Shown here: positions 1 through 64,000 of the stretch, one piece after another | How positions within the stretch are numbered: position 1 is the first letter of the stretch | Layout: the number at the start of each line of letters is the position of its first letter | DNA from: an uncultured Chloroflexia bacterium | Lineage (GTDB): Bacteria; Chloroflexota; Limnocylindria; Limnocylindrales; CSP1-4 | Direction of reading: 5' to 3' | Length of the DNA: 64,000 bases | NCBI GenBank assembly: GCA_963746845.1 | Contig: CAVVCZ010000005.1 | Span: forward strand, 256,001 to 320,000 | Translations under genes and position numbers: made by a program | Notes under the pieces: model-generated | Database searches by the model: none | The model's input: only the letters and a program-made list of their open reading frames with translations | What the model was told of the DNA's origin: nothing

Positions 1-812
1 TGGCCCCACGTCGCGGCGGGCAGCGGGATCCCGACGCCGAGGAAGGACAGGGTGGCCTCGAACAGGACCGTCGACGCGATCCCGAGGGTCGCGTAGACGA
101 CGATGATCGAGCTGAGGTGGGGCAGGACGTGGTGAGTCACGATCCGCCCGGTCGGGACGCCGACGGCCCGCGCCGCCATGACGAAGTCCGATTCGCGCAG
201 GACCGTCATCCGGCCGTAGACGATCCGCGCCACGCCGGTCCAGAGGACCCCGGCGATGACGACGACGACCAGCGGCAGGCTCGGCCCGATGATCGAGACG
301 AGGGCGATCGCGAGGAGCAGGACCGGGAACGACAGGACCGCGTCAGTGAGGCGCATGAGGATCGCCTCGATCGGGATCCCGATCCGGATCGCTGGCCCGC
401 GGCGCGGGCCGATCCGGAGCACCCGCCGGCCGCCGAATGCGGCGACGGACCCGACGATGACGCCGACGATCGTCGCGAGGACATTGGCCACGATCCCGAC
501 CGTCAGCGACATCCGGGCCCCGTACAGGAGGCGGCTGAGCTCGTCGCGCGCGAGGAGGTCGGTGCCGAGCGGGAAGCCCGGCGACGGCCCGATCGGGTCG
601 CCGTGGGCGTTGAGGCCCTCGCGGCGGTACTGCTGGTCGGGGTCGTGCGGGGCGAGGATCGGGGCGAACACCGCGGCCAGGACGATCAGGATGACCATCC
701 CGAGTCCGATCCAGAAGGACGGATCCGTCCGCAGGACCGCCCAGGTCCGCGAGCTGCCGGTCCGGTCCGAGACGCCATGGTCGACCACGACCGCGGTCGG
801 TTGAGCCGTCAC
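1..812 (-). CDS. Peptide/nickel ABC transporter permease (DppC/OppC-like), runs off the window start
   Basis: GTG at 812 after an AGAGAGGGAG RBS. Translation reads FWIGLGMVILIVLAAVFAP...LGTDLLARDELSRLLYGARMSL...RESDFVMAARAVG..., the typical DppC pattern with an EAA-like loop. Confidence 0.9.
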   Translation of the reverse strand, partial: MTAQPTAVVVDHGVSDRTGSSRTWAVLRTDPSFWIGLGMVILIVLAAVFAPILAPHDPDQQYRREGLNAHGDPIGPSPGFPLGTDLLARDELSRLLYGARMSLTVGIVANVLATIVGVIVGSVAAFGGRRVLRIGPRRGPAIRIGIPIEAILMRLTDAVLSFPVLLLAIALVSIIGPSLPLVVVVIAGVLWTGVARIVYGRMTVLRESDFVMAARAVGVPTGRIVTHHVLPHLSSIIVVYATLGIASTVLFEATLSFLGVGIPLPAATWG

Positions 813-972
813 GGCTCCCTCTCTTCGACTCAGATCCGCGTCCCGCTCGGGGCTCCTGGACGGCCGCTGCCCGAGCCGGCCAATAATGGCGCGCCGGGCC
901 TGCGAGTGCCCATGGTTTCTGCAACACCGTACGGCGAACCGGCCGCGACAGTTCAGTCCGGGTGCCGGGAGC

Positions 973-1482
973 CTACCCGCGGAGCGCGCGCCCCTCGAAC
1001 GTCTCGATCCGCTCGGCCAGGTCCCGCGGCCACGGGATGGGTGACGCGCTCGCGTAGTCGTAGCGGACGATCACGCTGTCGAGGGTCGCCACGAGACGGA
1101 CCGGGCCGCCCGGCAGACCGGCGGTCAGCCGGTGCTCGACCGCGATGCTCGTCCGACCGATCCGGGTCGCCCGCGTCTCGACGACGACCGCCTCGCCGTA
1201 CTCGACCGGCGATCGATAGGTGATGTCGGCCTCGGCCAGGATCAGACCCTCGGACCGATCGCCCTCGCGCCGGATCGGCTCGCCGGTCACGTCGCTCCAC
1301 CACGCGAGGCGGGCCGCCTCCGCAAAGCTCAGGTAGATCGCGTTGTTCACGTGGCCCATCGCGTCCGTGTCGCCGAACCGAACCTCCACGGCCAGCCGGT
1401 GGCCGAAGTCGCCGGGCAGATCCCGCGGGTCCGGGGCGCCCGCCGTCTCGACCCGGGATCGGGCCGGGGTCCTGCGAGTCAT
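973..1482 (-). CDS. Acyl-CoA thioesterase (YbgC/FadM hot-dog fold)
   Basis: VRFGDTDAMGHVNNAIYLSF motif; ATG overlaps the copA stop (ATGA). Confidence 0.9.
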   Translation of the reverse strand: MTRRTPARSRVETAGAPDPRDLPGDFGHRLAVEVRFGDTDAMGHVNNAIYLSFAEAARLAWWSDVTGEPIRREGDRSEGLILAEADITYRSPVEYGEAVVVETRATRIGRTSIAVEHRLTAGLPGGPVRLVATLDSVIVRYDYASASPIPWPRDLAERIETFEGRALRG

Positions 1483-4184
1483 GGCGTCACGACCAGCCGG
1501 CCGGTCATGCCTCTGGCCGCGTGGCCCTCGACGGAGCACTCGACGACGTAGCTGCCCGGATCATCGACCCGGAACCGGACCTCCTGGACCTGGCCGGGCC
1601 GCGCGTTCGCGTCGACGTTGGCGAGCCCTTCCACCACCCAGTCGTGGAAGACCGGGTCGTCGTTCACGAAGCGGACGACCACGAACCGACCGGCCGGGAC
1701 CGTGATGTCGCTCGGCACGAACCGGGTCTGGCTCGCGCGGACCTCGATGTGGACCGCCGAACCGTCGATGGCCCGATCCGCGGCGGCGACCCCACCGACG
1801 ACGGCCAGCGACGCGACCGCCACGGCGACGAGATACCAGCCACGGCGGAGCGCGGCCACCGGCCCGCGCCGCTGCGGAGCGCGATCCCCGCCGGGACGCG
1901 CGTCGAACGAGCGGAGCCGGAGCGAGTTCGTCACGACGGCGACCGACGAGAGCGCCATCGCGCCGGCGGCCAGCGCCGGGCTGAGGACGATCCCGAACGG
2001 GACGAGGACGCCCATCGCGACCGGGATCAGGAGGATGTTGTAGGCGAACGCCCAGAACAGGTTCTCGCGGACCACCGCCATCGTCGCCCGGGACAGGGCG
2101 ATCGCCGCCGGGACGGCCCGGGGATCGCCGCCGACAAGGGTGACCCCCGCCGCGTCGATCGCGACGTCGGCGCCGCTCCCGATCGCGATCCCGACATCCG
2201 CTCTCGCGAGCGCCGGGGCGTCATTGATCCCGTCGCCGACCATCGCGACGATCCGGCCCGCGGCCTGGAGGCCCGCGACGACCGTGGCCTTGTCCTCGGG
2301 CAGCACACCCGCCCGGACGCGCTCTGCCGGGATCCCGATCCGCGCCGCGACGAACGCGGCCGCCGCCGGGTGGTCGCCGGTGACGAGCCAGACCTCGGTA
2401 CCCGCGCGACCCAACTCCGCGACGGCATCCACGGCCTCCGGCTTGACGGGATCCACGATCCCGGTCAGACCCGCGACGACGCCGTCGATCGCGATCCAGA
2501 CCGGCGTCCGGCCACCGGCCGCAAGGGCTCCCTCGCGGTCGTCGTCACGGATCTCCACGCCGCGCCCCCGAAGCAGCCGCGCGGAGCCGACGAGCACATG
2601 CCGGCCGTCCACGACGCCTTCGACGCCATGCCCGGCATGCGCGACGAACCCGGTCACGGGCCGGAAGCCGAGCTCGTCGCGGTTCGCCCGGACGACGATC
2701 GCCGCCCCGAGCGGATGCTCGCTCCCGCGCTCCACGGACGCAGCCAGATCCAGAACCTCGGCGGCCGGCCACGCGCCGCGGGGCTCCGGAGGGTCGGCGA
2801 CCGGCCGCCCCGTGGTCAGGGTGCCCGTCTTGTCGAAGATCACCGTGTCGATCCGGTGGGCGCGCTCGAGCGCCTCGCCGCCCCGGAACAGGATCCCGGC
2901 CTCCGCTCCGCGACCCGTCCCGACCATGATCGCGGTGGGTGTCGCCAGGCCCATCGCGCACGGGCACGCGACGACGACGACGCCGATGAACGCGGTCAGG
3001 GCGAGGGTCAGGCGGGGCTCGCTGCCGAAGGCGAACCAGGCGACGAACGTCAGCGTGGCGATCGCGAGGACCGCGGGCACGAACGCCTCGCTGATGCGGT
3101 CGGCGAGTCGCTGGATCGGGGCTTTCGAGCCCTGGGCGCGGGCGACGAGGGCGACGATCCGGGCGAGCGCGGTCTCCGAACCGACGCGCGTCGCCCGGAG
3201 GACGAAGGACCCGGTGCCGTTCAACGTCGCGCCGTAGACCTCGTTCCCCGCTTCCTTGCGGACCGGGACGGCCTCGCCGGTGAGCATCGATTCGTCCAGC
3301 GTCGACGCACCCTCGGTCACGATCCCGTCGACCGGGACGCGGTCGCCCGGGCGGACGCGGAGCAGGTCGCCGGGCGCGACATCCTCGAGCGGGATCACCC
3401 GGTCGCCGTCCGGGGCCACGAGCCGGGCGGACGTCGCCTGCAGGCCGATCAGGCGACGGATCGCCCCGCCGGCCCGCGTCTTCGCCCGCGCCTCGAGCCA
3501 CCGCCCGAGCAGGACGAGGCCGAGGATGATCGTCGAGCTGTCGAAGTACGTCTCCGGGTGGAGCCCCGCCTCGTGGACCCAGGCCGGGTCCAGCGTCACG
3601 ACCACGCTGTACGCCCAGGCCGCCGTCGTCCCGACGGCGACGAGCGTGTCCATCGTCGCGCCGCCGTGACGGGCGGCCCGCCACGCGGCGGCATAGAAGC
3701 GCCGGCCGGCCCAGACCTGGATCACCGTCGCGGGGACGAGGGCGATCCAGTTGATCGTCTCCATCGGGACGGATGTCTGGGGCCAGAACATCAGGACCAT
3801 GATCCCGACGGACACCGCGATCGAGACGACCGCCTGGATCAGCAGCCGGTTGGCGGCCACGGCTCGCTCGCGGTCCTCCGCTTCGGCCGCGGCCCGCAGC
3901 GTCCGGCGCGCGGCCGTCTCCTCGTCGCTCGGCGGCGGCTTCAGCTCGTAACCGGCGGCCTCGATCGTCTTCGCCAGCTCGGCTCGGCCGGTGACGCCGG
4001 GGAGGTAGCGGATCGTCGCGACCTCGGTCGCAAGGTTGACCGACGCGGACTCGACCCCGTCGCTCTTGCGCAGGAACCGCTCGATCCGGTTGACGCACGA
4101 CGCGCACGTCATCCCGGCGATCGGGAGGTCGACCTCGACGGCCGCGGCGAGGGGTTCGGAGGAGGCGGAGGAGGAGGTTGACAT
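1479..4184 (-). CDS. copA: Cu(I)-translocating P1B-type ATPase with an extra C-terminal TM helix and cupredoxin domain
   Basis: HMA motif GMTCASC, TGE, CPC, DKTGT, HP, GDGIND, YN and MxxSS motifs; C-terminal H...CSVEGHAARGM. Confidence 0.93.
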   Translation of the reverse strand: MSTSSSASSEPLAAAVEVDLPIAGMTCASCVNRIERFLRKSDGVESASVNLATEVATIRYLPGVTGRAELAKTIEAAGYELKPPPSDEETAARRTLRAAAEAEDRERAVAANRLLIQAVVSIAVSVGIMVLMFWPQTSVPMETINWIALVPATVIQVWAGRRFYAAAWRAARHGGATMDTLVAVGTTAAWAYSVVVTLDPAWVHEAGLHPETYFDSSTIILGLVLLGRWLEARAKTRAGGAIRRLIGLQATSARLVAPDGDRVIPLEDVAPGDLLRVRPGDRVPVDGIVTEGASTLDESMLTGEAVPVRKEAGNEVYGATLNGTGSFVLRATRVGSETALARIVALVARAQGSKAPIQRLADRISEAFVPAVLAIATLTFVAWFAFGSEPRLTLALTAFIGVVVVACPCAMGLATPTAIMVGTGRGAEAGILFRGGEALERAHRIDTVIFDKTGTLTTGRPVADPPEPRGAWPAAEVLDLAASVERGSEHPLGAAIVVRANRDELGFRPVTGFVAHAGHGVEGVVDGRHVLVGSARLLRGRGVEIRDDDREGALAAGGRTPVWIAIDGVVAGLTGIVDPVKPEAVDAVAELGRAGTEVWLVTGDHPAAAAFVAARIGIPAERVRAGVLPEDKATVVAGLQAAGRIVAMVGDGINDAPALARADVGIAIGSGADVAIDAAGVTLVGGDPRAVPAAIALSRATMAVVRENLFWAFAYNILLIPVAMGVLVPFGIVLSPALAAGAMALSSVAVVTNSLRLRSFDARPGGDRAPQRRGPVAALRRGWYLVAVAVASLAVVGGVAAADRAIDGSAVHIEVRASQTRFVPSDITVPAGRFVVVRFVNDDPVFHDWVVEGLANVDANARPGQVQEVRFRVDDPGSYVVECSVEGHAARGMTGRLVVTP

Positions 4185-4200
4185 ACTCCCCCGGAGTATA
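4184..4200. promoter_or_regulatory. Palindromic CsoR-like operator overlapping the copA -10 box and start codon
   Basis: TACTCC-CCC-GGAGTA at 4184-4198; minus-strand TATACT at 4200-4195; near-identical copy at 45256-45270. Confidence 0.75.
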
Positions 4201-4242
4201 CACTGCCCGAATCGGGCGGCCGGCGGGATCAGCCTGCCGAGG

Positions 4243-4479
4243 TCAGCCGCGCGAGCCCACCCATCGTCCGTCGCGATAGACGTACCAGGTCTCGGCCGGC
4301 TCGCCGGACAGGGCCCGGGGACGGACGAGGACACGCGGGTAGCGGTCGCGCAGACCCTGCTCGAGCGCCGAGGGCGTCCCGGCACCGTCCGTGACCAGGC
4401 CGCGGACGAGGACGCGGAAATCGGCGTCGTCCGCCGGGTTCAGGACGAGCAGCGGTCTCGGGTGCGAAGGTGCAGACAT
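4243..4479 (-). CDS. Small hypothetical protein (78 aa)
   Basis: MSAPSHPRPLLVLNPADD...WYVYRDGRW; protein-like composition. Confidence 0.65.
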   Translation of the reverse strand: MSAPSHPRPLLVLNPADDADFRVLVRGLVTDGAGTPSALEQGLRDRYPRVLVRPRALSGEPAETWYVYRDGRWVGSRG

Positions 4480-4589
4480 CGGCGATCGTTCCCCGCGATC
4501 ACGATGCGCTCGACGCGGTGACGGGCCGCCGTGCAGCCAGAGCCCATCACTTGCAGCGGCGTTGCACTCCATGCCCGCTCCGGGAACGG

Positions 4590-5147
4590 TCACCAGCCCT
4601 CGCTGCCCGCCTCACCCTTGATCGGCCCGACGATCGCGTCGGTGACCCAGCCGCCGTAGAAGCCGCCGGGCTGCGGGCGGGCCCGTTCGTCGCCGACCCA
4701 CGCCTCGTCGACCCGCGAGGCATAGAACGCGAGGTGGTCGCGGATGGACCCGAAGCCGGGCTTCGGCGACTCGTAGGCCCACGCCACCGACGGGATCCGG
4801 CGGTCGCCGTCGAGGTAGTCGTAGTACGAGGCGACGCCCTTCCACTCGCAGGTCGTCGTCCGGTCGGTCCGGCGCAGCCGCGTCGGGTCGACGTCGTCCG
4901 GTGGGACGTAGTAGACCGGCGCTCCCGCCGTCTCGAGGACGCGCACGGCACGGCTGGTGTCCGCGAGGGCCCGACCGTCGACGACGACGCGGATCCGCGC
5001 ACCGACCGGCTCCACCCGCGGTGGGCGTGGGTAGTCCCAGACGGATTCCTGGCCGGGGCCGGGCTCGATCGGGACGACGCCGGCCGGAATGTTGGCCCGC
5101 CGGGCGGCGGAAGCATCGATGTCCATGTCGATTGTTCGATCATGCAC
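4590..5147 (-). CDS. DUF427 family protein
   Basis: ESVWDYPRPP, RVLET...VYY, CEWKGVASY and FYGGW motifs. Confidence 0.88.
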   Translation of the reverse strand: MHDRTIDMDIDASAARRANIPAGVVPIEPGPGQESVWDYPRPPRVEPVGARIRVVVDGRALADTSRAVRVLETAGAPVYYVPPDDVDPTRLRRTDRTTTCEWKGVASYYDYLDGDRRIPSVAWAYESPKPGFGSIRDHLAFYASRVDEAWVGDERARPQPGGFYGGWVTDAIVGPIKGEAGSEGW

Positions 5148-5149
5148 CC

Positions 5150-5767
5150 ATGACGGATGAATTGCCCGGACTCACCGCCGAAGCCGTTCGGTTCGCGACG
5201 GCCCGGGCGCCATGGGGCCCGGTCCGCGTCGCGACCTCTGCGCGGGGCCTGGTCGGGCTCGCCGTCCTGTCGCCGATGGAGCCGTTCCGCGACGACGTCG
5301 TCCGTCGGACCGGCCTGACGCCCAACGACGGGAGCGACGCGCGGCTCGACGCGGCGGTCGCAGCGGTGGAGGCCTTCCTCGACGGCCGGCCGGATGATCT
5401 CGAGCGGCTGCCGCTGGACCTCGTGCTTCGCTCCGACTGGGACCGGGTCGTGCTCGGGCAGGTCCGCCGGGTCGGATGGGGCGAGGCAACGAGCTATGGC
5501 CGGGTCGCCCGGGCGATCGGCCGGCGCGGGGCGGCCCGGGCGGTCGGCGGCGCCGTCGGCCGGAACCCGATCGGGCTCGCGATCCCGTGTCATCGCGTGC
5601 TCGCCGGCGACGGCTCGATCGGCGGGTATGGCGGCGATTGGTTCGGCAGCCGCGAGGAGCTCCTCGAGATCAAGCGCGAGCTGCTGGCCCTCGAGGGGAT
5701 CGCGCTGCCCGCACGCGACCTGGGCGGCGGGGAGCCCGCAGTCGCCCGGGCGGCCAGGACGCCCTGA
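5150..5767 (+). CDS. ogt: Methylated-DNA--protein-cysteine S-methyltransferase
   Basis: ARAVGGAVGRNP...IPCHRV active-site motif. Confidence 0.9.
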   Translation: MTDELPGLTAEAVRFATARAPWGPVRVATSARGLVGLAVLSPMEPFRDDVVRRTGLTPNDGSDARLDAAVAAVEAFLDGRPDDLERLPLDLVLRSDWDRVVLGQVRRVGWGEATSYGRVARAIGRRGAARAVGGAVGRNPIGLAIPCHRVLAGDGSIGGYGGDWFGSREELLEIKRELLALEGIALPARDLGGGEPAVARAARTP

Positions 5768-5820
5768 CGCCCGGCGCCCGGACACGCGGAGTGTCCCCCA
5801 GTTGACAGGCGGGTCGTCCC

Positions 5821-5840
5821 GCGCGGGACGCGTCCCGCGC
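5821..5840. promoter_or_regulatory. Perfect 20-bp palindrome upstream of the repeat-peptide gene
   Basis: GCGCGGGACG|CGTCCCGCGC, between TTGACA (5802) and TATCGT (5853). Confidence 0.4.
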
Positions 5841-5925
5841 TCGGCATCCGCGTATCGTGGGGCCGATCAACCAGATTCCGAACGACACCTCACCAGATTC
5901 GGGGTCGATGACGGAGGGACAGGCC

Positions 5926-6216
5926 ATGCGGAAGATGAACCGGCTCCCGCGCGAAGAGGTGACCACCGACGACGGACTGCCCGTCGACGGGCTCCCGGCG
6001 AGCAACGATGTCGAAGGCCACCGTCAGGAGGCCGTCGATAGCCTCGGACCACGGCTGCCCGGCACGGGTGGCGACGATCTGCGGCGGCCGTCCGGCGGGG
6101 GCGAGATCGGCGACGAGAACGACGTTCAGGGACACAGCCTCGATGCCAACGTCGGCCCGCGGCTCCCCGGCACCGGTGGCGACGATCTGCGGCGGCCGTC
6201 CGGCGGGGGCGAATGA
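5926..6216 (+). CDS. Small acidic Gly/Pro-rich two-repeat peptide (96 aa), precursor-like
   Basis: GGAGGG RBS at 5913-5918; two NDV[EQ]GH-x6/8-GPRLPGTGGDDLRRPSGGGE units; hairpin downstream. Confidence 0.75.
   Translation: MRKMNRLPREEVTTDDGLPVDGLPASNDVEGHRQEAVDSLGPRLPGTGGDDLRRPSGGGEIGDENDVQGHSLDANVGPRLPGTGGDDLRRPSGGGE
6067..6212 (+). repeat. Direct repeat: identical 38-bp blocks at 6067-6104 and 6175-6212
   Basis: GGTGGCGACGATCTGCGGCGGCCGTCCGGCGGGGGCGA occurs twice, 108 nt apart (in frame). Confidence 0.95.
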
Positions 6217-6249
6217 CGATCCGGTAACAACGCCTGGCTCACTGTCCAG

Positions 6250-6276
6250 CGCCCCGCCCAGCCCCGGGCGGGGCGC
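6250..6276 (+). terminator. GC hairpin after the repeat-peptide gene
   Basis: CGCCCCGCCC-loop-GGGCGGGGCG; no U-tract. Confidence 0.45.
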
Positions 6277-6302
6277 ACATTCGTGCCCTCGGAGCGTCCC
6301 TG

Positions 6303-6408
6303 GTGAGTCGATTCGCGACTCGGAATCACGTCCTCCGTGATCGGCCATCTCCGAATTCCGGCATGGACGAGCGCGCCACCGCCTGAAACGAGTCGCCACG
6401 CGACTCAC
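6303..6408. repeat. Inverted pair of 20-bp palindromic REP-like units
   Basis: GTGAGTCGattcgCGACTCG (6303-6322) and CGAGTCGCcacGCGACTCAC (6389-6408) are mutual reverse complements apart from the loop. Confidence 0.6.
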
Positions 6409-6470
6409 GTTCGGGGTGCCGCGCTCCCCGCCGCGGCTCGTCCCGCTGGCGGGCGGACGCCGGGCGACCG

Positions 6471-7307
6471 TCAGGGGCGGTTCGCGGTCGCCGCGAGGAT
6501 CGTCTTGGTCTCGAACGGGGTGACGCCCGGATGGGCCGCGCGGATGCGGGCCGCGAGCCCGGCGATGTGCGGCGCGGCGAAGCTGTTGCCCGTCGCGACG
6601 ATCCGACTGCCGTCACGCCAGGCGACGTCGACGTCCAGGCCGTGCGCCCCGAACTCGACCGGCGGGTGCGGGTTGTAGAACCACGTCTCCGCGTCGTGGA
6701 CATCGTGGGCCGCCACCGAGACGACGGCGGCGAACAGGGACGGGTAGCTGGCGATCGCGACGTTGTTCGCGGCGCTGACGAGCAGGCAGTTCGCGAAATA
6801 GGCCCGGTCGGCCAGGTCGTGCAACGTGGCGAACATCGCCTCGCTCCGGGACGACAGGCTGAGGTTGACGACCGACGCACCCTGGGCGATCGCCCAGTCG
6901 AGACCGGCCGCGAAAGCCAGCCCCTTGCCGCGGTTGTCCGACCCGAGCACGCGCACGCTCACGAGCGTCGCCTTCGGGGCCAGGGCATGGACGATCCCGG
7001 CGCAGGCGGTGCCGTGGCCGACCGCATCGATCGGGTCGTCCGGGATCACCCGCGCGTCATCGCCGTCGAGCTCGACCCGGACGCTCTCGGTGAGGGCGCC
7101 GCCGATCGCCGGGTGCGCCGCCTCGATGCCCGAGTCGATCACGGCGACCGTGACGCCTGCGCCGTCGCCGACTCCGAACGCCCACGCCCGGTCGATGCCC
7201 GGGAACGGCGCCTCGCGCACCAGGTCCGGGCGATGGTCCCGGGCGAATGCCTCGGCCCACGCCGGCAGGACCGCGGACGGCCCGTCGCCCGCCGGGGCGC
7301 CCGTCAC
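6471..7307 (-). CDS. Cytoplasmic S8 subtilisin-like serine peptidase (in frame with the upstream GAF ORF)
   Basis: Triad VIDSG / HGTACAG / GNSFAAPH; no signal peptide; probable own GTG start at 7307. Confidence 0.9.
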   Translation of the reverse strand: MTGAPAGDGPSAVLPAWAEAFARDHRPDLVREAPFPGIDRAWAFGVGDGAGVTVAVIDSGIEAAHPAIGGALTESVRVELDGDDARVIPDDPIDAVGHGTACAGIVHALAPKATLVSVRVLGSDNRGKGLAFAAGLDWAIAQGASVVNLSLSSRSEAMFATLHDLADRAYFANCLLVSAANNVAIASYPSLFAAVVSVAAHDVHDAETWFYNPHPPVEFGAHGLDVDVAWRDGSRIVATGNSFAAPHIAGLAARIRAAHPGVTPFETKTILAATANRP

Positions 7308-8144
7308 CGGCGTCGTCCCGCCGTGCCGCGCGGTCCCGCGCCGCCGCGCAGCGCGCCGGACGAGCACCGCGAGCAGCTCGCGGACGAGGTCGAGCTCGCC
7401 GGGATCGGCTTCCCGGAGCCGGGCGACCTCGTCCGCCAGCGCCCACAGGGGATCGTCGGGCCCGTCGGCCAGACCCGCCGTCGCATCGCTCACGATCGCG
7501 TCGATCTCGGATTCCGAGATCGGATCGGACCCGCCGTCAGGGACGGCGACGGCCGACAGGACGGTTCGGATCAACGAGGCGGTGTCGCGCTCGACGCGGC
7601 TGCTCCGGATCGCGACCGTCGCCTGGCGCGCGAACACCCCGGCCAGCTCGACGTCACGCAGGTCGAACCCCGCGTCGCCTCGCTTGTCGAGGACCTCGAG
7701 CACCCCGAGGATCCCCTCGTCGTCGATGAGTGGGACCGCGATCAGGGAGCGCGGCACATATCCGGTCTGCTCCGCCGTGGACCGGCCGAACCGTGCGTCG
7801 GCGGCGACATCCGCGAGGGCGATCGGCTGGGCGGTCGCGAAGACGTAGCCGGCCACGCCCTGGCCGCTGTCGATCGCCAGCCCGACCACGCCCTGGCCCT
7901 GGTCGCCGGCCGCGACCACGAAGACGAGCTTGTCGGTGGCGGCGTCGTACAGGGCGATCGATGCGGCCTCCGCACCGAACAGCCCGGCCGTCGCCTCCAC
8001 GATCGATCGCAGGACGGCCGACCCGCCCGGATCGGCGAGCCGCTTCGCGGCTTCGATCCGGAGGGCGATCGCCCGGAGCGCGATCCGCAGCCGATCGTCG
8101 CTCGCCGGCTCGGTCGGATCGAGCGGCGGCTGGTTCGCGCTCAC
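7308..8144 (-). CDS. GAF-domain protein (no stop before the S8 domain in this assembly)
   Basis: AASIALYD...GQGVAGYV...SLIAVPL...LGVLEVLDK...F; GTG overlaps the Crp stop (GTGA). Confidence 0.85.
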
Positions 8145-8848
8145 CGTTCGATCGTCCCCGCCAGGCGCTCGGTGTCCGGCACGACGAGCTGGTCCCGCTC
8201 GACGCGGACGAGACCCTGGTCCGCGAGCTCCGCGAGCAGCCGGTTCACGGATTGGCGCGAGCCGCCGATCATCCCGGCGAGCTCGGATTGCGTGTAGGGC
8301 CACGGGATCCGGACCGACCCGTCCGGATCCCGCGATCCCGCGGCCTCCGACAGGCGGACGATCCGCGAGGCGAGTCGGCCCGGAAGGTCCAGGAAGTGGA
8401 GGTCCTCGACGTGCCCGGTCAGACGTCGGATCTCGGTGGCCAGCGATGCGAGCAGGGCCCGGCGAAGGCCGGCGTCGGAGTCGATCAGGGCCAGGAACGC
8501 ATCGCGGTGGAGGACGAGCGTCTCGGTCGCCTCGACGGCCACGATCGTCGCGGAGTGGGGTGCGCCGTCGAGGATCGCGAGCTCGCCGAAGAACTCGCCC
8601 GGCCCGAGGATCGCGACGATCGCCGGCTCGGCGCCCTCGTCGCTCGGCAGGACCACCTTGACCGAGCCGCTCGCGAGAACGAACAGGGCGTCGCCCGGGT
8701 CGCCCTGGTGGAAGATCGTCTCCCCGCGTCGGAACCGACGCACCCGCAGGACGCGGACCAGCGTGTCGATCGCGGCGTCGTCGGCCGCCCCGAACAGGCC
8801 GCAGCCTCGCAGGGCGTCCCGTGCCACCCGCTCGTCGCCGACCGACAT
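8141..8848 (-). CDS. Crp/Fnr family transcriptional regulator
   Basis: cNMP domain (FFGELAILDGAPHSAT) and HTH (TQSELAGMIGGSRQSVNR). Confidence 0.93.
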   Translation of the reverse strand: MSVGDERVARDALRGCGLFGAADDAAIDTLVRVLRVRRFRRGETIFHQGDPGDALFVLASGSVKVVLPSDEGAEPAIVAILGPGEFFGELAILDGAPHSATIVAVEATETLVLHRDAFLALIDSDAGLRRALLASLATEIRRLTGHVEDLHFLDLPGRLASRIVRLSEAAGSRDPDGSVRIPWPYTQSELAGMIGGSRQSVNRLLAELADQGLVRVERDQLVVPDTERLAGTIER

Positions 8849-9004
8849 GTCAACCGGATCCTCCACGACTCGCACCTGGGAACGCGCGCTCGGCCCGGCA
8901 CCACGATCGCGCGGCGGTTCACCCCGCCGGGCATCGTACGCCGAACGGTGGCGCGGTTCGGTGCGTGCCGGGGAGGCGGCGGCGCCGGGCGCGGCGCCGC
9001 GACG

Positions 9005-9631
9005 TCAGGTCCGGGCGACGGGCCGCATCGGGTAGAGACCGACGACGACCGGGCTGCGCGGGTCCATCGACAGCTCATAGCCGATCTCGCCGCCGCGCAG
9101 CAGCTCGCCGAGCAGCGATCCCTCGCGCTCGGGCAGACCGACGAAGACCCTGCCGGAGCCGAGATCGACCGGGGTCACGTCGTCGTCGCCGCCGTTGATC
9201 CCGAACCGGCGCCGAAGCTCGTGCATCGGGACGTACGGCCGGCTCTTGATGAAGCGGCGGAGCTGGGGAGCCGTGCAGGACGCACCGGGCGGGCCGTCGT
9301 GGGCGACGCCATTCGGGCCGTGGAACACGGGCGGGCCGGGGGCATGGAATCCGTTCTGCCCCGGCACGGAACCGTCCGGGACCGGGCCGACGGGTCCGGG
9401 CGGCGGCGGCACTGCGTCGGCGATCGTCGAGACGGCGATCGCCGCCGGCGCGGGCGCCGCGACCATGGCCGGGGGTGGTACCGGGACGGCGGCATCGGTG
9501 CCCCGGGTCACCTCGGGCGGGCTGGAGGCACCGACTGACGAGGCGCCGCTCGTGGGTCCGGGTGCGGCCTGGGGGGGCCGGGAGTGACCGTTCGAGTGGT
9601 GCGGGCGTCCGCCGTGATGGCGCCGGCTCAT
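9005..9631 (-). CDS. Hypothetical protein with a Pro-rich N-terminus and compact C-terminal domain
   Basis: Low-complexity N-terminus, then CTAPQLRRFIKSRPYVPMHELRRRFG... Confidence 0.7.
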   Translation of the reverse strand: MSRRHHGGRPHHSNGHSRPPQAAPGPTSGASSVGASSPPEVTRGTDAAVPVPPPAMVAAPAPAAIAVSTIADAVPPPPGPVGPVPDGSVPGQNGFHAPGPPVFHGPNGVAHDGPPGASCTAPQLRRFIKSRPYVPMHELRRRFGINGGDDDVTPVDLGSGRVFVGLPEREGSLLGELLRGGEIGYELSMDPRSPVVVGLYPMRPVART

Positions 9632-9794
9632 CGGCGATGGGCGACAAGCCGGTGGACCGGCTCGTCGGCATGGGCGGCGGCGTTGGGGCGCCGCTGGAGG
9701 GTCGGGCTCATCGTTCGATCGTGGAGGGCGGTCCGATGGACCACCGTCCCGAGATCATACCCCCGGTGGTTGCCCGCCCGTATCCAGCCGGCGA

Positions 9795-10964
9795 CTAGCC
9801 GGTGACGACCCGCAACTCCCGCGGCCCGTTGTTGAAGACGATCGGGCCGTCTGAACCGCACACGACGATGTCCTCGATCCGCGCCCCGTAGCGACCCGGA
9901 AGGTAGATCCCCGGCTCGATGCTGAACGCCATGCCGGCCTCGATCGGCTCGGCATTCCCGGCGACCAGATACGGCTCCTCGTGCCCCTCGAGCCCGATCC
10001 CGTGACCGGTCCGGTGGAAGAAGTTCTCCCCGTAGCCTTCGGCGTCGATGACGTCACGTGCGGTCCGATCGATCGCCTCGGCCGCAACCCCGGGCCGGAC
10101 CGCGCGGGTCGCGGTCACCTGCGCCGTCAGCAGCACGCCGAAGAGATGACGGAACTCCTCGGTCGGGCCGTTGGCCTCGTCGCCGCCCGTGACCCACAGC
10201 GTCCGCGTGGTGTCGCTGCCGTAGCCACCGAGCGAGCCGCCGATGTCGAGGACGATCGGCTCGCCGGCCCGGATCACCCGGTCGGACGCCTCGTGATGGG
10301 GCGACGCCGAGTTGGGGCCGGATGCGACGATCGCGAACTCGGCCAGCTCGTGTCCCTCGGCCCGGAGCCGCTCGCGGACCTCGTCGGCGACGTCGGCCTC
10401 CGTCCGGCCGACGAGGCGTCCGGACGCGATCTGGTCGACGACCCGGTCCGCGGCCGCCCCGGCGAGCCGGAGCAGCTCGATCTCGTCGGCGTCCTTGACC
10501 ATCCGGAGGCGCCGCAGGATCGTCGTCGCGGAGCTCCACGATGCCCCGGCCAGCGCCGCCTGCAGCCGGAGCAGGTGGTACGCCGTCAGCCGATCCGAGA
10601 CGGCGATCCGGGGCGTCCCCGCCGACCCGCCCGGGGATCGCCCGACGAGGCCGGCCACGATCCCGTGCGGATCGTCGGTCTCCATCCACGTCGTGATCGC
10701 GACCGGCGTCCGGAGCCCGGCCTCGGCGGCGGGCTGCTCCAGCCGGGGCACGATCAGCAACGGCTCGGCACCTGCGACGACGACCAGCATCGTCAGCCGC
10801 TCGAGGGGCATCGCGCGGTACCCGGTCAGGTAGTCCAGGTCGGGCCCGACCCCGATCAGCACGGCGTCGAAGCCGCCGTCGACGCCACCCTCGGCCAGGC
10901 GGCGCAGGCGCTCCGTGTAACGCTCGGTGGGGATCGCGGGGCGCGCGGGCAGCGCGGTCGTCAT
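9795..10964 (-). CDS. Xaa-Pro peptidase (M24)
   Basis: DIGG...SDTTRT, HRTGHGIGLEGHE, EPGIY and RIED motifs. Confidence 0.93.
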   Translation of the reverse strand: MTTALPARPAIPTERYTERLRRLAEGGVDGGFDAVLIGVGPDLDYLTGYRAMPLERLTMLVVVAGAEPLLIVPRLEQPAAEAGLRTPVAITTWMETDDPHGIVAGLVGRSPGGSAGTPRIAVSDRLTAYHLLRLQAALAGASWSSATTILRRLRMVKDADEIELLRLAGAAADRVVDQIASGRLVGRTEADVADEVRERLRAEGHELAEFAIVASGPNSASPHHEASDRVIRAGEPIVLDIGGSLGGYGSDTTRTLWVTGGDEANGPTEEFRHLFGVLLTAQVTATRAVRPGVAAEAIDRTARDVIDAEGYGENFFHRTGHGIGLEGHEEPYLVAGNAEPIEAGMAFSIEPGIYLPGRYGARIEDIVVCGSDGPIVFNNGPRELRVVTG

Positions 10965-11350
10965 GGGATCGTCGCCTCCTTCGGCGTGGGGTGGTCGAGG
11001 GTGGCGTCGAGCCAGCGCCGGATCGTCGCCGGGCCGTCGTCGAACAGCTTGCGATACGCGAGGACGCGATCGGCACCGACCGCGAGCGCATCGCGGCGCA
11101 GGACATGATCATCGTGCTGACCGACCGCCAGGACGGGGATCCGTCGATCCCGTGCCGTGGCGATCGCGGCCAGCCCGTCGTAGGCCCGCGAGGTGAGGTC
11201 GACGATCGCGGCATCGCACGACCCGAGGCCCGCGTCGAAGGCGGCCGCGGTCCGAACGGCGGCTGGCTCGGCGCCGGCATCGCGGATCTGCCCGATCAGG
11301 CGGGTCGACCAGATCAGGTCGTCGGCGAGGACGAGGATCCGTTCCCTCAC
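10961..11350 (-). CDS. Stand-alone receiver-like domain protein
   Basis: ILVLADD...AIVDL...IPVLAVG...GADRV, a CheY-like pattern. Confidence 0.7.
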   Translation of the reverse strand: MRERILVLADDLIWSTRLIGQIRDAGAEPAAVRTAAAFDAGLGSCDAAIVDLTSRAYDGLAAIATARDRRIPVLAVGQHDDHVLRRDALAVGADRVLAYRKLFDDGPATIRRWLDATLDHPTPKEATIP

Positions 11351-11368
11351 GACCGGGCGACCGCCGCC

Positions 11369-11869
11369 CTAGTCCAGCGACTGGGCGAGGTGATGGAAGA
11401 CGTCCCGGGCGGTGACCACGCCCGTCGGCCGCCCGTCCTCGACGATCGGGATGTGGCGGAAGCCCCCGACCGCCATCTTGTTGATCGCGACCGCGATCGT
11501 CTCGTCGTGCCGGAGGACGACCGGGTCGTGCGTCATCAGCGCCCCGATCGAGCGATCCGGCGGCGACGTCCCGGCCACCTTGAGCACCGCGTCACGGTCG
11601 GTGAAGATGCCGACGAGCCGGCCCCCGTCCACGACGAGGACGCAGTCGATCCCCTTGTCGTGCATGCGGCGGATCGCCTCGTCGACGTCGGTCGACGCGT
11701 CCACGATCTCCGGCGGCACGACGCCGAGCGCGTCCAGGTGCTTGCCCAGCAGCCGGCCGTGGAAGGCGGTCGCGGGCTCCGGGACGTCGCGTCCCGCGAG
11801 GTCCGACCCACAGTTGTCGCAGACGTCGGCCCCGCTCAGGTTCTCGTATCCACACGTCGGGCAGCGCAT
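11369..11869 (-). CDS. Zinc-ribbon plus CBS-pair protein
   Basis: MRCPTCGYENLSGADVCDNCG; LVGIFTDRD; FRHIPIV. Confidence 0.88.
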   Translation of the reverse strand: MRCPTCGYENLSGADVCDNCGSDLAGRDVPEPATAFHGRLLGKHLDALGVVPPEIVDASTDVDEAIRRMHDKGIDCVLVVDGGRLVGIFTDRDAVLKVAGTSPPDRSIGALMTHDPVVLRHDETIAVAINKMAVGGFRHIPIVEDGRPTGVVTARDVFHHLAQSLD

Positions 11870-11880
11870 GGGTCCCTCGC

Positions 11881-12930
11881 CTAGTCGACGGTCCAGGTCT
11901 CGCCGCTCGCGAGGACCGATGCCAGGTCGCCCTCGCCGGTCGCCGCGATCGCGGCGGAGATCTGCCCCTGGACGAGCTGGTCGTGGGTCGGGCGGGGCAC
12001 GGCCCGCAGGACGCCGACGGGGACCGGGTAGTCCGGCCAGAACATCCGGGACAGCATCAGCGCGAGGTACGGCTCCGGGGCCGCCTCGTCGTGGACGAGG
12101 AGGTCCGACTCGCTGATCCCGTTCTCGCCGATCGTCACGACCTCCGGATGGAGCCCGCGGAGGCGGATGCCCTTGTCGCGATCCTTGCCGAAGATCATCG
12201 GCTTGCCGTGCTCGAGGACGAGCATCCGGTCCTCGCGGACCTCGCGGTCGGTGAAGTCGCGCCACGCGCCGTCGTTGAAGATGTTGCAGTTCTGGAGGAC
12301 CTCGACGAACGTCGAGCCGTGGTGAAGCCCGGCCCGCTGGAGCGTCTGCTGGAGGTGCTCCGTGTGGGTGTCGACGCTCCGGGCCACGAACGACGCCTCG
12401 GCGGCGAGTGCCACCGTCAGCGGCTGGATCGGCGTGTCGACCGTGCCGGCCGGCGTCGACTTCGTGCGCTTGCCGAACTCGGACGTCGGCGACGCCTGGC
12501 CCTTGGTCAGACCGTAGATCCGGTTGTTGAACATCACGAGCGTGATGTCGACGTTCCGGCGCATCGAGTGGAGGACGTGGTTCCCGCCGATCGAGAGCGC
12601 GTCGCCGTCGCCGGTGATCACCCAGACCATCAGGTCCGGCCGCGCCGCCTTGAGACCGGTCGCGAGCGTCGGAGCACGGCCGTGGATCGTGTGGAACCCA
12701 TAGGTGTTCATGTAGTACGGCAGCCGGCCCGAACAGCCGATCCCGCTGATGAAGACGATGTTCTCCTTCGGCACGCCGAAGTCCGGCATCTGCTTCTGGG
12801 TCTGGGCCAGGATCGAGTAGTCGCCGCAGCCCGGACACCAGCGAACCTCCTGGTCGGACACGAAGTCCTTCCGGGTCAGCTGGATGATCTCGGCGTTCTC
12901 GGGGCTGAGGGCGGGCATCGATTCAGTCAT
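11881..12930 (-). CDS. korB: 2-oxoacid:ferredoxin oxidoreductase beta subunit
   Basis: WCPGCGD, SGIGCS, GDGD...NN..YGLTKGQ. Confidence 0.95.
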   Translation of the reverse strand: MTESMPALSPENAEIIQLTRKDFVSDQEVRWCPGCGDYSILAQTQKQMPDFGVPKENIVFISGIGCSGRLPYYMNTYGFHTIHGRAPTLATGLKAARPDLMVWVITGDGDALSIGGNHVLHSMRRNVDITLVMFNNRIYGLTKGQASPTSEFGKRTKSTPAGTVDTPIQPLTVALAAEASFVARSVDTHTEHLQQTLQRAGLHHGSTFVEVLQNCNIFNDGAWRDFTDREVREDRMLVLEHGKPMIFGKDRDKGIRLRGLHPEVVTIGENGISESDLLVHDEAAPEPYLALMLSRMFWPDYPVPVGVLRAVPRPTHDQLVQGQISAAIAATGEGDLASVLASGETWTVD

Positions 12931-14782
12931 GTGCGACTCCCAGGATCCGCTCGGCCTGGGCGACGATCTCGGCGATCGTGAACGGCTTGCCACGGACGCG
13001 GTTGTAGCCCTCGGCGTCGATCAGGAACTGGGCCCGGATCAGCATCGAGAGCTGGCCGAGGTTGACCTCCGGGATCAGGACCCGACGGTAGCTCCGGAGG
13101 ACCTTCTCGGTGTTCGACGGGAACGGGTTGAGGTGGCGGAGGTGGGCGTGGGCGACGCTCCGGCCATCGCCGTGCAGCCGCTCGACGGCGCTCCGGATCG
13201 CGCCGTAGGTCGAGCCCCAGCCGAGGATCAGCAGATCGCCCCGGTCCGGACCGAACACGTCGAGCGGCGGGATGTCGTCCGCGATCCGGGCGACCTTCGC
13301 CTGGCGGAGGAGCTGCATCCGGTGGTGGTTGTCGGGGTCGTAGCTGACGTTGCCGGTGATGTCCGCCTTCTCCAGCCCGCCGATCCGGTGCTCCAGGCCC
13401 GGCGTTCCGGGGATCGCCCACTTCCTCGCAAGGGTCTTCGGGTCGCGCTCGTACGGGTGGAACGTCTCCTTCTCCGTCCAGTTCCGGACGGAGATGTCCG
13501 GCAGGTCCTCGACAGACGGGATCTTCCACGGCTCCGCGCCCGTCGCGAGGAACGCGTCAGAGAGGTACACGACCGGGGTCACGTACTTCAGCGCGAGCCG
13601 CCACGCCTCGATCGCCATGTCGAAGCACTCTCCCGGCGTCGCCGGCGCGACGACCGGCAACGGCGAGTCGCTGTTCCGCCCGAACATCACCTGGAGCAGG
13701 TCCGCCTGCTCGTTCTTCGTCGGCATGCCGGTCGAAGGCCCGGCCCGCTGGACGTCGACGACGACGAGCGGGAGCTCGACCATCACGGCCAGCCCGAGCG
13801 CCTCCGACTTCAGCGCGATGCCCGGCCCGGACGACGCGGTCAGCCCGAGCGCCCCGCCGTAGCTCGCGCCGATCGCCGCGCCGATCGCGGCGATCTCGTC
13901 CTCGGCCTGGAAGGTCTTCACGCCGAAGCTCTTGTAGCCCGACAGCTGGTGGAGGATGTCCGAGGCCGGCGTGATCGGATAGGACCCGTAGAAGAGGGGC
14001 CGGTCCGCGAGCTTCGAGGCGGCGAGCATCCCCAGCGCCGTGGCCTCGTTGCCGGTGATGTTCCGGTACGTGCCGGGCGGGAGATGGGCCGGCGCGACCC
14101 GGTAGTGCGTGTGGAAGATCTCGGTCGTCTCGCCGAACGCGTAGCCGGCCTTGACGGCGCGGATGTTGGCCTCGGCGACGACCGGCCGCTTGCCGAACTT
14201 GTCGTTGATCCAGTGGATCGTCCCGTCGAAGTCCCGGCCGTACAGCCAGAACATGATCCCGAGGGCGAAGAAGTTCTTCGTGAGGTCCTTCTGCTTCGAC
14301 GTCATGTCGAGGCCCTCGAGGGACCGCTCGTTCAGCGTGGAGATCGGGATCTCGAAGACGCTGAATTGCTTCAGCGAGCCGTCGGACAGCGGGTTCGCGG
14401 CATAGCCGGCCTTCTGGAGGTTCTGGGCGGTGAACGCGTCGCTGTTGACGATCAGCGCCCCACCGGCCGGCAGATCGATCACGTTCGTCCTGAGGGCCGC
14501 CGGGTTCATCGCGACGAGGACGTCGGGCTGGTCGCCCGGTGTATGGATGTCGCTCGAGCTGAAGCTGATCTGGAAGCCGGACACGCCCGGCAGCGAGCCG
14601 GCCGGCGCGCGGATCTCGGCCGGGAAGTCCGGAAGCGTGCTGATGTCGTTGCCGTAGACGGCGGCCGTACGGGTGAACTGGGTGCCGGTGAGCTGCATCC
14701 CGTCGCCGGAGTCGCCCGCGAAGCGGATGGTGACGCGATCGAGCTCCTGGGTCTGCGGCTCGATCTCGCGGGTCGTGGTCAC
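12923..14782 (-). CDS. korA: 2-oxoacid:ferredoxin oxidoreductase alpha subunit
   Basis: AGDSGDGMQ, YPITPAS, EDEIAA and QRAGPSTG motifs. Confidence 0.95.
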   Translation of the reverse strand: MTTTREIEPQTQELDRVTIRFAGDSGDGMQLTGTQFTRTAAVYGNDISTLPDFPAEIRAPAGSLPGVSGFQISFSSSDIHTPGDQPDVLVAMNPAALRTNVIDLPAGGALIVNSDAFTAQNLQKAGYAANPLSDGSLKQFSVFEIPISTLNERSLEGLDMTSKQKDLTKNFFALGIMFWLYGRDFDGTIHWINDKFGKRPVVAEANIRAVKAGYAFGETTEIFHTHYRVAPAHLPPGTYRNITGNEATALGMLAASKLADRPLFYGSYPITPASDILHQLSGYKSFGVKTFQAEDEIAAIGAAIGASYGGALGLTASSGPGIALKSEALGLAVMVELPLVVVDVQRAGPSTGMPTKNEQADLLQVMFGRNSDSPLPVVAPATPGECFDMAIEAWRLALKYVTPVVYLSDAFLATGAEPWKIPSVEDLPDISVRNWTEKETFHPYERDPKTLARKWAIPGTPGLEHRIGGLEKADITGNVSYDPDNHHRMQLLRQAKVARIADDIPPLDVFGPDRGDLLILGWGSTYGAIRSAVERLHGDGRSVAHAHLRHLNPFPSNTEKVLRSYRRVLIPEVNLGQLSMLIRAQFLIDAEGYNRVRGKPFTIAEIVAQAERILGVAHD

Positions 14783-14789
14783 GCTGGGG

Positions 14790-15299
14790 TCAGCCCCCTT
14801 CGGCTCGGTGCATCGTCTGATGGGGTCGGGGCGGCAGGTTGAGGAGCTCCTCGGGGAACGACTCGGCGAGGTACTTCAGGACGTCCTGCGGGCGGATGAC
14901 GCCCTGGAGGGTGTCGTCGTCGTCGAGCAGCGGCACGTTCCGGTAGCGGCCGGTCTGCATCAGCTCGATGGCGTGACGGACGGTCTCCTCGAGATGGAGG
15001 TGGTGCGGCTTCGTCGTCATCAGCGTCTCGACCGGCTGCGACAGGTCGATCGGGGGCACGTCGCCACCGACGAGGCGACCGAAGATGTCGCGCTCCGTCA
15101 GGACCCCGGCGAGGCGGCCCGAGGCGTCGACGACGAAGACGGAATCGCCCGTCCCGGTCCGGCGGATCTCCGCCAGGCACGCGCTCAGGCTGGTCCCGGG
15201 CGGGACGGTCACCGGCTCCCGGCGCCCGACGCCCTGGAGTCGCTCGTCGAGGAGGGTCGGGACCCGGGCGACGACGGCGCCCTCGGTGAGGTCGTTCAC
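14790..15299 (-). CDS. CBS-pair protein
   Basis: LAGVLTERD and YRNVPL; GTG lies 7 nt after a TACACT -10 box. Confidence 0.85.
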   Translation of the reverse strand: MNDLTEGAVVARVPTLLDERLQGVGRREPVTVPPGTSLSACLAEIRRTGTGDSVFVVDASGRLAGVLTERDIFGRLVGGDVPPIDLSQPVETLMTTKPHHLHLEETVRHAIELMQTGRYRNVPLLDDDDTLQGVIRPQDVLKYLAESFPEELLNLPPRPHQTMHRAEGG

Positions 15300-15403
15300 G
15301 CGGGCAAGTGTATCCACTTCGCGTGTTGCGCCCGGTGATCCTCGGCCGCCGGGCACCGGCTTGCGTCCACGGAACGGGCCGGCGCGCTGCTAGCCTCGCG
15401 GGC

Positions 15404-16402
15404 GTGGATCGCCGCCGGGCCCTCGGGATCGTCCTCGTCGTCGTGTCCGCCGCGGGCTTCGCCTCGGGAACGGTCCTCTCGAAGCCGATCTATGCGGCGG
15501 GCCTCGACTGGCTGCAGCTGCTCGCGTGGCGGTTCGCGATCGGCGCTGCGCTGGCGTGGGGCTGGCTCCTCGTCTCGCCGACCCGCCGGTCCGCGATCCG
15601 GCGTCTCGGGCGACGCCAGGCGCTCGGCGCCGCCGCCCTCGGCGTCTGGTACACCGGCAACGCGGGCACCTACTACGCCGGCCTCCAGACGGTCCCGGCG
15701 TCGCTTGCCGGCGTCCTCGTCTATCTCTATCCCGCGCTCGTGGCCGTCCTGTCGGTCCGCTTCGCAACACGGCTGACGGGTCGCCGCCCGTGGTTCGCCC
15801 TCGGGATCGCGCTGGTCGGGGTCGTGCTGGCCCTCGGCGGGATCGATCTCGTCCCGCCGCCGCCGGTCAGCGGGCTGCTCCTGATCCTCGCCTCGCCCGT
15901 GATCTACGCGGGCTGGATCATCCTGTCCGCGCGACTCGCCGGGGAGCGGACCGACCGCCTGGCCCATGAGACCGTTCGCACGGACCGGGCAGATGACGCG
16001 GCCGCCACCACGACGCTGATGATCAGCGCGACCGCGGCCGTGTTCGTGGGTGCGGCCGTGCTGACCGGCCGCCCGCTCGCGCCCGACCGGATCCCGCCCG
16101 ACGCGTGGCCGTACCTGGCCGCGATCGGGTTCGCGAGCACCTTCCTCGCGATCCAGACGTTCTATGCGGGGGCACGCCGGATCGGGGCCGCCCAGGCCGC
16201 GCTCGTCAGCACCGTCGAGCCGCTGATCATCGTGACCCTGGCCTGGCTGACGCTCGGCGAGGTCCTTGCGCCGATCCAGCTCGTGGGCGCCGGGCTGATC
16301 CTCGTCGGGGTCGTCGTCGCTCAGACCGGCGAGCGCCCGCACGGGGCTCCGGAGCCGGCCGCACCGCTCGACGGCGAGCTGACGCCGGGATCGACCGGCT
16401 AG
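15404..16402 (+). CDS. DMT/EamA transporter
   Basis: About 10 TM helices; two EamA repeats (YLYPALVA, STVEPL). Confidence 0.9.
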   Translation: MDRRRALGIVLVVVSAAGFASGTVLSKPIYAAGLDWLQLLAWRFAIGAALAWGWLLVSPTRRSAIRRLGRRQALGAAALGVWYTGNAGTYYAGLQTVPASLAGVLVYLYPALVAVLSVRFATRLTGRRPWFALGIALVGVVLALGGIDLVPPPPVSGLLLILASPVIYAGWIILSARLAGERTDRLAHETVRTDRADDAAATTTLMISATAAVFVGAAVLTGRPLAPDRIPPDAWPYLAAIGFASTFLAIQTFYAGARRIGAAQAALVSTVEPLIIVTLAWLTLGEVLAPIQLVGAGLILVGVVVAQTGERPHGAPEPAAPLDGELTPGSTG

Positions 16403-17155
16403 CCGGCGGCGCTCTCGACCGGCTCGGTGGACGGCGCCTGGAGGTCCTCGAACACGTAGATCAGGCGCTTCCGATGACCGGGGTTGCCGAGGACGACGCG
16501 GGTCGGGACGACCGGCGCAAACCAGCCGAGGACCCGCTCGTTCGTCAGGTCGTGGTGGCAGTTGGCCGGGTCGGCCATGATCCAGTCGATCGGCAGCGAG
16601 AGGATCGCGTTCCGGGCGACCCGTCGGACCTCGCGGAACGCCTCGGGCTGGCGGGTCCCGAGATGCTCGAACACCTGGAGCGCGACGAACAGGTCGTACT
16701 GCCCGTCGGCGACGGGCCATGGCGTCGTCGTCGCGTTGGCGACGATCCGGCGGCCCTCGGCCCGGAGGTCCGGCTTGTCGACGACGTCCATGACGTCGGC
16801 GCCCACGATCAGCGACCGGAGGTGCGGTCCCAGCTCCAGGGCCGATCCGCAGGTGCTTGCGGCCGATCAGCTCGGAGGCTGCCTCGCCGGCGACGCCCAT
16901 GTACCCGACCCGGGCCTTGTAGTACGGCTCCGCGGCGGCCAGGTCGACGAGCTCCACGTGGCGGAGCGGCCGGATCGGCGCCGGCCTGCGGCCCGCTGCG
17001 CGGTAGACCGCGTCGACGGCGCGTGTCCACCAACGCTCGAGGGTGGTCGGGATCGAGCTCGGCGAATCCCGGAGGAAGAGCGGCCGGACCCGATGCCAGA
17101 CGGGCCGGAGGACCGGGCGGAAGGGACGCAGGATCCGCCGCAGGCGTGCCTCCAT
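16399..17155 (-). pseudogene. SAM-dependent methyltransferase-like ORF with a +1 frameshift near 16846 (possible sequencing error)
   Basis: MEARLRR...GRKHLR continues in another frame as SALELGPHLRSLIVGADVMD...YDLFVALQVFEHL. Confidence 0.6.
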
Positions 17156-17159
17156 CGGG

Positions 17160-17930
17160 TCAGCCCCGGATCGCGGCGAGCGACCGGCGTGCGCCGTCGG
17201 CGACGAACGCCGCGTCGGCGCCGATCCCGACGAACGTGAACCCGAGCTCCAGGTGGCGCGGCACGACCGTCGTGTCGTAGACGAGGATGCCGGCGGCCTT
17301 GCCGTGGGCCCGGCAGGCGGCGACGACCCGGTCGAGGGCCGCGAGGTAGTCGGCATGCTGGAACTGCCCGGGGATGCGCAGGGAGTGGGACAGGTCCGCC
17401 GGCCCGACGAAGAGGACGTCGACGCCGTCGATCGCGGCGATCGCGTCGGCATCCGCGAGCCCGCCGGTCGACTCGATCTGGACGATCCCGACGACCCGTT
17501 GGTTCAGACGATGGACGTCCGGGTGGGCGACGGCGCCCAGCCCGGCGCCGCGGACGCGCGTCGCGACGCCCCGGATCCCGTCCGGTGGGTAGCGCAGGAA
17601 CGTCACCGCCTCGCGCGCCTCCTCCGCGGAATCCAGCCGCGGGACCATGATCCCGCGGGCGCCCTGGTCGAGGGCCCGCCCGATGCGGAGCCGCTCTCCG
17701 GACTGCGGCCGGACGATCGGCACGGATCCGCCGTTCTCGACGGCATGGAGCATGCCGAGGAGATCGGCCTCGGTCGTCGCCCCGTGCTCGAGGTCGACGA
17801 GCAGCCAGTCGTAGCCCGCCGTGGCACACAGCTCGGCCGAGGTCGGCGAGTTGAGGTCGAGGAACAGGCCGAGCAGGGTCTCGCCCGCGAGCACGCGGTC
17901 GCGGAAGGATCGATCGAATGGGTCCGTCAT
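17160..17930 (-). CDS. HpcH/HpaI aldolase
   Basis: DLEHG, QIES and FVGPADLS motifs. Confidence 0.92.
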   Translation of the reverse strand: MTDPFDRSFRDRVLAGETLLGLFLDLNSPTSAELCATAGYDWLLVDLEHGATTEADLLGMLHAVENGGSVPIVRPQSGERLRIGRALDQGARGIMVPRLDSAEEAREAVTFLRYPPDGIRGVATRVRGAGLGAVAHPDVHRLNQRVVGIVQIESTGGLADADAIAAIDGVDVLFVGPADLSHSLRIPGQFQHADYLAALDRVVAACRAHGKAAGILVYDTTVVPRHLELGFTFVGIGADAAFVADGARRSLAAIRG

Positions 17931-18007
17931 CGCCTAATGATGCCCGGCTCGACGCACCGCCGCGCCGAACCGAGGCGCTCCGCCTGACGGGTCGCCCTGA
18001 CACGGCA

Positions 18008-18168
18008 GTTGTGCGTAATGTCGCTCGGGGTGGCACTACGCACCCGACTGAATGCTTGCGCTCGATTGGGAGCTCGATTGGTAGCCGGATTCGGCTAACT
18101 CAGCCTTCGAAGTCGCGGATCGACCGGATTCTGGATGCGTAGTGCAACCCTGGCTGGCATTGCGCAAC
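18008..18168. repeat. Long imperfect inverted repeat (REPIN/MITE-like), copy A
   Basis: GCACTACGCA (18033-18042) pairs with TGCGTAGTGC (18136-18145), with extended flanking pairing; related to 29142-29300. Confidence 0.65.
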
Positions 18169-18282
18169 TTCGGCGAGTCGGCGATCTCTGCAGACCGCCC
18201 GGCACGAACATTGAACCGCGGTGCCGGTGGGACCATCAATGGCGGGTGAAGCGCTCGAATGGGCGCGACGGGAGAACCGCCG

Positions 18283-18834
18283 ATGCGGGCCGGGCTGGTC
18301 GAACGGGCGAGGGCAGGCGACGACGTCGCCTTCTCCGAGCTCGTCGACCTCGACGGCGACGGCTGCTATGCGATCGCGTACCGGATCCTTCGCGACGCCG
18401 AGCGTGCCCAGGACGCCGTCCAGCAGGCATTCCTCCTCGCATGGCGCCAGCTCCCGACGCTCCGTGATCCCGAGCGCTTCTCGCCGTGGCTCCGGCGACT
18501 CCTCGTCAATGCCTGTTACGAGGAACACCGGCGTCATCGGCGATGGATCTCCCGAATCCGGGTCCTGCCGGTCGACGGACCGGCCAGCCCCGACCCCACG
18601 GTCTCGGTCGACGACCGGGATGCCCTCGACCGCGCGTTCCTGCGTCTGACGCCGGAGCACCGCGCGGTCTTCGTCCTGCACCACCACGCGGGGCTCGGCC
18701 TCGCCGACATCGCCGACATCGTCGGCGTGCCGGTCGGCACGGTGAAGTCCCGCCTGCATCACGCCACCCGATCCCTGCGCGCGGCGATCGTCGCCGACAG
18801 CCAGGTCGATTCCCCGGAGGTACGGCCGGCATGA
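18283..18834 (+). CDS. ECF sigma-70 factor
   Basis: DAVQQAFLLAWR (region 2) and VGTVKSRLH (region 4); GGAG RBS. Confidence 0.92.
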   Translation: MRAGLVERARAGDDVAFSELVDLDGDGCYAIAYRILRDAERAQDAVQQAFLLAWRQLPTLRDPERFSPWLRRLLVNACYEEHRRHRRWISRIRVLPVDGPASPDPTVSVDDRDALDRAFLRLTPEHRAVFVLHHHAGLGLADIADIVGVPVGTVKSRLHHATRSLRAAIVADSQVDSPEVRPA

Positions 18835-19655
18835 CGCAACCACGTGATCCGGATGTGATCATCGCCACGTGGCTCGACGACGGCCCGGTCACCCTTCCGG
18901 ACGAGACCAGGCGGGCCATCTCGGTCGGTCTGCGAACGCAGCCTCGCGCACGGCGGCTGGCGATCCTTGGAGGGTCGTCCATGTCTCCGCTCAATCGCTT
19001 CGTCGTTGCCGCTGCCATCGTTCTCGCCGTCGGCGGCCTCTCGGCCTTCGTGCTGTCCAATCGCGCCGGCGGCTCCGGCGGCACGCCATCTCCATCCGCG
19101 TCGGCAGCTCCTTCGGCCACGCCTTCGCCGTCGCCGTCGCCGTCGATTGCGCCGTCACCGACCGCGTCCCTGCCCAGCACGGCCGGGTGGGTCACGTTTA
19201 CCTCGAGCCAGTACGGCTACCAGATCGCTTACCCCCCGACATGGGACCCGGACATCCAGGCCACACGAAACTGGGTGCTGGCTACGGACCGGCTGGCTCC
19301 GCCGGCGAGCGGGATGAACGGGTCCGCCGATCACTTCATCGGGGACGGGACGGGAGGCACGACCGCCGTGACGGGCCTGGCGGCCGATGTCCCCGCCGGC
19401 ACGTCCGAGGACGCGTGGCTCGCCGCCTACTACGCGGACGGCGCGTTCTGCGAGACGCTGCCGGTCTTCCTGCCCATCACCGTCGACGGCCACGCGGGCC
19501 GGCTCGACCCCTGCTATGACGCTCAGGCGATCGTCTTCATCGGAACGCGCGTCTACGTCTTCGCGATCCACGCGACCGACAACCAGCCGCTCTTCAGCGC
19601 ATTCCTGTCGACGGTCAAGTTCCCGTCGGCCTCGCCCAGTTCCAGTCCAGGCTGA
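18831..19655 (+). CDS. Putative anti-sigma factor (WLxxGP N-terminus, one TM, Ser/Pro linker, extracellular domain)
   Basis: ATGA-coupled to the sigma gene; IATWLDDGP; PsbP-like tail (SSQYGYQIAYPPTW). Confidence 0.75.
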   Translation: MTQPRDPDVIIATWLDDGPVTLPDETRRAISVGLRTQPRARRLAILGGSSMSPLNRFVVAAAIVLAVGGLSAFVLSNRAGGSGGTPSPSASAAPSATPSPSPSPSIAPSPTASLPSTAGWVTFTSSQYGYQIAYPPTWDPDIQATRNWVLATDRLAPPASGMNGSADHFIGDGTGGTTAVTGLAADVPAGTSEDAWLAAYYADGAFCETLPVFLPITVDGHAGRLDPCYDAQAIVFIGTRVYVFAIHATDNQPLFSAFLSTVKFPSASPSSSPG

Positions 19656-19658
19656 CTC

Positions 19659-20891
19659 CTAGTCCGGGAACGCCTCCGGGCCCCGCTCCGCGAGCTCGGA
19701 GGCTTCCCGCGCGTGGTCCGCGGCGTCCTCGTGCGGCAGCCAGCTGTACGGGTAGGCGGGGTCGTCGAGGTCCATCGCCGCCTGCGTGACGAAGAGCGGG
19801 TGGAACGTGTCGACCATGACCGCCAGCTCCTCGGTCGCGTCCTTCCCGATCGACGCCTCGACCGTGCCCGGATGCGGCCCGTGGGGGATCCCCGCCGGAT
19901 GGAGGGTGAACGACGCGATCTCCACGCCGCGCCGGCTCATGAAGTTGCCGGCGACGTAGTAGATGACCTCGTCGCTGTTGATGTTGCTGTGGTTGTACGG
20001 CGCGGGGATCGCGAGCGGGTGATAGTCGAACTTGCGGGGTACGAACGAGCAGACCACGAAGTTGCGCGCCCCGAACGTCTGGTGGACCGGCGGCGGCTGG
20101 TGGACGCGGCCGGTGATCGGCTGGAAGTCCGCGATGTCGAACCGGAACGGCCAGAGGTAGCCGTCCCAGCCGACGACGTCGAACGGGTGATGACGGTAGT
20201 GGTAGGCCGTGATCCGGTCGGTCGAGCGGACGTGGATGACGAACTCGCCCTCCTCCTCCGACGGCGCCTGGAGCTCGGGCGCGTGGAGGTCGCGCTGGCC
20301 GTACGGCGAGTGCTCGAGCAGCTGGCCGTAGTCGTTCCGGTAGCGCTTCGGCGGCTCGATCTCCGACGGCGCCTCGAGGTAGAGGATTCGCTGGGCGCTG
20401 CCCTCGTCGGGGTCCAGCCGCCAGGTCGTCCCGATCGGCAGGACGAGGTAGTCGCCCGGGCCGTAGCGGAGGTCCCCGAAGACCGTCCGGCAGACCCCGC
20501 TCCCCTCGTGGACGAACAGCATCTCGTCGGCGATCCCGTTCCGGTAGAAGGCGTTCGGCGGCATCGCCTCGGCCGGCCGGACGATCCCGAACACGACGTC
20601 GTGGTTGAAGTAGAGCGGGACCCGGCCGCTGACGACGTCGCCGCGCGGCTCGATGGAGCCGGTCTTCGTCAGGCGATGACGATGGAGGCCGTCGTCCGCC
20701 GCCTCGAGGTGGATCCGGCGGACCGGCTCGATCCGGTGGGTCCGGGTCGGCGGCGTCCGGTGGTAGAGGAGCGAGCTGCGGCCGGTGAACCCCTCGACCC
20801 CGAACAGCTCCTCGGCATACAGGCTGCCGTCGGCGGCGCGGTGCTGGGTGTGGCGCTGGCGCGGGATGCTGCCGCGGGCGACGTAGTACAT
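19659..20891 (-). CDS. hmgA: Homogentisate 1,2-dioxygenase
   Basis: HQPPPVH, PYNHSNINSDE, HGPHPG and ELAVMVDTF motifs. Confidence 0.93.
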   Translation of the reverse strand: MYYVARGSIPRQRHTQHRAADGSLYAEELFGVEGFTGRSSLLYHRTPPTRTHRIEPVRRIHLEAADDGLHRHRLTKTGSIEPRGDVVSGRVPLYFNHDVVFGIVRPAEAMPPNAFYRNGIADEMLFVHEGSGVCRTVFGDLRYGPGDYLVLPIGTTWRLDPDEGSAQRILYLEAPSEIEPPKRYRNDYGQLLEHSPYGQRDLHAPELQAPSEEEGEFVIHVRSTDRITAYHYRHHPFDVVGWDGYLWPFRFDIADFQPITGRVHQPPPVHQTFGARNFVVCSFVPRKFDYHPLAIPAPYNHSNINSDEVIYYVAGNFMSRRGVEIASFTLHPAGIPHGPHPGTVEASIGKDATEELAVMVDTFHPLFVTQAAMDLDDPAYPYSWLPHEDAADHAREASELAERGPEAFPD

Positions 20892-20895
20892 GCGC

Positions 20896-20926
20896 GACTG
20901 GCCTCCTCGGACTGAGGAGGCCAGTC
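20896..20926. promoter_or_regulatory. 13-bp perfect inverted repeat covering the hmgA RBS and -10 box
   Basis: GACTGGCCTCCTC-ggact-GAGGAGGCCAGTC; minus-strand TAGACT at 20928-20923. Confidence 0.6.
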
Positions 20927-20953
20927 TAGGTCGCGATCGCGATGATCCGCCTG

Positions 20954-22257
20954 TCAGGGCGATGGCGGGTTGGTGATCCAGTGTCCGACGTAGCCGAACC
21001 CGACTTCCATCTCGCTGAGGTCGTCACCCTGGATGTTCACCGGCCGGAGATCTGTGCCGTCCGGGTTCATCATCCAGAAGAAGTTGTTGAAGAGGAACAC
21101 GTGCTTGCCATCGGGCGTGTAGTCGGCTGCGATCACGCCACCGCCGCGGGTCAGCCGCTGCGGGTCCGATCCGTCCGGGGCGATCGTGTAGATGTCGGCC
21201 GTCCGTTTTGGGTCGCCGAACGGCACAGGGGCCATCGACAGCGGGCCGTCGAGGAACAGGATCCGCGATCCGTCGGGCGACCAATGGGGATTGCCCGGGT
21301 AGGTCATCCCGGCGATGGAGATCCGGCTGGTCTTGTCGGTCGCGATATCCGTGACGTAGATGGCCCCCGAGTCCGGCACTCCCTCGGACTGCCAGTGGAT
21401 CCGCCCGAAGGCAATCTTCGTCCCGTCCGGTGACCAGGACGGCCGCTCCGGGACGTCGTTGTCGTTCGGTCCCTGGGTGGAGGTGAGGGCGATCTGTTGC
21501 CCGCTGACGAGATCCTTGATCATCAGGAACGCCCTCGTCTCCTGGACCCGCACGAAGACGACCTTCGTCCCGGTCGGGTCGAACGCGGGATCCAGGTCTC
21601 CGCATGGGGCGACCGGGCACGTCGTCGCGACCCTCTTCAGCGACGTGCCGTCGAGATTGGCGGTCCACAGGGACTCGCCGTTCTGGTCGGCGTCCTGGAA
21701 GACGATCTTCGTCTGATCCGGGGAGATGGCGCCGGAGGTCTTGCCCGCGGCCGGTTGGCTCTTCAGGAACTCGACCGCCGTCGCGCCGGTCATCGTCTTC
21801 GGGTCCATCCAGTAGAAGCGCCGACGATCGATGTGATAGTCGCCATTGGCGGGCTCGGAGCCGTCCGGCGCATTGCCGGCGTGCTCCATGAGGATGCGCC
21901 CTGGGAGCGCCGAGTAGTCGACGGGCTTCGCACTCGGCTGGACCGAAGGCGAGGCGATCGCCGCGACGGACGCGATGGGCGTGCTCGCGCTCGGGGACGG
22001 CCCGCCGACGCTCTGGTTGCCGCCGGGTCTGAGGATGAGCGCCCCGCCGACAACAACGACCGCGATCGCGATCGCCGCCGCCGCGAGGCGGGCAGTGGTG
22101 GACATGGATCGAACCCTCCACGGGACACGGATGTCCCGTTCCTGGTGTGTCGTCTGGATGAGCAGGAGAGCGGTGTCGACGGCCTGGATCGGAGCGTGGT
22201 CGGCCCCTCTTCCAGCCACGACCGGGCGGCACGTTCGAACGAGCGATCGTCGGTCAT
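20954..22257 (-). CDS. Putative anti-sigma factor with a TolB-like PD40 beta-propeller (frameshift near 22198)
   Basis: MTDDRSFERAARSWLEEGPT, then (shifted) HAPIQAVDTALL...TM...; repeated WSPDG/SPD motifs; ATGA-coupled to the sigma gene. Confidence 0.75.
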
Positions 22258-22850
22258 GCCAGCCGCCCTTCCCGGAGCACGGGCTGCGCGTCGTCGACCA
22301 CGGCGGCACGCAGGCCCTGGGTTGCGTAGTGGAGGCGCGATCGGGCCGTCCCGGCCGGGATCTCGAGCATCTCGGCGATCTCGACCAGGGGCAGCCCGAG
22401 GTAGTGGTGCAACACGAACACCGCCCGCTGCTCGACAGGGATCCGCCGGAACGCGCGTTCCAGCTCGTCGCGGTCGACGACGGCCGAGGCGTCGTCGGGG
22501 GTCTCCGGTCCGTCGACCGGCAGCACCCGGACGTTCGCGGTCCACTGGCGGGACCGCTGTGCCTCGTCGTAGCAGGCGTGGACGAGGATCCGATGGATCC
22601 AGGCCTCGAAGCGATCGACATCCCGCAGGTGCGGGAGCCGGCGCCAGGCCAGGACGAGGGCGTTCTGCAGTGCGTCCTCGGCGAGCCCCGTGTCGCGGAG
22701 GATCCGGTGGGCGACCGCGTAGAGCGCGTCACTGACCTGGTGCACCAGGATGGCGAACGCCTCTCGGTCTCCCCGACGGGCCCGTTCCACGAGGTCTCGG
22801 TCCACCTCGACCCCTCGACGTGTCGCGACCATTCGGCCGCGATCACCCAT
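22254..22850 (-). CDS. ECF sigma-70 factor (paralog of 18283)
   Basis: EDALQNALVLAWR and GTARSRLHYA; true start may be slightly downstream. Confidence 0.92.
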   Translation of the reverse strand: MGDRGRMVATRRGVEVDRDLVERARRGDREAFAILVHQVSDALYAVAHRILRDTGLAEDALQNALVLAWRRLPHLRDVDRFEAWIHRILVHACYDEAQRSRQWTANVRVLPVDGPETPDDASAVVDRDELERAFRRIPVEQRAVFVLHHYLGLPLVEIAEMLEIPAGTARSRLHYATQGLRAAVVDDAQPVLREGRLA

Positions 22851-22878
22851 CTTGACGGTGGGTGGACGGCCGAAACGT

Positions 22879-23322
22879 TCAGGCGGTCGGCGGTATCATC
22901 GAATCGTCGGCGTAGTCCCAGCACGTCGTCACCTCCGGCTCGAGCACCGCGATCACGCCGGCGTCGATGCTGAGGTAGTCCGCGACGTCGGCCGTCGGGT
23001 CGAACGCCTCGACATACCGCCGGCAGATCTCGGCCCCGCGTTCGTGGTAGCCGCCGCGGGTCAGCCGGACGCGGCCTCGAACCTCGATCGCGCGGTACGG
23101 GTAGGCGTCCTCGGCGAGGACGACCGTCGCGTGCGGGTTCGCCTCGAGCATCGCGATCTTGCGGTCGCCGGCCGGGAGCTGGAAGACGAACCGGCCGTCG
23201 ACGAACCGGTGCCAGACCGGCCGGCCGAAGACCGACCCGTCGGGGCGCGGGATCGAGAGCACGGCCGCGTGCGGCCGGTCGAACAGGTCACCGAGATCCG
23301 CGGGCGCCAGTCCACGTCGCAT
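22879..23322 (-). CDS. Pyridoxamine-5'-phosphate oxidase-like (PPOX/F420-class) protein
   Basis: AVLSIPRPDGS...PVW...K...NP..TV...IEVRG pattern. Confidence 0.8.
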   Translation of the reverse strand: MRRGLAPADLGDLFDRPHAAVLSIPRPDGSVFGRPVWHRFVDGRFVFQLPAGDRKIAMLEANPHATVVLAEDAYPYRAIEVRGRVRLTRGGYHERGAEICRRYVEAFDPTADVADYLSIDAGVIAVLEPEVTTCWDYADDSMIPPTA

Positions 23323-23885
23323 GAGGGAGACCTCGGCTGCCGGCCCGCGCTTGACGAGCCGCGAACGAGTCGTAGGATGCGCTTCGGCGCTCGAGGATCA
23401 CCACATCGCGCCACTGCCCGGCGGCGTCCCGGCCCAGTGCCTCGTGGACGCCGACCCGGCGGAAGCCGAGGCGCTCGTGCAGGGCGAGGCTGCCGACGTT
23501 CTCGACCTGGACACCGGCGATCAGCGTCCAGACGCCCGCCGCCTCCGACGCCGGGATAAGCGTCTCCAACAGCGCCCGGCCCACCCCGCGGCCGCGGGCG
23601 GCCTCGGCGACGTAGACGCTCTCCCAGGCCACGCCCGTGTAGACCTCGCGTGACGAGTACCGGGCGATCGCCGTCCAGCCCACGACGACGGCCGTCGAGG
23701 CGCGCGACGAACCGGCAGTCGGACCGGTGGCTGGCGTGCCACGCACGCCAGGCCGGGACCACCGTCTCGAAGGTCGAGATCCCGGTGGCGATGCCCTCGC
23801 TATAGATCGCGAGCACGGCGTCGGCGTCGTCTGCGGTCATCGGCTCGACGACGACGCCGGGGGCGGGCCGCGGGTCGGCGGCCAT
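23288..23885 (-). CDS. GNAT N-acetyltransferase (phosphinothricin acetyltransferase-like), frameshift near 23692
   Basis: IYSEGIATGISTFE, then (shifted) ESVYV..ARGRGVG..L...N.GSLALHERLGF. Confidence 0.8.
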
Positions 23886-24988
23886 CAGCCGCTCCGGCCT
23901 CGGGCGTCGACGGGCCACTCGTCGGTCGAGCCATCGGCGCGGACCACGACGACCGTCTCCACCAGGTCGATCACCGGGCAGACGTGGTTCGGGATCACGG
24001 CGACGACTGTGCCGAGGGCCGGCCGAGCCGCGCCCGCGGGGACGGCCACGACGCCGTGGTAGTCGTTGACGCGCTCGATGACGAGGTCCGGGTAGCCGGC
24101 GATCGCGCCGTGACCCGTCAGCCACGGGGCCCGGTCCTTCGTGAGGGCCTTCGCACCCGCGTCGATCACGAGCCGGTCGTCGAAGACGGACACGACCGTC
24201 GCGGCGACGGCCACGGCGCAGCCCTCGGCGGGGATCGCCCCGAGGAGCCACTGCTGGCGATCGCCGTAGACGTACGTGCCCGCGCGCATCTCGGTGACGG
24301 CACCGGCGGCCGCGCTGAGCATCGTCGGGGTCGCGCCCGCGCTGATCGTCGTGACGTCGACGCCCGCGGCCCGGAGCGCCGATGCCGCCGCCTCGAGACT
24401 CCGGACCTCGTCGTCGCCGGCCGACGCGGCCGCGCCCGGCTGATAGCCGTGACCGCCGTGGCTGAACACGCCGTCGACGACCAGCCCGGCGGCGCGGGCG
24501 GCGAGCGCGACCTCGACGGCGACGGCCGGCGACGCCGTGCCGGTCCGACGGTTGCCCGGATCGACCTCGACGAGAACGGTCAATGGACTGGACGTACCCG
24601 CCGTCGCGGCAGCGAGGCATCGGGCACCGGCCACGGAGTCGACCCCGCATCGGAACCCGGGATCGGTCTCGTGGAGCGCCGCCAGCCGTCGACCCTTGGC
24701 GCCGGCGGCCCAGACGGGATAGGCGAGGAACAGATCCCGGATCCCGGCGGCCGCGAACACCTCAGCTTCGCCGATCGTCCCGACCGTGATCCCGTGGGCC
24801 CCGGCGTCGAGCTGGAGCCGTGCGACGGCGACGCTCTTGTGGGTCTTGGCGTGCGGCCGGAGGGCGATCCCGCGGTGGTCCATCTCGTCCTGGAGCCGCC
24901 GGATGTTCCCGTGGACGCGGGCAAGATCGACGACAACGCGTGGCGTGTCGAGGCCGGGCGGTAGTGCCGGGAACGTCGGCTCGGTCAC
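23885..24988 (-). CDS. PLP fold-III enzyme, D-threonine aldolase/D-serine dehydratase family
   Basis: RPHAKTHK, EMRAGTY, DAGAKAL and PNHVC motifs. Confidence 0.88.
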   Translation of the reverse strand: MTEPTFPALPPGLDTPRVVVDLARVHGNIRRLQDEMDHRGIALRPHAKTHKSVAVARLQLDAGAHGITVGTIGEAEVFAAAGIRDLFLAYPVWAAGAKGRRLAALHETDPGFRCGVDSVAGARCLAAATAGTSSPLTVLVEVDPGNRRTGTASPAVAVEVALAARAAGLVVDGVFSHGGHGYQPGAAASAGDDEVRSLEAAASALRAAGVDVTTISAGATPTMLSAAAGAVTEMRAGTYVYGDRQQWLLGAIPAEGCAVAVAATVVSVFDDRLVIDAGAKALTKDRAPWLTGHGAIAGYPDLVIERVNDYHGVVAVPAGAARPALGTVVAVIPNHVCPVIDLVETVVVVRADGSTDEWPVDARGRSG

Positions 24989-25992
24989 CGCTGCACAGGC
25001 CGCGCGACGATCGGCGTCCGCAGCGCGCCGAGGCCGTCGACTCGAAGGACGACCTCGTCGCCGGGCTCGAGATAGCGGCCGAGGGTGGCGTCCTTGACCT
25101 CGAGCAGGCACCCGGTCCCGACGGTCCCCGATCCGAGCAGGTCGCCCGGTCGGAGACGAACGTCGGCCGACGCGCGCGCGACCATCTGGCCGAACGAGAA
25201 CTGCGCGTCCGACCAGCGTCCACGCGAAGTCTCGGCCCCGTTGACGGTCGCGGTCATCGCCAGGTCCGGGCCGCTCGCGCCCGCGGCGCGCGCGCGAACC
25301 AGCTCATCCGGGGTCACGAGCCACGGCCCGATCGTCGAGGCGAAGTCCTTGCCCTTCGCCGGGCCCAGCCTGACGGCGGTCTCCTCGCGCTGGAGGTCAC
25401 GCGCCGACCAGTCGTTGAGGATCGTGTACCCGCCGATCGCCTCCTCGCCCCGCTCGGGGGACAGGTCGACCGCGGGCGTGTCGATCACGGCCGCGACCTC
25501 CAGCTCGTAGTCGAGCTCGGCCGAGCCGGCCGGAGCCCAGACCGGATCGTCCGGGCCGCGGATCTCTGACACGTTGCTGAAGTAGAAGATCGGCAGCCGG
25601 TACCACGTCTCCGGCACCTCGCCGCCGCGTCGCTCCCACATCGTCCGTACGTGCCTCTCGAACGCGTAGAAGTCGCGCAGGCTCGGGGGTCGGAGGATCG
25701 GCGGACCGAACGCGAGGTCCGCCGCGTCGAGGACCGCATCGTCGTCCTCCCGTGGCACGAAGCCATCGACGAGCTCGCCGATGGCCTCCACGCGCAGCCC
25801 GCGCGCGAGGTGGTCGTCCAGCGTCGTCACGGGCTGGCGATGCAGGACGCGGTCGTGGGCGAGGTTGCGGTCGGCGGCGATGGCCCGTCGGCGAGCGATA
25901 TCGAGGTCGACCCAGCCGTCGTCGAGCGCCGCGACCAGCCGCCACGGAGCCCCCGACGGGGCACGGAGGTCCCGGACGTGAGCGAGCTTCAT
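24985..25992 (-). CDS. Fumarylacetoacetate hydrolase family protein
   Basis: RDFYAFERH, DYELE, NDWSARD, KGKDF and GSGT motifs. Confidence 0.9.
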   Translation of the reverse strand: MKLAHVRDLRAPSGAPWRLVAALDDGWVDLDIARRRAIAADRNLAHDRVLHRQPVTTLDDHLARGLRVEAIGELVDGFVPREDDDAVLDAADLAFGPPILRPPSLRDFYAFERHVRTMWERRGGEVPETWYRLPIFYFSNVSEIRGPDDPVWAPAGSAELDYELEVAAVIDTPAVDLSPERGEEAIGGYTILNDWSARDLQREETAVRLGPAKGKDFASTIGPWLVTPDELVRARAAGASGPDLAMTATVNGAETSRGRWSDAQFSFGQMVARASADVRLRPGDLLGSGTVGTGCLLEVKDATLGRYLEPGDEVVLRVDGLGALRTPIVARPVQR

Positions 25993-26111
25993 GGGCGGGT
26001 GACGGTGGGCAGGATCACCGCCCGAGTGTAAGGTCGCCCATCCCTCGTCGACGGGTCCTGCGTCGAACGGGGGATGACAGGATGGGTCGATCGGTGCCAG
26101 CCTGTGCCGTC

Positions 26112-28571
26112 ATGACCCCTTCGCCGCCCCATCGGCCGGTCCCGGCGGACCCGTCGCCGGCCGTTGCCACGCCCGGAGCCTCGATCCTCGTCGGGCTCGT
26201 CCGCCTGATCGGGGTCGTCGCGATCGTGATCGGGCTCCTCGAGGGCCTCGCCGGGATCACCTACCGCGAGCCGCGGGCGGTCCTGCTCGGGCTGACGGCC
26301 ACGACCTACGGGATCTGGGTCGCCTCACGGGCCGGCGGCCTGACCGGCCCGCAGCGCGAGTCGACGATCACCCGGATCGCCGTGCTGACCCTCGCCTTGA
26401 TCGGCCTGGCGGCGACCCTTCAGCCGTCGATGGCCACGGCGATGGCGATCGCGTCCCTCCTGCCGGCGGTCATCGTCACTCCGCTCGTCTCGAGCCGGAC
26501 CGTCCTCCGCCTCCTGATCGCCAGCGGGGTCGTCGGGGCCTGGAGCGTCTTCGTCGGTGCCCTGCTGCCGGACCCGAACCGGCTGCCCCTCACGGCGCAG
26601 ACGGCGTTCGCGTTCGTGACGCTCGTCCTCGCCTACACCTTCCTGATCATGTTCCTGTGGGAGGTCAGCCGACGCCTGAAGGACACCGCGGCGGACCTCC
26701 GCAGCGTCATCGCGATGTCCGGCGACCTGGCCCAGTCGCTCGACCCGCGCCTGGTCGGCGACCGGATCGCCGTCCACATCGCCCGCGCGGTCGGCGCCGA
26801 CGATTGCGCGCTGAGCTACTGGGACCGGACGACGAACCGGGTCGTGACCCTCGGCTACGAACCGCCGGAGCGGCGCGGCGCCCTGAACGAGACGTACGCC
26901 GTCGATGACTACCCGGCGACGCGCGAGGTGCTCGAGACGCAGCGCCCGACGCGGATCGACGTCGACGACAAGACCGCCGACCCGGCCGAGGTGCGCTACC
27001 TGGCGGAGATCGGCCATCGCTCGATGGCGATGGTGCCGCTCGTCGCTGCCGGCCGAACGGTCGGCTTGATCGAGGTGACGGCCGCGCGACGCCGGGCGTT
27101 CGGCGACCGCGCCGTCGAGCTCGCGACGATGCTCGCGGGCGAGGCGGCGATGGCCCTCGAGAACGCCCGCCTGTACGACCAGATCCGGCACCAGGCCCTT
27201 CACGACGGGCTGACCGGGCTCGCGAACCGCGTCCTGTTCCGCGACCGGGTCGAGCACGCGGTCGAGCGCAGCCGGCGCGCCGGCGGCCAGCTGGCGCTGC
27301 TCTTCATCGACCTCGACGACTTCAAGACCCTCAACGACACCCACGGCCATGCCCGCGGCGACGACGTGCTCTCGACGGTCTCGGGCCGCCTGCTCGGCGT
27401 GCTGCGGCCGGTCGACACGGCCGCGCGTCTGGGCGGCGACGAGTTCGCGGTGCTCCTCGAGGACGTGACCAGCGAGGCCGATGCGTTGGCGGTCGCGACG
27501 CGGATCGCCGAGTCGTTCCGTCAGCCCCTCCTCTTCGACGACGTGCCGATCCGCGTCGCCGCGAGCATCGGCGTCGCGATCGGGCGTGGACCCGAGACCG
27601 CCGACGACCTGCTCCGCAACGCGGACGTCGCGATGTACGCGGCGAAGCAGTCGTCCCGCGGCGGAGCCGAGATCTTCCGGCCGAGCCTCCGCGACGGCGC
27701 CGCCGAGCGGGCGGCCCGGGCGGAGCGCCTCCGCGGCGTCGAGCAGCGCGACGAGCTCCGGCTCGACTTCCAGCCGATCGTCGACCTGGCGACGACGGCC
27801 ATCGTCGCGGTGGAGGCGCTCGTGCGCTGGCAGCCGCCGGACGGCCCGGTGCTCATGCCGGGTGAGTGGATCGACCTTGCCGAGGAGAGCGGAGACATCG
27901 TCCCGATCGGACGCTGGATCCTGCGCGAGGCGTGCCGCCAGGCCCGCGACTGGCAGATCCGCCTCGACCGCCCGGATCTCCGCGTCAGCGTGAACCTGTC
28001 CGCCCGCCAGTTCGCCGAGCACGACATCCTCGCGACGGTCCGGACCGTCCTCGACGAGACGGGCCTGCCGCCGGCCAGCCTGATCCTCGAGATCACGGAG
28101 AGCGGACTGATGCGCCGCACGGCGTCCACGATCGCGCGGCTGTCCGAGCTCCGCGAGCTGGGCTGCCATCTCGCGATCGACGACTTCGGGACCGGCTACT
28201 CGTCATTGAGCTACCTCGAGCGCTTCCCGATCGACATCCTGAAGATCGACCGGACCTTCGTGTCGTCGACCGGTGCCGGCGCATCGCCGATCGCCCGGGC
28301 CGTCATCGACCTGGGTCGGACGCTCCACCTCGAGGTCATCGCCGAGGGGATCGAACACGCCGAGCAGGCCCGCTGGCTGGCCGACCTCGGGTGCCGCTAC
28401 GGCCAGGGCTTCCTGTACGCCCGACCGGTGAGCGCCGCGGCGCTCGAGGCGCTGCTCGCCGAGGGCGCGGGGCTCGCCGGTCCGACCGACGGCCAGGCCG
28501 GCGGCACCCGCGGCGGCGAACCCGATCGGGAGGCGCCGCGGCTGCGGCTGGTCAGCGGAGACGACCGCTAG
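26112..28571 (+). CDS. Membrane-bound GAF-GGDEF-EAL diguanylate cyclase/phosphodiesterase
   Basis: About 6 TM helices, GAF domain, intact GGDEF, EAL and DDFGTGYSSL. Confidence 0.93.
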   Translation: MTPSPPHRPVPADPSPAVATPGASILVGLVRLIGVVAIVIGLLEGLAGITYREPRAVLLGLTATTYGIWVASRAGGLTGPQRESTITRIAVLTLALIGLAATLQPSMATAMAIASLLPAVIVTPLVSSRTVLRLLIASGVVGAWSVFVGALLPDPNRLPLTAQTAFAFVTLVLAYTFLIMFLWEVSRRLKDTAADLRSVIAMSGDLAQSLDPRLVGDRIAVHIARAVGADDCALSYWDRTTNRVVTLGYEPPERRGALNETYAVDDYPATREVLETQRPTRIDVDDKTADPAEVRYLAEIGHRSMAMVPLVAAGRTVGLIEVTAARRRAFGDRAVELATMLAGEAAMALENARLYDQIRHQALHDGLTGLANRVLFRDRVEHAVERSRRAGGQLALLFIDLDDFKTLNDTHGHARGDDVLSTVSGRLLGVLRPVDTAARLGGDEFAVLLEDVTSEADALAVATRIAESFRQPLLFDDVPIRVAASIGVAIGRGPETADDLLRNADVAMYAAKQSSRGGAEIFRPSLRDGAAERAARAERLRGVEQRDELRLDFQPIVDLATTAIVAVEALVRWQPPDGPVLMPGEWIDLAEESGDIVPIGRWILREACRQARDWQIRLDRPDLRVSVNLSARQFAEHDILATVRTVLDETGLPPASLILEITESGLMRRTASTIARLSELRELGCHLAIDDFGTGYSSLSYLERFPIDILKIDRTFVSSTGAGASPIARAVIDLGRTLHLEVIAEGIEHAEQARWLADLGCRYGQGFLYARPVSAAALEALLAEGAGLAGPTDGQAGGTRGGEPDREAPRLRLVSGDDR

Positions 28572-29033
28572 AACGGCTTCAGCACCATCAGCCAGACGAG
28601 CACGATCAGCCCGCCGAGCCCGACGAGCGCCAGTGCCTCGGGCCGCCGGTTGTCGACGCGTCGGGCGAGCTCCGCACGGTCGATCGGAGCCACACCGTCC
28701 TTCCCTGCGAGCGCCTCGCGGAGCGGGTAGTAGAACCCGGCGCCGAGGGCCCACATCCCGACGAGCACGGCGATCAGGACGACGTACGAGGCCACGACCC
28801 AGCCGGCGAGCAGCATGTTGGCGTTCCAGGCCGCGCCGAGCCCGCCGACCGACGAGGAGGAGCAGGCCGAGGTACATCGTCTGGTTCCCTCGCGACGACA
28901 TCGCCAGCAGCAGCCGGGCGGTGTCCGGGTCCGGGTTGCGCCGGACCGCGAACACGGCCCACATCGACACCCCGTGGAGGAACACGAACAGGACGAGTCC
29001 GACCAGGTGGACGAACACGAGCCACTGGTACAT
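28568..29033 (-). CDS. DUF2269-like membrane protein, frameshift near 28848
   Basis: MYQWLVFVHL..., then (shifted) GGLGAAW...WLMVLKPF. Confidence 0.75.
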
Positions 29034-29141
29034 GGGCAGCCCTCCCGAGCCGTCGTACCTCCCGACGGATCAGCCCGAGTCTAGCCGCGGCGTCGACCGC
29101 CCGACACGCTCCCCAGGCTCGGTACGCGCACCCCCCGGGAC

Positions 29142-29300
29142 GTGCGCAACGCAACCGGGGTGAGCACTACGCACTCGTGCGGGGCACGGCGCCGGTCAAA
29201 GCGTCCGGAACGCCAACCACGGTTGCGTTCCGGACCCCTTGCGCCGCCCAAGCCGCCGTCGACGGCGCGTGCGGGTCCGTAGTGCAACCGTGAGTTGCAT
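29142..29300. repeat. Long imperfect inverted repeat (REPIN/MITE-like), copy B
   Basis: GCACTACG (29164-29171) pairs with CGTAGTGC (29278-29285); apical hairpin at 29203-29235. Confidence 0.65.
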
Positions 29301-29350
29301 ACCGGACCAATCGCCTCGCCGTGAGCGAGCGCCGCGAGCCTGCGGTCGGC

Positions 29351-30520
29351 CTAGAGGTTGCCCCGCCGGGCCTGTTCGATCTCGATCGCCTCGAAGAGCG
29401 CCTTGAAGTTGCCGACCCCGAACCCGCGCGATCCGTGCCGCTCGATGATCTCGAAGAAGAACGTCGGGCGGTCCTGGATCGGCCTGGTGAAGATCTGGAG
29501 GAGGTAGCCCTCCTCGTCGCGGTCGGCCTCGATCCCGAGCTCCTCGAGCGTCTCGATCGGCACGCCGACGTCGCCGACCCGGTCGGCGAGCTGCTCGTAG
29601 TAGGCGTGGGGCATCCCGAGGAACTCGACACCCAGCCCGCGCAGCGTTCGGACGGTCCCGACGATGTCCTCGGTCCGCAGGGCGACGTGCTGTGTCCCGG
29701 CCTCGCCGTAGTAGTCGATGAACTCCTGGATCTGGCTCTTCTTCTTGCCGGCCGCCGGCTCGTTGATCGGGAACTTCACCCGCCCGTTGCCGTTGGTCAT
29801 CACCTTCGACATCAGGGCGCTGTACTCGGTGTGGATGACCTTGTCGTCGTAGTGGATGAGCTGGGCGAAGCCGAAGACGTCGCGGTAGTAGTCGACGAAC
29901 CGGTTCATGTCGCCGAGCTCGACGTTGCCGACGCAGTGGTCGATCTCCAGCAGGCTCATGCCCGTCGCCGCGGGCGCCGGCTTCTTCACCTTCCGGAAGC
30001 CCGGGGCGAAGACGCCGTGGTAGTCGTTCCGGTCGATGAAGCTGTGGCGGACAGAGCCGTAGGTGAACACCGCCGACCGACGGAGGACGCCGTCCTCGCC
30101 GCCGTCCAGCTCGACCGGCTCGATGGCCGCCTTGGCGCCCCGCTTCGTCGTCTCGGCGAACGACGATGTCGCGTCGTCGACGAGGAAGGCGATGTCCTTC
30201 ACGCCGTCGCCGTGCTCGTGGACGTGGGCGGCGATCTCGCTGTCCGGACCGAGCGCACCAGTGAGGACGATCGTGATGTCGTTCCGCCGCATCACGTAGC
30301 TCGTCCGGTCACGGACGCCGGTCTCGAGGCCGGCGTAGGCAATCGGGGTGAAGCCCCACAGCGTCCGGAAGTAGTGCGCCGACTGGCGGGCGTTGCCGAC
30401 CCAGAACTCGACGTGGTCGATGCCCTTGAGGGGCAGGAAGTCCTGGGCCTCGTCGTAGGCGTTCTTGTTGACGTGGGCACCCGCCTGGTTGGCGGCCCCC
30501 CGTGGGAGCGTGTCGGTCAT
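29351..30520 (-). CDS. hppD: 4-hydroxyphenylpyruvate dioxygenase
   Basis: DHCVGNV, FPINEP, QHVAL, LLQIFT and GFGVGNFKALFEAIE motifs. Confidence 0.96.
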   Translation of the reverse strand: MTDTLPRGAANQAGAHVNKNAYDEAQDFLPLKGIDHVEFWVGNARQSAHYFRTLWGFTPIAYAGLETGVRDRTSYVMRRNDITIVLTGALGPDSEIAAHVHEHGDGVKDIAFLVDDATSSFAETTKRGAKAAIEPVELDGGEDGVLRRSAVFTYGSVRHSFIDRNDYHGVFAPGFRKVKKPAPAATGMSLLEIDHCVGNVELGDMNRFVDYYRDVFGFAQLIHYDDKVIHTEYSALMSKVMTNGNGRVKFPINEPAAGKKKSQIQEFIDYYGEAGTQHVALRTEDIVGTVRTLRGLGVEFLGMPHAYYEQLADRVGDVGVPIETLEELGIEADRDEEGYLLQIFTRPIQDRPTFFFEIIERHGSRGFGVGNFKALFEAIEIEQARRGNL

Positions 30521-30664
30521 CTCCGCGGCTCTCCGTGCGGCTCCGCGGCGGCGACCGCGCCCGGAGGCCCGTGCGGACGGCCGGCGCGCCACGGAACGGC
30601 GACCCGGCACGTGCCGGGATGGTCTGGCCATCCATGCTACGCCGACGCGTGCCAGACTGAGCGG

Positions 30665-31165
30665 ATGAACGAGATCGCCGGCCGGCTCCGCGACGCGGGC
30701 ACCGAGCTCCTGGACCTGCGCGGACCGCTGGTCGCGGGCGAGCCCTGGCCGCTGAGCGCCGCCTACGGCACCGAGCCGGAGGCCGACTGGGGACCGCGCG
30801 AGGTCCTCGCCCACGTGAACGAGATGCTCCCGTACTGGACCGCCCAGCTGCGGGACGTGCTCGCGGGCGACCCGGCGACGGCCGTCCCGTTCGGGCGGGT
30901 CGCCACGGATCCGGCGCGCCTGGGCCGGATCGCGGCGGACCGGAAGCTGACAGCCGGCGAGCTGCTCGACGGGATCGACGCCGGGCTCGTGACCGCCACC
31001 ACGTTCGTGAGTGGGCTGACCCCGGTCGATCTCGGCCGGCGCGGACTTCACCCGGCGCGCGGCGAGATGACGATCGAGGCAGCGCTCGAGCCATTCCTCG
31101 TCGGCCACCTCGAGGGTCACGTCGTCCAGCTGCGGGAGATCCTCGCCCGCCGCGTCCCGGCCTGA
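30665..31165 (+). CDS. DinB/YfiT-like four-helix metalloprotein
   Basis: W.PREVLAHVNE...HLEGHVVQL His triad; divergent from hppD. Confidence 0.8.
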   Translation: MNEIAGRLRDAGTELLDLRGPLVAGEPWPLSAAYGTEPEADWGPREVLAHVNEMLPYWTAQLRDVLAGDPATAVPFGRVATDPARLGRIAADRKLTAGELLDGIDAGLVTATTFVSGLTPVDLGRRGLHPARGEMTIEAALEPFLVGHLEGHVVQLREILARRVPA

Positions 31166-31357
31166 TCCGTCGCCCCCGGATCGCCGCCGCGGGGCCGGTA
31201 ACCGAGCCAAATTTGGTGCCCGGATGCCACGATCCCGTGCTCAACAGGACCTTCGGCGGGGCGGTCATGGTACCCACGGGCTATTCCCGCCAAACCCCCG
31301 AGGACCGTACGGTCCCTTTCCGCGCGCGTCCGGGAGGCGCGAAGGAGGGATCGTCCA

Positions 31358-31456
31358 ATGCAGAAGGTCAAGTCGCTGGGGTTCAGGATCGTATTGGTCC
31401 TGTCCGCGCTTGCCAGCTCGGCACTCGTGCTCGAAGCCGGCCAGCGCTGGCGCTGA
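31358..31456 (+). CDS. Small peptide MQKVKSLGFRIVLVLSALASSALVLEAGQRWR (32 aa)
   Basis: AAGGAGG RBS; signal-peptide shape; shares EAGQRW with 44846-44947; absent from the ORF track. Confidence 0.8.
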   Translation: MQKVKSLGFRIVLVLSALASSALVLEAGQRWR

Positions 31457-31570
31457 ACCCACACCGTCCCGCGACTTCGGACTCATCCGGCGGGCCTCCG
31501 ACCGCCACCGCGCCTCGGCGCAACCGACGAGCCGCCCGTCCTCCACGGGCGGCTCTTCGATTCCCGGGGA

Positions 31571-32542
31571 TCAGTGGTCGCGGCCCTCGCGCAGGACGCT
31601 CCGCAGCACGAACGCGACGTTCGCCGGCCGCTCCGCCAGCCGCCGCATGAAGTACGGGTACCACTGCGTCCCATAGGGGACGTACACCCGGACACCGAAG
31701 CCGGCCTTCACGAGCCGCTCCTGCAGGTCGCGCCGCACGCCGTACAGCATCTGGAACTCGAACCGCTCCGGCGCGATCCCGTGCTCGCGAACGAAGGCCA
31801 CCGCGCGTCCGATCAGCCGCTCGTCGTGGGTCGCGAGCGCCGGGAACTCGCCCTCGGCGAGCAGCCGCTCCATCAGCTCGCCATACGCCTTGTCGACATC
31901 CGGCTTGTCCGGGAACGCGACGGCCGCGGGCTCGACGTACGCGCCCTTGCACAGCCGGACCCGTGCCCGCTCGACGATCAGCCCCTCGATGTCGGCGCCG
32001 CTGCGCCGGAGCGCGGCCTGGATGACGACGCCGGAATCGCCGTGCCCGGCATTGACCGGTCGGAGGGCCCGCCACAGGGCCATCGTCGCCTCGGTCGTGT
32101 CGTGGGTCTCCATGTCGATCCGGACGAAGGCGTCGCACGCGGCGGCCCGGACCAGGATCCGCTCGACGTTCTCTCGGCAGACCGCGTCGTCGAGCCCGAG
32201 GCCCATCTGGCTGAGCTTCACGCTGACGTTGCGATCGAGGCCGCGGGCCGCGAGCGCGTCGAGGGTCGCGAGATAGTCGTCGGCGGCGGCCCGCGCGTCG
32301 ACAACCGAGGTGACGGCCTCGCCGAGGACGTCCACGGTCGTGCGCAGCCCGGCCGCGTGGAGGCGGTCCAGGGCGACGAGGGCCTCGTCGAGGGTCTCGC
32401 CGGCGACGAACCGGGCCACCATCGAGCGGGTGACGGGGAGGCGGGTTGCCAGCCGACCGAGGGACCGCCGGCGGGAGAGCCACAGCAGGAACGAGCGCAG
32501 GGCCCGCTCGGGAGCCGCACGGAGGGCGGTGGTGGCCGGCAC
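31571..32542 (-). CDS. Monofunctional proline dehydrogenase
   Basis: RFVAGE, SVKLSQMG, RLCKGAY, ATHD, EFQMLYG and YFMRRLAERP motifs. Confidence 0.93.
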   Translation of the reverse strand: MPATTALRAAPERALRSFLLWLSRRRSLGRLATRLPVTRSMVARFVAGETLDEALVALDRLHAAGLRTTVDVLGEAVTSVVDARAAADDYLATLDALAARGLDRNVSVKLSQMGLGLDDAVCRENVERILVRAAACDAFVRIDMETHDTTEATMALWRALRPVNAGHGDSGVVIQAALRRSGADIEGLIVERARVRLCKGAYVEPAAVAFPDKPDVDKAYGELMERLLAEGEFPALATHDERLIGRAVAFVREHGIAPERFEFQMLYGVRRDLQERLVKAGFGVRVYVPYGTQWYPYFMRRLAERPANVAFVLRSVLREGRDH

Positions 32543-32585
32543 GGAGCGATGGTAGTCGCTGGGTCTGTGGACTAGCATCGCGCTG

Positions 32586-33191
32586 ATGACGATCCCCGAC
32601 CTCGGCTCGGACCTGCTCAGCGTCGCGCTTCGGACGGCGATCGTCTACGTCGTCCTCGTCGTCTTCTTCCGTGTCGTCGGCAAGCGCGAGGCCGGGCAGC
32701 TCTCGACCCTGGATCTGATCGTCCTCCTGGTCATCGCCAACGCCGTCCAGAACGCGATGGTCGGGGAGAACGTGACGCTGATCGGCGGGCTGCTGGCCGC
32801 CGCGGTCATCCTGGCCCTCGACTGGGCCCTCCACATGCTGAACGACCGGTTTCCGCGGCTCCGCAAGGTGGTCGAAGGAGAGCCCGTTCTCCTCGTCCGC
32901 GACGGAGAGATCCTCCACGACCGCCTCTCGAGCCAGGACCTGACCGTCCGGGAGCTCGCGATCGCCCTCCGCCAGAACGGCCTGCTCACGGTGGCCGAGG
33001 CCCGGTTCGTCTATCTCGAGACCAACGGCCAGATCAGCGTGATCCCGCGACATTCGGGCGAGGACGAGTCGGGCGACGCCGCATTCGATCCCGACAACCC
33101 CGATGCCGGGATGGCCGGCGGTCCGGGGGACGACGAGACACGCCACCATCGGCGACGCCGGCCGGGCAAGCTGTCGGGGACCTCGACCTAG
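32586..33191 (+). CDS. DUF421/YetF membrane protein
   Basis: GKRE.GQL...; EGEP.LLV.DG; LETNGQISVI. Confidence 0.9.
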   Translation: MTIPDLGSDLLSVALRTAIVYVVLVVFFRVVGKREAGQLSTLDLIVLLVIANAVQNAMVGENVTLIGGLLAAAVILALDWALHMLNDRFPRLRKVVEGEPVLLVRDGEILHDRLSSQDLTVRELAIALRQNGLLTVAEARFVYLETNGQISVIPRHSGEDESGDAAFDPDNPDAGMAGGPGDDETRHHRRRRPGKLSGTST

Positions 33192-35248
33192 CGCGCGTCC
33201 CCGTCGGGGCGCCCGCGACCGCCGGCCTTCGCGACGCTGTCGCCGTCGTCCGGCAGCGCCTCGAGGTCGTCCATCAGGTACCGCCGGAGGAACGCGCGGA
33301 TCCGGTTGAAGGCGTCGCGCTTGTTCTCCGGCCGGTCCCAGCCGTGCCCCTCGTCGTCGTACCAGTGGACCTCGTGGTGCTTGCCCTCGATCTCGAGCGC
33401 CTCGATCATCTTCTCGCTCATCAGCGGGACGACGCGCCGGTCCTTCCGGCCATGGAGGATCAGGAGCGGCGCCTCGATCCGCTCCGCCCGGTACAGCGGC
33501 GAGCCGCGTCGGTAGGCGGCGGCCTTCGCCGGGTCGTCCGGCGAGCCCATCATCCGGGCGAGATCGAGCCGGCCCGGCCGGTCCCCGTGACGGTAGCTCT
33601 CCGCGATCTCCGAATCCCCATACAGATCGACGCCGACCGCCCAGAGCGACGGCTCCTCGACGAGCGACGTCAGGACGAGATAGCCCCCGTACGACCCGCC
33701 GTAGATCCCGAGCCGGCCGTTCGACCACGACTGGGCGGCGACCCAGCGGGCCGCGTCGACCATGTCGTGGGTGTCGGCGTTGCCCCATTCGCCGGCGTTC
33801 GCCTCGCGGAACGCCCGGCCATAGCCGGTCGAGCCGCGGAAGTCGACGTCGAGGAACGCGAACCCTTCGCGGACGAGCAGCTGCTTGAACGGGACCCACG
33901 CGCGGTACGCCTGCCAGGTCGGCCCGCCGTGGGGGTAGAGGACGGTCGGGACGCGGGTCGAACCGCGCTTCCCGGTCGCGGCCGCCGGACGCCACAGCGT
34001 GCCCTCGATCCGGAGCCCGTCGCGGGCCTTGAACGAGATCCGCTCGCCCTGGATCGACCGGTCCGGCCCGAACGCCGCCTCGAGGACGGCCGGCATCGAG
34101 CTCGTGACCTGGCGCGGCCTGGCGCCGGCCGGTGCGGCACCCGGGACGGGCAGGAGCCAGACGTCCTGTGGCCGGTCCTGGCTCTCGCCGATCGCGACGA
34201 GCCCGGTGCCATCGGCCGTGAACCCGACGGCGCGCCAGACGCCCGGCCATGGGTTGATGACCCGTCCTGCACCCGCGGCGACGGTCGGCGGCGGGTTCTT
34301 CGGCGGGCGGCCGCGACCGCGCTTGACGGGCTCGCTCCCGGCGATCGGCGCGACGACGAGGTCGATCAGCGCGTCGTGGACGTCGGGGTGGACGAAGCGC
34401 GACCCGTCGGGCGACGCCAGGGCCGCGTAGCCGAAACCCCCGGACGGCTCACCATGATCGCGCTTGCCGCTGGTGAGGACGGTCTTCGTCCGCCCGTCGG
34501 CGGCGAGGCGGATCACCTGGAACCAGCCGTCCGCATCGGACACATGGAGGAACCCGCCGCCGGGCACCGCGCGCGGACCGGCGGCCCACTCCCGGCCACC
34601 GCCGGCGACCCGCCGCTCCTCACCGCTCGCGACGTCGACGAGGTGGATCTCCGAAAGGGCAAACTCCGGCCCGCGGAACGACTGCGTCGCGATCGATCCA
34701 CCGTCGGCCGACCAGACGACGTCCTCGACGTCGAAGCCGGTCGCCGTCAGGGCGCGCGGCTCGGGTGGCTTCGGGTCACGCGCCGGCCGGCCGCGTCGTG
34801 GGATCGGGGCGTCGACGAGCCACACCTGCGACCAGCCACGGCGCCGCGAGACGAATGACATCCCCCGGCCATCGGGCGACCAGCGGGGCATCGACACCCC
34901 GGCCGGATGGCTCGCGACGAGCACGTCCCGGCCCCCGTCGAGATCGACGATCCGGATCTCGTCGCCGCGGACATACGCCAGGCGTCGTCCATCGGGCGAC
35001 CACTGGGGATCGCCGATGTCCTTCTCGGAGGCGGTGATGGCCGTGGGCGTCCCGCCGCGCAGCGACCCGACCAGGATCTGGCGGGCACCGGCGATCGGCG
35101 CGGTCCAGGCGATGACGCGGTCGCGCGGATGGACCCGGACCTCGCGGGGCGGGTCGACGGCGACGATCCGCTCGATCGTCAGCCCGCCCGTCGCCGCCGC
35201 CAGCGGGGCTCCGGATGCCCGGCCGCTCGGGCCGTCGGCTCGTGTCAT
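33188..35248 (-). CDS. S9 prolyl oligopeptidase/acylaminoacyl peptidase
   Basis: WSPDG propeller repeats, HGGP, GGSYGG, D.RV and EGHG motifs. Confidence 0.93.
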   Translation of the reverse strand: MTRADGPSGRASGAPLAAATGGLTIERIVAVDPPREVRVHPRDRVIAWTAPIAGARQILVGSLRGGTPTAITASEKDIGDPQWSPDGRRLAYVRGDEIRIVDLDGGRDVLVASHPAGVSMPRWSPDGRGMSFVSRRRGWSQVWLVDAPIPRRGRPARDPKPPEPRALTATGFDVEDVVWSADGGSIATQSFRGPEFALSEIHLVDVASGEERRVAGGGREWAAGPRAVPGGGFLHVSDADGWFQVIRLAADGRTKTVLTSGKRDHGEPSGGFGYAALASPDGSRFVHPDVHDALIDLVVAPIAGSEPVKRGRGRPPKNPPPTVAAGAGRVINPWPGVWRAVGFTADGTGLVAIGESQDRPQDVWLLPVPGAAPAGARPRQVTSSMPAVLEAAFGPDRSIQGERISFKARDGLRIEGTLWRPAAATGKRGSTRVPTVLYPHGGPTWQAYRAWVPFKQLLVREGFAFLDVDFRGSTGYGRAFREANAGEWGNADTHDMVDAARWVAAQSWSNGRLGIYGGSYGGYLVLTSLVEEPSLWAVGVDLYGDSEIAESYRHGDRPGRLDLARMMGSPDDPAKAAAYRRGSPLYRAERIEAPLLILHGRKDRRVVPLMSEKMIEALEIEGKHHEVHWYDDEGHGWDRPENKRDAFNRIRAFLRRYLMDDLEALPDDGDSVAKAGGRGRPDGDAR

Positions 35249-35268
35249 CGATCCTCCTCGGGGGTCGT

Positions 35269-36357
35269 TCAGTGTCGGTTCGGGTCTGGCCGCGCGGGCC
35301 AGGCCAGCCGGGCCGCCCATGGCCCGATCATCGCGTGATGGGCGCGGACGTGGCCGTGCAGGTCCTCGTAGGCCCAGCTGAAGCCCTCCGGGTCCAGCCA
35401 CTCGTCGTCGGTCATCGCCCGGATCGCCGCCCGAAGCCGGCTGATCCCGGCGTCGTAGCGCGCTCGCAGCTCCGCGGGCGGGGTCCCCCGCGCGGCGTCG
35501 ACCTGGCGCTCGTTGAACGCGTCGACGCCGTCCGGCGGCATGTCCGTCCAGCCGTCACCGGCCGCATGCCGCTCCAGCGCCCGCGCTCCCTCGTCGAACC
35601 AGCCGGCGACGTGAGCGACATGATCCGCAAGCGACCAGTGCGTCCCGGGTCGCCGCGCCCAGTCCGCGTCCGGCACCGATGCCAGGGTCTCGCGGAACGC
35701 CGCGTCGACCGAGCCGTCCTCGGCCCAGAACCTGCGGATGGCGGCCACCATGTCGCGGCGGGTCGGCTGGGGATCCGGGCCGAACGGATCATTGCCGACC
35801 TGGCGCGACCGGAGCTGGTCGGCCCACGGCTCGAGGACGTTCAGGTGGTCGATCGCGTGGCCGTGCAGGACCTGGTGGACCCAGCCCCACGCGGCATCGC
35901 TCCGGATCGTCTCGGCCGGCAGCCGCCGCGCGATCTCCACGGCACGAGCGTGCGCGACGTTGACCCGGCCCCGGACATCGGCCGGCGCGAGATCGGCGTT
36001 GAGGTCGCGTCGTCGCTCGTTGAACGTGTCGAAGTCGCCGCCGTCGTAGTCGTCATCGGACGGCCATGGGCGGCCGTCGAGGACGCCGCCGATGTAGTCG
36101 GTCGCGAGGTCCCACCAGTCGACGAGGTGACCGACGTGGTCGAGGAGGGACCAGTCCCGGCCTCCGGCGTCCGATGGCGCCGCCCCCGGGAGTCGCCACG
36201 CGGCGTCGTCGAGCCCCGCCCATGACGCGATCAACCGGTCGTGGAGGGCGGCTTCGTCGGCCCAGTAGTCGCGCGCGGCCGAGCGGAAATCGAGCGCCCG
36301 GAGCTCGGCGAGCGGCGCCCGACGAAGGTCGATCCGGCCGTCGACGACGACCGTCAC
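35269..36357 (-). CDS. Tandem DinB-like (ClbS/DfsB-type) four-helix protein
   Basis: Two repeats, WSLLDHVGHL..FNE..HAIDH and WSLADHVAHV..FNE..HVRAH; GTGA-coupled to proC. Confidence 0.8.
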   Translation of the reverse strand: MTVVVDGRIDLRRAPLAELRALDFRSAARDYWADEAALHDRLIASWAGLDDAAWRLPGAAPSDAGGRDWSLLDHVGHLVDWWDLATDYIGGVLDGRPWPSDDDYDGGDFDTFNERRRDLNADLAPADVRGRVNVAHARAVEIARRLPAETIRSDAAWGWVHQVLHGHAIDHLNVLEPWADQLRSRQVGNDPFGPDPQPTRRDMVAAIRRFWAEDGSVDAAFRETLASVPDADWARRPGTHWSLADHVAHVAGWFDEGARALERHAAGDGWTDMPPDGVDAFNERQVDAARGTPPAELRARYDAGISRLRAAIRAMTDDEWLDPEGFSWAYEDLHGHVRAHHAMIGPWAARLAWPARPDPNRH

Positions 36358-37214
36358 GCCCGATCGTGCGGGTCGGCGGCGACCTGGGCCTCGAGCTGAT
36401 CGCCGAGCTCGACGGTCCGGCGGAACGCCGCCCAGACCGCCTCGGACAGGACGGTCCGGAGCCGGCCCGACTCCAGCTCGTGGAGCGCCGCCGCGGACGT
36501 CCCGCCCGGCGACGTCACCATGTTCCGCAGCTCCGCCGGATGCATCGCCGACTGCTTGGCGAAGAGCGTGCTGCCCTCGAGCGTGTCGATGACGAGGTCG
36601 TGCGCGACGTGACGCGGGAAGCCGAGATGGACGGCCGCGTCGATCAGCGCCTCCATCACGAGGAACACGTAGGTCGGGCCCGTGCCGGAGACGGCGGTCG
36701 CCATCGCGACCATCTTCTCGTCGTCGACCTCGATCTGGGTCCCGAGGGCGGCGAGGAGGGCGGCCGCCTGGGCGCGCTGGTCCTCGGTCGTCGCCGGCGT
36801 CGCGTACCAGACGGTGACGCCCTTGCCGAGCCGGGCCGGCGTGTTCGGCATCGCCCGGATCACCTGGTCGTGTCCGAGCGTTCCGGTCAACGCGGCGGTC
36901 GTCGCCCCGGCGAGGACGCTCAGCACGAGCTGGCCGCGTGACAGGGCCGGGCCGATCTCGCGACCGACCCGGGAGAGCATCTGGGGCTTGATCCCGAGGA
37001 GGACGACGTCGGCGCCGTCGATCGCCTCCCGGTTGTCGCCGACGACGCGGATCCCGTACTCGGCGCGGAGATGATCGCGCCGTTCCGCGCGGGGATGGCT
37101 GGCGACGATCTGGTCCGGCGAGACGAGCTCGCCGCGGAGCAGGCCGGCGATCATCGCCTCGGCCATGACACCGGATCCGACGGTGGCGATGGTTCGATCG
37201 CTGAGGGGGTTCAT
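36354..37214 (-). CDS. proC: Pyrroline-5-carboxylate reductase
   Basis: GSGVMA, KPQ, RAMPNTP and VTSPGGT motifs. Confidence 0.95.
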   Translation of the reverse strand: MNPLSDRTIATVGSGVMAEAMIAGLLRGELVSPDQIVASHPRAERRDHLRAEYGIRVVGDNREAIDGADVVLLGIKPQMLSRVGREIGPALSRGQLVLSVLAGATTAALTGTLGHDQVIRAMPNTPARLGKGVTVWYATPATTEDQRAQAAALLAALGTQIEVDDEKMVAMATAVSGTGPTYVFLVMEALIDAAVHLGFPRHVAHDLVIDTLEGSTLFAKQSAMHPAELRNMVTSPGGTSAAALHELESGRLRTVLSEAVWAAFRRTVELGDQLEAQVAADPHDRA

Positions 37215-37347
37215 CCGGGCGAGTATCGCATGGGATTTGCCCGGAAGCCGTGCGGGTCACCAGCTGCAACGCGCGCTTTATGCGGTTCGCGCGTGCAGGG
37301 ACCGGTCTTTGTCAAGTCAACGGACTGACGAGCCTGAACGTCCGGCG

Positions 37348-38305
37348 TCAGCCCCGCACCGCGGTGGCGAGGATGAAGAAACGTCCGGTCGTCGTCACCC
37401 GGGCGTCGACGAAGCCGGCCGCCCGAAGGTCGTCGGCGATCTCCTCGGGCGTGCGGTAGACCTTGACGACGGTGAACTCACGGCCATCCGCAAGGCGACG
37501 GACCGAACGGTCGTCCGCCGGGGGGACGTGGTCGGCCGCGCCCGATTGCGGATCCGGCAGCGAGTCGATGAGCGTGATGCGGCCGCCCGGTGCCAGCCAC
37601 CGCGCCGCAAGCGCGAGGAAGTCCGCGGTCCGCGCCCGCTCGACGTGGCTCAGCCAGAAGCCCGCGAACAGCGCCCCGGCCGGATCGCCGTCCGGCTCGG
37701 CCCACGCGTCGCGAACGTGGAGATGGGCGCGGAGCCCGTGCGCGACGAGACGCTCGCGCGCGCGCTCGAGCGGGGCGGGCGTCGCATCCGAGATCCACAG
37801 CTCCCCCTTCCCGGCGAGGAGCGGCGACCACCAGCCGGTGCCGGCGGCGAGCTCGACGATCCTGCCTGCCATCGGCAGGTCGTCCAGCCAGCGTCCCGCC
37901 GCGTCGAGCTCGGCGTTCCAGGCGGTGTCGTGGACCGGCCCGTGCGAATACCGGCCACGGCGGAGGTACCAGTCGTCGTATTCGCCGGCTCGGGCCTCGT
38001 AGTACTCGACCATCTCGCGGGCGACGTCCGCGGTCGGCGACGGAGTCGGTGACGGCGAGGGCGGGGTCGACGTCGTGGTCGTGGCCGCGTTCGCCCGCGC
38101 CTCGAGCGCCGCCTTCAGCCGGAACCGGAGGAAGGGGTTGTCGCCTGCCTTGCCGAGGCAGTCCGGGCAGAGCTGGGCGTAGCCCTCGAGGTCGTCGGGG
38201 CCGCGTGTCGTCCAGGCCTGCCCGCACCAGAGACAGGCAAAGCTGGATCGCGGCCCGGCCGGGCTTGCCGGGGTCGCCGGCGCGCCGATGCGATGCTCCG
38301 GCCAT
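37348..38305 (-). CDS. Class I SAM methyltransferase with an N-terminal CxxC...CxxC region (frameshift in the first ~20 codons)
   Basis: ELAAGTGWW motif I. The frame upstream of Met 38013 stays open and encodes FACLWC...LCPDC; the ATG at 38305 is one base off frame. Confidence 0.75.
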
Positions 38306-38307
38306 CG

Positions 38308-39234
38308 TCAGCCGATCGGTGTCCAGCCGGTCGCGGGCGACAGGTCGCGGAATGCCTCGGGGTCGAAGATCTCGGCGAGCATCTCGATCCCGTCGACGAT
38401 CCGCGGTCCGGGCCGCGAGAAGTAGGACGACCCGTCGAGCGCGATGAGGTGGCCGCGCCGGATCGCCGGGAGGTCCTCGACCCAGTCCGGTCGTGGCGTG
38501 GCCGCCCACTCCGACACCGTCTCGCCGAGGTGGTAGCCGCACGGCATCAGAAGAAGCAGGTCGGGGTCGACCTCCGCGACCGCGTCCCACGTCGTCTCGC
38601 GGGCCGGTTCGCCGTCCTGGCCGAGGAGGTCCCAGCCACCGGCCCGTCGGATCTGGTCCGGCACCCAGTGGCCGACGGCGAACGGCGGGTCGAGCCACTC
38701 GAGGCCGACGACGCGTGGCCCGACGAACCCGGCCTCTCGGCGCTGCTGGGCCTTCGATTCGATCGCGCCGAGCCGCTCGCGCAGACGCCCGACGAGGTCG
38801 ACGGCGGCGTCCTCGGCGTCGGCCATGGCACCGACCGTGGCGATCGTGTTGAGGATGCCCTCGACGGTCGTCGGCTCGAGCGAGATCACGGTCGACTGGA
38901 GCTCGAGCGCCCGGACCGCGTCGCTGACCTCGCGATAGCCGACGGCGCACACGGCACACAGCTCCTGGGTGAGGATCAGGTCCGCGTCGGCGGCTTCGAG
39001 CGCGTCCTCATCGAGCTGGTAGATGGCCGATCCGCCATGGACGGCCTCCCCGACCCGGCGATGGATCTCGCGGCTCGTCGCCCCGTGGAGGTCGAGCGCG
39101 TTCCGGGTCATGACCGGCAACCCGACGACGTCCGGCGGCCAGTCGCATTCGTGGGTCACCCCCACGAGCTCGTCCCGCAGCCCGAGCGCGCACACGATCT
39201 CGGTGGCGGACGGGAGGAGCGAGACGATGCGCAT
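38308..39234 (-). CDS. Cobalamin/iron-siderophore binding-like (BtuF/TroA-type) protein without a signal peptide
   Basis: MRIVSLLPSATEI, GVTHECD, CAVCA and YFSRPGPR motifs. Confidence 0.85.
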   Translation of the reverse strand: MRIVSLLPSATEIVCALGLRDELVGVTHECDWPPDVVGLPVMTRNALDLHGATSREIHRRVGEAVHGGSAIYQLDEDALEAADADLILTQELCAVCAVGYREVSDAVRALELQSTVISLEPTTVEGILNTIATVGAMADAEDAAVDLVGRLRERLGAIESKAQQRREAGFVGPRVVGLEWLDPPFAVGHWVPDQIRRAGGWDLLGQDGEPARETTWDAVAEVDPDLLLLMPCGYHLGETVSEWAATPRPDWVEDLPAIRRGHLIALDGSSYFSRPGPRIVDGIEMLAEIFDPEAFRDLSPATGWTPIG

Positions 39235-39266
39235 GGATCAGGGTCGGCCGTGTGCCGACCCGGGCG

Positions 39267-39554
39267 TCACGCGGGCTTGAGCTCGTCGACGGCCGCGCGC
39301 GCCGCCGCCTTGTCCGTGTACCAGGTGGCGTCGATCTTCGTGTAGTTCGCCCACTCGGTCGGCAGCGACTCCTCGGGGAAGATCGCGTTCACCGGACACT
39401 CGGGCTCGCAGGCGCCACAGTCGATGCACTCGTTCGGGTCGATGAAGAGCTTCCGGTCCGTGCCTTCCTCGTAATGGATGCAGTCGACCGGGCAGACCGA
39501 GACGCACGAGATGTCGAGCACATCGATGCACGGCTCGGCGATCACATAGGCCAT
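39267..39554 (-). CDS. fdxA: Dicluster (7Fe-type) ferredoxin
   Basis: MAYVIAEPC...CVSVCPVDCI...CIDCGACEPECP. Confidence 0.92.
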   Translation of the reverse strand: MAYVIAEPCIDVLDISCVSVCPVDCIHYEEGTDRKLFIDPNECIDCGACEPECPVNAIFPEESLPTEWANYTKIDATWYTDKAAARAAVDELKPA

Positions 39555-40153
39555 GGGGTTCGTTCTCCTCGACCCGCGAGCTCCACTGGCGCCGCCCCGA
39601 TGGCGGGCCCGAATCCTAGCACCGAGCCACGCGACGACGACACGGGTACGGACGCGGACGGCAGGCCCGCCCCACCGGCGACGACCACGCTCGCGCGCAT
39701 CCCCTTCTCCCAGTGGCTCGGGATGTGACAGCCGAGCAGGAGCCGGCTGACCTCCGCGGCGGTCGGCGGCACGTTCCACGTCACGTCCACGCGCTGCCCG
39801 GACGGGACGACGACGCGGATGCCGGCGACGTCCGGCGGGACGCTCACCGCGGGCGTGGGTCCGGGCGGCGCGTCGACCGTGGCCAGCTCGGCGGCCTCCC
39901 ATGCGTCCTGGACGGCCTGGTCGCCGATCACCAGCTCGTGGATCTCGAGGCCGCCGTTCACGACGTGGAGGAGCACCGTCTCGCCGGGCACGACGTCGAC
40001 CGGGTCGGGCAGGAAGATCCAGTCCTTCAGGACGATGTTCACCTCGCGCGGCGTCGTCGACGAGCCCGGCGTGATCGGCGGGGTCGCGGGCGGGGCGCCG
40101 GCGTCGCACGCCACGAGGACGCAGGCGATCACGACGAGGAGGAGGGTGCGCAC
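39542..40153 (-). CDS. Cupredoxin-like lipoprotein (C-terminal tail uncertain)
   Basis: Lipobox LVAC; HELVIG...CHIPSHWEKGM type-1 Cu motif. Confidence 0.8.
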   Translation of the reverse strand: MRTLLLVVIACVLVACDAGAPPATPPITPGSSTTPREVNIVLKDWIFLPDPVDVVPGETVLLHVVNGGLEIHELVIGDQAVQDAWEAAELATVDAPPGPTPAVSVPPDVAGIRVVVPSGQRVDVTWNVPPTAAEVSRLLLGCHIPSHWEKGMRASVVVAGGAGLPSASVPVSSSRGSVLGFGPAIGAAPVELAGRGERTPWPM

Positions 40154-40228
40154 GGCGGGAGTCTAGGGTCAGGTCGGCCGACGCGGCGTCGCGCGGGGCA
40201 CGTCCGCCGGGCCCTCATCTGAGCGACG

Positions 40229-40382
40229 GCCATGCGCATGGCGCGGCAAACGACGTCCGAACGGCCTGTCGACGCGTTCGGGGCCCCGAATTCGCGGTCT
40301 CAGGCGCCGAATCAGGCGCTGAGCGCCTGAGCTGGCGCCCGGCGGGCCCGTCGGTCGTCGTTTCAGGCCGTGGGCGCATGGC
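40229..40382. repeat. About 155-nt imperfect rod-like hairpin (intergenic)
   Basis: GCCATGCGC/GCGCATGGC and AAACGACG/CGTCGTTT stems; inner hairpin at 40312-40330. Confidence 0.55.
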
Positions 40383-40583
40383 GAGCCGGCGAGAGCGCCG
40401 GTAGGCGTGCGACACGACGGGCGCCCAACTCGCACGACCGCCCCGCGCGACGAGGGCGCCGATCGGCTTGACACTGGCGCGAGACGCGCCGCACAGTGCG
40501 GCATCGCCCGCGCGGGGGCGCGTGCGTGGTGCCGTCACGCCCGCGCCGGCGGGCCGAGACCCGGACCCAGACCGAGGACTCCG

Positions 40584-41747
40584 TTGGCCGTTCCGAGCCC
40601 GACCACCGTCCCCGTGGACCGATCCGCCGTCACGGCCGACCCGTCCACGCCCTCGGGCGAGGCCGTCCCCGCGGTCCGTCTCGAGGGGCTGACGAAGTCC
40701 TTCGGGAACGACGCCGCGGGTCAGCGGGTCTCGGCGTCGAGCCAGGGGGCGCCCGGGGCGCCATCCCTCGTCGCCGTCGACCACATCGACCTGGACGTCC
40801 GCGACGGCGAGTTCTTCTCGATGCTCGGCCCGTCCGGGTCCGGCAAGACGACGACCCTGCGGATGATCGCGGGGTTCGAGCTGCCGACATCCGGCCGCGT
40901 CCTCCTCCACGGCGTCGACGTCTCGAACCAGCCCCCGTTCCAGCGTGACGTCAACACCGTGTTCCAGGACTACGCGCTCTTCCCGCACATGACGGTCGGG
41001 GACAACGTCGGGTACGGGCTCGTCGTGCGGAAGGTTCCCAAGGACGAGCGCCGGCGTCGCGTCGGCGAGGCGCTCGACATGGTTCGACTCACCGGCTACG
41101 AGGGACGCAAGCCGGGACAGCTCTCTGGTGGCCAGCGACAGCGTGTCGCGCTGGCCCGGGCGCTCGTCAATCGACCGCGCGTGCTGCTCCTCGACGAGCC
41201 GCTGGGCGCGCTCGACCTGAAGCTCCGGGAGGAGATGCAGATCGAGCTCAAGGGGATCCAGCAGCAGGTCGGAATCACGTTCATCTACGTCACCCACGAC
41301 CAGGAAGAAGCGCTCACGATGAGCGACCGCCTGGCCGTCTTCAATCGCGGGAGGATCGAGCAGGTCGGGGCTCCCGCGGACGTCTACGAGCGACCGGCGA
41401 CGGCATTCGTGGCCGGGTTCGTGGGGACCTCCAATCTGCTCTCGGGCGAGGTCGCCCGATCCATCGCCGGTCAGGAGGGGACGTTCACCGTCCGCCCCGA
41501 GAAGATCCGCCTGGCCGAGCCGGAGGACCCGGTCTCGGCGGATGAGGTGTCGGCGCTGGGCCGCATCCGGAGCGTCGTCTACCTCGGGCCGGACACGCGC
41601 TATGTCGTGACGCTCGACGCGGGGACCGAGCTCGTCGTCACCCAGCAGAACCTCGCCACCTCGTCGATGGATGCCCTCGCCCTCGAAGGGAAGGCCGTCC
41701 GCCTGATCTGGAATCGCCAGCACACGTTCGCGATCACCGCAGCTTGA
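40584..41747 (+). CDS. potA: Polyamine ABC transporter ATPase (PotA-like)
   Basis: [21 protein letters not shown] and TOBE domain; TTG start after GAGGA. Confidence 0.9.
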
Positions 41748-41761
41748 GGAGGAGCAGCAGC

Positions 41762-43054
41762 GTGAAGATCCGGCAATCCCTGGCCGCGGCGGCAAGCCTC
41801 GGCATCGTCCTCGCCGCCTGTTCGGGCGGCGCCACCCCATCGCCCGCTGCACCGAGCGCCGCGGCACCCAGCGCCGCCGCGCCGAGCGCGGTGGCCCCGA
41901 GCGGGGTTGCGCCCTCGGCGGCAGCACCGAGCGTCGCCCTGCCGACCGCGATCGGGCCCGGCGAGGGCGAGCTCGACATCGTCATCTGGGGCGGATACGC
42001 CGAGGACGGATCGAACGTCAAGGAATACGACTGGGTCAATCCGTTCATCGCCGCCAACCCGGACTGCGGCAAGGTCAACGCGAAGCCGGCCGACACCTCC
42101 GACGCGATGGTCCAGCTGATGAAGGACGGCGGCGGCGGCCAGTGGGACGGCGTGTCGGCGTCCGGCGACGCGACGCTGACGTTGATCAACCGAGGCGATG
42201 TCAGCCCGGTCAATGTCGATCTGATCCCGGACTTCAAGGACATCAGCCCCTTCCTCCAGTCGCCCGCCCACAACACCATCAACGGCATCCACTACGGCGT
42301 GTCGCACGGCTGGGGCGGAAACACGCTGATGTGGCGGACCGACATCGTGAAGCCCGAACCGACGAGCTGGGACGCGGTGTTCGACCCGGCCAAGATGGAG
42401 CCGTACAAGGGCAAGGTGACCGCCTATGACGGGTCGATCTATGTCGCGGACGCGGCCCTCTATCTGAAGGCGAAGAACCCCGCGCTCGGGATCACCGATC
42501 CGTACGAGCTCACCCAGGACCAGTTCAACGCGGCGATCGACGCGCTGAAGACCCAGCACCAGTACATCGGCAAGTACTGGGCCGGTTATGCGGACGAGAT
42601 CGACAACTTCACGAGCGGCGCGACGGTGGTCGGGACGACCTGGCCATACCAGACCACCACCTTGAACGGGGCGAAGGTGCCCGTGAAGGCGATCGTGCCG
42701 ACCGAGGGGATGACCGGCTGGGCCGACACGTGGATGCTGGCCTCGAAGGCGAAGCACCCGAACTGCATGTACAAGTGGATGGCCTGGATCGTCACTCCCC
42801 ACGTGCAGACGATGATCGCCGAGTCGTACGGCGAGGCTCCGGCCAACCCGAAGGCATGCACGGAGCTCGACAAGGGCTTCGGCCCGTATGCCGTGCCGAA
42901 CTTCTGCACGGTCTATGGCGTGAACGACGAGAAGTTCTACAGCTCGATCAGCTTCTGGAAGACACCCCTCGCGGACTGCGGCGACAGCCGCGGCCAGACC
43001 TGCGTCCCCTATGACCAGTGGGTGACGCAGTACCAGGGCGTCAAGGCCGGCTAG
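41762..43054 (+). CDS. Polyamine ABC substrate-binding lipoprotein (PotD/YdcS-like)
   Basis: Lipobox LAAC, APSA linker, EG.TGWADTWM. Confidence 0.88.
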   Translation: MKIRQSLAAAASLGIVLAACSGGATPSPAAPSAAAPSAAAPSAVAPSGVAPSAAAPSVALPTAIGPGEGELDIVIWGGYAEDGSNVKEYDWVNPFIAANPDCGKVNAKPADTSDAMVQLMKDGGGGQWDGVSASGDATLTLINRGDVSPVNVDLIPDFKDISPFLQSPAHNTINGIHYGVSHGWGGNTLMWRTDIVKPEPTSWDAVFDPAKMEPYKGKVTAYDGSIYVADAALYLKAKNPALGITDPYELTQDQFNAAIDALKTQHQYIGKYWAGYADEIDNFTSGATVVGTTWPYQTTTLNGAKVPVKAIVPTEGMTGWADTWMLASKAKHPNCMYKWMAWIVTPHVQTMIAESYGEAPANPKACTELDKGFGPYAVPNFCTVYGVNDEKFYSSISFWKTPLADCGDSRGQTCVPYDQWVTQYQGVKAG

Positions 43055-43106
43055 GCGGAGCGATCGCGGCCGCCCCCGATCGGCGGGCGGCCGCTCGCAC
43101 CTCCCC

Positions 43107-44045
43107 ATGACCGCGTCGAGCCCGACCGCGCCGCCACCATCGGCCGGCCCCGGAGTCGCTGCGATCCCGGCGGCGGCCGGGCGACGACGCCTGCTCATCG
43201 GGCTGTACCGGCGTCCGCGGATCGTCCTGGGCCTGCTCCTGACGCCGCCGGTCGGGTGGTTCGGTGTCGTCTATCTCGGCTCGCTGGCCCTGCTGCTCGT
43301 GTCGGCCTTCTGGACGTTCGACAGCGCCTCGGGCAAGGTCCTGCCCCAGTTCACGCTGGACAACTTCCGGCAGCTCCTCGAGCAGCCCGCCTTCCGGACC
43401 GTGACGCTCCGGACCGTCGGTTTCGCGATCGGCGTCACGATCGCGGACATGCTGATCGCCTTCCCGATCGCCTACTACATGGCGCGGGCGGCGGGTCCGC
43501 GGACGCGTTCTGTCCTGTTCATGCTCTGTCTGCTGCCCTTGGGGGCGAGCTATCTCGTTCGCGTCTTTGCCTGGCGCGTCATCCTCGCACCGAACGGTCC
43601 ACTCGACTGGTTCCTCGCCTTCTTCGGGCTCGGGCCGACCGGTCTGTATCCGTCCGATCTCGGCGCCGGCATCGTCCTCACCTACGTCTGGCTGCCGTAC
43701 ATGATCCTGCCGCTCTACGCGGGGCTCGAGCGAGTGCCGCACTCCCTGCTCGAAGCGAGCGCCGACCTTGGCGGCCGGGGCGTCATGACCTTCCGCCGCG
43801 TCACGTTTCCCCTCATCCTCCCGTCGCTGGTCGCGGGCTCGATCTTCACTTTCTCATTGACCCTCGGCGACTACATCACGCCGAGCCTGCTCTCGAAGAA
43901 CCAGTTCATCGGCAATGTGATCTTCGAGCAGCAGGGCGTCGCGGGGAACGTTCCGCTGGCGGCCGCCTACACCTTCGTCCCGATCGTGATCATGGGGATC
44001 TACCTCACCGTCGCCCGTCGGCTCGGCGCGTTCGAGGCGCTGTGA
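43107..44045 (+). CDS. Polyamine ABC permease (PotB-like)
   Basis: SYLVRVFAW; EASADLG EAA loop. Confidence 0.9.
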   Translation: MTASSPTAPPPSAGPGVAAIPAAAGRRRLLIGLYRRPRIVLGLLLTPPVGWFGVVYLGSLALLLVSAFWTFDSASGKVLPQFTLDNFRQLLEQPAFRTVTLRTVGFAIGVTIADMLIAFPIAYYMARAAGPRTRSVLFMLCLLPLGASYLVRVFAWRVILAPNGPLDWFLAFFGLGPTGLYPSDLGAGIVLTYVWLPYMILPLYAGLERVPHSLLEASADLGGRGVMTFRRVTFPLILPSLVAGSIFTFSLTLGDYITPSLLSKNQFIGNVIFEQQGVAGNVPLAAAYTFVPIVIMGIYLTVARRLGAFEAL

Positions 44046-44833
44046 TGGGCCGCTGGCTGCTCCGGATCGCGACGGCGGGCGTCCTCGCCTTCCTGTACAT
44101 CCCGATCTTCATCATCGCCCTGTATGCGTTCAACGCCCAGCGGGTCCAGGTCTGGCCGATCAAGGAGTTCAGCACCGAGTGGTTCGCGGTCACGTTCCAG
44201 AACGAGTCCGTCCGCGCGGCGCTCCTGCTCTCGCTCGAGGTGGCGGTGCTCGCGAGCCTCGTGGCCGTGATCCTCGGGTCACTCACCGCGTTCGCGATCC
44301 ACCGGTTCCACTTCTTCGGCCGAACCTCGCTGAGCCTGCTGCTCGTCCTCCCGATCGCGCTGCCGGGCATCGTCACGGGCCTCGCGCTGAACGCGACCTT
44401 CCGGACGACGGGCATCGGGTTCTCGACCCTCACGATCGTCATCGGGCACGCCACGTTCTGCATCGTCGTCGTCTACAACAACGTGATCGCCCGTCTGCGG
44501 CGGACCTCACGGAACATCGAGGAGGCGTCCATGGATCTGGGCGCCGATAGCGCCCAGACGTTCCGCTACATCACGTTCCCGGTCGTGCGAACCGCTCTGT
44601 TCGCCGGGGCATTGCTGGCGTTCGCTCTGTCGTTCGACGAGATCGTCGTCACGACCTTCACCGCGGGCGCACAGGAAACCGTGCCGATCTGGATCTACGA
44701 TCGGATCCTTCATCAGCCGAACCAGCGGCCGCTGGTGAACGTCGTCGCGCTCGTGCTGATCCTGCTCTCGACGATCCCGGTCTACATCGCGTCGCGCCTG
44801 ACCACGGGGACGACCGCCGCCGGTCGCACCTGA
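44045..44833 (+). CDS. Polyamine ABC permease (PotC-like)
   Basis: FLYIPI; EEASMDLGA; LSFDE. Confidence 0.9.
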   Translation: MGRWLLRIATAGVLAFLYIPIFIIALYAFNAQRVQVWPIKEFSTEWFAVTFQNESVRAALLLSLEVAVLASLVAVILGSLTAFAIHRFHFFGRTSLSLLLVLPIALPGIVTGLALNATFRTTGIGFSTLTIVIGHATFCIVVVYNNVIARLRRTSRNIEEASMDLGADSAQTFRYITFPVVRTALFAGALLAFALSFDEIVVTTFTAGAQETVPIWIYDRILHQPNQRPLVNVVALVLILLSTIPVYIASRLTTGTTAAGRT

Positions 44834-44845
44834 TCCGACGATGGG

Positions 44846-44947
44846 TCAGTGGCCCCAGCGCTGACCGGCCTCCGCGGCGAGGGCGATCGCGGCGACGATC
44901 GCGAGGGGCAGCGCGACCCGCGCGGCGGTGGTAATCCGGCTGAGCAT
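44846..44947 (-). CDS. Small peptide MLSRITTAARVALPLAIVAAIALAAEAGQRWGH (33 aa)
   Basis: GGAGGAG RBS; signal-peptide shape; shares EAGQRW with 31358-31456; absent from the ORF track. Confidence 0.8.
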   Translation of the reverse strand: MLSRITTAARVALPLAIVAAIALAAEAGQRWGH

Positions 44948-45065
44948 CTCGATGACTCCTCCGGCCGAGGCCGGCCTTCCGGCGTCGAACCCCTTCGAGG
45001 AGTGCCCGGTCCAGGAACGCCATGGCCAGTCTGGCCGACGACGCTTATCCGGCGGTCACCGGTGC

Positions 45066-45236
45066 CTACATCGCGGGCTCGTACTCCGGGTCCAGGAACC
45101 GCTCCGGGTCGTCCCGGAACTCGAGGTAGCAGCCGCGGCCGCAGAACCAGTACGTGGTCCCATCGTGCTCGATCTTGAGGTCGGTCGTCGTGGTGTCGAC
45201 GTCCATCCCGCAGACCGGATCCTTCTCGATCGTCAT
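45066..45236 (-). CDS. YHS/TRASH domain protein (56 aa)
   Basis: DPVCGM...YWFCGRGC..EF..DPERF. Confidence 0.9.
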   Translation of the reverse strand: MTIEKDPVCGMDVDTTTTDLKIEHDGTTYWFCGRGCYLEFRDDPERFLDPEYEPAM

Positions 45237-45255
45237 GTGGACAACTCCCGCTGGG

Positions 45256-45270
45256 TACTCCCGGGGAGTA
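45256..45270. promoter_or_regulatory. Second CsoR-like operator
   Basis: TACTCCC-G-GGGAGTA followed by TA; matches the copA operator at 13/15 positions. Confidence 0.75.
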
Positions 45271-45293
45271 TATCGGACAGGTACCATTCCGCC

Positions 45294-45632
45294 GTGCCCG
45301 AGCCCCGTTCCGCCGCCCGTGTCGCCCTGGTCGCCGAGCGTGACCGGCTGCGCGCCGAGGTGGCCGAGGGGATCGTCGCCCCGGGGCCGATGACCTACGG
45401 GTCGCAGGCGGCCGCCGCCAGCCAGGTCTTCGAGCAGCAGCGCGACCTCGCGTTGCGCGAGCGGAACGAGCACCAGCTCGTCGCCGTCGAGGCGGCCATC
45501 GAGCGGCTGGACGACGGGACGTACGGAACCTGCGCTCGGTGCGGAGGGCCGATCGCACCCGAGCGTCTCGAGGCCCTGCCATGGGCCGCCCACTGCATCG
45601 ACTGCCAGCGGATCGTGGGTCGCGGTGGCTGA
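45294..45632 (+). CDS. TraR/DksA C4 zinc-finger protein
   Basis: GTYGTCARCG..I..ERLEALPWA..CIDC; TACCAT lies 6 nt upstream of the GTG. Confidence 0.88.
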   Translation: MPEPRSAARVALVAERDRLRAEVAEGIVAPGPMTYGSQAAAASQVFEQQRDLALRERNEHQLVAVEAAIERLDDGTYGTCARCGGPIAPERLEALPWAAHCIDCQRIVGRGG

Positions 45633-46656
45633 GCTCGCAGCGCGGGCCGCCGGCGCAGCCACGGCGACGCACCCGCTCGTCACGATCGACGACGTCCGCG
45701 CGGCTGCGGCGACGCTCCGCGGGGTCGCGGCCCGAACGCCGCTCGTCCCGTTCGGGCCGCCGGCCGACCGACGCTTCCTGAAGGCCGAGTCGCTCCAGCC
45801 GATCGGCGCGTTCAAGATCCGCGGCGCCTATGTGGCGGTGGCATCGCTCTCGGTGGCGGAACGCGCGCGCGGCGTCATCACGTACTCCTCCGGCAATCAC
45901 GCCCAGGGTGTGGCCCGGGCGGCGCGGCTGCTCGGCGCTCCGGCCGTCGTCGTCATGCCATCCGACGCACCGGCCCTGAAGCGAGCCCGCGTGGAGGCCG
46001 ACGGCGCGGAGGTCGTCGTCGTCGGGCCGTCGAGCGACGAGCGGCGCGTCGTCGCCGAGCGGATCGCCGCCGAGCGCGGCCTCGTGATCATCCCGCCGTT
46101 CGACGACGACCGGATCATCGCCGGACAGGGCACCGTCGGGCTGGAGATCGCCGAGGACCTGCCGGACGTGGCGGCGGTCCTCGTGCCGATCGGCGGCGGC
46201 GGGCTGGCGAGCGGGATCGCCGTCGCGGTCAAGGCGCTCGTGCCGGGCGCGCGGGTGATCGGCGTCGAGCCCGAGCTGGCCGCCGACGCGCGGCAGTCGC
46301 TCCGCGAGGGCCGTGTGGTCCGCTGGGCGGCCGCCGACGTCTCGCGGACGATCGCCGACGGGACCCGGACGACCGCGATCGGCGAGCGCAACTTCGCCCA
46401 CCTGTCCGCGCTCCTCGACGACATCGTGACCGTCACGGAGGACGAGATCGCGGCGGCGGTGCGGCTCACCGCCGAGGAGAGTCGGCTCGTCGTGGAGCCG
46501 TCCGGCGCGCTCTCGGTCGCCGCCATGGCGTTCCACTCGGCCGAAGCCGGCCTGGCCGGCGTCGACGGCCCGGTCGTCGCGGTGATCTCGGGCGGCAACG
46601 TGGATCCCGAGCGTTACCGCGCCTTCCTCGAGGCGCCGATCCCGCCGCGCGGCTGA
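45625..46656 (+). CDS. Threonine/serine dehydratase (no regulatory domain)
   Basis: AFKIRGA, SSGNHAQG, GGGGL and SGGN motifs. Confidence 0.92.
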   Translation: MAELAARAAGAATATHPLVTIDDVRAAAATLRGVAARTPLVPFGPPADRRFLKAESLQPIGAFKIRGAYVAVASLSVAERARGVITYSSGNHAQGVARAARLLGAPAVVVMPSDAPALKRARVEADGAEVVVVGPSSDERRVVAERIAAERGLVIIPPFDDDRIIAGQGTVGLEIAEDLPDVAAVLVPIGGGGLASGIAVAVKALVPGARVIGVEPELAADARQSLREGRVVRWAAADVSRTIADGTRTTAIGERNFAHLSALLDDIVTVTEDEIAAAVRLTAEESRLVVEPSGALSVAAMAFHSAEAGLAGVDGPVVAVISGGNVDPERYRAFLEAPIPPRG

Positions 46657-46671
46657 TGAGCGCGCCGAGCG

Positions 46672-47703
46672 CTAGGGGCGCGCCTCCCGCTCCGCCGCCA
46701 TCCGCTCCGCCAGCTGGGCCTCACGGACCCGGATCGCGGCCCGCTCCGTATCGACCCGCCGGTCGACCGCCGCCTCCTCCCGTTTCTCGTGGGCCATCCA
46801 GCCCGCGATGATCGCGGCCATCGCGGACAGGAAGAGGATGTCGCCGCAGATCCACATCAGCCCGCCGGCGAGCTGCTGGTCCTCGAGCGCCGTCGGTCCC
46901 CACGAGCGGGACAGCGTCGCGTAGTGCGTGTACAGCACGACCGCCGAGTTCAGGATCGTCACCGCGAGGAACGTGTTCTGGGGCATCTGCAGGAACACGT
47001 ACATCGCCCGGACCGGGTGGCTCATCCGCCACGGGCTCGGGTCGAGCCCGACGGCCGGCCACCAGAACAGCAGCCCGGCGACGAGGAACAGCAGGTGCTC
47101 GAGATCGTGGATCGCCGGGTTCTCGAGCGCCGCGTCGAACAGCGGCGAGAAGTGGGCCCACCACATGACCCCGGCGAACAGGAGCCACGTCACGACCGGG
47201 AACGTGATCGCCCGCATGACCCGCGAGTGGAGGATCGGGAGGATCACGCGCTGGCGGACGTTGGGGGTCGACACGCGGAGGAGCAGCGTGATCGGCGCAC
47301 CGAGGGCGATCAGCGGCGCGGCGACGAGCGTCAGCAGCAGGTGCTGGGCCATGTGGACCGAGAACAGCGTCGTGTCGTACTGGTCGATCCCGGACATCAG
47401 GGCGAACGCGATCGCGCCGAGCCCGGCCAGGAAGAACACGGATCGACGCCGCGGCACCGGGTTGGCCGGGTGGGCGCGGTTCACCTGGCGGACGAACCGG
47501 ATCCACACGACTGCGGCAACCCCGAGGGTCAGGACGACCGCGGGCTCGAGCGTCCAGCCGAACAGGATGATCGCCGCGCTGGGCGGCTCCGCGGGCACGG
47601 GACCGTGGGCACTCACCGTGCCGGCCGCGCCGGCCGCCGCCGCGACGCCGAGCACGACGGATCGACCGACGGAGCGGAGGGACGGACGGACGATTAGTGG
47701 CAT
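46672..47703 (-). CDS. ctaG: Caa3_CtaG-type cytochrome oxidase assembly protein
   Basis: FSVHMAQHLLL, HDLEH and DQQLAGGLMW motifs. Confidence 0.88.
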   Translation of the reverse strand: MPLIVRPSLRSVGRSVVLGVAAAAGAAGTVSAHGPVPAEPPSAAIILFGWTLEPAVVLTLGVAAVVWIRFVRQVNRAHPANPVPRRRSVFFLAGLGAIAFALMSGIDQYDTTLFSVHMAQHLLLTLVAAPLIALGAPITLLLRVSTPNVRQRVILPILHSRVMRAITFPVVTWLLFAGVMWWAHFSPLFDAALENPAIHDLEHLLFLVAGLLFWWPAVGLDPSPWRMSHPVRAMYVFLQMPQNTFLAVTILNSAVVLYTHYATLSRSWGPTALEDQQLAGGLMWICGDILFLSAMAAIIAGWMAHEKREEAAVDRRVDTERAAIRVREAQLAERMAAEREARP

Positions 47704-47890
47704 CACCGTCATCGTCGCACGCGGTCCGGGAGGGCGCCGCGCCCGTCCATACGCGAAGGCCCATCCCGTTATCATGGCGATGGTCCGGCCGTAGGGGTCG
47801 GACACGGCCGTCCCCGGCCGACTCCGATCTCCACCAGGCGCCGGCTGCCCTCCACGGGTTCGGCGCGCCGACCGAGTTCGAGGACCGTCG

Positions 47891-49012
47891 ATGTCGACCA
47901 CCCCGAGTAGCAGGCCTTCGTCCACGGCGATCGTCGGCTGGCTCGTGGTCGCAGTCATCGGGCTCGCGCTGGCCGCCCTCGTGGTCCTCAACGCCTCCGC
48001 GATCTGGAACAGCTTCTTCCCGCCCGAGGCGAAGAGCGTCCAGGGCCAGGAGATCCGCAACCTCTACGACATCGTCTTCGGCATCGCCGTCGTGATCTTC
48101 GTCGTCGTCGAGGGCCTGATCGTCTGGTCCGTGATCCGTTACCGGCGCAGGCCGGGCGACAACGAGCTCCCGCCGCAGACCCACGGCAACAACCTCGCCG
48201 AGATCACCTGGACGCTGATCCCGACCGTCATCGTCATCTTCCTGTTCATCGTCTCGTGGCAGACGCTGAACAGCGTCGAGGCGGAGTCGTCGCAGCCGAA
48301 CCTGAAGGTCCGCGCGGTGGCCGGCCAGTTCCAGTGGACGTTCGAGTACCTCCCGGCCGACGCCCAGTCCGACACGAAGGCGCTCTTCACGATCACGACG
48401 CCCCAGGGACCGGACGGCGGGCTCACCTTGCCGGCCGGCCAGACGACCCACCTCTATCTCAAGAGCCCCGACGTCATCCACGCGTTCTACGTCCCGCAGT
48501 TCCTGTTCAAGCGGGACGTCGTGCCGGGCGTCACGAACCAGTTCGATCTCGACATCCCCGCGAGCTCCGCCGGCCAGACGTTCCGTGGCCAGTGCGCCGA
48601 GCTGTGCGGGATCGGTCACGCCGGCATGCTGTTCGACGTCCATGCGGTCACGCCGGCCGAGTTCGACGCGTTCATGCAGAAGCAGATCGCGGCCGCCAAC
48701 GCGACGCCGCCGCCGGCGCCGTCCGGGGGCGGTGGACCCTCGATCCCGATCACGGCCGAGGGCATCAAGTTCGACCAGGCGACGCTCACGGCGCCGGCGG
48801 CCGGGTTCACCATCCACTTCGACAACAAGGACGCGGGCACGCCGCACGACTTCGACATCCTCGACGCGTCGGGCAAGAAGGTCTTCGACAGCCAGCCCTT
48901 CCCCGGCGTGGCCGCGAAGGACGAACCCGTTCCCCCGCTGACGGCGGGGAGCTACAAGTTCGAGTGCTCCGTGCACCCGACCCTGATGTTCGGCACGCTC
49001 ACGGTCCAGTAG
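47891..49012 (+). CDS. coxB: Cytochrome c oxidase subunit II with a C-terminal type-1 cupredoxin domain
   Basis: CuA ligands DVIHAF and CAELCGIGHAGM; tail PHDF...CSVHPTLM. Confidence 0.93.
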   Translation: MSTTPSSRPSSTAIVGWLVVAVIGLALAALVVLNASAIWNSFFPPEAKSVQGQEIRNLYDIVFGIAVVIFVVVEGLIVWSVIRYRRRPGDNELPPQTHGNNLAEITWTLIPTVIVIFLFIVSWQTLNSVEAESSQPNLKVRAVAGQFQWTFEYLPADAQSDTKALFTITTPQGPDGGLTLPAGQTTHLYLKSPDVIHAFYVPQFLFKRDVVPGVTNQFDLDIPASSAGQTFRGQCAELCGIGHAGMLFDVHAVTPAEFDAFMQKQIAAANATPPPAPSGGGGPSIPITAEGIKFDQATLTAPAAGFTIHFDNKDAGTPHDFDILDASGKKVFDSQPFPGVAAKDEPVPPLTAGSYKFECSVHPTLMFGTLTVQ

Positions 49013-49020
49013 GGGAGCTC

Positions 49021-50651
<1,631 letters not shown>

Positions 50652-50652
<1 letters not shown>

Positions 50653-51311
50653 TGGCCGTCGACAGCTCCGCCCTGACCCCGGCGGGACACGCCGCGGTCG
50701 AGCACAGCCCGGTAGGTGCGCTGCCGCACGACGCGCGCGGCGGGATCAGCAACCCGATCCTCGGGATGATCCTGTTCATCTGCTCGGAGGTGATGTTCTT
50801 CTCCGGGCTGTTCGCCGCGTACTTCAGCGTGCGTGCGTCGACGACGCCGTGGCCCCCGGTCGTGCCCGGCGACCCGGAGCTGACCGAGGCCTTCAACCTC
50901 CACGCCGAGCCGTGGTTCGCGCTCGTCCTCACGATCGTCCTGGTCATCAGCTCGTTCACCTGCCAGATGGCCATCTGGGCGATCCGGCGCGACGACCATT
51001 CGGGCTTCGTCCGGGGGATCGGCGTCACGCTGGTGCTCGGCATCACCTTCCTGGTCGGCCAGGTCTACGACTACTCGCAGCTGGGTTTCGGGATCTCCGA
51101 CACCCCGTTCGGGACGACGTTCTACACCCTGACCGGCTTCCACGGCGCCCACGTCTTCGGCGGCGCGGTGATGCTCTCGGTGATCCTGTATCGCGGCCTC
51201 GCAGGGCAGTTCAGCTCACGCCACTACGACGCGGTCGAGGCGGTGTCGCTGTACTGGCACTTCGTCGACGTCGTGTGGATCGTTCTGTTCGCGACGCTCT
51301 ACATCCTGTAG
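50652..51311 (+). CDS. coxC: Cytochrome c oxidase subunit III (short form)
   Basis: FICSEVMFF, TGFHGAHV and YWHFVDVVW motifs. Confidence 0.95.
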
Positions 51312-51324
51312 GCAGGGAGGCGCG

Positions 51325-51519
51325 ATGCATCCGCTCCGGCATCCCCGCAACGCCGCCTTCATCGGCATCATCTTCATCGTCATCGCCTTCTTCTACTGGG
51401 CGGTGCCGTACTTCGGCGGCTGGCACGTCGACTATGCCGGGGTCACGATGCTGCTCGTCCTCGGGATCGCGATGAGCCTGATGGCCTACGTCCTCGTCGC
51501 CGGCTCCTCGAACGACTAG
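51325..51519 (+). CDS. Small 2-TM oxidase subunit (subunit IV-like)
   Basis: GGGAGG RBS; two hydrophobic helices; lies within the cox operon. Confidence 0.7.
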   Translation: MHPLRHPRNAAFIGIIFIVIAFFYWAVPYFGGWHVDYAGVTMLLVLGIAMSLMAYVLVAGSSND

Positions 51520-51555
51520 CGTCCGAGAGCCCGCGAGCCCCCCGACACCTCACTG

Positions 51556-52641
51556 ATGGAACTCCTCCAGAACATCTGGGACTCGATCCTCCAGCTGCTC
51601 TCCCAGTTCATCATCCCGGACTGGGGCTCGCTGATCATCCTGCTGCCCGTCTTCATCTTCGCCCTCGTCGTCGTCTTCTTCATCTGGGTCCTGCTGATGA
51701 CCCGGCGGACCGGTCCGCGCCGGCGGCGAGGTGGCCGGATCACGCCGAGGACGCCCGCCGGCCTCCACATGCCGGGCCCGACGTATGCCCCGTTCTTTGC
51801 GGCCTTCGGGGCCTTCATGCTGTTCCTCGGGCTGGTCTTCCCGGGCCCGCTCCTGCTCCTCGGAGTGGTGGCGCTCGTCCTGGCGCTCCTGTTCTGGGGC
51901 CGCGAGGGCCTGGCCGACTACGACCATGTGGCCGGCGACCATCCGGCGCTGCCGGCGGTCGTCCACGACGAGCCGCCCCCGGGCGTCCACGTGCCCGGCC
52001 CCACGTTCCGCCCGATCCTGGCCTCGATCGGGGTGTTCCTGCTGTTCCTGGGCCTCGTGTTCCCGGGCCCGATCCTCGCGGTCGGGCTGGCCTTCCTGGT
52101 CGTGGCCCTGCTCGGCTGGCTCAACGACGCCCGCAAGGAGTACCAGCGGACCGTCCGGGCCGACACGACGGGGCACCTGGAAAATGGCCCGGATCCCGCC
52201 TGGCCGGTGGCCACGGTCTGGATCTTCGGGGCGCTTGTGCTCGTCGCGGTCGTCGTCACCGCCGGCTGGTTCCCGTCGAAGTCCGCGGTCGGTGGGGAGG
52301 CGACCGGCTCGCCCGCGCCGGGCGGCTCCGGGGCGCCGCCCGGATCCGGCGGCCCACCGGGTGCGATCACGCTCGTCGCCCAGAACATCACGTTCAACAC
52401 GACGACCCTGTCGGCGACGACCGGCAAGCCGTTCCAGGTCGTGCTCGACAACAAGGACGCGGGCACGCCACACGACTTCGACATCCTCGATGCCGGCGGG
52501 ACGAAGGTCTTCGACGGCAAGGATTTTCCCGGCCCGGCCCAGATGACGTACAACGTCCCGGCGCTCGATTCCGGGACCTACAAGTTCGAGTGCTCGATCC
52601 ATCCCGCGCTGATGAACGGGCAGCTGAACGTCGGCGGCTGA
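51556..52641 (+). CDS. Oxidase-associated membrane protein: two repeated helical hairpins plus a cupredoxin domain
   Basis: G[LV]H[MV]PGPT..P...LFLGLVFPGP occurs twice; tail PHDF...CSIHPALM. Confidence 0.8.
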   Translation: MELLQNIWDSILQLLSQFIIPDWGSLIILLPVFIFALVVVFFIWVLLMTRRTGPRRRRGGRITPRTPAGLHMPGPTYAPFFAAFGAFMLFLGLVFPGPLLLLGVVALVLALLFWGREGLADYDHVAGDHPALPAVVHDEPPPGVHVPGPTFRPILASIGVFLLFLGLVFPGPILAVGLAFLVVALLGWLNDARKEYQRTVRADTTGHLENGPDPAWPVATVWIFGALVLVAVVVTAGWFPSKSAVGGEATGSPAPGGSGAPPGSGGPPGAITLVAQNITFNTTTLSATTGKPFQVVLDNKDAGTPHDFDILDAGGTKVFDGKDFPGPAQMTYNVPALDSGTYKFECSIHPALMNGQLNVGG

Positions 52642-52657
52642 GCCGGGCGGCGCGCGC

Positions 52658-53224
52658 GTGACCACCGAGACCCCGGGCGCGGTGCCCTCCCGCCGGCCCA
52701 CGCGTCGCATTGCCCTCCTCGTCGGGATCGCGGCGGTCACGACCGTGGCGATCGTCGCGCTCGTCGCCGTCACCCGGCCGGGGAGCGGCGCATCGGACAC
52801 GATCGCGAAGGGCTCGCCGGCGCCGAACATCCACGGGACGACTTTGGACGGCACGACCGCGGACCTCGCATCGCTGCGCGGCCACCCGGTCGTGATCAAC
52901 TTCTGGGCGTCGTGGTGCGGGCCGTGCAAGGATGAGATGCCGCTGCTGGCCCAGAAGGCCACCGCCCACGCGGACACCGGGCTCGAGATCCTCGGCGTCC
53001 TGTCCGACGACACCGCCGACAGCGGCCGGGCATTCGAGAAGCAGTACGGCGCGACCTGGCCGAGCGTCTTCGACGGCGACAGCGCGATCAAGACCGCCTA
53101 CCGGGTGATCGGGCGGCCGCAGAGCTACTTCGTCGATCGGAACGGCGTCCTGCAGTCGATCCAGGTGGGCTACCTGACCGACGCCGACTTCGAGCGTCAG
53201 TACGCGCTGATCTCCGGCTCGTGA
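52658..53224 (+). CDS. TlpA/ResA-like membrane-anchored thioredoxin
   Basis: INFWASWCGPC; N-terminal TM helix. Confidence 0.9.
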   Translation: MTTETPGAVPSRRPTRRIALLVGIAAVTTVAIVALVAVTRPGSGASDTIAKGSPAPNIHGTTLDGTTADLASLRGHPVVINFWASWCGPCKDEMPLLAQKATAHADTGLEILGVLSDDTADSGRAFEKQYGATWPSVFDGDSAIKTAYRVIGRPQSYFVDRNGVLQSIQVGYLTDADFERQYALISGS

Positions 53225-54219
53225 CGCCGGCCTGGGCGGGTGCGGCGCCGGCCGTCGAGGTCGCCGGCCTCACGAGGGCCTACGGCGGACGGACGGTCGT
53301 GCGGGACCTGTCATTCAACGTCGCAGCCGGCGAGGTCTTCGCCCTGCTCGGGCCGAACGGCGCGGGCAAGACGACGACGGTCGAGATCATCGAGGGCTAT
53401 CGCCGGGCCGATCGCGGCACGGTGTCCGTCCTCGGGGCTGACCCGGCGTCGGCCGGCCGCGACCATCGGGCGCGGGTCGGGCTGATGCTCCAGGGCGGCG
53501 GCGGGATTGACCCGCGGATGACCGCCCGGGAGGTCGTCCGGCTGCACGCACGGTTCCACGCGGCGCCGCGCGACCCCGACGAGCTCCTCGCCCTGGTGGG
53601 TCTGCCGGAGGCTGTCGCGGGCACCCGCTACCGGCGCCTGTCGGGCGGGGAGCGGCAGCGGGTCGGGCTGGCGCTCGCGCTCGTCGGACGGCCGCAGGTC
53701 GCGATCCTGGACGAGCCGACCGCGGGCATGGACGTCGAGGCGCGGATGGCGACCCGCGAGCTCTTCCGTTCGCTGCGCGACGAGGGGATGGCGATCCTGC
53801 TCACGAGCCACGACCTCACGGACGTCGAGCGGCTCGCCGACCGGATCGCGATCATCGACCGTGGGCGCCTGGTGGCGATCGGCAGCCCGGACGAGCTCAC
53901 GGCCGCGACGCGCCCGGTCCTCCGGTTCCGGCTGGCCGCCCCGCTCGGCGAGGCCGATCTCGCGGCGCTGACCGAGCGTCTCGGCGCCGGCTCGGTCGTG
54001 GAGGACGGCAGCCCCGGCCGCTACCGGGTCGACGGCCTCGAGCCGACGCCGGCGGCCCTCGCCGTCCTCACCGCCTGGTGCGAGGCGCGTGGCCTGCTGA
54101 TCGTCGACCTGCGCACGGGCGGCGGGAGTCTCGAGGAGCGCTATCTCGAGCTGATCGCGTCGGGGGCAGACGCGGACGACCCGGCCGAGGCGGGCGACGA
54201 TCGCGGGGCGCCCGCATGA
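53221..54219 (+). CDS. ABC-2 exporter ATPase
   Basis: GPNGAGKT, LSGGE and DEPT motifs. Confidence 0.92.
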   Translation: MTPAWAGAAPAVEVAGLTRAYGGRTVVRDLSFNVAAGEVFALLGPNGAGKTTTVEIIEGYRRADRGTVSVLGADPASAGRDHRARVGLMLQGGGGIDPRMTAREVVRLHARFHAAPRDPDELLALVGLPEAVAGTRYRRLSGGERQRVGLALALVGRPQVAILDEPTAGMDVEARMATRELFRSLRDEGMAILLTSHDLTDVERLADRIAIIDRGRLVAIGSPDELTAATRPVLRFRLAAPLGEADLAALTERLGAGSVVEDGSPGRYRVDGLEPTPAALAVLTAWCEARGLLIVDLRTGGGSLEERYLELIASGADADDPAEAGDDRGAPA

Positions 54220-54977
54220 GCCGGGCCGCGTCGCCGCCTCGGGCGATCGCCGCGATGACGGCGATGGAGCTGCGGCTGGTCCTCCGCCGGGGCGAGAACC
54301 TGTTCGCGACGATCGTCATCCCGACGCTGGTCCTGCTCCTGTTCTCGTCGCTGTCCGTGCTCCCGACCGGTCCGGGCCGGCCCGTCGACTTCCTCCTGCC
54401 CGGGACGATCGCCCTCGGGATCATCGCGACGAGCCTCGTCAGCCTCGGGATCACGACCGCCTACGACCGCTCGTACGGGGTGCTGAAGCGTCTCGGTGGA
54501 TCGCCGCTCAGCCGTGGCGAGCTCGTCGTGGCCCGGTTCCTGACGGTGCTGGTCGTGGAGACCGTCCAGGTCGCACTGCTCGTCGGCGTGGCGGCCGTCG
54601 TCCTCGGCTGGAGCCCCGGCCCGGGCGCGTCCCCCCTCCTTGCCGTCGTCGCCGTCCTGCTCGGCACCGCGGCGTTCGCCGGCCTCGGGCTGACGCTCGC
54701 CGGCACGCTCCGCGCCGAGACCGTCCTGGCCCTCGCCAACCTGCTGTTCCTCGCCTTCCTCGTCGTCGGCGGGGTCATCGTCCCGATCGGCTCCCTGCCA
54801 GCACCCTTGGCGGCCGTGGCGGCGGCCCTCCCGGCAGCGCCGCTCTCGGAGCTGCTCCGGATCGCCCTCGGCTCCGCGGGGACGGCCGGCGCCGACATCG
54901 TGAGCCCGCTCGTCCTGCTCGGGGCGTGGGGCATCGGGCTCCTCTGCGTGGCCGCGGCCACGTTCCGCTGGGAGTAG
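54216..54977 (+). CDS. ABC-2 exporter permease
   Basis: ELRLVLRRGE; YGVLKRLGGSPL; FRWE end. Confidence 0.9.
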   Translation: MSRAASPPRAIAAMTAMELRLVLRRGENLFATIVIPTLVLLLFSSLSVLPTGPGRPVDFLLPGTIALGIIATSLVSLGITTAYDRSYGVLKRLGGSPLSRGELVVARFLTVLVVETVQVALLVGVAAVVLGWSPGPGASPLLAVVAVLLGTAAFAGLGLTLAGTLRAETVLALANLLFLAFLVVGGVIVPIGSLPAPLAAVAAALPAAPLSELLRIALGSAGTAGADIVSPLVLLGAWGIGLLCVAAATFRWE

Positions 54978-55003
54978 CGCCCTGACCCGCCCGGGGAAAG
55001 AGT

Positions 55004-55031
55004 GAACCCCGGGCGGTCGGACCCGGGGTTC
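55004..55031 (-). terminator. Hairpin between the convergent ABC permease and tRNA genes
   Basis: GAACCCCGGG-loop-CCCGGGGTTC, followed on the minus strand by ACTCTTT. Confidence 0.7.
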
Positions 55032-55043
55032 TGGAAAAGGCGC

Positions 55044-55118
55044 TGGTTGCGGGGGACGGATTCGAACCGCCGACCTTCGGGTTATGAGCCCGACGAGCTG
55101 CCGCTGCTCCACCCCGCG
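55044..55118 (-). tRNA. tRNA-fMet (CAT), initiator
   Basis: CGCGGGGTGGAGCAGC...GGG-CTCATAA-CCC...GGTTCGAATCC...ACCA; C1:A72 mismatch and three G-C pairs in the anticodon stem. Confidence 0.97.
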
Positions 55119-55125
55119 ACCCCGA

Positions 55126-55154
55126 ATGGTAGGGTCCGCCTCCCGATCGGTCAA
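55126..55154 (-). promoter_or_regulatory. Sigma-70 promoter of tRNA-fMet
   Basis: TTGACC-N17-TACCAT. Confidence 0.8.
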
Positions 55155-55257
55155 ATCCGTGCTCGCGCCGGGTCGCCGGCCGGGACGATCGTCCGGGACC
55201 GCTCCGGGACGAACGGACCAGTTGTCCGGAGGCACCACCCGGTGCACCGTGCCGCAC

Positions 55258-55458
55258 ATGTTCGGACGCCACCGCACCACACCGGATCGCGACCCATCGG
55301 CCCGCTTCGACGCGCTCGACGAGCGCTCGGCCGGCTCGACGGTGCTGCTCCGGACCGACCCGCCACGGGTCGATCCGCGCGACCTCCGCCGACGGCTCGG
55401 CGGACCCACCTCGCCCGGTCTCCGCGAGCGTCTCGACCGCCGGATCAGCGCGACCTGA
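55258..55458 (+). CDS. Possible small hypothetical protein (66 aa)
   Basis: MFGRHRTTPDRDPSARFDALDER...; fills an intergenic gap; weak RBS. Confidence 0.35.
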   Translation: MFGRHRTTPDRDPSARFDALDERSAGSTVLLRTDPPRVDPRDLRRRLGGPTSPGLRERLDRRISAT

Positions 55459-55461
55459 CGA

Positions 55462-56778
55462 TCAGGCCGCCGGCGCGGCCGCTGCGGCCATCGCCGCCGA
55501 TCGTTCCCGGAGCCTGGGCCACGCGACGACGAACGCCGCGCCCGACAGCGCCGTCATGACGATCGCGAACAGGTAGAACGGCAGGCGGATGTCGATCGCC
55601 GCCGCCGTGCCGGTCACGACCGACGCGACCACGAACCCGAATGTCCCCGACGCCCCGACGATCCCCTGCGCGGTCGACGCGCGGCCCGCCGGGCTGCCGA
55701 GCGCGATGACGGTGAACAGGGCGGGGCTCCCGATCGCCGATCCCGTCGCTTCAAGGAGGATCAACGGGACCGACAGCAGCGGGTCGCTGATCACCGTGTA
55801 GGCGAGCGCCGCCACGACCGGCAGGACCGTTCCCGCGACGAGGAATGGCGTCAGGCTGCCGCGGTCGACGCGACGCCCGAAGAACGGCGACAGGACGAGG
55901 ATCGGCAGTCCGAACATCGCGAACGTCAGACCGATCAGCTCGATCCCCGCGCCAAGCCCCTGGAGGAAGATCGACCAGACGACCTCGTACGTCCCGAACG
56001 CGAAGTTCCCGCCGACCGTGAACAGGATCGCGGACAGCAGCCAGCGGTTCCCGAGCGATGACGGGGCGACGGCGGCTCCGGCCCCGGCCGGCGCGTTGTC
56101 CGGGATGGCCCGGGCGACCAGCTGGTCGGACTGGGGGCCGAGCTCGGTGAGCTCCAGCGGCATGAGCCGGCCGGGCTCGTGCGGTCGCTCGCGGACCCGG
56201 ATCGCGATCGCGGCCGCGGCCAGGAACGAGCTGATCGCCCCGAACACGAAGATGAACGCGACGCCTCCGAAGATCGACGCTCCGATCCCGCCGATCGCGG
56301 GTCCGAGCAGCAAGCCGCCCATCTGGGCTGCGCCGTACAGGCCGAATGCCTCGCCGCGCCGATCCGCCGGCGTCGCATCGGTGATGTAGCCGCGGGCCGC
56401 GGGGTCGTACATCGCCGTGGACAGCCCGGCCAGTGCCCGGAGGATCGTGAACGGCACGGCGCCGACGAACACGATCGGCAGGAACAGGAAGATCCCGCCC
56501 AGCACGTTGCCGGCCACCATCAGCGGCACGCGCCGTGTGCGGTCGGCGATCCAGCCGAAGACGGGCTCCCCGATGAGCCGCGCCGCGGGCCACGCGGCGA
56601 CGACGAAGCCGAGCGTCTGGAGGTCGACCCCGTGCTCGGTGAAGTAGATCGGCATGATCGGGAGGAGCGCGCCGAAGCCGAGCCACACGATCAGCTCGGC
56701 GGCCAGGAGGGGAAGGATCGCGTTCCAGCGCTGGGTCCAGGCGACGATCCCGGCGAGGGGATCCGATCGGGTGGGCAT
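55462..56778 (-). CDS. MFS transporter (DHA1/TetA-like)
   Basis: About 12 TM helices; GWIADRTRR motif A; GPAIGG motif C. Confidence 0.92.
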   Translation of the reverse strand: MPTRSDPLAGIVAWTQRWNAILPLLAAELIVWLGFGALLPIMPIYFTEHGVDLQTLGFVVAAWPAARLIGEPVFGWIADRTRRVPLMVAGNVLGGIFLFLPIVFVGAVPFTILRALAGLSTAMYDPAARGYITDATPADRRGEAFGLYGAAQMGGLLLGPAIGGIGASIFGGVAFIFVFGAISSFLAAAAIAIRVRERPHEPGRLMPLELTELGPQSDQLVARAIPDNAPAGAGAAVAPSSLGNRWLLSAILFTVGGNFAFGTYEVVWSIFLQGLGAGIELIGLTFAMFGLPILVLSPFFGRRVDRGSLTPFLVAGTVLPVVAALAYTVISDPLLSVPLILLEATGSAIGSPALFTVIALGSPAGRASTAQGIVGASGTFGFVVASVVTGTAAAIDIRLPFYLFAIVMTALSGAAFVVAWPRLRERSAAMAAAAAPAA

Positions 56779-56905
56779 CGGCCGGCGATCGTAGACGCGA
56801 CGCCTGGGAAACGCGCGCTCCGTATCATCGAGCGGTGCCTGGCTCCGAGCGCGACAAGCCGACCGTCCCGTTCGGCCCGCGCAACAGTGGCGCCCGGGGG
56901 ACGGG

Positions 56906-57703
56906 ATGAGCGGTCCGATCGGTCTGCACGGCGGCGGCGAGTACCTCGCGGGCGATGAGCCGTTCCTCGATGCGCTGCTCCGGGCGGCTCTCGAGGCGGT
57001 CGGGCGACGCACGGCACGCGCGGCCGAGGCGACCAACGACGACGTGACCGGACACGCGCTCGACGCACGTTCCCCGGTCCGCATCGGCATCGTCCCGACC
57101 GCCGCCGGACGAGGCCTGCCCGACCGGGCTGCCGCGACCGGTGTCGGAGCGTTCCAGCGGCGTGCCGCGGCGGCCGGGATCGCGGCCCGGGTCGAGGTCA
57201 TCCGGGTCATCGACCGGGCGTCGGCCGCGGACGCGGACCTGGCCCGGCGGCTCCGCGATGCGGACCTGATCCATCTCCCGGGCGGGGATCCGGACCTCAT
57301 CCCGACGATCCTCGAGGGGAGCCCCGCGCTCGCCGCGATCCACGCCGCGTGGGAGCGTGGCGCGGTCGTCGCCGGGGCGAGCGCGGGCGCGATGGCCCTC
57401 GCCGACTGGACCTGGACGCCCCAGGGCGGGATGCGCGGACTCGGGTTCGTCCACGGTCTCGCGGTTGTCCCCCACTACGACGAGGTCCGCCGGACCACGT
57501 GGCAGGAATTGATCGATCAGCTGGCGCCCGGCGGGATCGGCTACCTCGGCCTGGACGAGCGGACCGGGATCCTCGCCGAGCCGGACGGGACCGACGATCG
57601 GAGCTGGATCGTGGCCGGCGCCGGAGCCGCCTGGTGGTTCGCGTGCGGTGCCAACGAGCCGGTCGTCGCGTGGTCCGGGGAGCGTCTCCGCCTGCCGGTC
57701 TGA
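56906..57703 (+). CDS. Peptidase S51 / cyanophycinase-like protein
   Basis: GGGE, PTAA, LPGGDP, GASAGAM, PHYD and GLDERT motifs. Confidence 0.87.
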   Translation: MSGPIGLHGGGEYLAGDEPFLDALLRAALEAVGRRTARAAEATNDDVTGHALDARSPVRIGIVPTAAGRGLPDRAAATGVGAFQRRAAAAGIAARVEVIRVIDRASAADADLARRLRDADLIHLPGGDPDLIPTILEGSPALAAIHAAWERGAVVAGASAGAMALADWTWTPQGGMRGLGFVHGLAVVPHYDEVRRTTWQELIDQLAPGGIGYLGLDERTGILAEPDGTDDRSWIVAGAGAAWWFACGANEPVVAWSGERLRLPV

Positions 57704-57857
57704 GGCGTCGATCGGACGCACCGCCTCCGCCCGCCGGAGCCGCCCGGCTTACGTCCTCCTTACGCCGGATCGTCGATCCGCGCGAGAAGCTCGCCCAACG
57801 TCCGCCTCGACGCGGGCGCTGCCCGCGAGCCAACCGTCCACCTTGAGGGTTCCTTCG

Positions 57858-58430
57858 ATGACCGTCCTCTTCCGGCGAGCCGCGATCACGATCGTGGCCG
57901 TCGTCGTCCTGTCGCTTGCCGCGGTCGGCCTGGTCGAGGTCGGCGTGGCGATCGGGTCCAACGGGACCCACGGGCCGGCGGCGCTCGGCCTGGCGTCCGA
58001 TCCCTCGACCGCGGCGACCGACGGGTCGGTCGCCGACGACATCGACGCGCTGCTCGCCGCCGACCAGACGACCGCCGCGCCGGCCACGGCACCGGGGCGC
58101 GTCAACAAGGCGGTCGCCGGCCTGCGCCGGCTCGCCGCCGCACGCAAGCTCGTCCACGCCACCGTCCTGGTCGACCTCCCGAAGCTCGGCGGGCTCACCA
58201 CGGTCCAGCTGGACCACGGCACGATCGCCGCGGTGAGCGCGACGTCCCTCTCGATCACCGAAGCCGACAAGTCGAAGCCCACGGTCAAGCTCGGCGACGA
58301 AACCCGCGTCCGCAAGAACGCGGCCAAGGCCGCGATCGCCGACCTCAAGGTCGGCGACGAGGTCTTCGTGATGAGCAAGGTCTCGAGCGACGGGACCGAG
58401 GCCTATCTCGTGGTCGTGCCGAAGGCCTGA
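57858..58430 (+). CDS. Secreted/membrane-anchored hypothetical protein (DUF5666/OB-like tail)
   Basis: N-terminal TM helix; GTIAAVSATSLSI...DLKVGDEV. Confidence 0.7.
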   Translation: MTVLFRRAAITIVAVVVLSLAAVGLVEVGVAIGSNGTHGPAALGLASDPSTAATDGSVADDIDALLAADQTTAAPATAPGRVNKAVAGLRRLAAARKLVHATVLVDLPKLGGLTTVQLDHGTIAAVSATSLSITEADKSKPTVKLGDETRVRKNAAKAAIADLKVGDEVFVMSKVSSDGTEAYLVVVPKA

Positions 58431-58467
58431 CCACCACCTCTCCGATCCCCCGTCCGATCGCCGCCGG

Positions 58468-61308
58468 TCAGCCCGTTCGCTGGAGACCGGCGGCGATCCC
58501 GTTCACGGTGAGCTGGACCAGCCGAAGCAGACGCGGCCTGACCGGATCGTCCGGCGGCGTCGCGCGGAGCCGGCTCAGCAGCGTCACCTGGAGCTCCGAG
58601 AGCGAGTCGACGTAGGGATCGCGCAGGCCGAGGCGCCGCCGGAGCTCGGGGTCGTGGTCCAGGAGGCGGTCCCGGCCGGTGATCCGGCCGATCCACGCGA
58701 CCGTCCGGACGTATTCCTCCTCGATCGCGGTCCAGAACGGCACGCCAGCGATCCCCGCGAGGGCCGCGTACTGGCGGCCGACCCCGAGATCGGCTCGGGC
58801 CAGGGACAGCTCCGCGTTGTCGATGAGGCTCGCGAGGAACGGCCAGCGCGCGTACAGGCGGGCGATCGTCCCGATCGCGCGGCTCCCGTGACGTGCGGCA
58901 TGGGCCTCCAGCGCTGTCCCCAGCCCGAACCAGCCGGGCAGCTCGATCCGCGACTGCGACCAGGCGAACACCCACGGGATCGCCCGGAGGTCCGCGATCG
59001 AGGCGGCGGGGGGCGGCCCCGGGCGCTCGCCGGACCGGCCGCGGGCCGCGGGTCGCGAGCCGAGGCGCAGGGACGCGATCTCGTCGATCGGGGTCGCGAG
59101 GCGGAAGAACTCGACGAACCCGGGAGCCTCGACGAGCGCCCGATAGGTCGCGCGCGAGGTCGTGGCGAGATCGTCGAGGATCGGCGCGCCGGTCGCCTCG
59201 GCCGACGCCCCGGCGTCACCGTGGGCCCGCGACGAGGCGACCAGGGTCGCGGCGGCGAGACCCTCGAGGTGGCGGAGCGCGATGCCCGGATCCGCATAGT
59301 TCGCGGCGATCACCTCGCCCTGCTCGGTGAGCTTCAGCCGGCCCCGGACCGAGCCCGTCGCCAGCCCGAGGATCGCCCGGTTGGCCGGTCCCCCGCCCCG
59401 TCCGATCGCGCCGCCCCGGCCATGGAAGATCGTCAGCTCGATCCCGTGGCGGGCAGCGCTCTCCGCAAGCGCCGCCTGGGCCCGATGGAGCTGCCAGTTC
59501 GCGGCGAGGTAGCCGGACTCCTTGTTCGAGTCCGAGTAGCCGAGCATGACCTCCTGGCGATCGCCGCGCGAGCGCAGGTGCCGGCGATAGGTGCGGTCGA
59601 CGAGGATCGCGTCGAGGATCGATCCGGCCGCATCGAGCGTCGCCGCGTCCTCGAACAGCGGGACGACGTCCAGGACCGGGGGCCGGGCGCCGTCGTCGCC
59701 ATCGATTGCCGCGAGCCGCAGAACCCGGAGGACGTCGCCCGGGTCGGCGGTGAACGAGATCACGTACCGTCCGGCAGCACCCGGGCCGTACCGGGCCTGG
59801 GCCGCGGCCACGACCCGGAAGGTCTCCACGACTTCCGCCGCGGCCACGCCCGGGACGACCTCGCGGTCGCGATCCCCGGCCTTCATGGCCGTCTCGGCGT
59901 CCCGATGCACGGCGCTGTGCTGGCGGACCTCGAGCGACGCGAGGTGGAACCCGAACGTTGCGAGCTGCCAGCGGAGATCGGCGACCTCGCCCCATGCGAC
60001 GCGCTCGAGGCCGTCGGCGGCGAGCGCCTCCTGCACCTCCGCGAGCTCGGTGTCGAGCTCCGCTGCGTCCGCGTACCGGCCGGTGAGCGGCGCGGCCTGC
60101 CCGGTCAGGTGGGCCCGGGTCCGGCGCAGTCGCTCGGCGATGAACCCGAACCGCTGCCGGTACGGCTCGTCGGGGAACCGCCGGCGGAGCGTGCGGTCCA
60201 GGTCGGGCAGGAGCTCCGCATCGCGGGCGAGCCGGGTCTCGATCGCCCGCCCGACGCGGTCGGACGTCACGGCCGCGGCGATCGTCTGCGACAGCCGCGT
60301 CGCGACGGCCTCGTACCCGCGCAGGACGTGGTCGGCCTGGATGCGGAGGGTCCGCTCCGTGATCTCCGCGGTGACCGACGGGTTGCCGTCGCGGTCGGCA
60401 CCGATCCACGAGTCCCAGGCCAGGAACGGCGTGATCCGGGGGACCCGCGTGCCGGTCCGGCCCGCGTCGGCGGCCTCGCCATCGGCCGCCCGCGCAACCG
60501 TCGCGCCGCCCCGGCGCGGCGCGGGGCCATCGAGCGCGGCGTCGGCCCGGCGATAGAGACGCGGGACGACGCTGAACACCGTCTCGTCGAAGAACGCCAG
60601 TGCCGTCCGGACTTCGTCGAGCGGCGACACGGCGGTCGACCGGAGGTCGGCGGTCCGCCAGAGCAGCGTGATCTCCTCGCGGAGCCGGCGCCGGACGTCG
60701 CGGTCCTCGGCCGGACCGATGTCGCGGTCGGCGAGCCGGGCGAGGAGCGTGTCGACCCGGCGGAGGGCGATCAGGACGGTCCGCCGACGCGCCTCGGTCG
60801 GGTGTGCGGTCAGGACCGGCGTGATCCGCAGCTCCCCGATCGCCGCGGCGACGGCCTCATCATCCGCCCCGGTGCGCCGGAGCCAGTCGACCGCGCTCGC
60901 GAGGGACGCGTCCGGCGACTCGCCCCGGGACGGTCGGTCGCGCGCCGCGCGCCGGGAGGCGCGCACGAGCTCGCGCTCCTCGGCGAGGTTGACGAGCCGG
61001 AAGTAGAGGCTGAACGCGCGGGCGACCACCTCGGCGCGTTCGAGGTCGAGGGTCGCGAGCTCCGCGACGAGACCGGCCCGGAGCGCGGGCTCGTCGCCGC
61101 GCCGGAGGCGGATCGTCGACCGGCGGACCCGCTCGACGAGATCGAGCAGGTCGCGTCCGGCCTGTTCGGCGATCACCTGGCCGAGCAGCGAGCCCAGGAG
61201 GCGGACCTCGACCGCGAGCGGGTCGCGCGCACGCCCGGTCCCGATCGTCGCCGGCTCGGCTCGAACCGCCTCGTTCGGACCGCCGCCCCGTCGGCCCCGA
61301 CCCGTCAC
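58468..61308 (-). CDS. ppc: Phosphoenolpyruvate carboxylase
   Basis: VLTAHPTE, DRDGNP, QEVMLGYSDSNKE, FHGRGG, LRAIPWVFAW and C-terminal LQRTG. Confidence 0.96.
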   Translation of the reverse strand: MTGRGRRGGGPNEAVRAEPATIGTGRARDPLAVEVRLLGSLLGQVIAEQAGRDLLDLVERVRRSTIRLRRGDEPALRAGLVAELATLDLERAEVVARAFSLYFRLVNLAEERELVRASRRAARDRPSRGESPDASLASAVDWLRRTGADDEAVAAAIGELRITPVLTAHPTEARRRTVLIALRRVDTLLARLADRDIGPAEDRDVRRRLREEITLLWRTADLRSTAVSPLDEVRTALAFFDETVFSVVPRLYRRADAALDGPAPRRGGATVARAADGEAADAGRTGTRVPRITPFLAWDSWIGADRDGNPSVTAEITERTLRIQADHVLRGYEAVATRLSQTIAAAVTSDRVGRAIETRLARDAELLPDLDRTLRRRFPDEPYRQRFGFIAERLRRTRAHLTGQAAPLTGRYADAAELDTELAEVQEALAADGLERVAWGEVADLRWQLATFGFHLASLEVRQHSAVHRDAETAMKAGDRDREVVPGVAAAEVVETFRVVAAAQARYGPGAAGRYVISFTADPGDVLRVLRLAAIDGDDGARPPVLDVVPLFEDAATLDAAGSILDAILVDRTYRRHLRSRGDRQEVMLGYSDSNKESGYLAANWQLHRAQAALAESAARHGIELTIFHGRGGAIGRGGGPANRAILGLATGSVRGRLKLTEQGEVIAANYADPGIALRHLEGLAAATLVASSRAHGDAGASAEATGAPILDDLATTSRATYRALVEAPGFVEFFRLATPIDEIASLRLGSRPAARGRSGERPGPPPAASIADLRAIPWVFAWSQSRIELPGWFGLGTALEAHAARHGSRAIGTIARLYARWPFLASLIDNAELSLARADLGVGRQYAALAGIAGVPFWTAIEEEYVRTVAWIGRITGRDRLLDHDPELRRRLGLRDPYVDSLSELQVTLLSRLRATPPDDPVRPRLLRLVQLTVNGIAAGLQRTG

Positions 61309-61448
61309 GCCGCGCTCCGCAACGTCGCGGCGTCCGGTGCGCCGCGCCGATCGCGACGGCCGCACCGCCCGCGGCCGACACCATTCCGCTCCTCGCCCGG
61401 GCCGCTCCCGCAACCTTCCCGGCCGGATTCGGCCCCTAGGCTTGTATC

Positions 61449-62726
61449 GTGATGGCCATGGCGGCGCCCGACATCGACCCGCGCGGCGGACCGGACCAGC
61501 TCGACCAGCTCCGGTTCCTGCACGACGTCGCCCGGCTCGCCACGACGGCGCGGACGTGGGACGAGCTCCTCGAGACGGTCGTCGACGGGACCCGGGATGC
61601 CCTCCACGCGGACGTCTCCTCGTTCTACCTGCTCGATCGGGATGGAGCCTACCTGACGCTCGCGGCGACGAACGGCCTCGATCGCTTCCAGATCGGTCGC
61701 GCGCGTGTCCCGTTCGGCGAGGGCGTCACCGGCCACGTCGCGGCGACCCGCAAGCCACTCGTGGTGGCGGACGTCCGCTCGGACCGTCGGTTCCTGTGGG
61801 TCCGCGGCATCGACCAGAAGCGGTTCGTCGCCTCGATGCTCAGCGTGCCGCTCAGCTGGAACGACCAGATCGTCGGCGTCCTCAACGTCCAGACCGAGCA
61901 GACGCGGGTGTTCAGCCGGGCCGACGTGGCCCAGCTCCAGGCGATCGCCGACCTCCTGGCAGGGATCGTGGAGAAGGGCCGCCGCCAGACCGAGGCCGAG
62001 GAGCGGCTCGAGCAGCTCCGCCAGATCGACGAGGCCCGCTCCGAGCTGATCGCGCTCGTGACGCACGAGCTCCGGACCCCGCTCGCCGTCGTCCGCGCCT
62101 ACACCGAGCTCCTCGGCGACGACCCGCCGCTCGAGGGGCGCGAGTCGCGGGACCCGAATCGCCGCGCCCAGCGCCAGGCCTGGCACGACGCCGCGATGGA
62201 GCAGGTGGAGCGGCTGGACCGCCTTGTCGACTCGATCCTCGCCTCGGTCCGGATCGTGCCTGCGGAGGCCGCGACGGTCACCCCGACGGACGTCGAGGCC
62301 GCGATCGACGAGGTCGTCGAATCGATCCGGCCGATTGTCCGCCAGCACCACCTCGAGGTCCGTCACGGCCTCCATCACCACGCGCTGGCCGACGCGCCGC
62401 GGCTCCGCCAGATCCTCGAGCATCTGATCGAGAACGCGGTGAAGTACGCGCCGCCGGACACGACGATCGCGATCGACCACGCCCTCGTCGAGGGCTTCGT
62501 CCGGATCGGCGTGAGCGACCAGGGCCCCGGCGTCCCCGAGGAGTGGCGCGAGCGGATCTTCGAGCCGTATGCCCGGCGCGAGACCCACACCGCGCGTGGC
62601 TCCGGGATCGGGCTGTACGCCGCGAAGCGGCTCGGCAAATCGATGGGGGCGAGGCTGTGGGTCGAGCCCGCCGAGCCGACCGGCGCCCGGTTCGTCCTCG
62701 CGCTCCCCGCCGCAGCCGCCGTCTAG
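61449..62726 (+). CDS. Cytoplasmic GAF sensor histidine kinase
   Basis: GAF domain; HELRTPL; ENAVKY; DQGPG; GSGIGL. Confidence 0.93.
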   Translation: MMAMAAPDIDPRGGPDQLDQLRFLHDVARLATTARTWDELLETVVDGTRDALHADVSSFYLLDRDGAYLTLAATNGLDRFQIGRARVPFGEGVTGHVAATRKPLVVADVRSDRRFLWVRGIDQKRFVASMLSVPLSWNDQIVGVLNVQTEQTRVFSRADVAQLQAIADLLAGIVEKGRRQTEAEERLEQLRQIDEARSELIALVTHELRTPLAVVRAYTELLGDDPPLEGRESRDPNRRAQRQAWHDAAMEQVERLDRLVDSILASVRIVPAEAATVTPTDVEAAIDEVVESIRPIVRQHHLEVRHGLHHHALADAPRLRQILEHLIENAVKYAPPDTTIAIDHALVEGFVRIGVSDQGPGVPEEWRERIFEPYARRETHTARGSGIGLYAAKRLGKSMGARLWVEPAEPTGARFVLALPAAAAV

Positions 62727-62738
62727 GATGAGGTCCTG

Positions 62739-63437
62739 ATGCTCGCCAGCCGTCCGCTCCGAATCCTCGTCGTCGACGATGACCCGGCGATGGTCGGGGC
62801 GATCACCGCGCTCGTCGGGACCGAGGGCCACCAGGTCATCACCGCCTACGACGGCCTGACGGCCGTCAAGCGCTTCCGCGAGGAAGCGCCGGACATCGTC
62901 CTGCTCGATCTCGCGATGCCCGGTCCGGACGGGTTCACGGTCGCGGGCCAGATCCGGGCGGCCGGACTGGCGCCCATCCTCGTCGTCTCGGGCGAGAGCG
63001 CCGAGGAGGCGAAGGTCCGGGCGCTCGGGATCGGGGCCGACGACTATCTCGTCAAGCCGTTCGGCAAGGCCGAGCTGCTCGCCCGGATCGCGGCGGTCAT
63101 GCGCCGGGTCGACCGCTCGACGGGCGGTCCCGCCACGGGGCCCGTCAGCGCCGGGAAGCTCGTCCTGGAGCCGGCTCGTCACGAGGCGCGCGTCGGCGAC
63201 ACGGCGCTCGCGCTCACCCCGACCGAGTTCCGCCTCCTCGAGGCCCTCGTGCGCGCGAACGGCGACATCGTCCCGCATCATCTCCTCGCCCGGGCAGGCT
63301 GGCCGGCCGAGACTGACCCCGACCTGCTCTGGCTGAAGCCGCACCTCGCCCGCCTCCGCGGCAAGGTCGAAAGCGCCGGCGGCCCCCACATCGTGGCCGT
63401 CCGCGGAGTGGGATACCGGATCGAATCGGGCAGCTAG
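62739..63437 (+). CDS. OmpR-family response regulator
   Basis: VVDDD, LLDLAMP, KPF; winged helix ending VRGVGY. Confidence 0.94.
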   Translation: MLASRPLRILVVDDDPAMVGAITALVGTEGHQVITAYDGLTAVKRFREEAPDIVLLDLAMPGPDGFTVAGQIRAAGLAPILVVSGESAEEAKVRALGIGADDYLVKPFGKAELLARIAAVMRRVDRSTGGPATGPVSAGKLVLEPARHEARVGDTALALTPTEFRLLEALVRANGDIVPHHLLARAGWPAETDPDLLWLKPHLARLRGKVESAGGPHIVAVRGVGYRIESGS

Positions 63438-63578
63438 ACCACAGCCCCTACTGCGTTCGTCGCGCATGGGTGCGTCAGCGCAAGGCGGACCCGAGCACCG
63501 GAGCGAGCGGGCTCAGACGCCCGTGAGCGAGGAGCGCAGGGTCCAACGCCGCGATGGCGTGCCCAGGCGCGACAGCCG

Positions 63579-63818
63579 TCAGGCGAGCGCGAGACTCGGT
63601 GCGCGATAGCCAGCCACGTCGTGGGCGGCATCAACGCAGTCCACGCGACAGCCGCGGGCATCCCGCCCGCCGAGCGGGTTGAAGTGGAACCAGGCGATGT
63701 CGTTGTCGGCGATGTCGGCGCGGAGACGGCAGCCGCAGGTGGCACAGGTCACCGGGGCGCCGTGGCCGTCGCGAACCGCCAGCGGGCGGGTGATCTCGGG
63801 GTCGGACGGGTGGATCAT
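63579..63818 (-). CDS. Small Cys/His-rich hypothetical protein (79 aa)
   Basis: GAGAAAGG RBS; CATCGC...WFH...C...C...H. Confidence 0.65.
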   Translation of the reverse strand: MIHPSDPEITRPLAVRDGHGAPVTCATCGCRLRADIADNDIAWFHFNPLGGRDARGCRVDCVDAAHDVAGYRAPSLALA

Positions 63819-63912
63819 CGGACGGCCTTTCTCGCGCGAGACGACAAGACGGCGCACGCGACGCCGTCGACGCATGGTGGTCTTCCCGGAGCGGCCGTTC
63901 GACGCCGAATGC

Positions 63913-63939
63913 GTTGCCGCTCGGTTGCGGTCCGGTTGC
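63913..63939. promoter_or_regulatory. Three GTTGC direct repeats with an 11-bp period
   Basis: GTTGC at 63913, 63924 and 63935. Confidence 0.5.
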
Positions 63940-64000
63940 GTCGAGAACGGTCGGCGGCGGTCAGGCGGCGGTTCCGGCGACCGGCACCGGTTCGACCACC

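Follow-up and report, generated by a model that had tools for sequence, protein, structure and literature searches.

The window analysed here, a 64,000-nucleotide stretch of DNA from an uncultured Chloroflexia bacterium, contains a short peptide gene that converges on genes for an S8 protease, a GAF protein and a Crp/Fnr regulator, with a candidate control region upstream of the peptide gene. The features are, in order of position:

5792..5807 (+): Crp/Fnr-type palindromic box, TGTC-N8-GACA, upstream of the peptide gene (from conservation; binding predicted)
5853..5858 (+): putative -10 hexamer TATCGT (from spacing conservation)
5926..6216 (+): 96-aa acidic two-unit DVxGH peptide, a putative precursor (open reading frame and translation; single copy in the genome)
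6007..6021 (+): motif 1, DVEGH, residues 28-32 (proposed P5-P1, cut after His; register modelled on ElxP/PatA motifs)
6044..6212 (+): two 61-nt direct repeats, 6044-6104 and 6152-6212, encoding the GPRLPGTGGDDLRRPSGGG block (repeat search)
6121..6135 (+): motif 2, DVQGH, residues 66-70 (position from translation)
6471..7307 (-): small prodomain-less S8 subtilase, 278 aa from GTG at 7307 (Pfam S8, E 4.5e-25)
7136, 7016, 6584 (-): S8 catalytic triad D58/H98/S242 (alignment to subtilisin)
6854 (-): S8 Ser152, the subtilisin Gly127 position (alignment to subtilisin)
7304..8144 (-): GAF protein, GAF domain at residues 43-179 plus helical tail (Pfam GAF, E 5e-18; reads through into S8 as assembled)
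8141..8848 (-): Crp/Fnr regulator with a 4-nt overlap with the GAF start (cNMP_binding, E 1e-27; HTH_Crp_2, E 5e-16; recognition helix RQSVNR)

The peptide encoded at 5926-6216(+) agrees letter for letter, in both units, with an earlier sequence-only reading. It has a pI of 4.6, contains neither Cys nor aromatic residues, and matched no family in Pfam or NCBIfam; the two DNA repeat copies within its gene share 93% identity over 61 nt, at a spacing of 108.

The S8 protein has no I9 prodomain and no long insertion relative to subtilisin, and its structure model (pLDDT 94.9) has a subtilisin fold. The intact triad and missing signal peptide claimed from the sequence are borne out, since D58, H98, S242 and the oxyanion N182 are intact here and invariant in 108 aligned family members, and no signal peptide was evident by eye. 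An N-terminal motif, LPAWxExF, is also conserved (L14, P15, A16, W17 and F21 in 84-101 of 108 rows), and this short extension could be auto-inhibitory. Intracellular subtilisins (ISPs) share the lack of a signal peptide and I9 prodomain and the short conserved N-terminal extension, but VLPAW does not fit the LIPY/F propeptide motif of ISPs, given as [LVI][IFLV]P[YFH] in PMC6220982, and ISPs lack the GAF partner and the candidate dedicated substrate gene of the window S8.

As assembled, 8144-6471(-) is a single 557-aa open frame that spans GAF and S8 with no stop between them, so the expected set of coupled genes stands as to its members (Crp, GAF, S8 and the convergent peptide) and fails as to separate GAF and S8 genes. 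The two lie in different frames in 29/29 relatives' loci, and a 4-nt overlap joins them in 72 of 118 GAF-S8 pairs (duplicate loci included); the GTGA overlap is retained at 7307-7304, although it no longer lies in the GAF frame. Inspection by eye shows 2 nt fewer in the window than in relatives near 7350, and comparison with two relatives revealed no frameshift in the adjoining genes. Such a fusion is unique among the loci examined, and shorter-type GAF-S8 fusions number 5 by Pfam among 150 representatives. The 557-aa frame is either an assembly error or a real fusion; public sequencing runs, with no RNA run listed, covered only small shares of the stretch, and their contigs did not distinguish the two.

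A fold search with the GAF model placed cAMP-binding GAFs and non-nucleotide GAFs (PtsP/DosS) alike among the top folds, and compared with the NKxxFxxxDE motif of the PDE/CyaB type, D[KR]...F...D is conserved and the N and E are not. The phosphate-binding cassette of the Crp protein keeps its GE, and His98 replaces the Arg that binds the phosphate in E. coli CRP; across the Crp proteins of 100 cluster members this position is His in 44, Arg in 46, Thr in 1 and unparsed in 9. The cNMP-gated protease put forward in the earlier reading is a hypothesis on these data.

Conservation and linkage of the peptide family

The peptide gene is conserved and convergent on S8 in 25 of 29 relatives' loci, and a peptide match was found in 26 of 36 same-genus genomes, all of them S8-positive, and in none of the 8 that are S8-negative. 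A survey of S8 neighbourhoods for DV[EQ]GH reading frames, proposed with the earlier reading as its refuting test, upheld co-occurrence, with 103 of 127 unique loci having a motif gene no more than 6 kb from S8. Because the acidic motif was defined from these peptides, decay with distance serves as the control: small acidic-motif genes amount to 118/233 within 2.5 kb of S8, then 27/280, 8/184 and 2/219 farther out, and 16/1537 in the genome background. Over the 127 loci, whose flanks are often incomplete, GAF was counted in 120, Crp in 103, an MFS transporter in 86 and a cyclase in 38; a cyclase-AAA-TPR gene, a type of gene that the proposed survey was also to cover, belongs to the wider module. 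These counts are lower bounds because the gene caller missed some peptides and S8s, and nine motif-less loci lay outside the re-check. No motif gene was found in the examined DNA of loci L133, L144, L145 and L149, and in Miltoncostaea (L236) an NHLP-like gene after S8-GAF lacks the motif (two small ORFs translated).

S8 searches gave no matches in phages and 3 plasmid records. Among 30 genomes drawn from the G456 phylum, none besides G456 itself matched at E 1e-60 (0/30), a sample too small to define the range. The Atlas offered one Chloroflexota cluster at 0.91 with low recognition, a lead only.

Conserved flanks around variable cores of 6-8 aa, as first described for the peptide, did not survive comparison with relatives. 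Family-wide conservation is limited to DxxGH, the common element of the units being D-V-x-G-H, and the GPRLPGTGGD block is confined to the window's genus and close kin. Crude, uncorrected pN/pS values from 21 related sequences are 0.11 for the DVEGH codons, 0.54 for the GPRLPGTGGDDLRRPSGGG repeat block and 1.05 for the variable stretch. Unit number ranges from 1 to 10 and inter-motif sequence varies freely among relatives' peptides, of which some (L132, L148) have His-rich units; the last motif lies 4 residues or fewer from the C-terminus in 14 of 32, a position that would fit an inhibitor or bait no less than a precursor.

It is highly improbable that the peptide is a cyanobactin-like precursor from which RQEAVDSL and SLDANV would be excised and cyclised. 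PatA/PatG-PatE and this locus do have in common a cytoplasmic subtilase, a multi-unit precursor and a repeated motif in the x-[LV]-E-small-x register of PatA recognition, whose letters differ from DV[EQ]GH. Against this, conservation of the second flank stops at close kin, the cores evolve neutrally, and the S8 scores 24.8 bits with the PatA/PatG model TIGR03895 (cut-off 421); the locus has a single S8 and no PatG macrocyclase, AYDG-type follower, heterocyclase or C-terminal DUF. No tailoring enzyme for the peptide core, which a RiPP in the strict sense would need, lies in the locus. In the 92%-complete genome, YcaO (PF02624) gave 0 matches (control positive in 5/14), SPASM gave no match (control positive) and LanL tblastn queries gave a kinase-region match only; a LANC search carried no information, as its control was silent. 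What stands of the earlier proposal is a peptide that looks like a RiPP-type precursor for the neighbouring S8; its cyanobactin parse does not.

Motif register and the S8 pocket

Clusters of three kinds (class IV lanthipeptide, YcaO-TfuA and radical-SAM) also contain the GAF and S8 pair, and their precursors have [DE]V-x-[GA]-[HYF] where leader and core meet. Loci L137 and L128 encode class IV LanL proteins above cut-off (707.9 and 675 against 650) with precursors bearing DVEGY and EV[AR]GY; L141 has a YcaO-TfuA-like protein and an NHLP-clan precursor (48.8, cut-off 40) with EVRGY; and L129 has an aroma-sacti precursor (61.3, cut-off 30) with DVQGY beside radical SAM genes. On the Streptomyces plasmid NZ_CP108138, a radical SAM gene, an aroma-sacti precursor (EVQAH), a cyclase, S8 and GAF form one run, and a three-unit EV[VI]AH peptide adjoins a second radical SAM gene. 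Membership of a RiPP cluster together with a leader-end motif was found for L128, L137, L141, L129 and L237 and not for the window locus, where the trait shared with RiPP leader peptidases is an intact triad in a cytoplasmic S8 (signal peptide judged by eye).

This placement of the motif fits the cleavage register of ElxP, the cytoplasmic S8 of epilancin 15x that recognises (D/E-5)(L/V-4)X2(Q-1), and of PatA, which cuts after G(L/V)E(A/P)S, as both are described in PMC10885120. The likeness to ElxP noted here is one of motif register, and P1 would be His, Tyr or Phe rather than Gln; the constant GAF partner, the multi-unit and apparently unmodified substrate, and the linkage to Crp, a transporter with a cNMP-binding domain (MFS-cNMP) and a cyclase belong to this module. 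The AmyP-type S8 of class III lanthipeptides has an acidic, Val-containing leader motif, (T/S/A)EVE (PMC10885120), which differs from the present one, and the synthetases linked here score as class IV LanL. QhpE of the QhpE/QhpC system is likewise a small subtilase of the cytoplasm, where it takes off a leader prior to export (PMC7876137), and its model (NF049966) gave one of the two best NCBIfam scores for the window S8 (103 bits, below the cut-off of 165), but the QhpE substrate is an enzyme subunit, unlike the window's, and no qhp genes are among the recurrent neighbours.

The motif and the protease vary together. S8 residue 152 is Ser in 80/80 loci with His-type motifs and Gly in 10/10 with Tyr-type motifs, and ten further loci whose labels were assigned afterwards obeyed the rule (L115, L122, L132, L135, L139, L143, L147, L148 and L237, Ser/His; L137, Gly/Tyr). 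At residue 126 a basic amino acid is present in 78/80 His-type and 2/10 Tyr-type loci, which fits an acidic versus a neutral P3. In a quick tree of 54 of the 108 rows the Tyr group is approximately one clade that needs only 2 changes, so the pocket covariation represents one or two events.

Two other views of the peptide were considered. One, which we regard as very unlikely, sees it as a disordered acidic protein under shared regulation that S8 does not handle and that has a separate role, such as metal binding by DxxGH; Asp, Glu and His in the motif and the His-rich units of some relatives would suit such a role, whereas the replacement of His by Tyr or Phe together with a change of the S8 pocket residue, and the marking of leader ends by the motif in RiPP clusters, argue for handling by the protease. 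The idea that DVEGH mimics the DxxGH catalytic motif of subtilases was rejected because the Tyr variants track the S8 pocket. Relatives also carry the motif in a family of predicted membrane proteins and in front of a helical peptide that is conserved, and it could therefore serve more generally as a docking tag.

The other view makes the peptide a Crp-induced multivalent inhibitor or decoy whose DVxGH units, or products ending in DVxGH, occupy S1-S5 of S8 and so hold the protease inactive; the real targets of S8 would be other DVxGH proteins. Subtilisin propeptides give product-like inhibition through their C-terminal part, and inhibition would suit an S8 without an I9 prodomain, the peptides that end at or just past the motif, and the free variation in unit number and inter-motif sequence. 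Even so, we judge it unlikely: RiPP clusters carry the motif once, at the leader/core junction, some purifying selection acts on the block between motifs, 86 of 127 loci have a linked transporter, and neither of the other DVxGH families (membrane protein, helical peptide) was found in this genome.

Upstream box and the wider module

A TGT-N9-GACA box precedes the peptide gene in 18/18 genus loci, and its centre lies 52.5-53.5 nt from the -10 hexamer in 16 of them (53.5 in the window). A stricter pattern matched 28/32 related peptide genes, a circular count since the pattern was drawn from those same genes, as well as 30/121 other motif peptides and 10/1310 other genes; by itself, the box in the window is not significant (0.55 matches expected). 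The candidate Crp site is thus displaced from 5800-5860, where it had first been sought, to 5792-5807. A simple sigma-70 promoter and terminator scan of the locus gave no matches, and TTGACA within the box was rejected as a -35 because ~45 nt separate it from the -10.

The MFS-cNMP transporter that lies near S8 in 20/20 genus loci has no orthologue of that type in this genome, the best matches being ~35% to other MFS proteins, and any export here would have to take a different route. The window had been said to lack a cyclase, and none of the genome's 27 PF00211 matches falls in it; an unlinked cyclase-AAA-TPR gene (C2:78441-82277, 43-51% to linked ones) and another MFS-cNMP type (C1:382826-384559, 45-48%) are encoded elsewhere. 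Judged against its relatives, this genome appears to hold a reduced form of the module that has lost its linked transporter and cyclase. The absence of both, a GAF-S8 fusion by frameshift seen nowhere else among the loci, and the 8 of 36 congeners without S8 would also be expected of a decaying relic in which no peptide signal is now made. That reading is improbable, given the intact triad, motifs, box and -10, a retained GTG start, an S8 86% identical to that of a relative, the unlinked genes just described, and the existence of shorter-type fusions elsewhere.

Proposed mechanism and its implications

The reading we favour, and consider probable, is that the peptide is a dedicated substrate of the neighbouring S8, which would represent an undescribed subfamily of leader peptidases and would release linear peptides from a multi-unit precursor induced by Crp. 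The S8 would read [DE]-V-x-[GA]-[H/Y/F] as P5-P1 and cut after the last residue; with a multi-unit precursor and no tailoring enzyme in the Limnocylindria, cuts after each DVxGH would yield linear peptides, predicted here to have 32 (about 3550 Da), 38 (3915 Da) and 26 residues (2551 Da). Crp would act through the 5792 box to drive the peptide gene, and the GAF protein, as the constant partner of the protease, probably switches S8. In relatives, the MFS-cNMP transporter and the cyclase-AAA-TPR sensor would supply the rest of the circuit, pointing to a peptide message released under the control of a signal.

Kex2, a subtilisin-family protease, cuts tandem-unit precursors (yeast alpha-factor and fungal KEPs) into short linear peptides; it does so at dibasic sites in the eukaryotic secretory pathway, and the likeness is one of analogy only. 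Literature searches for DVEGH or [DE]VxGY variants with RiPP terms found no relevant description, and one on S8 peptidase, GAF, Chloroflexi and RiPP found neither the module nor a link to RiPP leaders; subscription papers and bioRxiv supplements lay outside the search.

A more extensive scheme is possible, and we hold it only tentatively. In this peptide signalling circuit with cyclic nucleotides as relay, the cyclase-AAA-TPR protein would sense released peptide and make a cNMP, Crp would induce the hypervariable multi-unit precursor, the GAF-switched S8 would cut after DVxGH, and the cNMP-gated MFS would export lineage-specific messages, with the GAF-S8 pair also serving several RiPP classes as a portable leader peptidase gated by signals.

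If the favoured reading is right, cleavage after [DE]V-x-[GA]-[HY] would predict, for Chloroflexota and Actinomycetota, the mature products of lanthipeptide, thioamide and radical-SAM clusters yet to be characterised. The family would provide a compact leader peptidase that tolerates many cores, whose P1 preference may hinge on one residue, and would be unusual among RiPP-type proteases in having a sensor as its constant partner. The module would also be a candidate means of communication among soil bacteria that are abundant and uncultured.

The peptide gene and the genes it faces

The module of a short DVxGH peptide, S8 subtilase, GAF protein and Crp/Fnr regulator is real, and no description of it was found in the literature searched, subscription papers being outside its reach. 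The following elements were located in the window:

5792-5807, upstream of the peptide gene: candidate Crp-type palindrome (pattern comparison)
5853-5858, downstream of the palindrome: -10-like hexamer (pattern comparison)
5926-6216, + strand: 96-aa peptide ORF; motifs DVEGH (residues 28-32) and DVQGH (residues 66-70)
8848-8141, - strand: Crp (domain search)

The ORF translates exactly into the two-unit peptide quoted by the sequence-only reading and has no family match in Pfam or NCBIfam; the Crp, GAF domain and S8 protease with intact triad named there were all recovered by domain search and alignment. The GAF and S8 domains, taken there for coupled genes, are both present but share a single 557-aa frame in the window as assembled, for which assembly error and real fusion are both possible. 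They lie in different frames in 29/29 relatives' loci, and their usual spacing, a 4-nt overlap (72/118 pairs), survives at 7307-7304 but is not in the GAF frame. On visual inspection, 2 nt are missing from the window around 7350. Compared with two relatives, neighbouring genes contain no frameshifts, and shorter GAF-S8 fusions occur in 5/22 long representatives scanned (22 from 150 listed).

Other features were noted around these genes. The peptide stop is followed directly by a GC-rich inverted repeat of 11 bp with a loop of 6 nt and no T tract (6249-6276, by eye), which may act as a terminator or stabiliser where the two genes converge. Upstream of crp, an unnamed gene at 9005-9466 (-) has a conserved C-terminal domain (CTAPQLRRFIKSRPYVPMHELRRRF); the gene is clustered in 58 loci and matches no Pfam family. 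Farther away are two CBS-pair genes around a 2-oxoacid:ferredoxin oxidoreductase-like alpha/beta pair (11369-15299, -; identity assigned by eye, synteny conserved within the genus) and two ECF sigma genes, both of which precede a gene for a predicted membrane-anchored partner (18259-19655 and 20957-22832). Elsewhere, the same S8 subfamily is fused to kinase-like domains, an ABC transporter or a LuxR domain (representatives P0126, P0127, P0129, P0131, P0136, P0160, P0161; P0149; P0155).

Linkage of the motif to S8 and its occurrence in RiPP clusters

Among named homologues, the closest belong to Candidatus Limnocylindrales (Chloroflexota). S8 was matched in 28/36 congeners, 0/24 sister-family genomes and 45/401 genomes of a phylum draw (window genome counted), and the peptide in 26/36 congeners, every one S8-positive; these congener tallies count unpublished G010 as one row, and no claim depends on it alone. 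In the two S8-positive, peptide-negative congeners, the contig terminates within S8 (G019) or a different repeat, DTEGH, lies ahead of crp (G034). The peptide gene is convergent on S8 in 25/29 loci. A survey of S8 neighbourhoods for short motif ORFs, proposed earlier as a check, placed a small gene that encodes an acidic [DE][VT]x[GA][HYF] motif within 6 kb of S8 in 103/127 unique loci with a called S8. The motif share among small genes falls from 118/233 within 2.5 kb of S8 to 2/219 at 7.5-10.5 kb, with a background of 16/1537 in the window genome. No motif gene was found in the examined DNA of L133, L144, L145 and L149, or in two small ORFs translated at the Miltoncostaea locus. That the peptide has a function unrelated to S8 is decidedly improbable.

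The same GAF-S8 pair lies within RiPP clusters of other Chloroflexota. Loci L137 and L128 encode a class IV LanL above cut-off and precursors with weak NHLP-clan matches, whose leaders end in DVEGY or EV[AR]GY before a Cys/Ser/Thr-rich core; L125 and L127 are similar, with EVSGY, although the L127 LanL, when scanned, fell below cut-off. Locus L141 combines a YcaO-TfuA-like protein with an EVRGY-bearing NHLP-clan precursor, and L129 has an aroma-sacti precursor with DVQGY plus radical SAM genes. On a Streptomyces plasmid, rSAM, aroma-sacti precursor (EVQAH), cyclase, S8 and GAF genes form a single run, and a three-unit EV[VI]AH peptide with WCGxHQ units (L237:16064-17633, NZ_CP108138.1), of no NCBIfam family, adjoins a second radical SAM/SPASM gene and a P450. 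In PMC10288494, [DE]Vx[AG]H occurs in 7 of the 30/36 StsA/BlaA precursor rows examined, five of them among the eight long-leader rows of group 10, and the short StsA type is without it.

Further motif-bearing genes were observed. Unannotated helical-leader precursors with [DE]VQG[YF] ends and Trp/Tyr-rich cores, in tandem arrays of up to three (L124:10205-11247, L126, L130, L131, L134), gave no NCBIfam match in the five scanned. A family with two or three DVxGH in its N-terminal region, then a hydrophobic helix and low-complexity tail (L113:4558-5082, L114:5699-6325, L120:8225-8962, L172:17217-17837), lies near S8 in several loci and is a possible membrane-tethered substrate. A conserved basic helical peptide of ~40 aa after DVEGH, either by itself or at the end of a multi-unit precursor (L110:4968-5180, L177:8026-8265, L175:1950-2231), is a candidate active product. 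Neither of the last two was found in the window genome.

Proposed cleavage register, pocket and peptide variation

According to PMC10885120, cytoplasmic ElxP recognizes (D/E-5)(L/V-4)X2(Q-1) and the PatA site is G(L/V)E(A/P)S. With His as P1, DVEGH matches the register of both. By analogy, S8 would work on its repeat precursor like ElxP or PatA. The counterpart of S8 residue 152 in the alignment to subtilisin is the Gly of SLG, a wall of the S1 site. In S8 this residue is Ser in 80/80 His-motif loci and Gly in 10/10 Tyr-motif loci (108 aligned rows, 18 unlabelled); ten loci labelled later agree. The Tyr group is approximately one clade in a quick tree of 54 rows, and therefore the covariation represents one or two events.

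The proposal of variable cores between conserved flanks was not supported: only DxxGH is constant family-wide. Crude pN/pS was 1.05 for those cores, 0.54 for the GPRLPGTGG block and 0.11 for the motif. Unit number varies from 1 to 10 across lineages, with unrelated inter-motif sequence. A cyanobactin-like cycle is highly improbable: the window genome has no YcaO or SPASM match, and the PatA/PatG model scored 24.8 against a cut-off of 421. Membership tests placed the system outside cyanobactin, QhpE and ISP. The main rival to the cleavage reading, an unlikely one, is that the peptide is an inhibitor or decoy, which is favoured by the 14/32 peptides that end at a motif and by the other DVxGH-bearing families in relatives.

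Regulation and the proposed circuit

Near S8 in 127 loci are GAF (120), Crp (103), MFS (86) and cyclase (38) genes. Typically the MFS has a cNMP-binding domain at its C-terminus; the cyclase is a zinc ribbon-cyclase-AAA-TPR protein. Neither MFS-cNMP nor cyclase is at the window locus, in line with the earlier remark on the cyclase. Away from the locus, the best match in the genome for the cyclase is C2:78441-82277 (43-51% to linked cyclases) and that for MFS-cNMP is C1:382826-384559, which is of the other subtype; a search of the genome for the genus subtype found none. That this locus is a decaying relic is rather improbable.

A TGT-N9-GACA palindrome, which resembles the CRP site, stands upstream of 18/18 peptide genes of the genus; in 16/18 its distance to a -10-like hexamer is 52.5-53.5 nt. 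A stricter box pattern precedes 30/121 other motif peptides versus 10/1310 other genes. The window Crp, like 44/100 cluster members, has His at the phosphate-binding Arg position of CRP, a substitution that would count against simple cNMP control; the transporters retain this Arg wherever the cassette was captured. A fold search with the GAF model indicated no particular ligand. Separately, a second Crp (57% identical, Arg retained) lies near a cyclase-AAA gene, with the same box type ~115 nt upstream (G000:C4:408278; L061 7227-11095), and the 3.6-Mb window genome has 27 matches to the class III cyclase domain.

Most likely, Crp would induce the peptide gene, S8 would cut after every DVxGH to release linear units of 38 and 26 residues, the GAF protein would be the switch of S8, and in complete loci the units would be exported through the cNMP-binding MFS. 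New here are the fused, reduced state of the window locus, the Arg-to-His Crp, the pocket covariation, and a leader-end motif common to several RiPP classes.

What the first reader, a model, noticed from the sequence alone, without database searches (positions are those of the whole stretch)
31358..31456. EAGQRW micro-peptide #1: candidate secreted pheromone precursor missed by the ORF track
Seen: a 32-aa ORF with a strong AAGGAGG RBS and basic N-terminus, a hydrophobic core, then L-E-A followed by GQRWR. It sits alone in about 400 bp of intergenic DNA, with a 14-bp palindrome upstream (GGACCGTACGGTCC, 31302-31315). A second ORF 13 kb away ends in the same EAGQRW. Known: Phr/RRNPP and ComX pheromones come from tiny precursors whose C-terminal peptide is the signal, and ComX depends on a Trp. 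Inference: signal-peptidase cleavage after x-E-A would release GQRWR, pointing to an undescribed peptide signalling system in this lineage.
Basis: partly seen in the sequence, partly recalled or inferred. Interest (0 to 1): 0.85.

Follow-up and report, generated by a model that had tools for sequence, protein, structure and literature searches.

The report
c-di-GMP-linked membrane micro-protein family
The 32-codon gene is real and belongs to an unannotated family of tiny membrane proteins in uncultured soil Chloroflexota, most of whose members are switched by a c-di-GMP-sensing RNA, so it looks like a membrane partner protein and not a secreted pheromone.

Summary
It is a real gene. The genome holds four paralogs, and relatives occur in 23 of 24 same-genus genomes and in 54 of 301 genomes of the class. 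Substitutions show frame-specific purifying selection, and soil metatranscriptome contigs cover it.

The family has two subtypes. Type A is 32-34 aa and ends ...SALASSALVLEAGxRW. Type B is 29 aa and ends ...GAGxRW. B-A tandem pairs sit directly behind a c-di-GMP-I riboswitch: 39 of 41 B ORFs, against 14 of 71 stand-alone A ORFs. They usually lie downstream of a DUF5317 membrane-protein gene and a GAF-GGDEF-EAL gene.

The window's copy has no riboswitch, but positional orthologs in other genera have one. The whole helix is conserved, not only the tail. A structure model docks type A into DUF5317 (score 0.64, best control 0.00).

Best reading: an uncleaved micro-protein partner of DUF5317 in a c-di-GMP circuit. 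Pheromone release is not supported but not excluded. The closest analogue is the C. difficile CD1980.2 family.

The parts
31358..31456 (+). Type A micro-protein gene (32 aa plus stop): MQKVKSLGFRIVLVLSALASSALVLEAGQRWR. This is a stand-alone copy without a riboswitch.
   Evidence: The ORF was read. Homologs are in 23 of 24 same-genus genomes. Pooled dN/dS is 0.30 in frame against 1.6 and 2.0 in the shifted frames. RNA-library contigs with 1-2 differences cover 31333-31513 and 31334-31480.
31342..31348 (+). Shine-Dalgarno sequence AAGGAGG, 9 nt before the ATG.
   Evidence: A purine-rich GGAGG/GAAGG block stands at the same place in 12 of 13 aligned same-genus orthologs.
31246..31288 (+). Conserved upstream DNA block: inverted repeat GGAC-N12/13-GTCC, then TGGTAC...GGGCTATTCC. 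It is a probable promoter or operator and matches no known riboswitch.
   Evidence: Conserved in 13 same-genus loci. There is no Rfam match at E<=10 and no match to my c-di-GMP aptamer model. RNAalifold gives only weak structure support.
31302..31315 (+). Only its core CCGTAC[G/C]TTC[C/G] is conserved.
31457..31528 (+). Strongly conserved 3' UTR. It includes the hairpin GGCGG-GCCUCCGA-CCGCC (31489-31506), whose loop carries an invariant CCUCC.
   Evidence: Alignment of 13 same-genus loci. The five stem pairs are invariant, so there is no covariation. An RNA-library contig with 0 differences covers 31454-31567.
31529..31555 (+). Terminator-like hairpin GAGCCGCCCG...CGGGCGGCUC followed by UUCGAUU. 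It lies between the micro-protein gene and the convergent proline dehydrogenase gene.
   Evidence: Two pairs at the stem base covary, in 3 sequences each.
44846..44947 (-). Second, more divergent type A copy (33 aa plus stop): MLSRITTAARVALPLAIVAAIALAAEAGQRWGH. It lies downstream of a YHS-domain gene.
   Evidence: It matches the family profile at E 2.8e-15 and has a counterpart in a same-genus genome (G016:C7:366641-366736). No riboswitch is found at E<=10.
44956..44962 (-). Shine-Dalgarno sequence GGAGGAG of the second copy.

Best explanation
The ORF encodes a single-pass membrane micro-protein (type A) that works uncleaved. Its helix runs from the invariant Arg10 to Arg30-Trp31, with 19 residues between the two arginines. 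The family is specific to the uncultured Chloroflexota class Limnocylindria.

The ancestral unit is an operon-like block: membrane GAF-GGDEF-EAL enzyme, DUF5317 membrane protein, c-di-GMP-I riboswitch, type B micro-protein, and a translationally coupled type A micro-protein.

1. c-di-GMP binds the aptamer, which sits 25-39 nt before the type B start codon. It changes translation initiation of the pair. No terminator U-run is present. The direction of the switch (on or off) is unknown.
2. The peptides insert in the membrane and pack one conserved helix face into the conserved groove of DUF5317. This modulates whatever DUF5317 does.
3. The window's copy is a paralog that has lost the riboswitch. 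It is expressed from its own conserved promoter region with a conserved 3' UTR, giving a c-di-GMP-independent supply of the same subunit.

Shown: the gene is real and conserved, the riboswitch linkage, and the synteny. Inferred: membrane insertion, lack of cleavage, binding to DUF5317, and the physiological role.
For: The gene is real.
- The genome has four paralogs.
- Relatives are in 23 of 24 same-genus genomes and in 54 of 301 class genomes.
- 265 representatives at E<=1e-3 stand in a library of 1.84 billion proteins.
- Pooled dN/dS is 0.30 for type A and 0.43 for type B in frame. In the shifted frames it is 1.6/2.0 and 0.9/2.3.
- The third codon position is the most variable.
- Start codons and ribosome sites are conserved. 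Type A copies placed after type B lack their own ribosome site and start a few nt after the type B stop.
- RNA-library contigs of soil metatranscriptomes cover the ORF with 1-2 differences. In the same two runs (X3, X4) no contig with fewer than 3 differences lay on the flanking genes.

The riboswitch link.
- Rfam c-di-GMP-I (RF01051/RF03167) matches above the gathering score in front of the own-genome B-A pair.
- It is found in 20 of 20 B-A loci and in 18 of 20 further loci.
- With one uniform nhmmer scan the aptamer precedes 39 of 41 type B ORFs, 25 of 25 type A ORFs that follow a B, and 14 of 71 stand-alone type A ORFs.
- Positional orthologs of the window's ORF, with the convergent proline dehydrogenase gene downstream, carry the aptamer in other genera.

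The membrane-helix reading.
- Conservation is highest at R7, L12, S17, S18, V21, L22, E23, A24, R27 and W28 of the 28-residue core.
- Type B tails are rich in aromatic residues.

The DUF5317 link.
- DUF5317 lies upstream on the same strand within 700 nt for 34 of 43 type B ORFs and 38 of 78 stand-alone type A ORFs (some places were fetched twice).
- All 54 class genomes with the micro-protein also have DUF5317, against 235 of 301 overall.
- The complex model scores ipSAE 0.64, with the best of 3 controls at 0.00. That mark was reached by 58 of 80 solved complexes and 2 of 110 mismatched pairs. The runs agree in at least 92% of contacts, and the partner's pLDDT is at least 74.
- Peptide residues 14-33 touch DUF5317 positions that are invariant in the alignment: Q42, F46, V69, G88, A89, N92, A95, N123, S124, D137, N149, S152, G154 and D155.

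A precedent exists: C. difficile has c-di-GMP-I riboswitch-controlled small membrane proteins together with riboswitch-less paralogs (PMC13724677, sections 7-9 and 14 read).
Against: - In this genome the window's copy is not next to DUF5317. The three DUF5317 genes lie elsewhere.
- DUF5317 is far more widespread than the micro-protein: f3 60 of 92 against 0 of 92. Ten short-frame DUF5317 genes in micro-protein-negative genomes have no such ORF or aptamer within 650 nt downstream. DUF5317 therefore does not need it.
- The complex model is only a model. Its replacement controls were unrelated natural proteins that may not be hydrophobic helices. My own alignments were used, so the calibration holds only roughly.
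- The strictly hydrophobic stretch of type A is only about 15 residues, I11 to L25. It is followed by E-A-G, which also fits a signal peptide with a small residue at -1.
- The homologs were collected by protein similarity, which biases dN/dS downward.
- Contigs in RNA libraries cannot show strand or exclude DNA carry-over.
Confidence: 0.5

Rival explanations
1. Processed peptide signal, in the reader's version or a variant of it. The N-terminal part acts as an export or targeting helix. The peptide is cut near A-G/x-R-W by signal peptidase I, or by DUF5317 acting as a dedicated intramembrane maturase in the manner of AgrB/AgrD. A short xRW peptide is released and sensed, perhaps by the neighbouring membrane GAF-GGDEF-EAL enzyme.
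For: - The peptide has a basic N-terminus, a hydrophobic core of about 15 residues, and small residues (E-A-G in type A, G-A-G in type B) before an invariant R-W.
- A multi-pass membrane-protein gene followed by a tiny ORF is the AgrB/AgrD gene order (recalled, not tested).
- In the model the invariant D137 and D155 of DUF5317 are among the residues that touch the peptide. By extrapolating the helix register they lie near the AGxRW end (the extrapolation is my inference).
- A membrane GGDEF-EAL gene is a conserved neighbour.
Against: - The helix is as conserved as the tail, and on one face.
- Paralogs and genera share identical motifs, with no diversification.
- The tail after W is variable or absent.
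- DUF5317 shows no detectable relation to a known intramembrane protease. Pfam gives only Peptidase_A8 at E 0.58. hhalign against LspA gives probability 0.5%. No PDB fold match reaches E<=0.001, and no signal peptidase is among the 40 listed matches.
- No receptor-type neighbour stands among the ten commonest neighbour clusters.
Confidence: 0.15
2. A stand-alone membrane-active peptide, such as a type I toxin-like or holin-like depolariser or a membrane-stress peptide. It would act on the lipid bilayer itself and would not be a subunit of DUF5317.
For: - It is small, hydrophobic and multi-copy, with Arg and Trp at the membrane interfaces.
- It has an unusually conserved 3' UTR. In type I systems such a region is often the target of an antisense RNA (that property of type I systems is recalled).
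- DUF5317 exists without the peptide in many genomes.
Against: - Syntenic chromosomal conservation holds across a whole class, with strong purifying selection.
- The B-A pairs are translationally coupled behind a metabolite-sensing riboswitch.
- Helix-face conservation points to protein-protein packing.
- The docking model passes its controls.
- No antisense transcript could be tested.
Confidence: 0.15
3. The ORF is not translated. The conserved thing would be an RNA, either a small RNA whose 3' hairpin exposes CCUCC or a leader/uORF that controls downstream genes such as ilvB.
For: - The 5' and 3' flanks are conserved.
- The own-genome B-A pair lies upstream of ilvB on the same strand, and ilvB is a downstream neighbour in 23 loci.
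- There is a sub-threshold Rfam hit to CcsR1 (15.6 bits against a gathering score of 65.3).
Against: - Selection is frame-specific and wobble positions vary most.
- Ribosome sites and start codons are conserved.
- The same peptide is kept in three unrelated genomic contexts.
- The window's copy faces a convergent gene, so it has nothing downstream to control.
- The C-terminal motif is conserved at the amino-acid level while its codons vary.
Confidence: 0.04

Closest known systems
[quoted passage not shown]
   Same: - Multi-copy small proteins that had been missed by annotation.
- Membrane-associated, and encoded directly behind c-di-GMP-I riboswitches.
- Additional paralogs lack a riboswitch, like the window's copy.
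   Different: - 58 aa with a predicted four-helix bundle and a C-terminal hydrophobic helix, against 29-34 aa with one helix.
- The paper reports no homologs outside C. difficile.
- Regulation there is by premature transcription termination. Here no U-run follows the aptamer (0 of 23 spacers).
- Its role is in sporulation. There is no DUF5317 partner and no A/B pairing.
- I could not compare sequences, because the alignments are in a figure and in supplements that I could not see.
Phr/RRNPP and ComX pheromone precursors
   Same: A tiny precursor-sized ORF with a basic N-terminus, a hydrophobic core and a short conserved C-terminal motif that contains Trp.
   Different: - No RRNPP receptor or ComQ-type gene stands among the ten commonest neighbour clusters.
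- The motif is identical among paralogs and across genera, not diversified.
- The hydrophobic part is strongly conserved.
- Most members are behind a c-di-GMP riboswitch.
AgrB/AgrD (membrane maturase plus small precursor; recalled)
   Same: The gene order is a multi-pass membrane protein of about 185 aa followed by a tiny ORF. The model places the small peptide in the membrane protein's conserved groove.
   Different: - At E<=10 DUF5317 matches only its own Pfam family, apart from one weak Peptidase_A8 hit at E 0.58 for one of three proteins.
- It has no invariant Cys or His.
- A riboswitch separates the two genes.
- No two-component sensor lies next to them.
Small accessory subunits of membrane proteins, such as KdpF, CydX, AcrZ and MgtS (recalled)
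   Same: Single-helix peptides of about 30 aa that bind and modulate a larger membrane protein, often encoded beside it.
   Different: - No sequence relation.
- The partner is a family of unknown function.
- There are two paralogous peptide types, and expression is gated by a second-messenger riboswitch.

Membership tests
c-di-GMP-I riboswitch-controlled genes (Rfam RF01051 / RF03167) | An aptamer match above the gathering score directly upstream on the same strand. | tested here: not met
   For the window's two copies there is no match at E<=10 and none with my own models. For the family it is met: the own-genome B-A pair scores 63.2 bits against 59 for RF03167 and 60.5 against 35 for RF01051. 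The aptamer precedes 39 of 41 type B ORFs and 14 of 71 stand-alone type A ORFs.
c-di-GMP-I riboswitch-controlled genes (Rfam RF01051 / RF03167) | The aptamer binds c-di-GMP and changes expression. | not testable with these tools
   Most matches score best with the GGC variant model, and I did not verify that variant's ligand. The three papers holding the term were seen only as a search listing and one passage.
Sec-type secreted pheromone precursor (Phr/RRNPP) | A cleavable signal peptide that releases a C-terminal mature peptide. | not testable with these tools
   No signal-peptide predictor was on hand. By eye E-A|G or A-G|x could serve as a cleavage site. The conservation pattern argues against a disposable signal peptide.
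Sec-type secreted pheromone precursor (Phr/RRNPP) | A cognate RRNPP receptor gene lies adjacent. | tested here: not met
   The ten commonest neighbour clusters are HPPD, DUF5317, DinB_2/peptidase S9, GAF-GGDEF-EAL, proline dehydrogenase, ilvB, DUF421, FAA hydrolase and two clusters without a Pfam match.
Sec-type secreted pheromone precursor (Phr/RRNPP) | The mature peptide differs between paralogs or strains, giving specificity. | tested here: not met
   EAGQRW is identical in the three type A copies of this genome. A, R and W are 100% conserved over 79 distinct type A peptides.
ComX-type pheromone | An adjacent ComQ isoprenyl transferase that modifies the Trp. | tested here: not met
   No such family stands among the annotated neighbour clusters. 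I did not search the whole genome for ComQ.
C. difficile CD1980.2 small-protein family | Sequence homology: 58 aa, with 50-88% identity among members. | not tested
   No sequence was available from the tools, because the alignment is in a figure and in supplements. The lengths differ (29-34 aa), and the paper reports no homologs outside C. difficile.
Type I toxin | A cis-encoded antisense RNA, and toxicity on overexpression. | not testable with these tools
   The contigs in the RNA libraries carry no strand information.
DUF5317 as a relative of signal peptidase II (Peptidase A8), a lead I followed | Profile or fold similarity to LspA. | tested here: not met
   - Pfam gives Peptidase_A8 at E 0.58 for one of three proteins.
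- hhalign of DUF5317 against 18 LspA sequences gives probability 0.5%, E 0.12, over 17 columns.
- Foldseek of the model (pLDDT 88) against PDB gives 0 matches at E<=0.001, and no signal peptidase is among the 40 listed.
- The PDB sequence profile search gives 0 hits at E<=10.

The most novel reading that the evidence does not exclude
DUF5317 is a new kind of intramembrane maturase whose two invariant aspartates cut the A and B peptides at A-G|x-R-W. A c-di-GMP riboswitch would then decide when a short Arg-Trp peptide signal is released. This would be an AgrB/AgrD-like quorum or autocrine system wired to a second messenger, possibly feeding back on the neighbouring membrane GAF-GGDEF-EAL enzyme.
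Probability: 0.1. Interest if true: 0.85.

Novelty: new variant of a known kind. Interest (0 to 1): 0.6.

Why it matters
- It adds an unannotated, conserved micro-protein family to a widespread but uncultured soil class of Chloroflexota.
- It gives a second, phylogenetically distant case in which c-di-GMP riboswitches control tiny membrane proteins. The first was published in 2026 for C. difficile. This suggests a more general output route of c-di-GMP signalling.
- It gives the first functional handle on DUF5317, a membrane-protein family with no literature (0 papers) and no solved relative. That handle is a predicted peptide partner and a link to c-di-GMP turnover enzymes.
- The system is small enough to test in a laboratory host.

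Tried and rejected
- **Word-index protein search.** It refuses queries under 40 aa. I used genome, profile and pattern searches instead.
- **Family libraries.** Pfam and NCBIfam give nothing for the peptides except a sub-threshold PAGK hit (17.6 bits against a cut-off of 22.8), which I take as chance. The ESM Atlas shows only unnamed clusters of 31-33 aa.
- **DUF5317 as an LspA-like or other known protease.** Not supported.
- **Natural DUF5317-peptide fusion as a Rosetta stone.** The one read-through frame (L098) is a frameshift that destroys the last DUF5317 helix, so it is not a fusion.
- **Divergent micro-proteins behind short-frame DUF5317 genes.** In ten genomes without a micro-protein match I found no such ORF and no aptamer within 650 nt downstream.
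- **Direction of the riboswitch.**
  - A local hairpin overlaps the ribosome site in most leaders. The site is mostly paired in only 11 of 23, and less accessible than the shuffled controls in 17 of 23. I take this as inconclusive.
  - RNAalifold proposed pairing between the aptamer's 5' GUCCAGG and codons 5-7 of type B, but without any covariation.
- **The other hydrophobic 31-aa ORF** behind the riboswitch at C4:727366. It was not found in 15 same-genus genomes with this query, so it is not supported as a gene.
- **A regulon for the window's upstream blocks.** The combined pattern does not recur in the genome.
- **Parts of the stretch without RNA-contig cover** are not evidence of silence.
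- **Closed or unseen sources.**
  - I could not see paper supplements. They may hold the CD1980.2 sequences and the Rfam variant's gene associations.
Full report
**1. Observation**

The window is 71.7% G+C. At 31358-31456 (+) there is an ATG ORF of 32 codons, MQKVKSLGFRIVLVLSALASSALVLEAGQRWR. AAGGAGG stands 9 nt upstream of the ATG.

The ORF lies in a 405-bp spacer. On one side is a DinB_2-family gene that ends at 31165 on the + strand. On the other is a convergent proline dehydrogenase gene.

The palindrome GGACCGTACGGTCC is at 31302-31315. A second ORF at 44846-44947 (-) ends in EAGQRWGH.

The window is G000:C5:256001-320000 of a 3.56-Mb draft genome in 12 contigs. I scanned the whole genome in six frames for a hydrophobic 20-mer followed by G-x-[RK]-W and a stop within four residues. 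The scan finds exactly four ORFs:
- the two in the window;
- a tandem pair at C5:231889-232087 (-), namely (GTG)KGNLVRLTWAVMLVASLALTIGAGLRWY followed 5 nt later by MTRMLKAQAFRVLMVVSAIASSALVLEAGQRWKL.

**2. A conserved family with two subtypes**

A profile of the four paralogs finds 2-9 matches in 23 of 24 same-genus genomes. The other family of the order has genomes of about 1.1 Mb. It gives only weak hits (E 0.02-0.4) inside long open frames, which I do not count.

With a broader profile the distribution is as follows.

| Group searched | Genomes with a match |
|---|---|
| Class, all families | 54 of 301 |
| Family f1 | 36 of 91 |
| Family f4 | 17 of 103 |
| Family f2 | 0 of 12 |
| Family f3 | 0 of 92 |
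| Family f5 | 0 of 2 |
| Phylum draw, all | 11 of 401 |
| Phylum draw, outside the class | 2 of about 355 |

The two matches outside the class are weak (E 3.6e-5 and 7e-4). They are plausible distant relatives ending in GAGDKWT and GAGTKWG.

Record titles in the species collection place the family in Chloroflexota, Candidatus Limnocylindrales/Limnocylindria MAGs. Of 65 loci, 59 carry Chloroflexota-type labels and 6 carry other labels.

A profile search of 1.84 billion representative proteins gives 265 hits at E<=1e-3 and 14 at E<=1e-10. Most are short proteins, or over-called frames with the match at their C-terminus.

No Pfam or NCBIfam family covers the peptides. The ESM Atlas shows only unnamed clusters.

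The two subtypes are these:
- **Type A** is 32-34 aa, with consensus K-S/A-Q-A/G-F-R-x-L-x-L-SALASSALVLEAG-Q/R/K-RW plus 0-2 residues.
- **Type B** is 29 aa, with a GTG start behind AAGGAGTC and consensus (M)KANLARFTWALxLLASMALTxGAG-M/L/I/V-R/K-W plus 0-4 residues.

In tandem pairs B comes first. The A copy then has no ribosome site of its own and starts a few nt after the B stop, which suggests translational coupling.

**3. It is coding and expressed**

Pooled Nei-Gojobori dN/dS over the 28-codon core is shown below. It covers 88 distinct type A and 43 distinct type B sequences.

| Subtype | In frame | Shifted frames |
|---|---|---|
| Type A | 0.30 | 1.6 and 2.0 |
| Type B | 0.43 | 0.9 and 2.3 |

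Column entropy in type A is highest at codon position 3: 0.68, 0.46 and 1.14 for positions 1, 2 and 3. Each alternative frame is interrupted by stops in some type A members. In type B one alternative frame (the + strand shifted by 2) has no stop in any of the 41 sequences.

Two caveats apply. The homologs were gathered by protein similarity, which biases dN/dS downward. The annotated frame is open by construction.

In the same-genus alignment the differences inside the ORF are mostly synonymous third-position changes.

Five soil metatranscriptome runs from four studies each held a small share of the 1.6-kb stretch. I laid four of them:
- One contig of X3 covers 31333-31513 with 2 differences.
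- One contig of X4 covers 31334-31480 with 1 difference.
- One contig of X5 covers 31454-31567 with 0 differences.
- In X3 and X4, which belong to one study, no contig with fewer than 3 differences lay on the flanking genes.

Contigs cannot show strand, transcript ends or expression level, and DNA carry-over cannot be excluded. I take this as moderate evidence for a short abundant transcript.

**4. The riboswitch**

Directly upstream of the own-genome B-A pair, Rfam finds a c-di-GMP-I-class aptamer. It scores 63.2 bits for RF03167 (gathering score 59) and 60.5 bits for RF01051 (gathering score 35). The aptamer ends 36 nt before the type B start codon.

The genome has four such aptamers:
- Two precede paralogous proteins of more than 300 aa, each with an N-terminal hydrophobic segment.
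- One precedes another hydrophobic 31-codon ORF. That ORF was not found in 15 same-genus genomes.
- One precedes the B-A pair.

In relatives, the aptamer is present in 20 of 20 B-A loci and in 18 of 20 further loci. The two loci without it are the weak matches from outside the class.

I then made one uniform scan with a sequence model built from 39 aptamers, counting each distinct place once.

| ORF class | With the aptamer upstream | Distance allowed |
|---|---|---|
| Type B | 39 of 41 | within 80 nt |
| Type A following a B | 25 of 25 | within 220 nt, upstream of the preceding B |
| Stand-alone type A | 14 of 71 | within 200 nt |

The covariance-model search agrees. It shows that positional orthologs of the window's ORF in other genera do carry the aptamer. 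These are stand-alone type A genes with the convergent proline dehydrogenase gene downstream, for example L046, L092, L093, L097, L103 and L126. The window and its same-genus orthologs do not carry it.

The window's two copies have no Rfam match at E<=10.

The spacers between aptamer and start codon are 25-39 nt, and none of the 23 contains a U-run. Control is therefore probably at translation initiation. The direction could not be settled.

**5. Neighbourhood**

I clustered the flanking ORFs of 125 loci and annotated the ten commonest clusters with Pfam. This shows two recurrent contexts:
- **Context (i):** GAF-GGDEF-EAL (membrane-anchored), DUF5317, aptamer, B, A, often followed by ilvB.
- **Context (ii):** HPPD (opposite strand), DinB_2-like gene, sometimes DUF5317, sometimes the aptamer, A, then a convergent proline dehydrogenase gene and/or DUF421/YetF, and a convergent S9 peptidase gene.

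The window shows context (ii) without DUF5317 and without the aptamer.

I searched the loci with an HMM built from the three DUF5317 genes of G000. A DUF5317 gene lies upstream on the same strand within 700 nt as follows (these counts include some places that were fetched twice).

| ORF class | With DUF5317 upstream |
|---|---|
| Type B | 34 of 43 |
| Type A following a B | 20 of 25 |
| Stand-alone type A | 38 of 78 |

In the class, DUF5317 occurs in 235 of 301 genomes: f1 89 of 91, f3 60 of 92, f4 84 of 103 and f2 0 of 12. All 54 genomes with the micro-protein are among them (compared by eye).

DUF5317 is thus much more widespread than the peptides. Ten short-frame DUF5317 genes in genomes without a micro-protein match have no such ORF or aptamer downstream.

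**6. Cleaved signal or resident helix?**

Over 79 distinct type A peptides the best-conserved positions are spread along the helix and the motif: R7 99%, L12 94%, S17 99%, S18 94%, V21 99%, L22 92%, E23 95%, A24 100%, R27 100% and W28 100%. The residues in between vary more.

What follows W is variable. There is no residue in 14 peptides, one in 54 and two in 11. The single residue may be K, R, F, L, N or H, among others.

Type B tails are rich in W and Y.

Both types have an invariant Arg, then 19 mostly hydrophobic residues, then Arg-Trp. This fits a membrane-spanning helix with interfacial anchors that packs against another helix. It does not fit a disposable signal peptide with a diversifying mature peptide.

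The motif is identical in the three type A paralogs of this genome.

I had no signal-peptide predictor, so cleavage is not excluded.

**7. Docking into DUF5317**

I folded DUF5317 of the own-genome riboswitch locus (186 aa, alignment of 30 rows) with the adjacent type A peptide (34 aa, alignment of 27 rows). The results are these:
- The score is ipSAE 0.64 (0.63-0.65 in three runs), against 0.00 for the best of three controls.
- That mark was reached by 58 of 80 solved complexes and 2 of 110 mismatched pairs in the tool's calibration. The calibration holds only roughly here, because my own alignments were used.
- The runs agree in at least 92% of contacts, and the partner's pLDDT is at least 74.
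- Peptide residues 14-33 contact residues from most DUF5317 helices. These include the alignment's invariant Q42, F46, V69, G88, A89, N92, A95, N123, S124, D137, N149, S152, G154 and D155.

The model supports binding but does not show it. The controls may not have been hydrophobic helices, and a groove might accept any helix.

DUF5317 alone folds with confidence (pLDDT 88, pTM 0.81). It has no relative among solved structures by sequence profile (0 hits at E<=10) or by fold (0 at E<=0.001).

One lead was that it might be an LspA-like aspartyl peptidase. The lead came from a Peptidase_A8 hit at E 0.58 and a similar C-terminal motif. It failed the profile-profile test, with probability 0.5%.

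**8. Flanks of the window's copy**

Thirteen same-genus loci share three upstream features:
- the block GGAC-N12/13-GTCC followed by TGGTAC...GGGCTATTCC;
- the ribosome site.

RNAalifold finds little structure there. I read this region as promoter or operator DNA.

The 3' UTR is even better conserved. It has an invariant hairpin, GGCGG-GCCUCCGA-CCGCC, and a terminator-like hairpin at 31529-31555. Its function is open.

**9. Literature**

A 2026 paper describes a C. difficile family of 58-aa membrane-associated proteins behind class I c-di-GMP riboswitches. That family also has riboswitch-less paralogs and promotes sporulation (PMC13724677; outline and sections 7, 8, 9 and 14 read). It is the closest analogue and is apparently unrelated in sequence.

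Three searches found no prior description of this family:
- 'DUF5317' returns 0 papers.
- 'Limnocylindria' together with 'c-di-GMP' returns 0 papers.
- 'c-di-GMP' with 'riboswitch' and 'small membrane protein' returns 5 papers, none on Chloroflexota by their titles and abstract openings.

The term 'c-di-GMP-I-GGC' occurs in 3 papers. I saw these only as a listing and one passage.

**10. Verdict**

The ORF is a real, conserved, unannotated micro-protein gene. Its family is wired to c-di-GMP signalling through a riboswitch and to DUF5317 through synteny and a docking model.

The window's copy is a paralog without a riboswitch.

The pheromone reading is not supported, but I keep it at about 0.15, including a DUF5317-maturase variant.

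**Claims that rest partly on unpublished genomes**
- G010 contributes one genome to the tally. Its locus L025 contributes single rows. L025 is also 1 of the 30 rows of alignment A7, which was used.
- Eleven flagged genomes are among the 301 counted.

Noticed in passing
window 31457-31568 (+); also G000:C4:1101843 (-): The 3' UTR of the micro-protein gene is almost invariant across 13 same-genus loci. It includes a hairpin whose loop exposes CCUCC, an anti-Shine-Dalgarno-like sequence. The same 18-mer occurs once more in the genome, inside a tandemly repeated intergenic element downstream of another gene.
   Followed up: partly
G000:C5:217386-217459 (-) and G000:C4:602085-602157 (-): Two further c-di-GMP-I aptamers precede paralogous proteins of 315 and 495 aa. 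Each protein has an N-terminal hydrophobic segment. They are likely secreted or surface proteins of the same regulon.
   Followed up: no
G000:C4:727366-727569 (+): A fourth c-di-GMP-I aptamer is followed, behind an AGGAGG site, by a different hydrophobic 31-codon ORF. That ORF was not found in 15 same-genus genomes with this query.
   Followed up: yes
L001 3070-3201 (-) and 22 related leaders: RNAalifold pairs the aptamer's nearly invariant 5' GUCCAGG with CCUGGCG in codons 5-7 of type B. The pairing shows no covariation. A local hairpin also overlaps the ribosome site in most leaders. Either could be the expression platform.
   Followed up: partly
protein P0001 (representative library): A 70-aa protein reads as type B fused in frame to type A, with the R-W and stop of B missing. 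It could be a real fusion or an assembly artefact.
   Followed up: no
L098 1795-2556 (+): A DUF5317 frame runs on into the type A ORF, but only because a frameshift replaces the last DUF5317 helix with low-complexity sequence. It is a pseudogene or an assembly error.
   Followed up: yes
window 45104-45144 (-): A sub-threshold Guanidine-II match (24.8 bits against a gathering score of 32) lies inside the YHS-domain coding region. It is probably chance.
   Followed up: no
loci L066, L077, L080, L095, L100, L123: Six of the 65 contigs that carry the family are labelled Verrucomicrobiia, Deltaproteobacteria, Gemmatimonadales, Sulfomarinibacteraceae or Patescibacteria. Yet they share the Limnocylindria-type gene neighbourhood. 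This suggests mislabelled or misbinned MAG contigs.
   Followed up: no
window 55047-55118 (-): A tRNA gene (Rfam tRNA, 62.4 bits).
   Followed up: no

What the first reader, a model, noticed from the sequence alone, without database searches (positions are those of the whole stretch)
44846..44947. EAGQRW micro-peptide #2: paralog with a diverged leader but conserved tail
Seen: MLSRITTAARVALPLAIVAAIALAAEAGQRWGH with a GGAGGAG RBS, directly downstream of the YHS gene. The leader differs from #1 but has the same basic/hydrophobic shape and nearly the same length, while EAGQRW is identical and uses some different codons (GAG GCC GGT vs GAA GCC GGC). That pattern suggests selection on the protein. 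A-E-A is a canonical AxA signal-peptidase site. Inference: a multi-copy family yielding variant mature peptides (GQRWR and GQRWGH). Possible receptors in this window, all unproven, are the TM-GAF-GGDEF-EAL protein and the anti-sigma factors.
Basis: partly seen in the sequence, partly recalled or inferred. Interest (0 to 1): 0.8.

Follow-up and report, generated by a model that had tools for sequence, protein, structure and literature searches.

The report
Membrane micro-protein family tied to c-di-GMP
This 33-codon gene is real and belongs to an undescribed family of tiny membrane-helix proteins in uncultured soil Chloroflexota; the family's founding pair is switched by a c-di-GMP-sensing RNA and is predicted to slot into a neighbouring membrane protein of unknown function.

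Summary
Observation confirmed. The ORF lies on the minus strand (44846..44947), has a GGAGGAG ribosome-binding site and follows a YHS gene.

It is one of four paralogs in this genome. The family covers about 30-residue proteins with a basic N-terminus, one membrane helix and an invariant A-G-x-R-W end. It has no Pfam or NCBIfam match. It was found in two families of one class of Chloroflexota, labelled Ca. Limnocylindrales.

There are three subfamilies:
- A and B form a translationally coupled pair.
- In 15 of 15 loci examined, A sits just behind a c-di-GMP-I riboswitch. In 13 of 15 that lies directly after a GAF-GGDEF-EAL / DUF5317 operon.
- C, the copy in the finding, has no riboswitch. It has its own conserved leader hairpin and usually follows YHS.

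A co-fold places the B helix and its EAGQRW tail inside DUF5317: score 0.69, best control 0.02.

Best reading: these are membrane micro-subunits or regulators of a DUF5317 / c-di-GMP module, and copy #2 is a differently regulated paralog. The secreted-pentapeptide reading is unsupported but not excluded. No RNA run holding the stretch was listed, so expression could not be examined. This scan met the riboswitch-plus-micro-protein arrangement before on other DNA (e1-4466873).

The parts
44846..44947 (-). Micro-protein gene #2 (subfamily C), 33 codons plus stop: short basic N-terminus, one hydrophobic helix with a conserved Pro14, and the tail EAGQRW-GH.
   Evidence: ORF. (profile E 2.8e-15). 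(15 of 15 orthologs with ATG, a Shine-Dalgarno-like purine run and 31-33 codons; synonymous variation at conserved residues).
44956..44962 (-). Ribosome-binding site GGAGGAG, 8 nt before the ATG.
   Evidence: sequence. A similar purine run stands before all 15 orthologs.
44981..45021 (-). Conserved leader hairpin GGCGn..GACCGGGCACUCC..GGGGUyCGAnCGCC in the YHS-to-micro-ORF spacer. Its invariant loop is complementary to the ribosome-binding region.
   Evidence: 13 invariant bases; pair 54-92 occurs as AU 4, GC 4, UA 3, CG 2; 7 or more Watson-Crick pairs between loop and RBS region in 11 of 21 loci, against about 4.1 in shuffles; no relevant Rfam match (three unrelated weak hits below gathering score); the single-sequence fold is not better than shuffles (z -1.46).
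45066..45236 (-). YHS-domain gene (56 aa) directly upstream of #2 on the same strand.
   Evidence: Pfam YHS E 5.4e-16. YHS lies 116-169 nt upstream in 15 of 15 first-set loci, but in only 3 of 10 further loci.
45300..45632 (+). DksA/TraR-type zinc-finger gene, divergent from the YHS / micro-ORF unit. It keeps its place where YHS is missing.
   Evidence: zf-dskA_traR E 4.2e-14; the same C-terminal motif is seen next to micro C in L121, L122 and L130, read from the translations.
31358..31456 (+). Micro-protein gene #1 (subfamily B, stand-alone copy), 32 codons plus stop, RBS GAAGGAGGGA.
   Evidence: (E 7.7e-18). Orthologs sit at the same place beside the HPPD-type gene (cluster c4) in L044, L048 and L053. 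No riboswitch upstream.
25581..28571 (+). GAF-GGDEF-EAL membrane protein: the window's paralog of the enzyme that heads the A/B locus. Given as context only; no direct tie to #1 or #2 is shown. Coordinates are the open frame; the true start was not determined.
   Evidence: EAL 8.5e-70, GGDEF 2.9e-42, GAF 1e-13. It groups with the enzymes of the A/B loci in cluster c1.

Best explanation
Gene #2 encodes a 33-residue single-pass membrane micro-protein, with the N-terminus inside and the A-G-x-R-W end at the outer face. It belongs to a family confined, as far as searched, to one class of Chloroflexota.

The family's core is a translationally coupled A/B pair. Synthesis of that pair is gated by a c-di-GMP-I riboswitch placed right after a GAF-GGDEF-EAL / DUF5317 operon.

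The micro-proteins most likely work as small subunits or regulators. They insert their helix into a groove of the DUF5317 membrane protein, with the conserved tail against DUF5317's invariant loop motifs. In this way they would tune a c-di-GMP-linked membrane module.

Copy #2 (subfamily C) kept the helix and tail but exchanged the control region. Instead of the riboswitch it has its own conserved leader hairpin, whose loop can pair with its ribosome-binding site, and it usually rides behind a YHS (metal-binding domain) gene. It would therefore feed a different input, not yet identified, into the same kind of partner.

Shown: the gene is real, the family exists, and the synteny and riboswitch are there.
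Predicted: B binds DUF5317.
Inferred: #2 uses the same kind of partner; the topology; the regulatory role.
For: Real gene:
- 15 of 15 C-type orthologs have ATG, a Shine-Dalgarno-like purine run and 31-33 codons (14 of 14 without the unpublished G010).
- pN is below pS in 98 of 105 pairs.
- Conserved residues show synonymous codon variety.

Family:
- Four copies in the own genome.
- 23 of 24 same-genus genomes have 2-6 matches.
- Family f1 has matches in 118 of 258 genomes, f2 in 0 of 42.
- In the class sample f4 has 25 of 153 and f3 0 of 92.
- The phylum sample gave one weak hit outside the class.
- 230 clusters at 50% identity in 1.84 billion representative proteins reach E <= 0.001. In most of the 150 listed the match ends within a few residues of the C-terminus of the called protein.

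c-di-GMP link:
- A riboswitch lies 30-40 nt before A in 15 of 15 A loci.
- DUF5317 lies directly upstream on the same strand in 13 of 15.
- GAF-GGDEF-EAL stands before it.
- In most tandem pairs B starts within a few to about 20 nt after the stop codon of A.

Partner:
- Co-fold of DUF5317 with B gave a median score of 0.69 against a best control of 0.02. That mark was reached by 58 of 80 solved complexes and 2 of 110 mismatched pairs. Partner pLDDT was at least 76 and the runs shared at least 94% of contacts.
- The interface covers B residues 14-32, which is exactly the conserved stretch. On DUF5317 it includes invariant residues S122-S124, D137, N149, S152, G154 and D155.
- DUF5317 residues 158, 162 and 166 touch B residues 26, 23 and 19. 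The helices are therefore antiparallel, and the basic N-terminus of B lies on the side of DUF5317's basic C-tail (inference).
- All 85 micro-protein-positive genomes are DUF5317-positive.
- By my hand count in f4, 18 of 21 genomes with 2 or more DUF5317 matches have the micro-protein, against 7 of 132 others.
- DUF5317 recurs beside c-di-GMP enzymes: the third own copy is fused to an MFS transporter and follows an HD_5 (HD-GYP-type) gene.
Against: - No expression data: no RNA run holding the stretch was listed.
- The co-fold was run for B, not for #2. #2 is only 36-47% identical to A and B and differs at interface positions: S22 of B is Ile in #2, and V25 and L26 are Ala.
- #2 and #1 are not next to any DUF5317 gene and have no riboswitch.
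- The co-fold controls were unrelated natural proteins. The output does not say whether they were membrane helices, so generic docking of a hydrophobic helix is not excluded. The alignments were my own, so the calibration holds only roughly.
- DUF5317 is far more widespread than the micro-proteins: it is in 60 of 92 f3 genomes, where no micro-protein was found. It does not need them.
- dN/dS of the C subfamily is only moderately low, mostly 0.4-0.9.
- Kin genomes are not independent, so the co-occurrence counts overstate the association.
Confidence: 0.5

Rival explanations
1. Secreted signal. The ORFs are pre-peptides. The helix acts as an export signal, cleavage at or near the invariant A-G bond frees a C-terminal oligopeptide (GxRW plus 0-4 residues), and this acts as an extracellular cue. 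In one variant DUF5317 itself is the processing or export protein.
For: - The layout is a basic N-region, a hydrophobic core and small residues at -1 and -3 before an invariant A-G.
- The best-conserved part of subfamily C is the tail; its helix varies more.
- From memory, not from any call: Phr, SHP and PrgQ pheromones of Firmicutes are C-terminal pieces of 20-45-residue precursors.
- The co-fold puts the tail next to DUF5317's invariant polar motifs, including two invariant Asp residues. That could be an active site as well as a docking site.
Against: - In A and B the helix sequence is conserved across genera and across two families, unlike signal peptides (general knowledge).
- Only two residues separate the hydrophobic core from the A-G bond, so there is no usual polar c-region (sequence).
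- The residues after W vary in number and kind.
- No peptide transporter or receptor gene is conserved beside the loci.
- The DUF5317 model resembles no solved protease: 0 PDB matches at E <= 0.001; SPPL2a ranked 19 with E 6.3 and TM 0.13.
Confidence: 0.12
2. Independent small membrane protein unrelated to DUF5317. Copy #2 would serve the YHS protein or local metal handling, for instance as a membrane tether or an accessory of copper delivery to the nearby cytochrome oxidase genes. The shared tail would be only a membrane-interface cap inherited from a common ancestor.
For: - YHS is directly upstream in 15 of 15 first-set loci.
- The Caa3_CtaG assembly gene lies 1.7 kb away, followed by cytochrome oxidase subunit-like ORFs (read by eye).
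- #2 has no DUF5317 neighbour.
- Subfamily C has features of its own: Pro14 and a separate leader.
Against: - In 7 of 10 further C-type loci no YHS gene was found within about 700-800 nt. In at least four of those (L121, L122, L124, L130) micro C keeps its place next to the ABC permease gene. YHS is therefore dispensable.
- The invariant family positions (A22, A27, R30 and W31 of #2; G28 nearly invariant) fall in the stretch that forms the predicted DUF5317 interface in B.
Confidence: 0.2
3. Type-I-toxin-like or pore-forming peptide. The small hydrophobic peptides would depolarise the membrane when induced, with c-di-GMP, or the leader hairpin in the case of #2, keeping them in check.
For: - Size, a single helix, multiple copies and tandem arrangement.
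- Tight cis-RNA control of translation.
- The likeness to Ibs, Ldr and TisB peptides is recalled, not tested.
Against: - Stable synteny with DUF5317 and GGDEF-EAL across two families.
- A conserved small-residue helix face and a specific tail.
- A confident, specific predicted interface with DUF5317.
- I did not search for antisense RNAs, so none is known.
Confidence: 0.08
4. Not a gene: a chance open frame in 72% G+C DNA, or a conserved RNA element read as protein.
For: - Long chance ORFs are common at this G+C content.
- No expression data.
Against: - The start codon, RBS, length and stop position are kept in 15 of 15 orthologs while the nucleotide sequence drifts, with synonymous changes at conserved residues.
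- Family-wide profile hits are at E down to 1e-18.
Confidence: 0.03

Closest known systems
Small single-pass membrane proteins that act as subunits or regulators of larger membrane proteins (KdpF in KdpFABC, CydX in cytochrome bd, MgrB on PhoQ, AcrZ on AcrB, MgtS on MgtA). Examples are recalled, not tested here.
   Same: About 30 residues, one helix, conserved small-residue face. One subfamily is encoded beside its predicted partner. The helix is predicted to be buried against the partner's helices.
   Different: - No sequence relation: Pfam and NCBIfam have no credible match.
- A defining C-terminal A-G-x-R-W cap.
- A/B pair with translational coupling.
- Control by a c-di-GMP riboswitch.
- The partner is DUF5317, a protein of unknown function and unmatched fold.
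- Several paralogs have different control regions.
c-di-GMP-I (GEMM-I) riboswitch regulons, Rfam RF01051 and the variant model RF03167.
   Same: The A/B pair lies behind an aptamer that passes both models: own copy 63.2 bits on RF03167 (cut-off 59) and 60.5 bits on RF01051 (cut-off 35). The own genome has three further copies. Two are before paralogous genes whose products start like secreted proteins (read by eye); the third is before the short ORF and ABC binding-protein gene listed under noticed in passing.
   Different: - The regulated products are two micro-proteins. Three full-text searches found no paper describing this. The variant-riboswitch paper I recalled (PNAS 2017) is not held, so I could not see what it says about downstream genes.
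- Copy #2, the finding itself, has no riboswitch.
- Where the RF03167 consensus has G (ACGCGAAG), all 15 aptamers have the A of RF01051 (ACGCAAAG). The 'GGC' label of the best-scoring model should not be taken as altered ligand specificity.
Peptide pheromone precursors of Firmicutes (Phr, SHP, PrgQ/iCF10, ComS). Recalled, not tested here.
   Same: Short ORFs with a basic and hydrophobic front and a conserved C-terminal end; several copies per genome.
   Different: - The helix is conserved in A and B.
- No RRNPP-type receptor or Opp/PptAB transporter is conserved nearby.
- The lineage is Chloroflexota.
- The peptide is predicted to stay bound inside a membrane protein.
Earlier findings of this scan: e1-4466873 (riboswitch driving two micro-proteins beside GGDEF-EAL/DUF5317 in soil Chloroflexota) and e1-1164643 (paired micro-peptides near DUF5317-like and GGDEF-EAL genes in Actinomycetota).
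   Same: The same arrangement as the A/B locus of this genome, which I reached independently before reading the notes.
   Different: - The finding here concerns a third subfamily without riboswitch, with its own leader and a YHS neighbour.
- The relation to the Actinomycetota peptides was not tested.

Membership tests
The micro-protein family defined here (A/B/C; no public name) | 29-36 residues; basic N-terminus; one hydrophobic helix; invariant A-G-x-[RK]-W followed by 0-4 residues and the stop codon. | tested here: met
   #2 matches the family profile at E 2.8e-15. Invariant columns R10, A22, A27, R30 and W31 are present.
Subfamily A/B of that family (riboswitch-controlled pair) | A c-di-GMP-I aptamer directly upstream, with DUF5317 and GAF-GGDEF-EAL genes before it. 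| tested here: not met
   For #2 there is no c-di-GMP-I match, even at E <= 10, in 44700..45400, and no DUF5317 gene in the 11-kb surroundings. #2 therefore belongs to a separate subfamily C.
Sec-type signal peptide / secreted peptide precursor | Cleavage by signal peptidase after an AxA-like site; a polar c-region of several residues; the h-region free to vary. | tested here: inconclusive
   A small -1/-3 pattern is present. The c-region is only 2 residues, and the h-region is conserved in A and B. No signal-peptide predictor or cleavage assay was available.
Known Pfam / NCBIfam small-protein families | A profile match above the curated cut-off. | tested here: not met
   There were 0 NCBIfam hits at E <= 10. 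The only Pfam hit is PAGK, for #1, at 17.6 bits, below its cut-off of 22.8.
c-di-GMP-I riboswitch (RF01051), for the aptamer before subfamily A | Covariance-model score above the gathering cut-off; core GGCAAACC...GGGACGCAAAGCC. | tested here: met
   The own copy scores 60.5 bits against a cut-off of 35. 14 of 14 further A loci pass a clan model. The core sequence is present in 15 of 15. Ligand binding was not tested.
GxGD intramembrane aspartyl proteases (presenilin / SPP / prepilin peptidase), considered for DUF5317 | The characteristic multi-pass fold with YD and GxGD motifs in membrane helices. | tested here: not met
   DUF5317 has an invariant S-x-G-D and a second invariant Asp. However, its model (pLDDT 80.6) has no PDB match at E <= 0.001; SPPL2a has E 6.3 and TM 0.13.

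The most novel reading that the evidence does not exclude
DUF5317 is a new kind of intramembrane processing or export protein, and the micro-proteins are its substrates. c-di-GMP (for A/B), or another cue acting through the leader hairpin (for #2), would switch on production of pre-peptides. These would dock in DUF5317, be cut at the invariant A-G bond and release GxRW-type oligopeptides as an extracellular signal. This would couple c-di-GMP state to cell-cell signalling in Chloroflexota.
Probability: 0.08. Interest if true: 0.9.

Novelty: new variant of a known kind. Interest (0 to 1): 0.62.

Why it matters
Regulation by small membrane proteins is known from a handful of model bacteria. Here a whole family of them, absent from the curated libraries searched, is wired to the c-di-GMP network of a widespread but uncultured soil lineage.

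- If the predicted docking into DUF5317 holds, it gives a first functional handle on DUF5317. That family was found in 305 of 401 genomes of this class sample, in Thermus and Thermotoga, and repeatedly beside GGDEF-EAL or HD-GYP-type genes.
- It would show micro-proteins as a read-out of a c-di-GMP riboswitch.
- Copy #2 adds that the same helix-and-tail module has been placed under a different, still unidentified control element. That would be a simple way of feeding several inputs into one membrane module.

Tried and rejected
1. The search for homologous proteins refuses queries under 40 aa. I used the representative-protein search and six-frame genome searches instead.
2. Expression: no RNA holder is listed for window 43500-46500. 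There are only six soil or rhizosphere DNA runs with shares of 0.24 or less. I did not lay reads, since DNA contigs cannot show expression.
3. GxGD-protease idea for DUF5317: no fold support.
4. Rfam for the #2 and #1 leaders: only sub-threshold matches taken as chance. One is Guanidine-II at 24.8 bits against a cut-off of 32, inside the YHS ORF.
5. Consensus promoter and terminator scan of 44600..45500: none found.
6. Single-sequence fold of the #2 leader: not better than shuffles (z -1.46), and its minimum-energy fold differs from the alignment consensus. Support for the hairpin rests on covariation at two pairs only.
7. Covariance model of the leader on the own genome: one strong copy, the #2 leader itself at 105 bits. 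There is one weak copy at C6:235289-235386 (33 bits), which shares the 5' block and RBS but lacks the hairpin.
8. ESM Atlas: only unnamed clusters of 31-34 aa, at score 0.88.
9. Fusion test: none of the 150 listed representative hits is a DUF5317-micro-protein fusion. The only hit over 150 aa is an over-extended call that runs through a DinB-like gene.
10. Literature: 'DUF5317' is in 0 papers. 'c-di-GMP-I-GGC' is in 3 papers, seen as a search listing only. A combined search for c-di-GMP riboswitch plus small-protein terms listed no paper holding both. I read passages of PMC7266159, which say nothing on the variant. The PNAS 2017 variant-riboswitch paper is not held.
11. The second riboswitch-linked 31-codon ORF of the own genome was not found in 15 same-genus genomes with a single-protein query. 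I treat it as unconfirmed.
Full report
**1. Observation**

Window 44846..44947 encodes MLSRITTAARVALPLAIVAAIALAAEAGQRWGH. GGAGGAG lies 8 nt before the ATG. A 56-residue YHS-domain gene (45066..45236, minus; Pfam YHS E 5.4e-16) ends 118 nt upstream.

Copy #1 is at 31358..31456 (+). The quoted codon difference in the shared tail is correct. The window has 71.7% G+C, so an open frame alone means little. The case rests on comparison with other copies.

**2. A family, not two copies**

A scan of the whole 3.56-Mb assembly found two more copies. They form a tandem pair at G000:C5:232001-232087 and 231895-231993 on the minus strand, outside the window. A profile of the four finds exactly these four at E 7e-18 to 2.8e-15; the next best place scores E 0.5.

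Six-frame searches gave the following counts:

| Sample | Group | Genomes with a match |
|---|---|---|
| Same genus | g1 | 23 of 24, with 2-6 matches each |
| Order | family f1 | 118 of 258 |
| Order | family f2 (1.1-Mb genomes) | 0 of 42 |
| Class | f1 | 59 of 137 |
| Class | f4 | 25 of 153 |
| Class | f3 | 0 of 92 |
| Class | f2 | 0 of 16 |
| Class | f5 | 0 of 2 |
| Phylum, 401 genomes | outside the class | one weak hit (E 2.1e-4) |

These are samples. 'Not found in those searched' is all that can be said. G254, which is unpublished, is inside the tallies.

In 1.84 billion representative proteins, 230 clusters reach E <= 0.001. In most of the 150 listed the match ends within a few residues of the C-terminus of the called protein. 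The longer ones I read are over-extended gene calls.

Named records with close copies are soil MAGs, mostly labelled Candidatus Limnocylindrales or Chloroflexota, with a few other labels. Pfam and NCBIfam have no family for these proteins.

**3. Three subfamilies**

- **A:** consensus VK.NLARFTWA..LLASMALT.GAG.RW.
- **B:** consensus M.R.LKAQAFR.LL.LSALASSALVLEAGQRW.
- **C:** consensus M..R....AR...P.AI..AIALA.EAGQRW., the type of the finding.

Invariant across all three are an Arg before the helix, two Ala, and the R-W of the tail; the tail Gly is nearly invariant.

Where A and B stand in tandem, A has a strong RBS and usually a GTG start, and in most pairs B begins within a few to about 20 nt after the stop codon of A. 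This is the layout of translational coupling. Copy #1 is a stand-alone B. Its place beside an HPPD-type gene (cluster c4) recurs in three other genomes.

**4. Copy #2 is a real gene**

I collected 15 C-type orthologs: the window plus 14 loci. One of these, L070, is from the unpublished genome G010; without it every count below is 14 of 14.
- All 15 have an ATG start.
- All 15 have a Shine-Dalgarno-like purine run (mostly GGAGGAG or GAGGAG) within 18 nt upstream.
- All 15 have 31-33 codons.
- All 15 have the tail [EQD]A[GA]xRW.

The helix varies but stays hydrophobic, with Pro14 in 11 of 15. Conserved residues are spelled with 3-4 different codons. pN is below pS in 98 of 105 pairs, and the closest pair has dN/dS 0.17. 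Most pairs lie at 0.4-0.9, so constraint is moderate and concentrated in the tail.

**5. What surrounds the family**

I clustered the neighbours of 23 loci and named them with Pfam. Subfamily A lies behind an operon of a GAF-GGDEF-EAL membrane protein of about 900 residues and a DUF5317 protein of about 190 residues.

A DUF5317 profile places that gene directly upstream on the same strand in 13 of 15 A loci. In L057 it lies 1.5 kb away and is in two pieces. In L052 it is on the other strand. One stand-alone B (L051) also follows a DUF5317 gene.

The spacer between DUF5317 and A translated to a recurring 'GQTRREAGTQSQGS' in over-extended gene calls. This turned out to be a c-di-GMP-I riboswitch:
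- The own copy scores 63.2 bits on RF03167 (cut-off 59).
- The same copy scores 60.5 bits on RF01051 (cut-off 35).
- All 14 further A loci tested have one 30-40 nt before the start codon. Thirteen score best on RF03167 and one on RF01051.

At the one core position where the two consensus sequences differ (ACGCGAAG in RF03167, ACGCAAAG in RF01051), all 15 carry the A of the ordinary class. I therefore read them as ordinary c-di-GMP-I aptamers. What the 'GGC' variant binds I cannot say: the paper I recall is not held.

The own genome has four such aptamers. Two stand before paralogous genes whose products start like secreted proteins (read by eye). One stands before a short unconserved ORF and an ABC binding-protein gene. 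One stands before A/B.

**6. Copy #2 has other controls**

No c-di-GMP-I match appears near #2 or #1, even at E <= 10, and no DUF5317 gene is nearby.

Instead, the spacer between YHS and micro C holds a conserved hairpin with 13 invariant bases, GACCGGGCACUCC. One closing pair occurs as AU, GC, UA and CG in different species. The invariant loop is complementary to the ribosome-binding region over 7-9 bases in 11 of 21 loci, against about 4.1 in shuffles.

Support for this structure is modest. Only two pairs covary, and the single-sequence fold is unremarkable. Rfam has nothing like it. In the own genome the full motif occurs only here.

YHS precedes micro C in all 15 first-set loci. In 10 further C-type candidates from other genera and two more same-genus genomes it does so in only 3. 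The leader motif is present in 6 of those 10. In at least four of those 10 (L121, L122, L124, L130) micro C keeps its place next to the ABC permease gene, with a DksA/TraR-type gene on the other side in three of them. YHS is thus a frequent but dispensable neighbour.

**7. Mechanism**

A DUF5317 model is confident (pLDDT 80.6, pTM 0.76). It resembles no solved structure: 0 of the PDB matches have E <= 0.001.

A co-fold of DUF5317 (alignment of 11) with B (alignment of 19) supports binding:
- Median score 0.69; best of three controls 0.02.
- That mark was reached by 58 of 80 solved complexes and 2 of 110 mismatched pairs.
- Partner pLDDT was at least 76, and the runs agreed in at least 94% of contacts.
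- This is the model's confidence, not a measurement. The calibration holds only roughly with my own alignments. The output does not say whether the control proteins were membrane helices.

The interface uses B residues 14-32, which is the conserved SALASSALVLEAGQRW stretch. It touches DUF5317 helices 3-6 and invariant loop residues S122-S124, D137, N149, S152, G154 and D155. The order of contacts (DUF5317 residues 158, 162 and 166 with B residues 26, 23 and 19) makes B antiparallel to the last DUF5317 helix. Its basic N-terminus then lies on the side of DUF5317's basic C-tail. By the positive-inside rule, which is general knowledge, that side is the cytoplasm, so the tail lies at the outer face.

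Co-occurrence agrees with this:
- All 85 positive genomes have DUF5317.
- By my hand count in f4, 18 of 21 genomes with two or more DUF5317 matches have the micro-protein, against 7 of 132 others. Matches are not copy numbers, kin are not independent, and 12 unpublished genomes sit in the denominators.

DUF5317 is much more widespread than the micro-proteins. Its third own copy is fused to an MFS transporter behind an HD_5 (HD-GYP-type) gene.

I therefore read the family as small subunits or regulators of DUF5317 modules that belong to c-di-GMP signalling. A/B would be a c-di-GMP-controlled output, possibly feeding back on the adjacent enzyme. That #2 acts on the same kind of partner is an inference from the shared helix-and-tail module. 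It was not tested, and #2 differs at some interface positions.

**8. Rivals**

- **Secreted pentapeptide.** This reading fits the A-G junction and the tail-centred conservation in subfamily C. It fits poorly with the conserved helices of A and B, the two-residue gap between core and junction, the variable residues after W, and the predicted burial of the tail. I give it 0.12. A variant in which DUF5317 is the processing protein is my most novel reading (0.08).
- **YHS- or metal-specific role.** This is possible (0.2), but YHS is often missing.
- **Toxin-like role.** I give this 0.08.
- **Non-coding reading.** I give this 0.03.

**9. Comparison and novelty**

The closest known kind is the group of small single-pass membrane proteins that bind larger membrane proteins (KdpF, CydX, MgrB, AcrZ, MgtS; recalled). 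There is no sequence membership in any curated family.

The following are not described in the papers I could search:
- the riboswitch control;
- the A/B coupling;
- the A-G-x-R-W cap;
- the DUF5317 partner;
- the differently controlled paralogs.

This scan noted the riboswitch-plus-two-micro-proteins arrangement before in another soil Chloroflexota genome (e1-4466873). It also noted a possibly related pair in Actinomycetota (e1-1164643). I reached the first independently and did not test the second.

**10. Verdict**

The secreted-peptide mechanism is unsupported. This is a new variant of a known kind, of moderate to high interest. It needs expression and interaction experiments.

Noticed in passing
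window 44981..45021 (minus) and the same spacer in L045, L063-L079, L122, L124, L125, L127, L129, L130: A conserved leader element before subfamily-C micro-ORFs, with 13 invariant bases (GACCGGGCACUCC) in a hairpin. One closing pair clearly covaries. The loop is complementary to the ribosome-binding site. It is not in Rfam. It is a candidate translational switch of unknown input.
   Followed up: partly
G000:C5:232202-232260 (minus) and the equivalent place in the 14 other A loci: A short hairpin of the form GAGGG-loop-CCCUCC lies about 10 nt upstream of the c-di-GMP-I aptamer in most loci, read by eye. Its 3' arm looks like an anti-Shine-Dalgarno sequence. It may be part of the expression platform or a 5' stabiliser.
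   Followed up: no
G000:C4:727365-727462 (+) and 727477-727572 (+): Another c-di-GMP-I riboswitch (66.7 bits) is followed by a 31-codon ORF that looks like a bare signal peptide (MSTARPRLVALLRVLVVAVVALAASASARPI) and then by an ABC binding-protein gene. The ORF was not found in 15 same-genus genomes, so it may be spurious or a leader ORF.
   Followed up: partly
G000:C4:602086-602159 (minus) and G000:C5:217387-217461 (minus): Two further c-di-GMP-I riboswitches stand before paralogous genes whose products begin M-F-[RW]-.-GD.WASEPVPPRPRPAHRSH and then a hydrophobic stretch. They are probably secreted or surface proteins. One has a long Thr/Ala/Pro repeat.
   Followed up: no
G000:C1:69393-71543 (L131 1894..4044, +) and L131 811..1704: A DUF5317 domain is fused to the N-terminus of an MFS transporter (717 aa), directly after an HD_5 (HD-GYP-type) gene. 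Frames of about 650-930 aa around DUF5317 matches are common across the class. This is a second link between DUF5317 and c-di-GMP turnover.
   Followed up: partly
window 45104..45144 (minus), inside the YHS ORF: A sub-threshold match to the Guanidine-II (mini-ykkC) riboswitch: 24.8 bits against a cut-off of 32, E 0.0086 for the 701 bases searched. It lies inside coding sequence and is probably chance.
   Followed up: no
L057 2944..3502 (+): The DUF5317 gene upstream of the A-type micro-ORF matches the profile in two overlapping pieces in different frames. This is either a frameshift or an assembly error. It is also the only A locus whose aptamer scores best on RF01051.
   Followed up: no
window 46672..48060 (minus) and 47891..50652 (+): A Caa3_CtaG assembly-factor gene (Pfam) is followed by ORFs that look like cytochrome oxidase subunits II and I (read by eye). 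They lie within 2-6 kb of the YHS / micro-C unit. A copper-related context is possible but untested.
   Followed up: no
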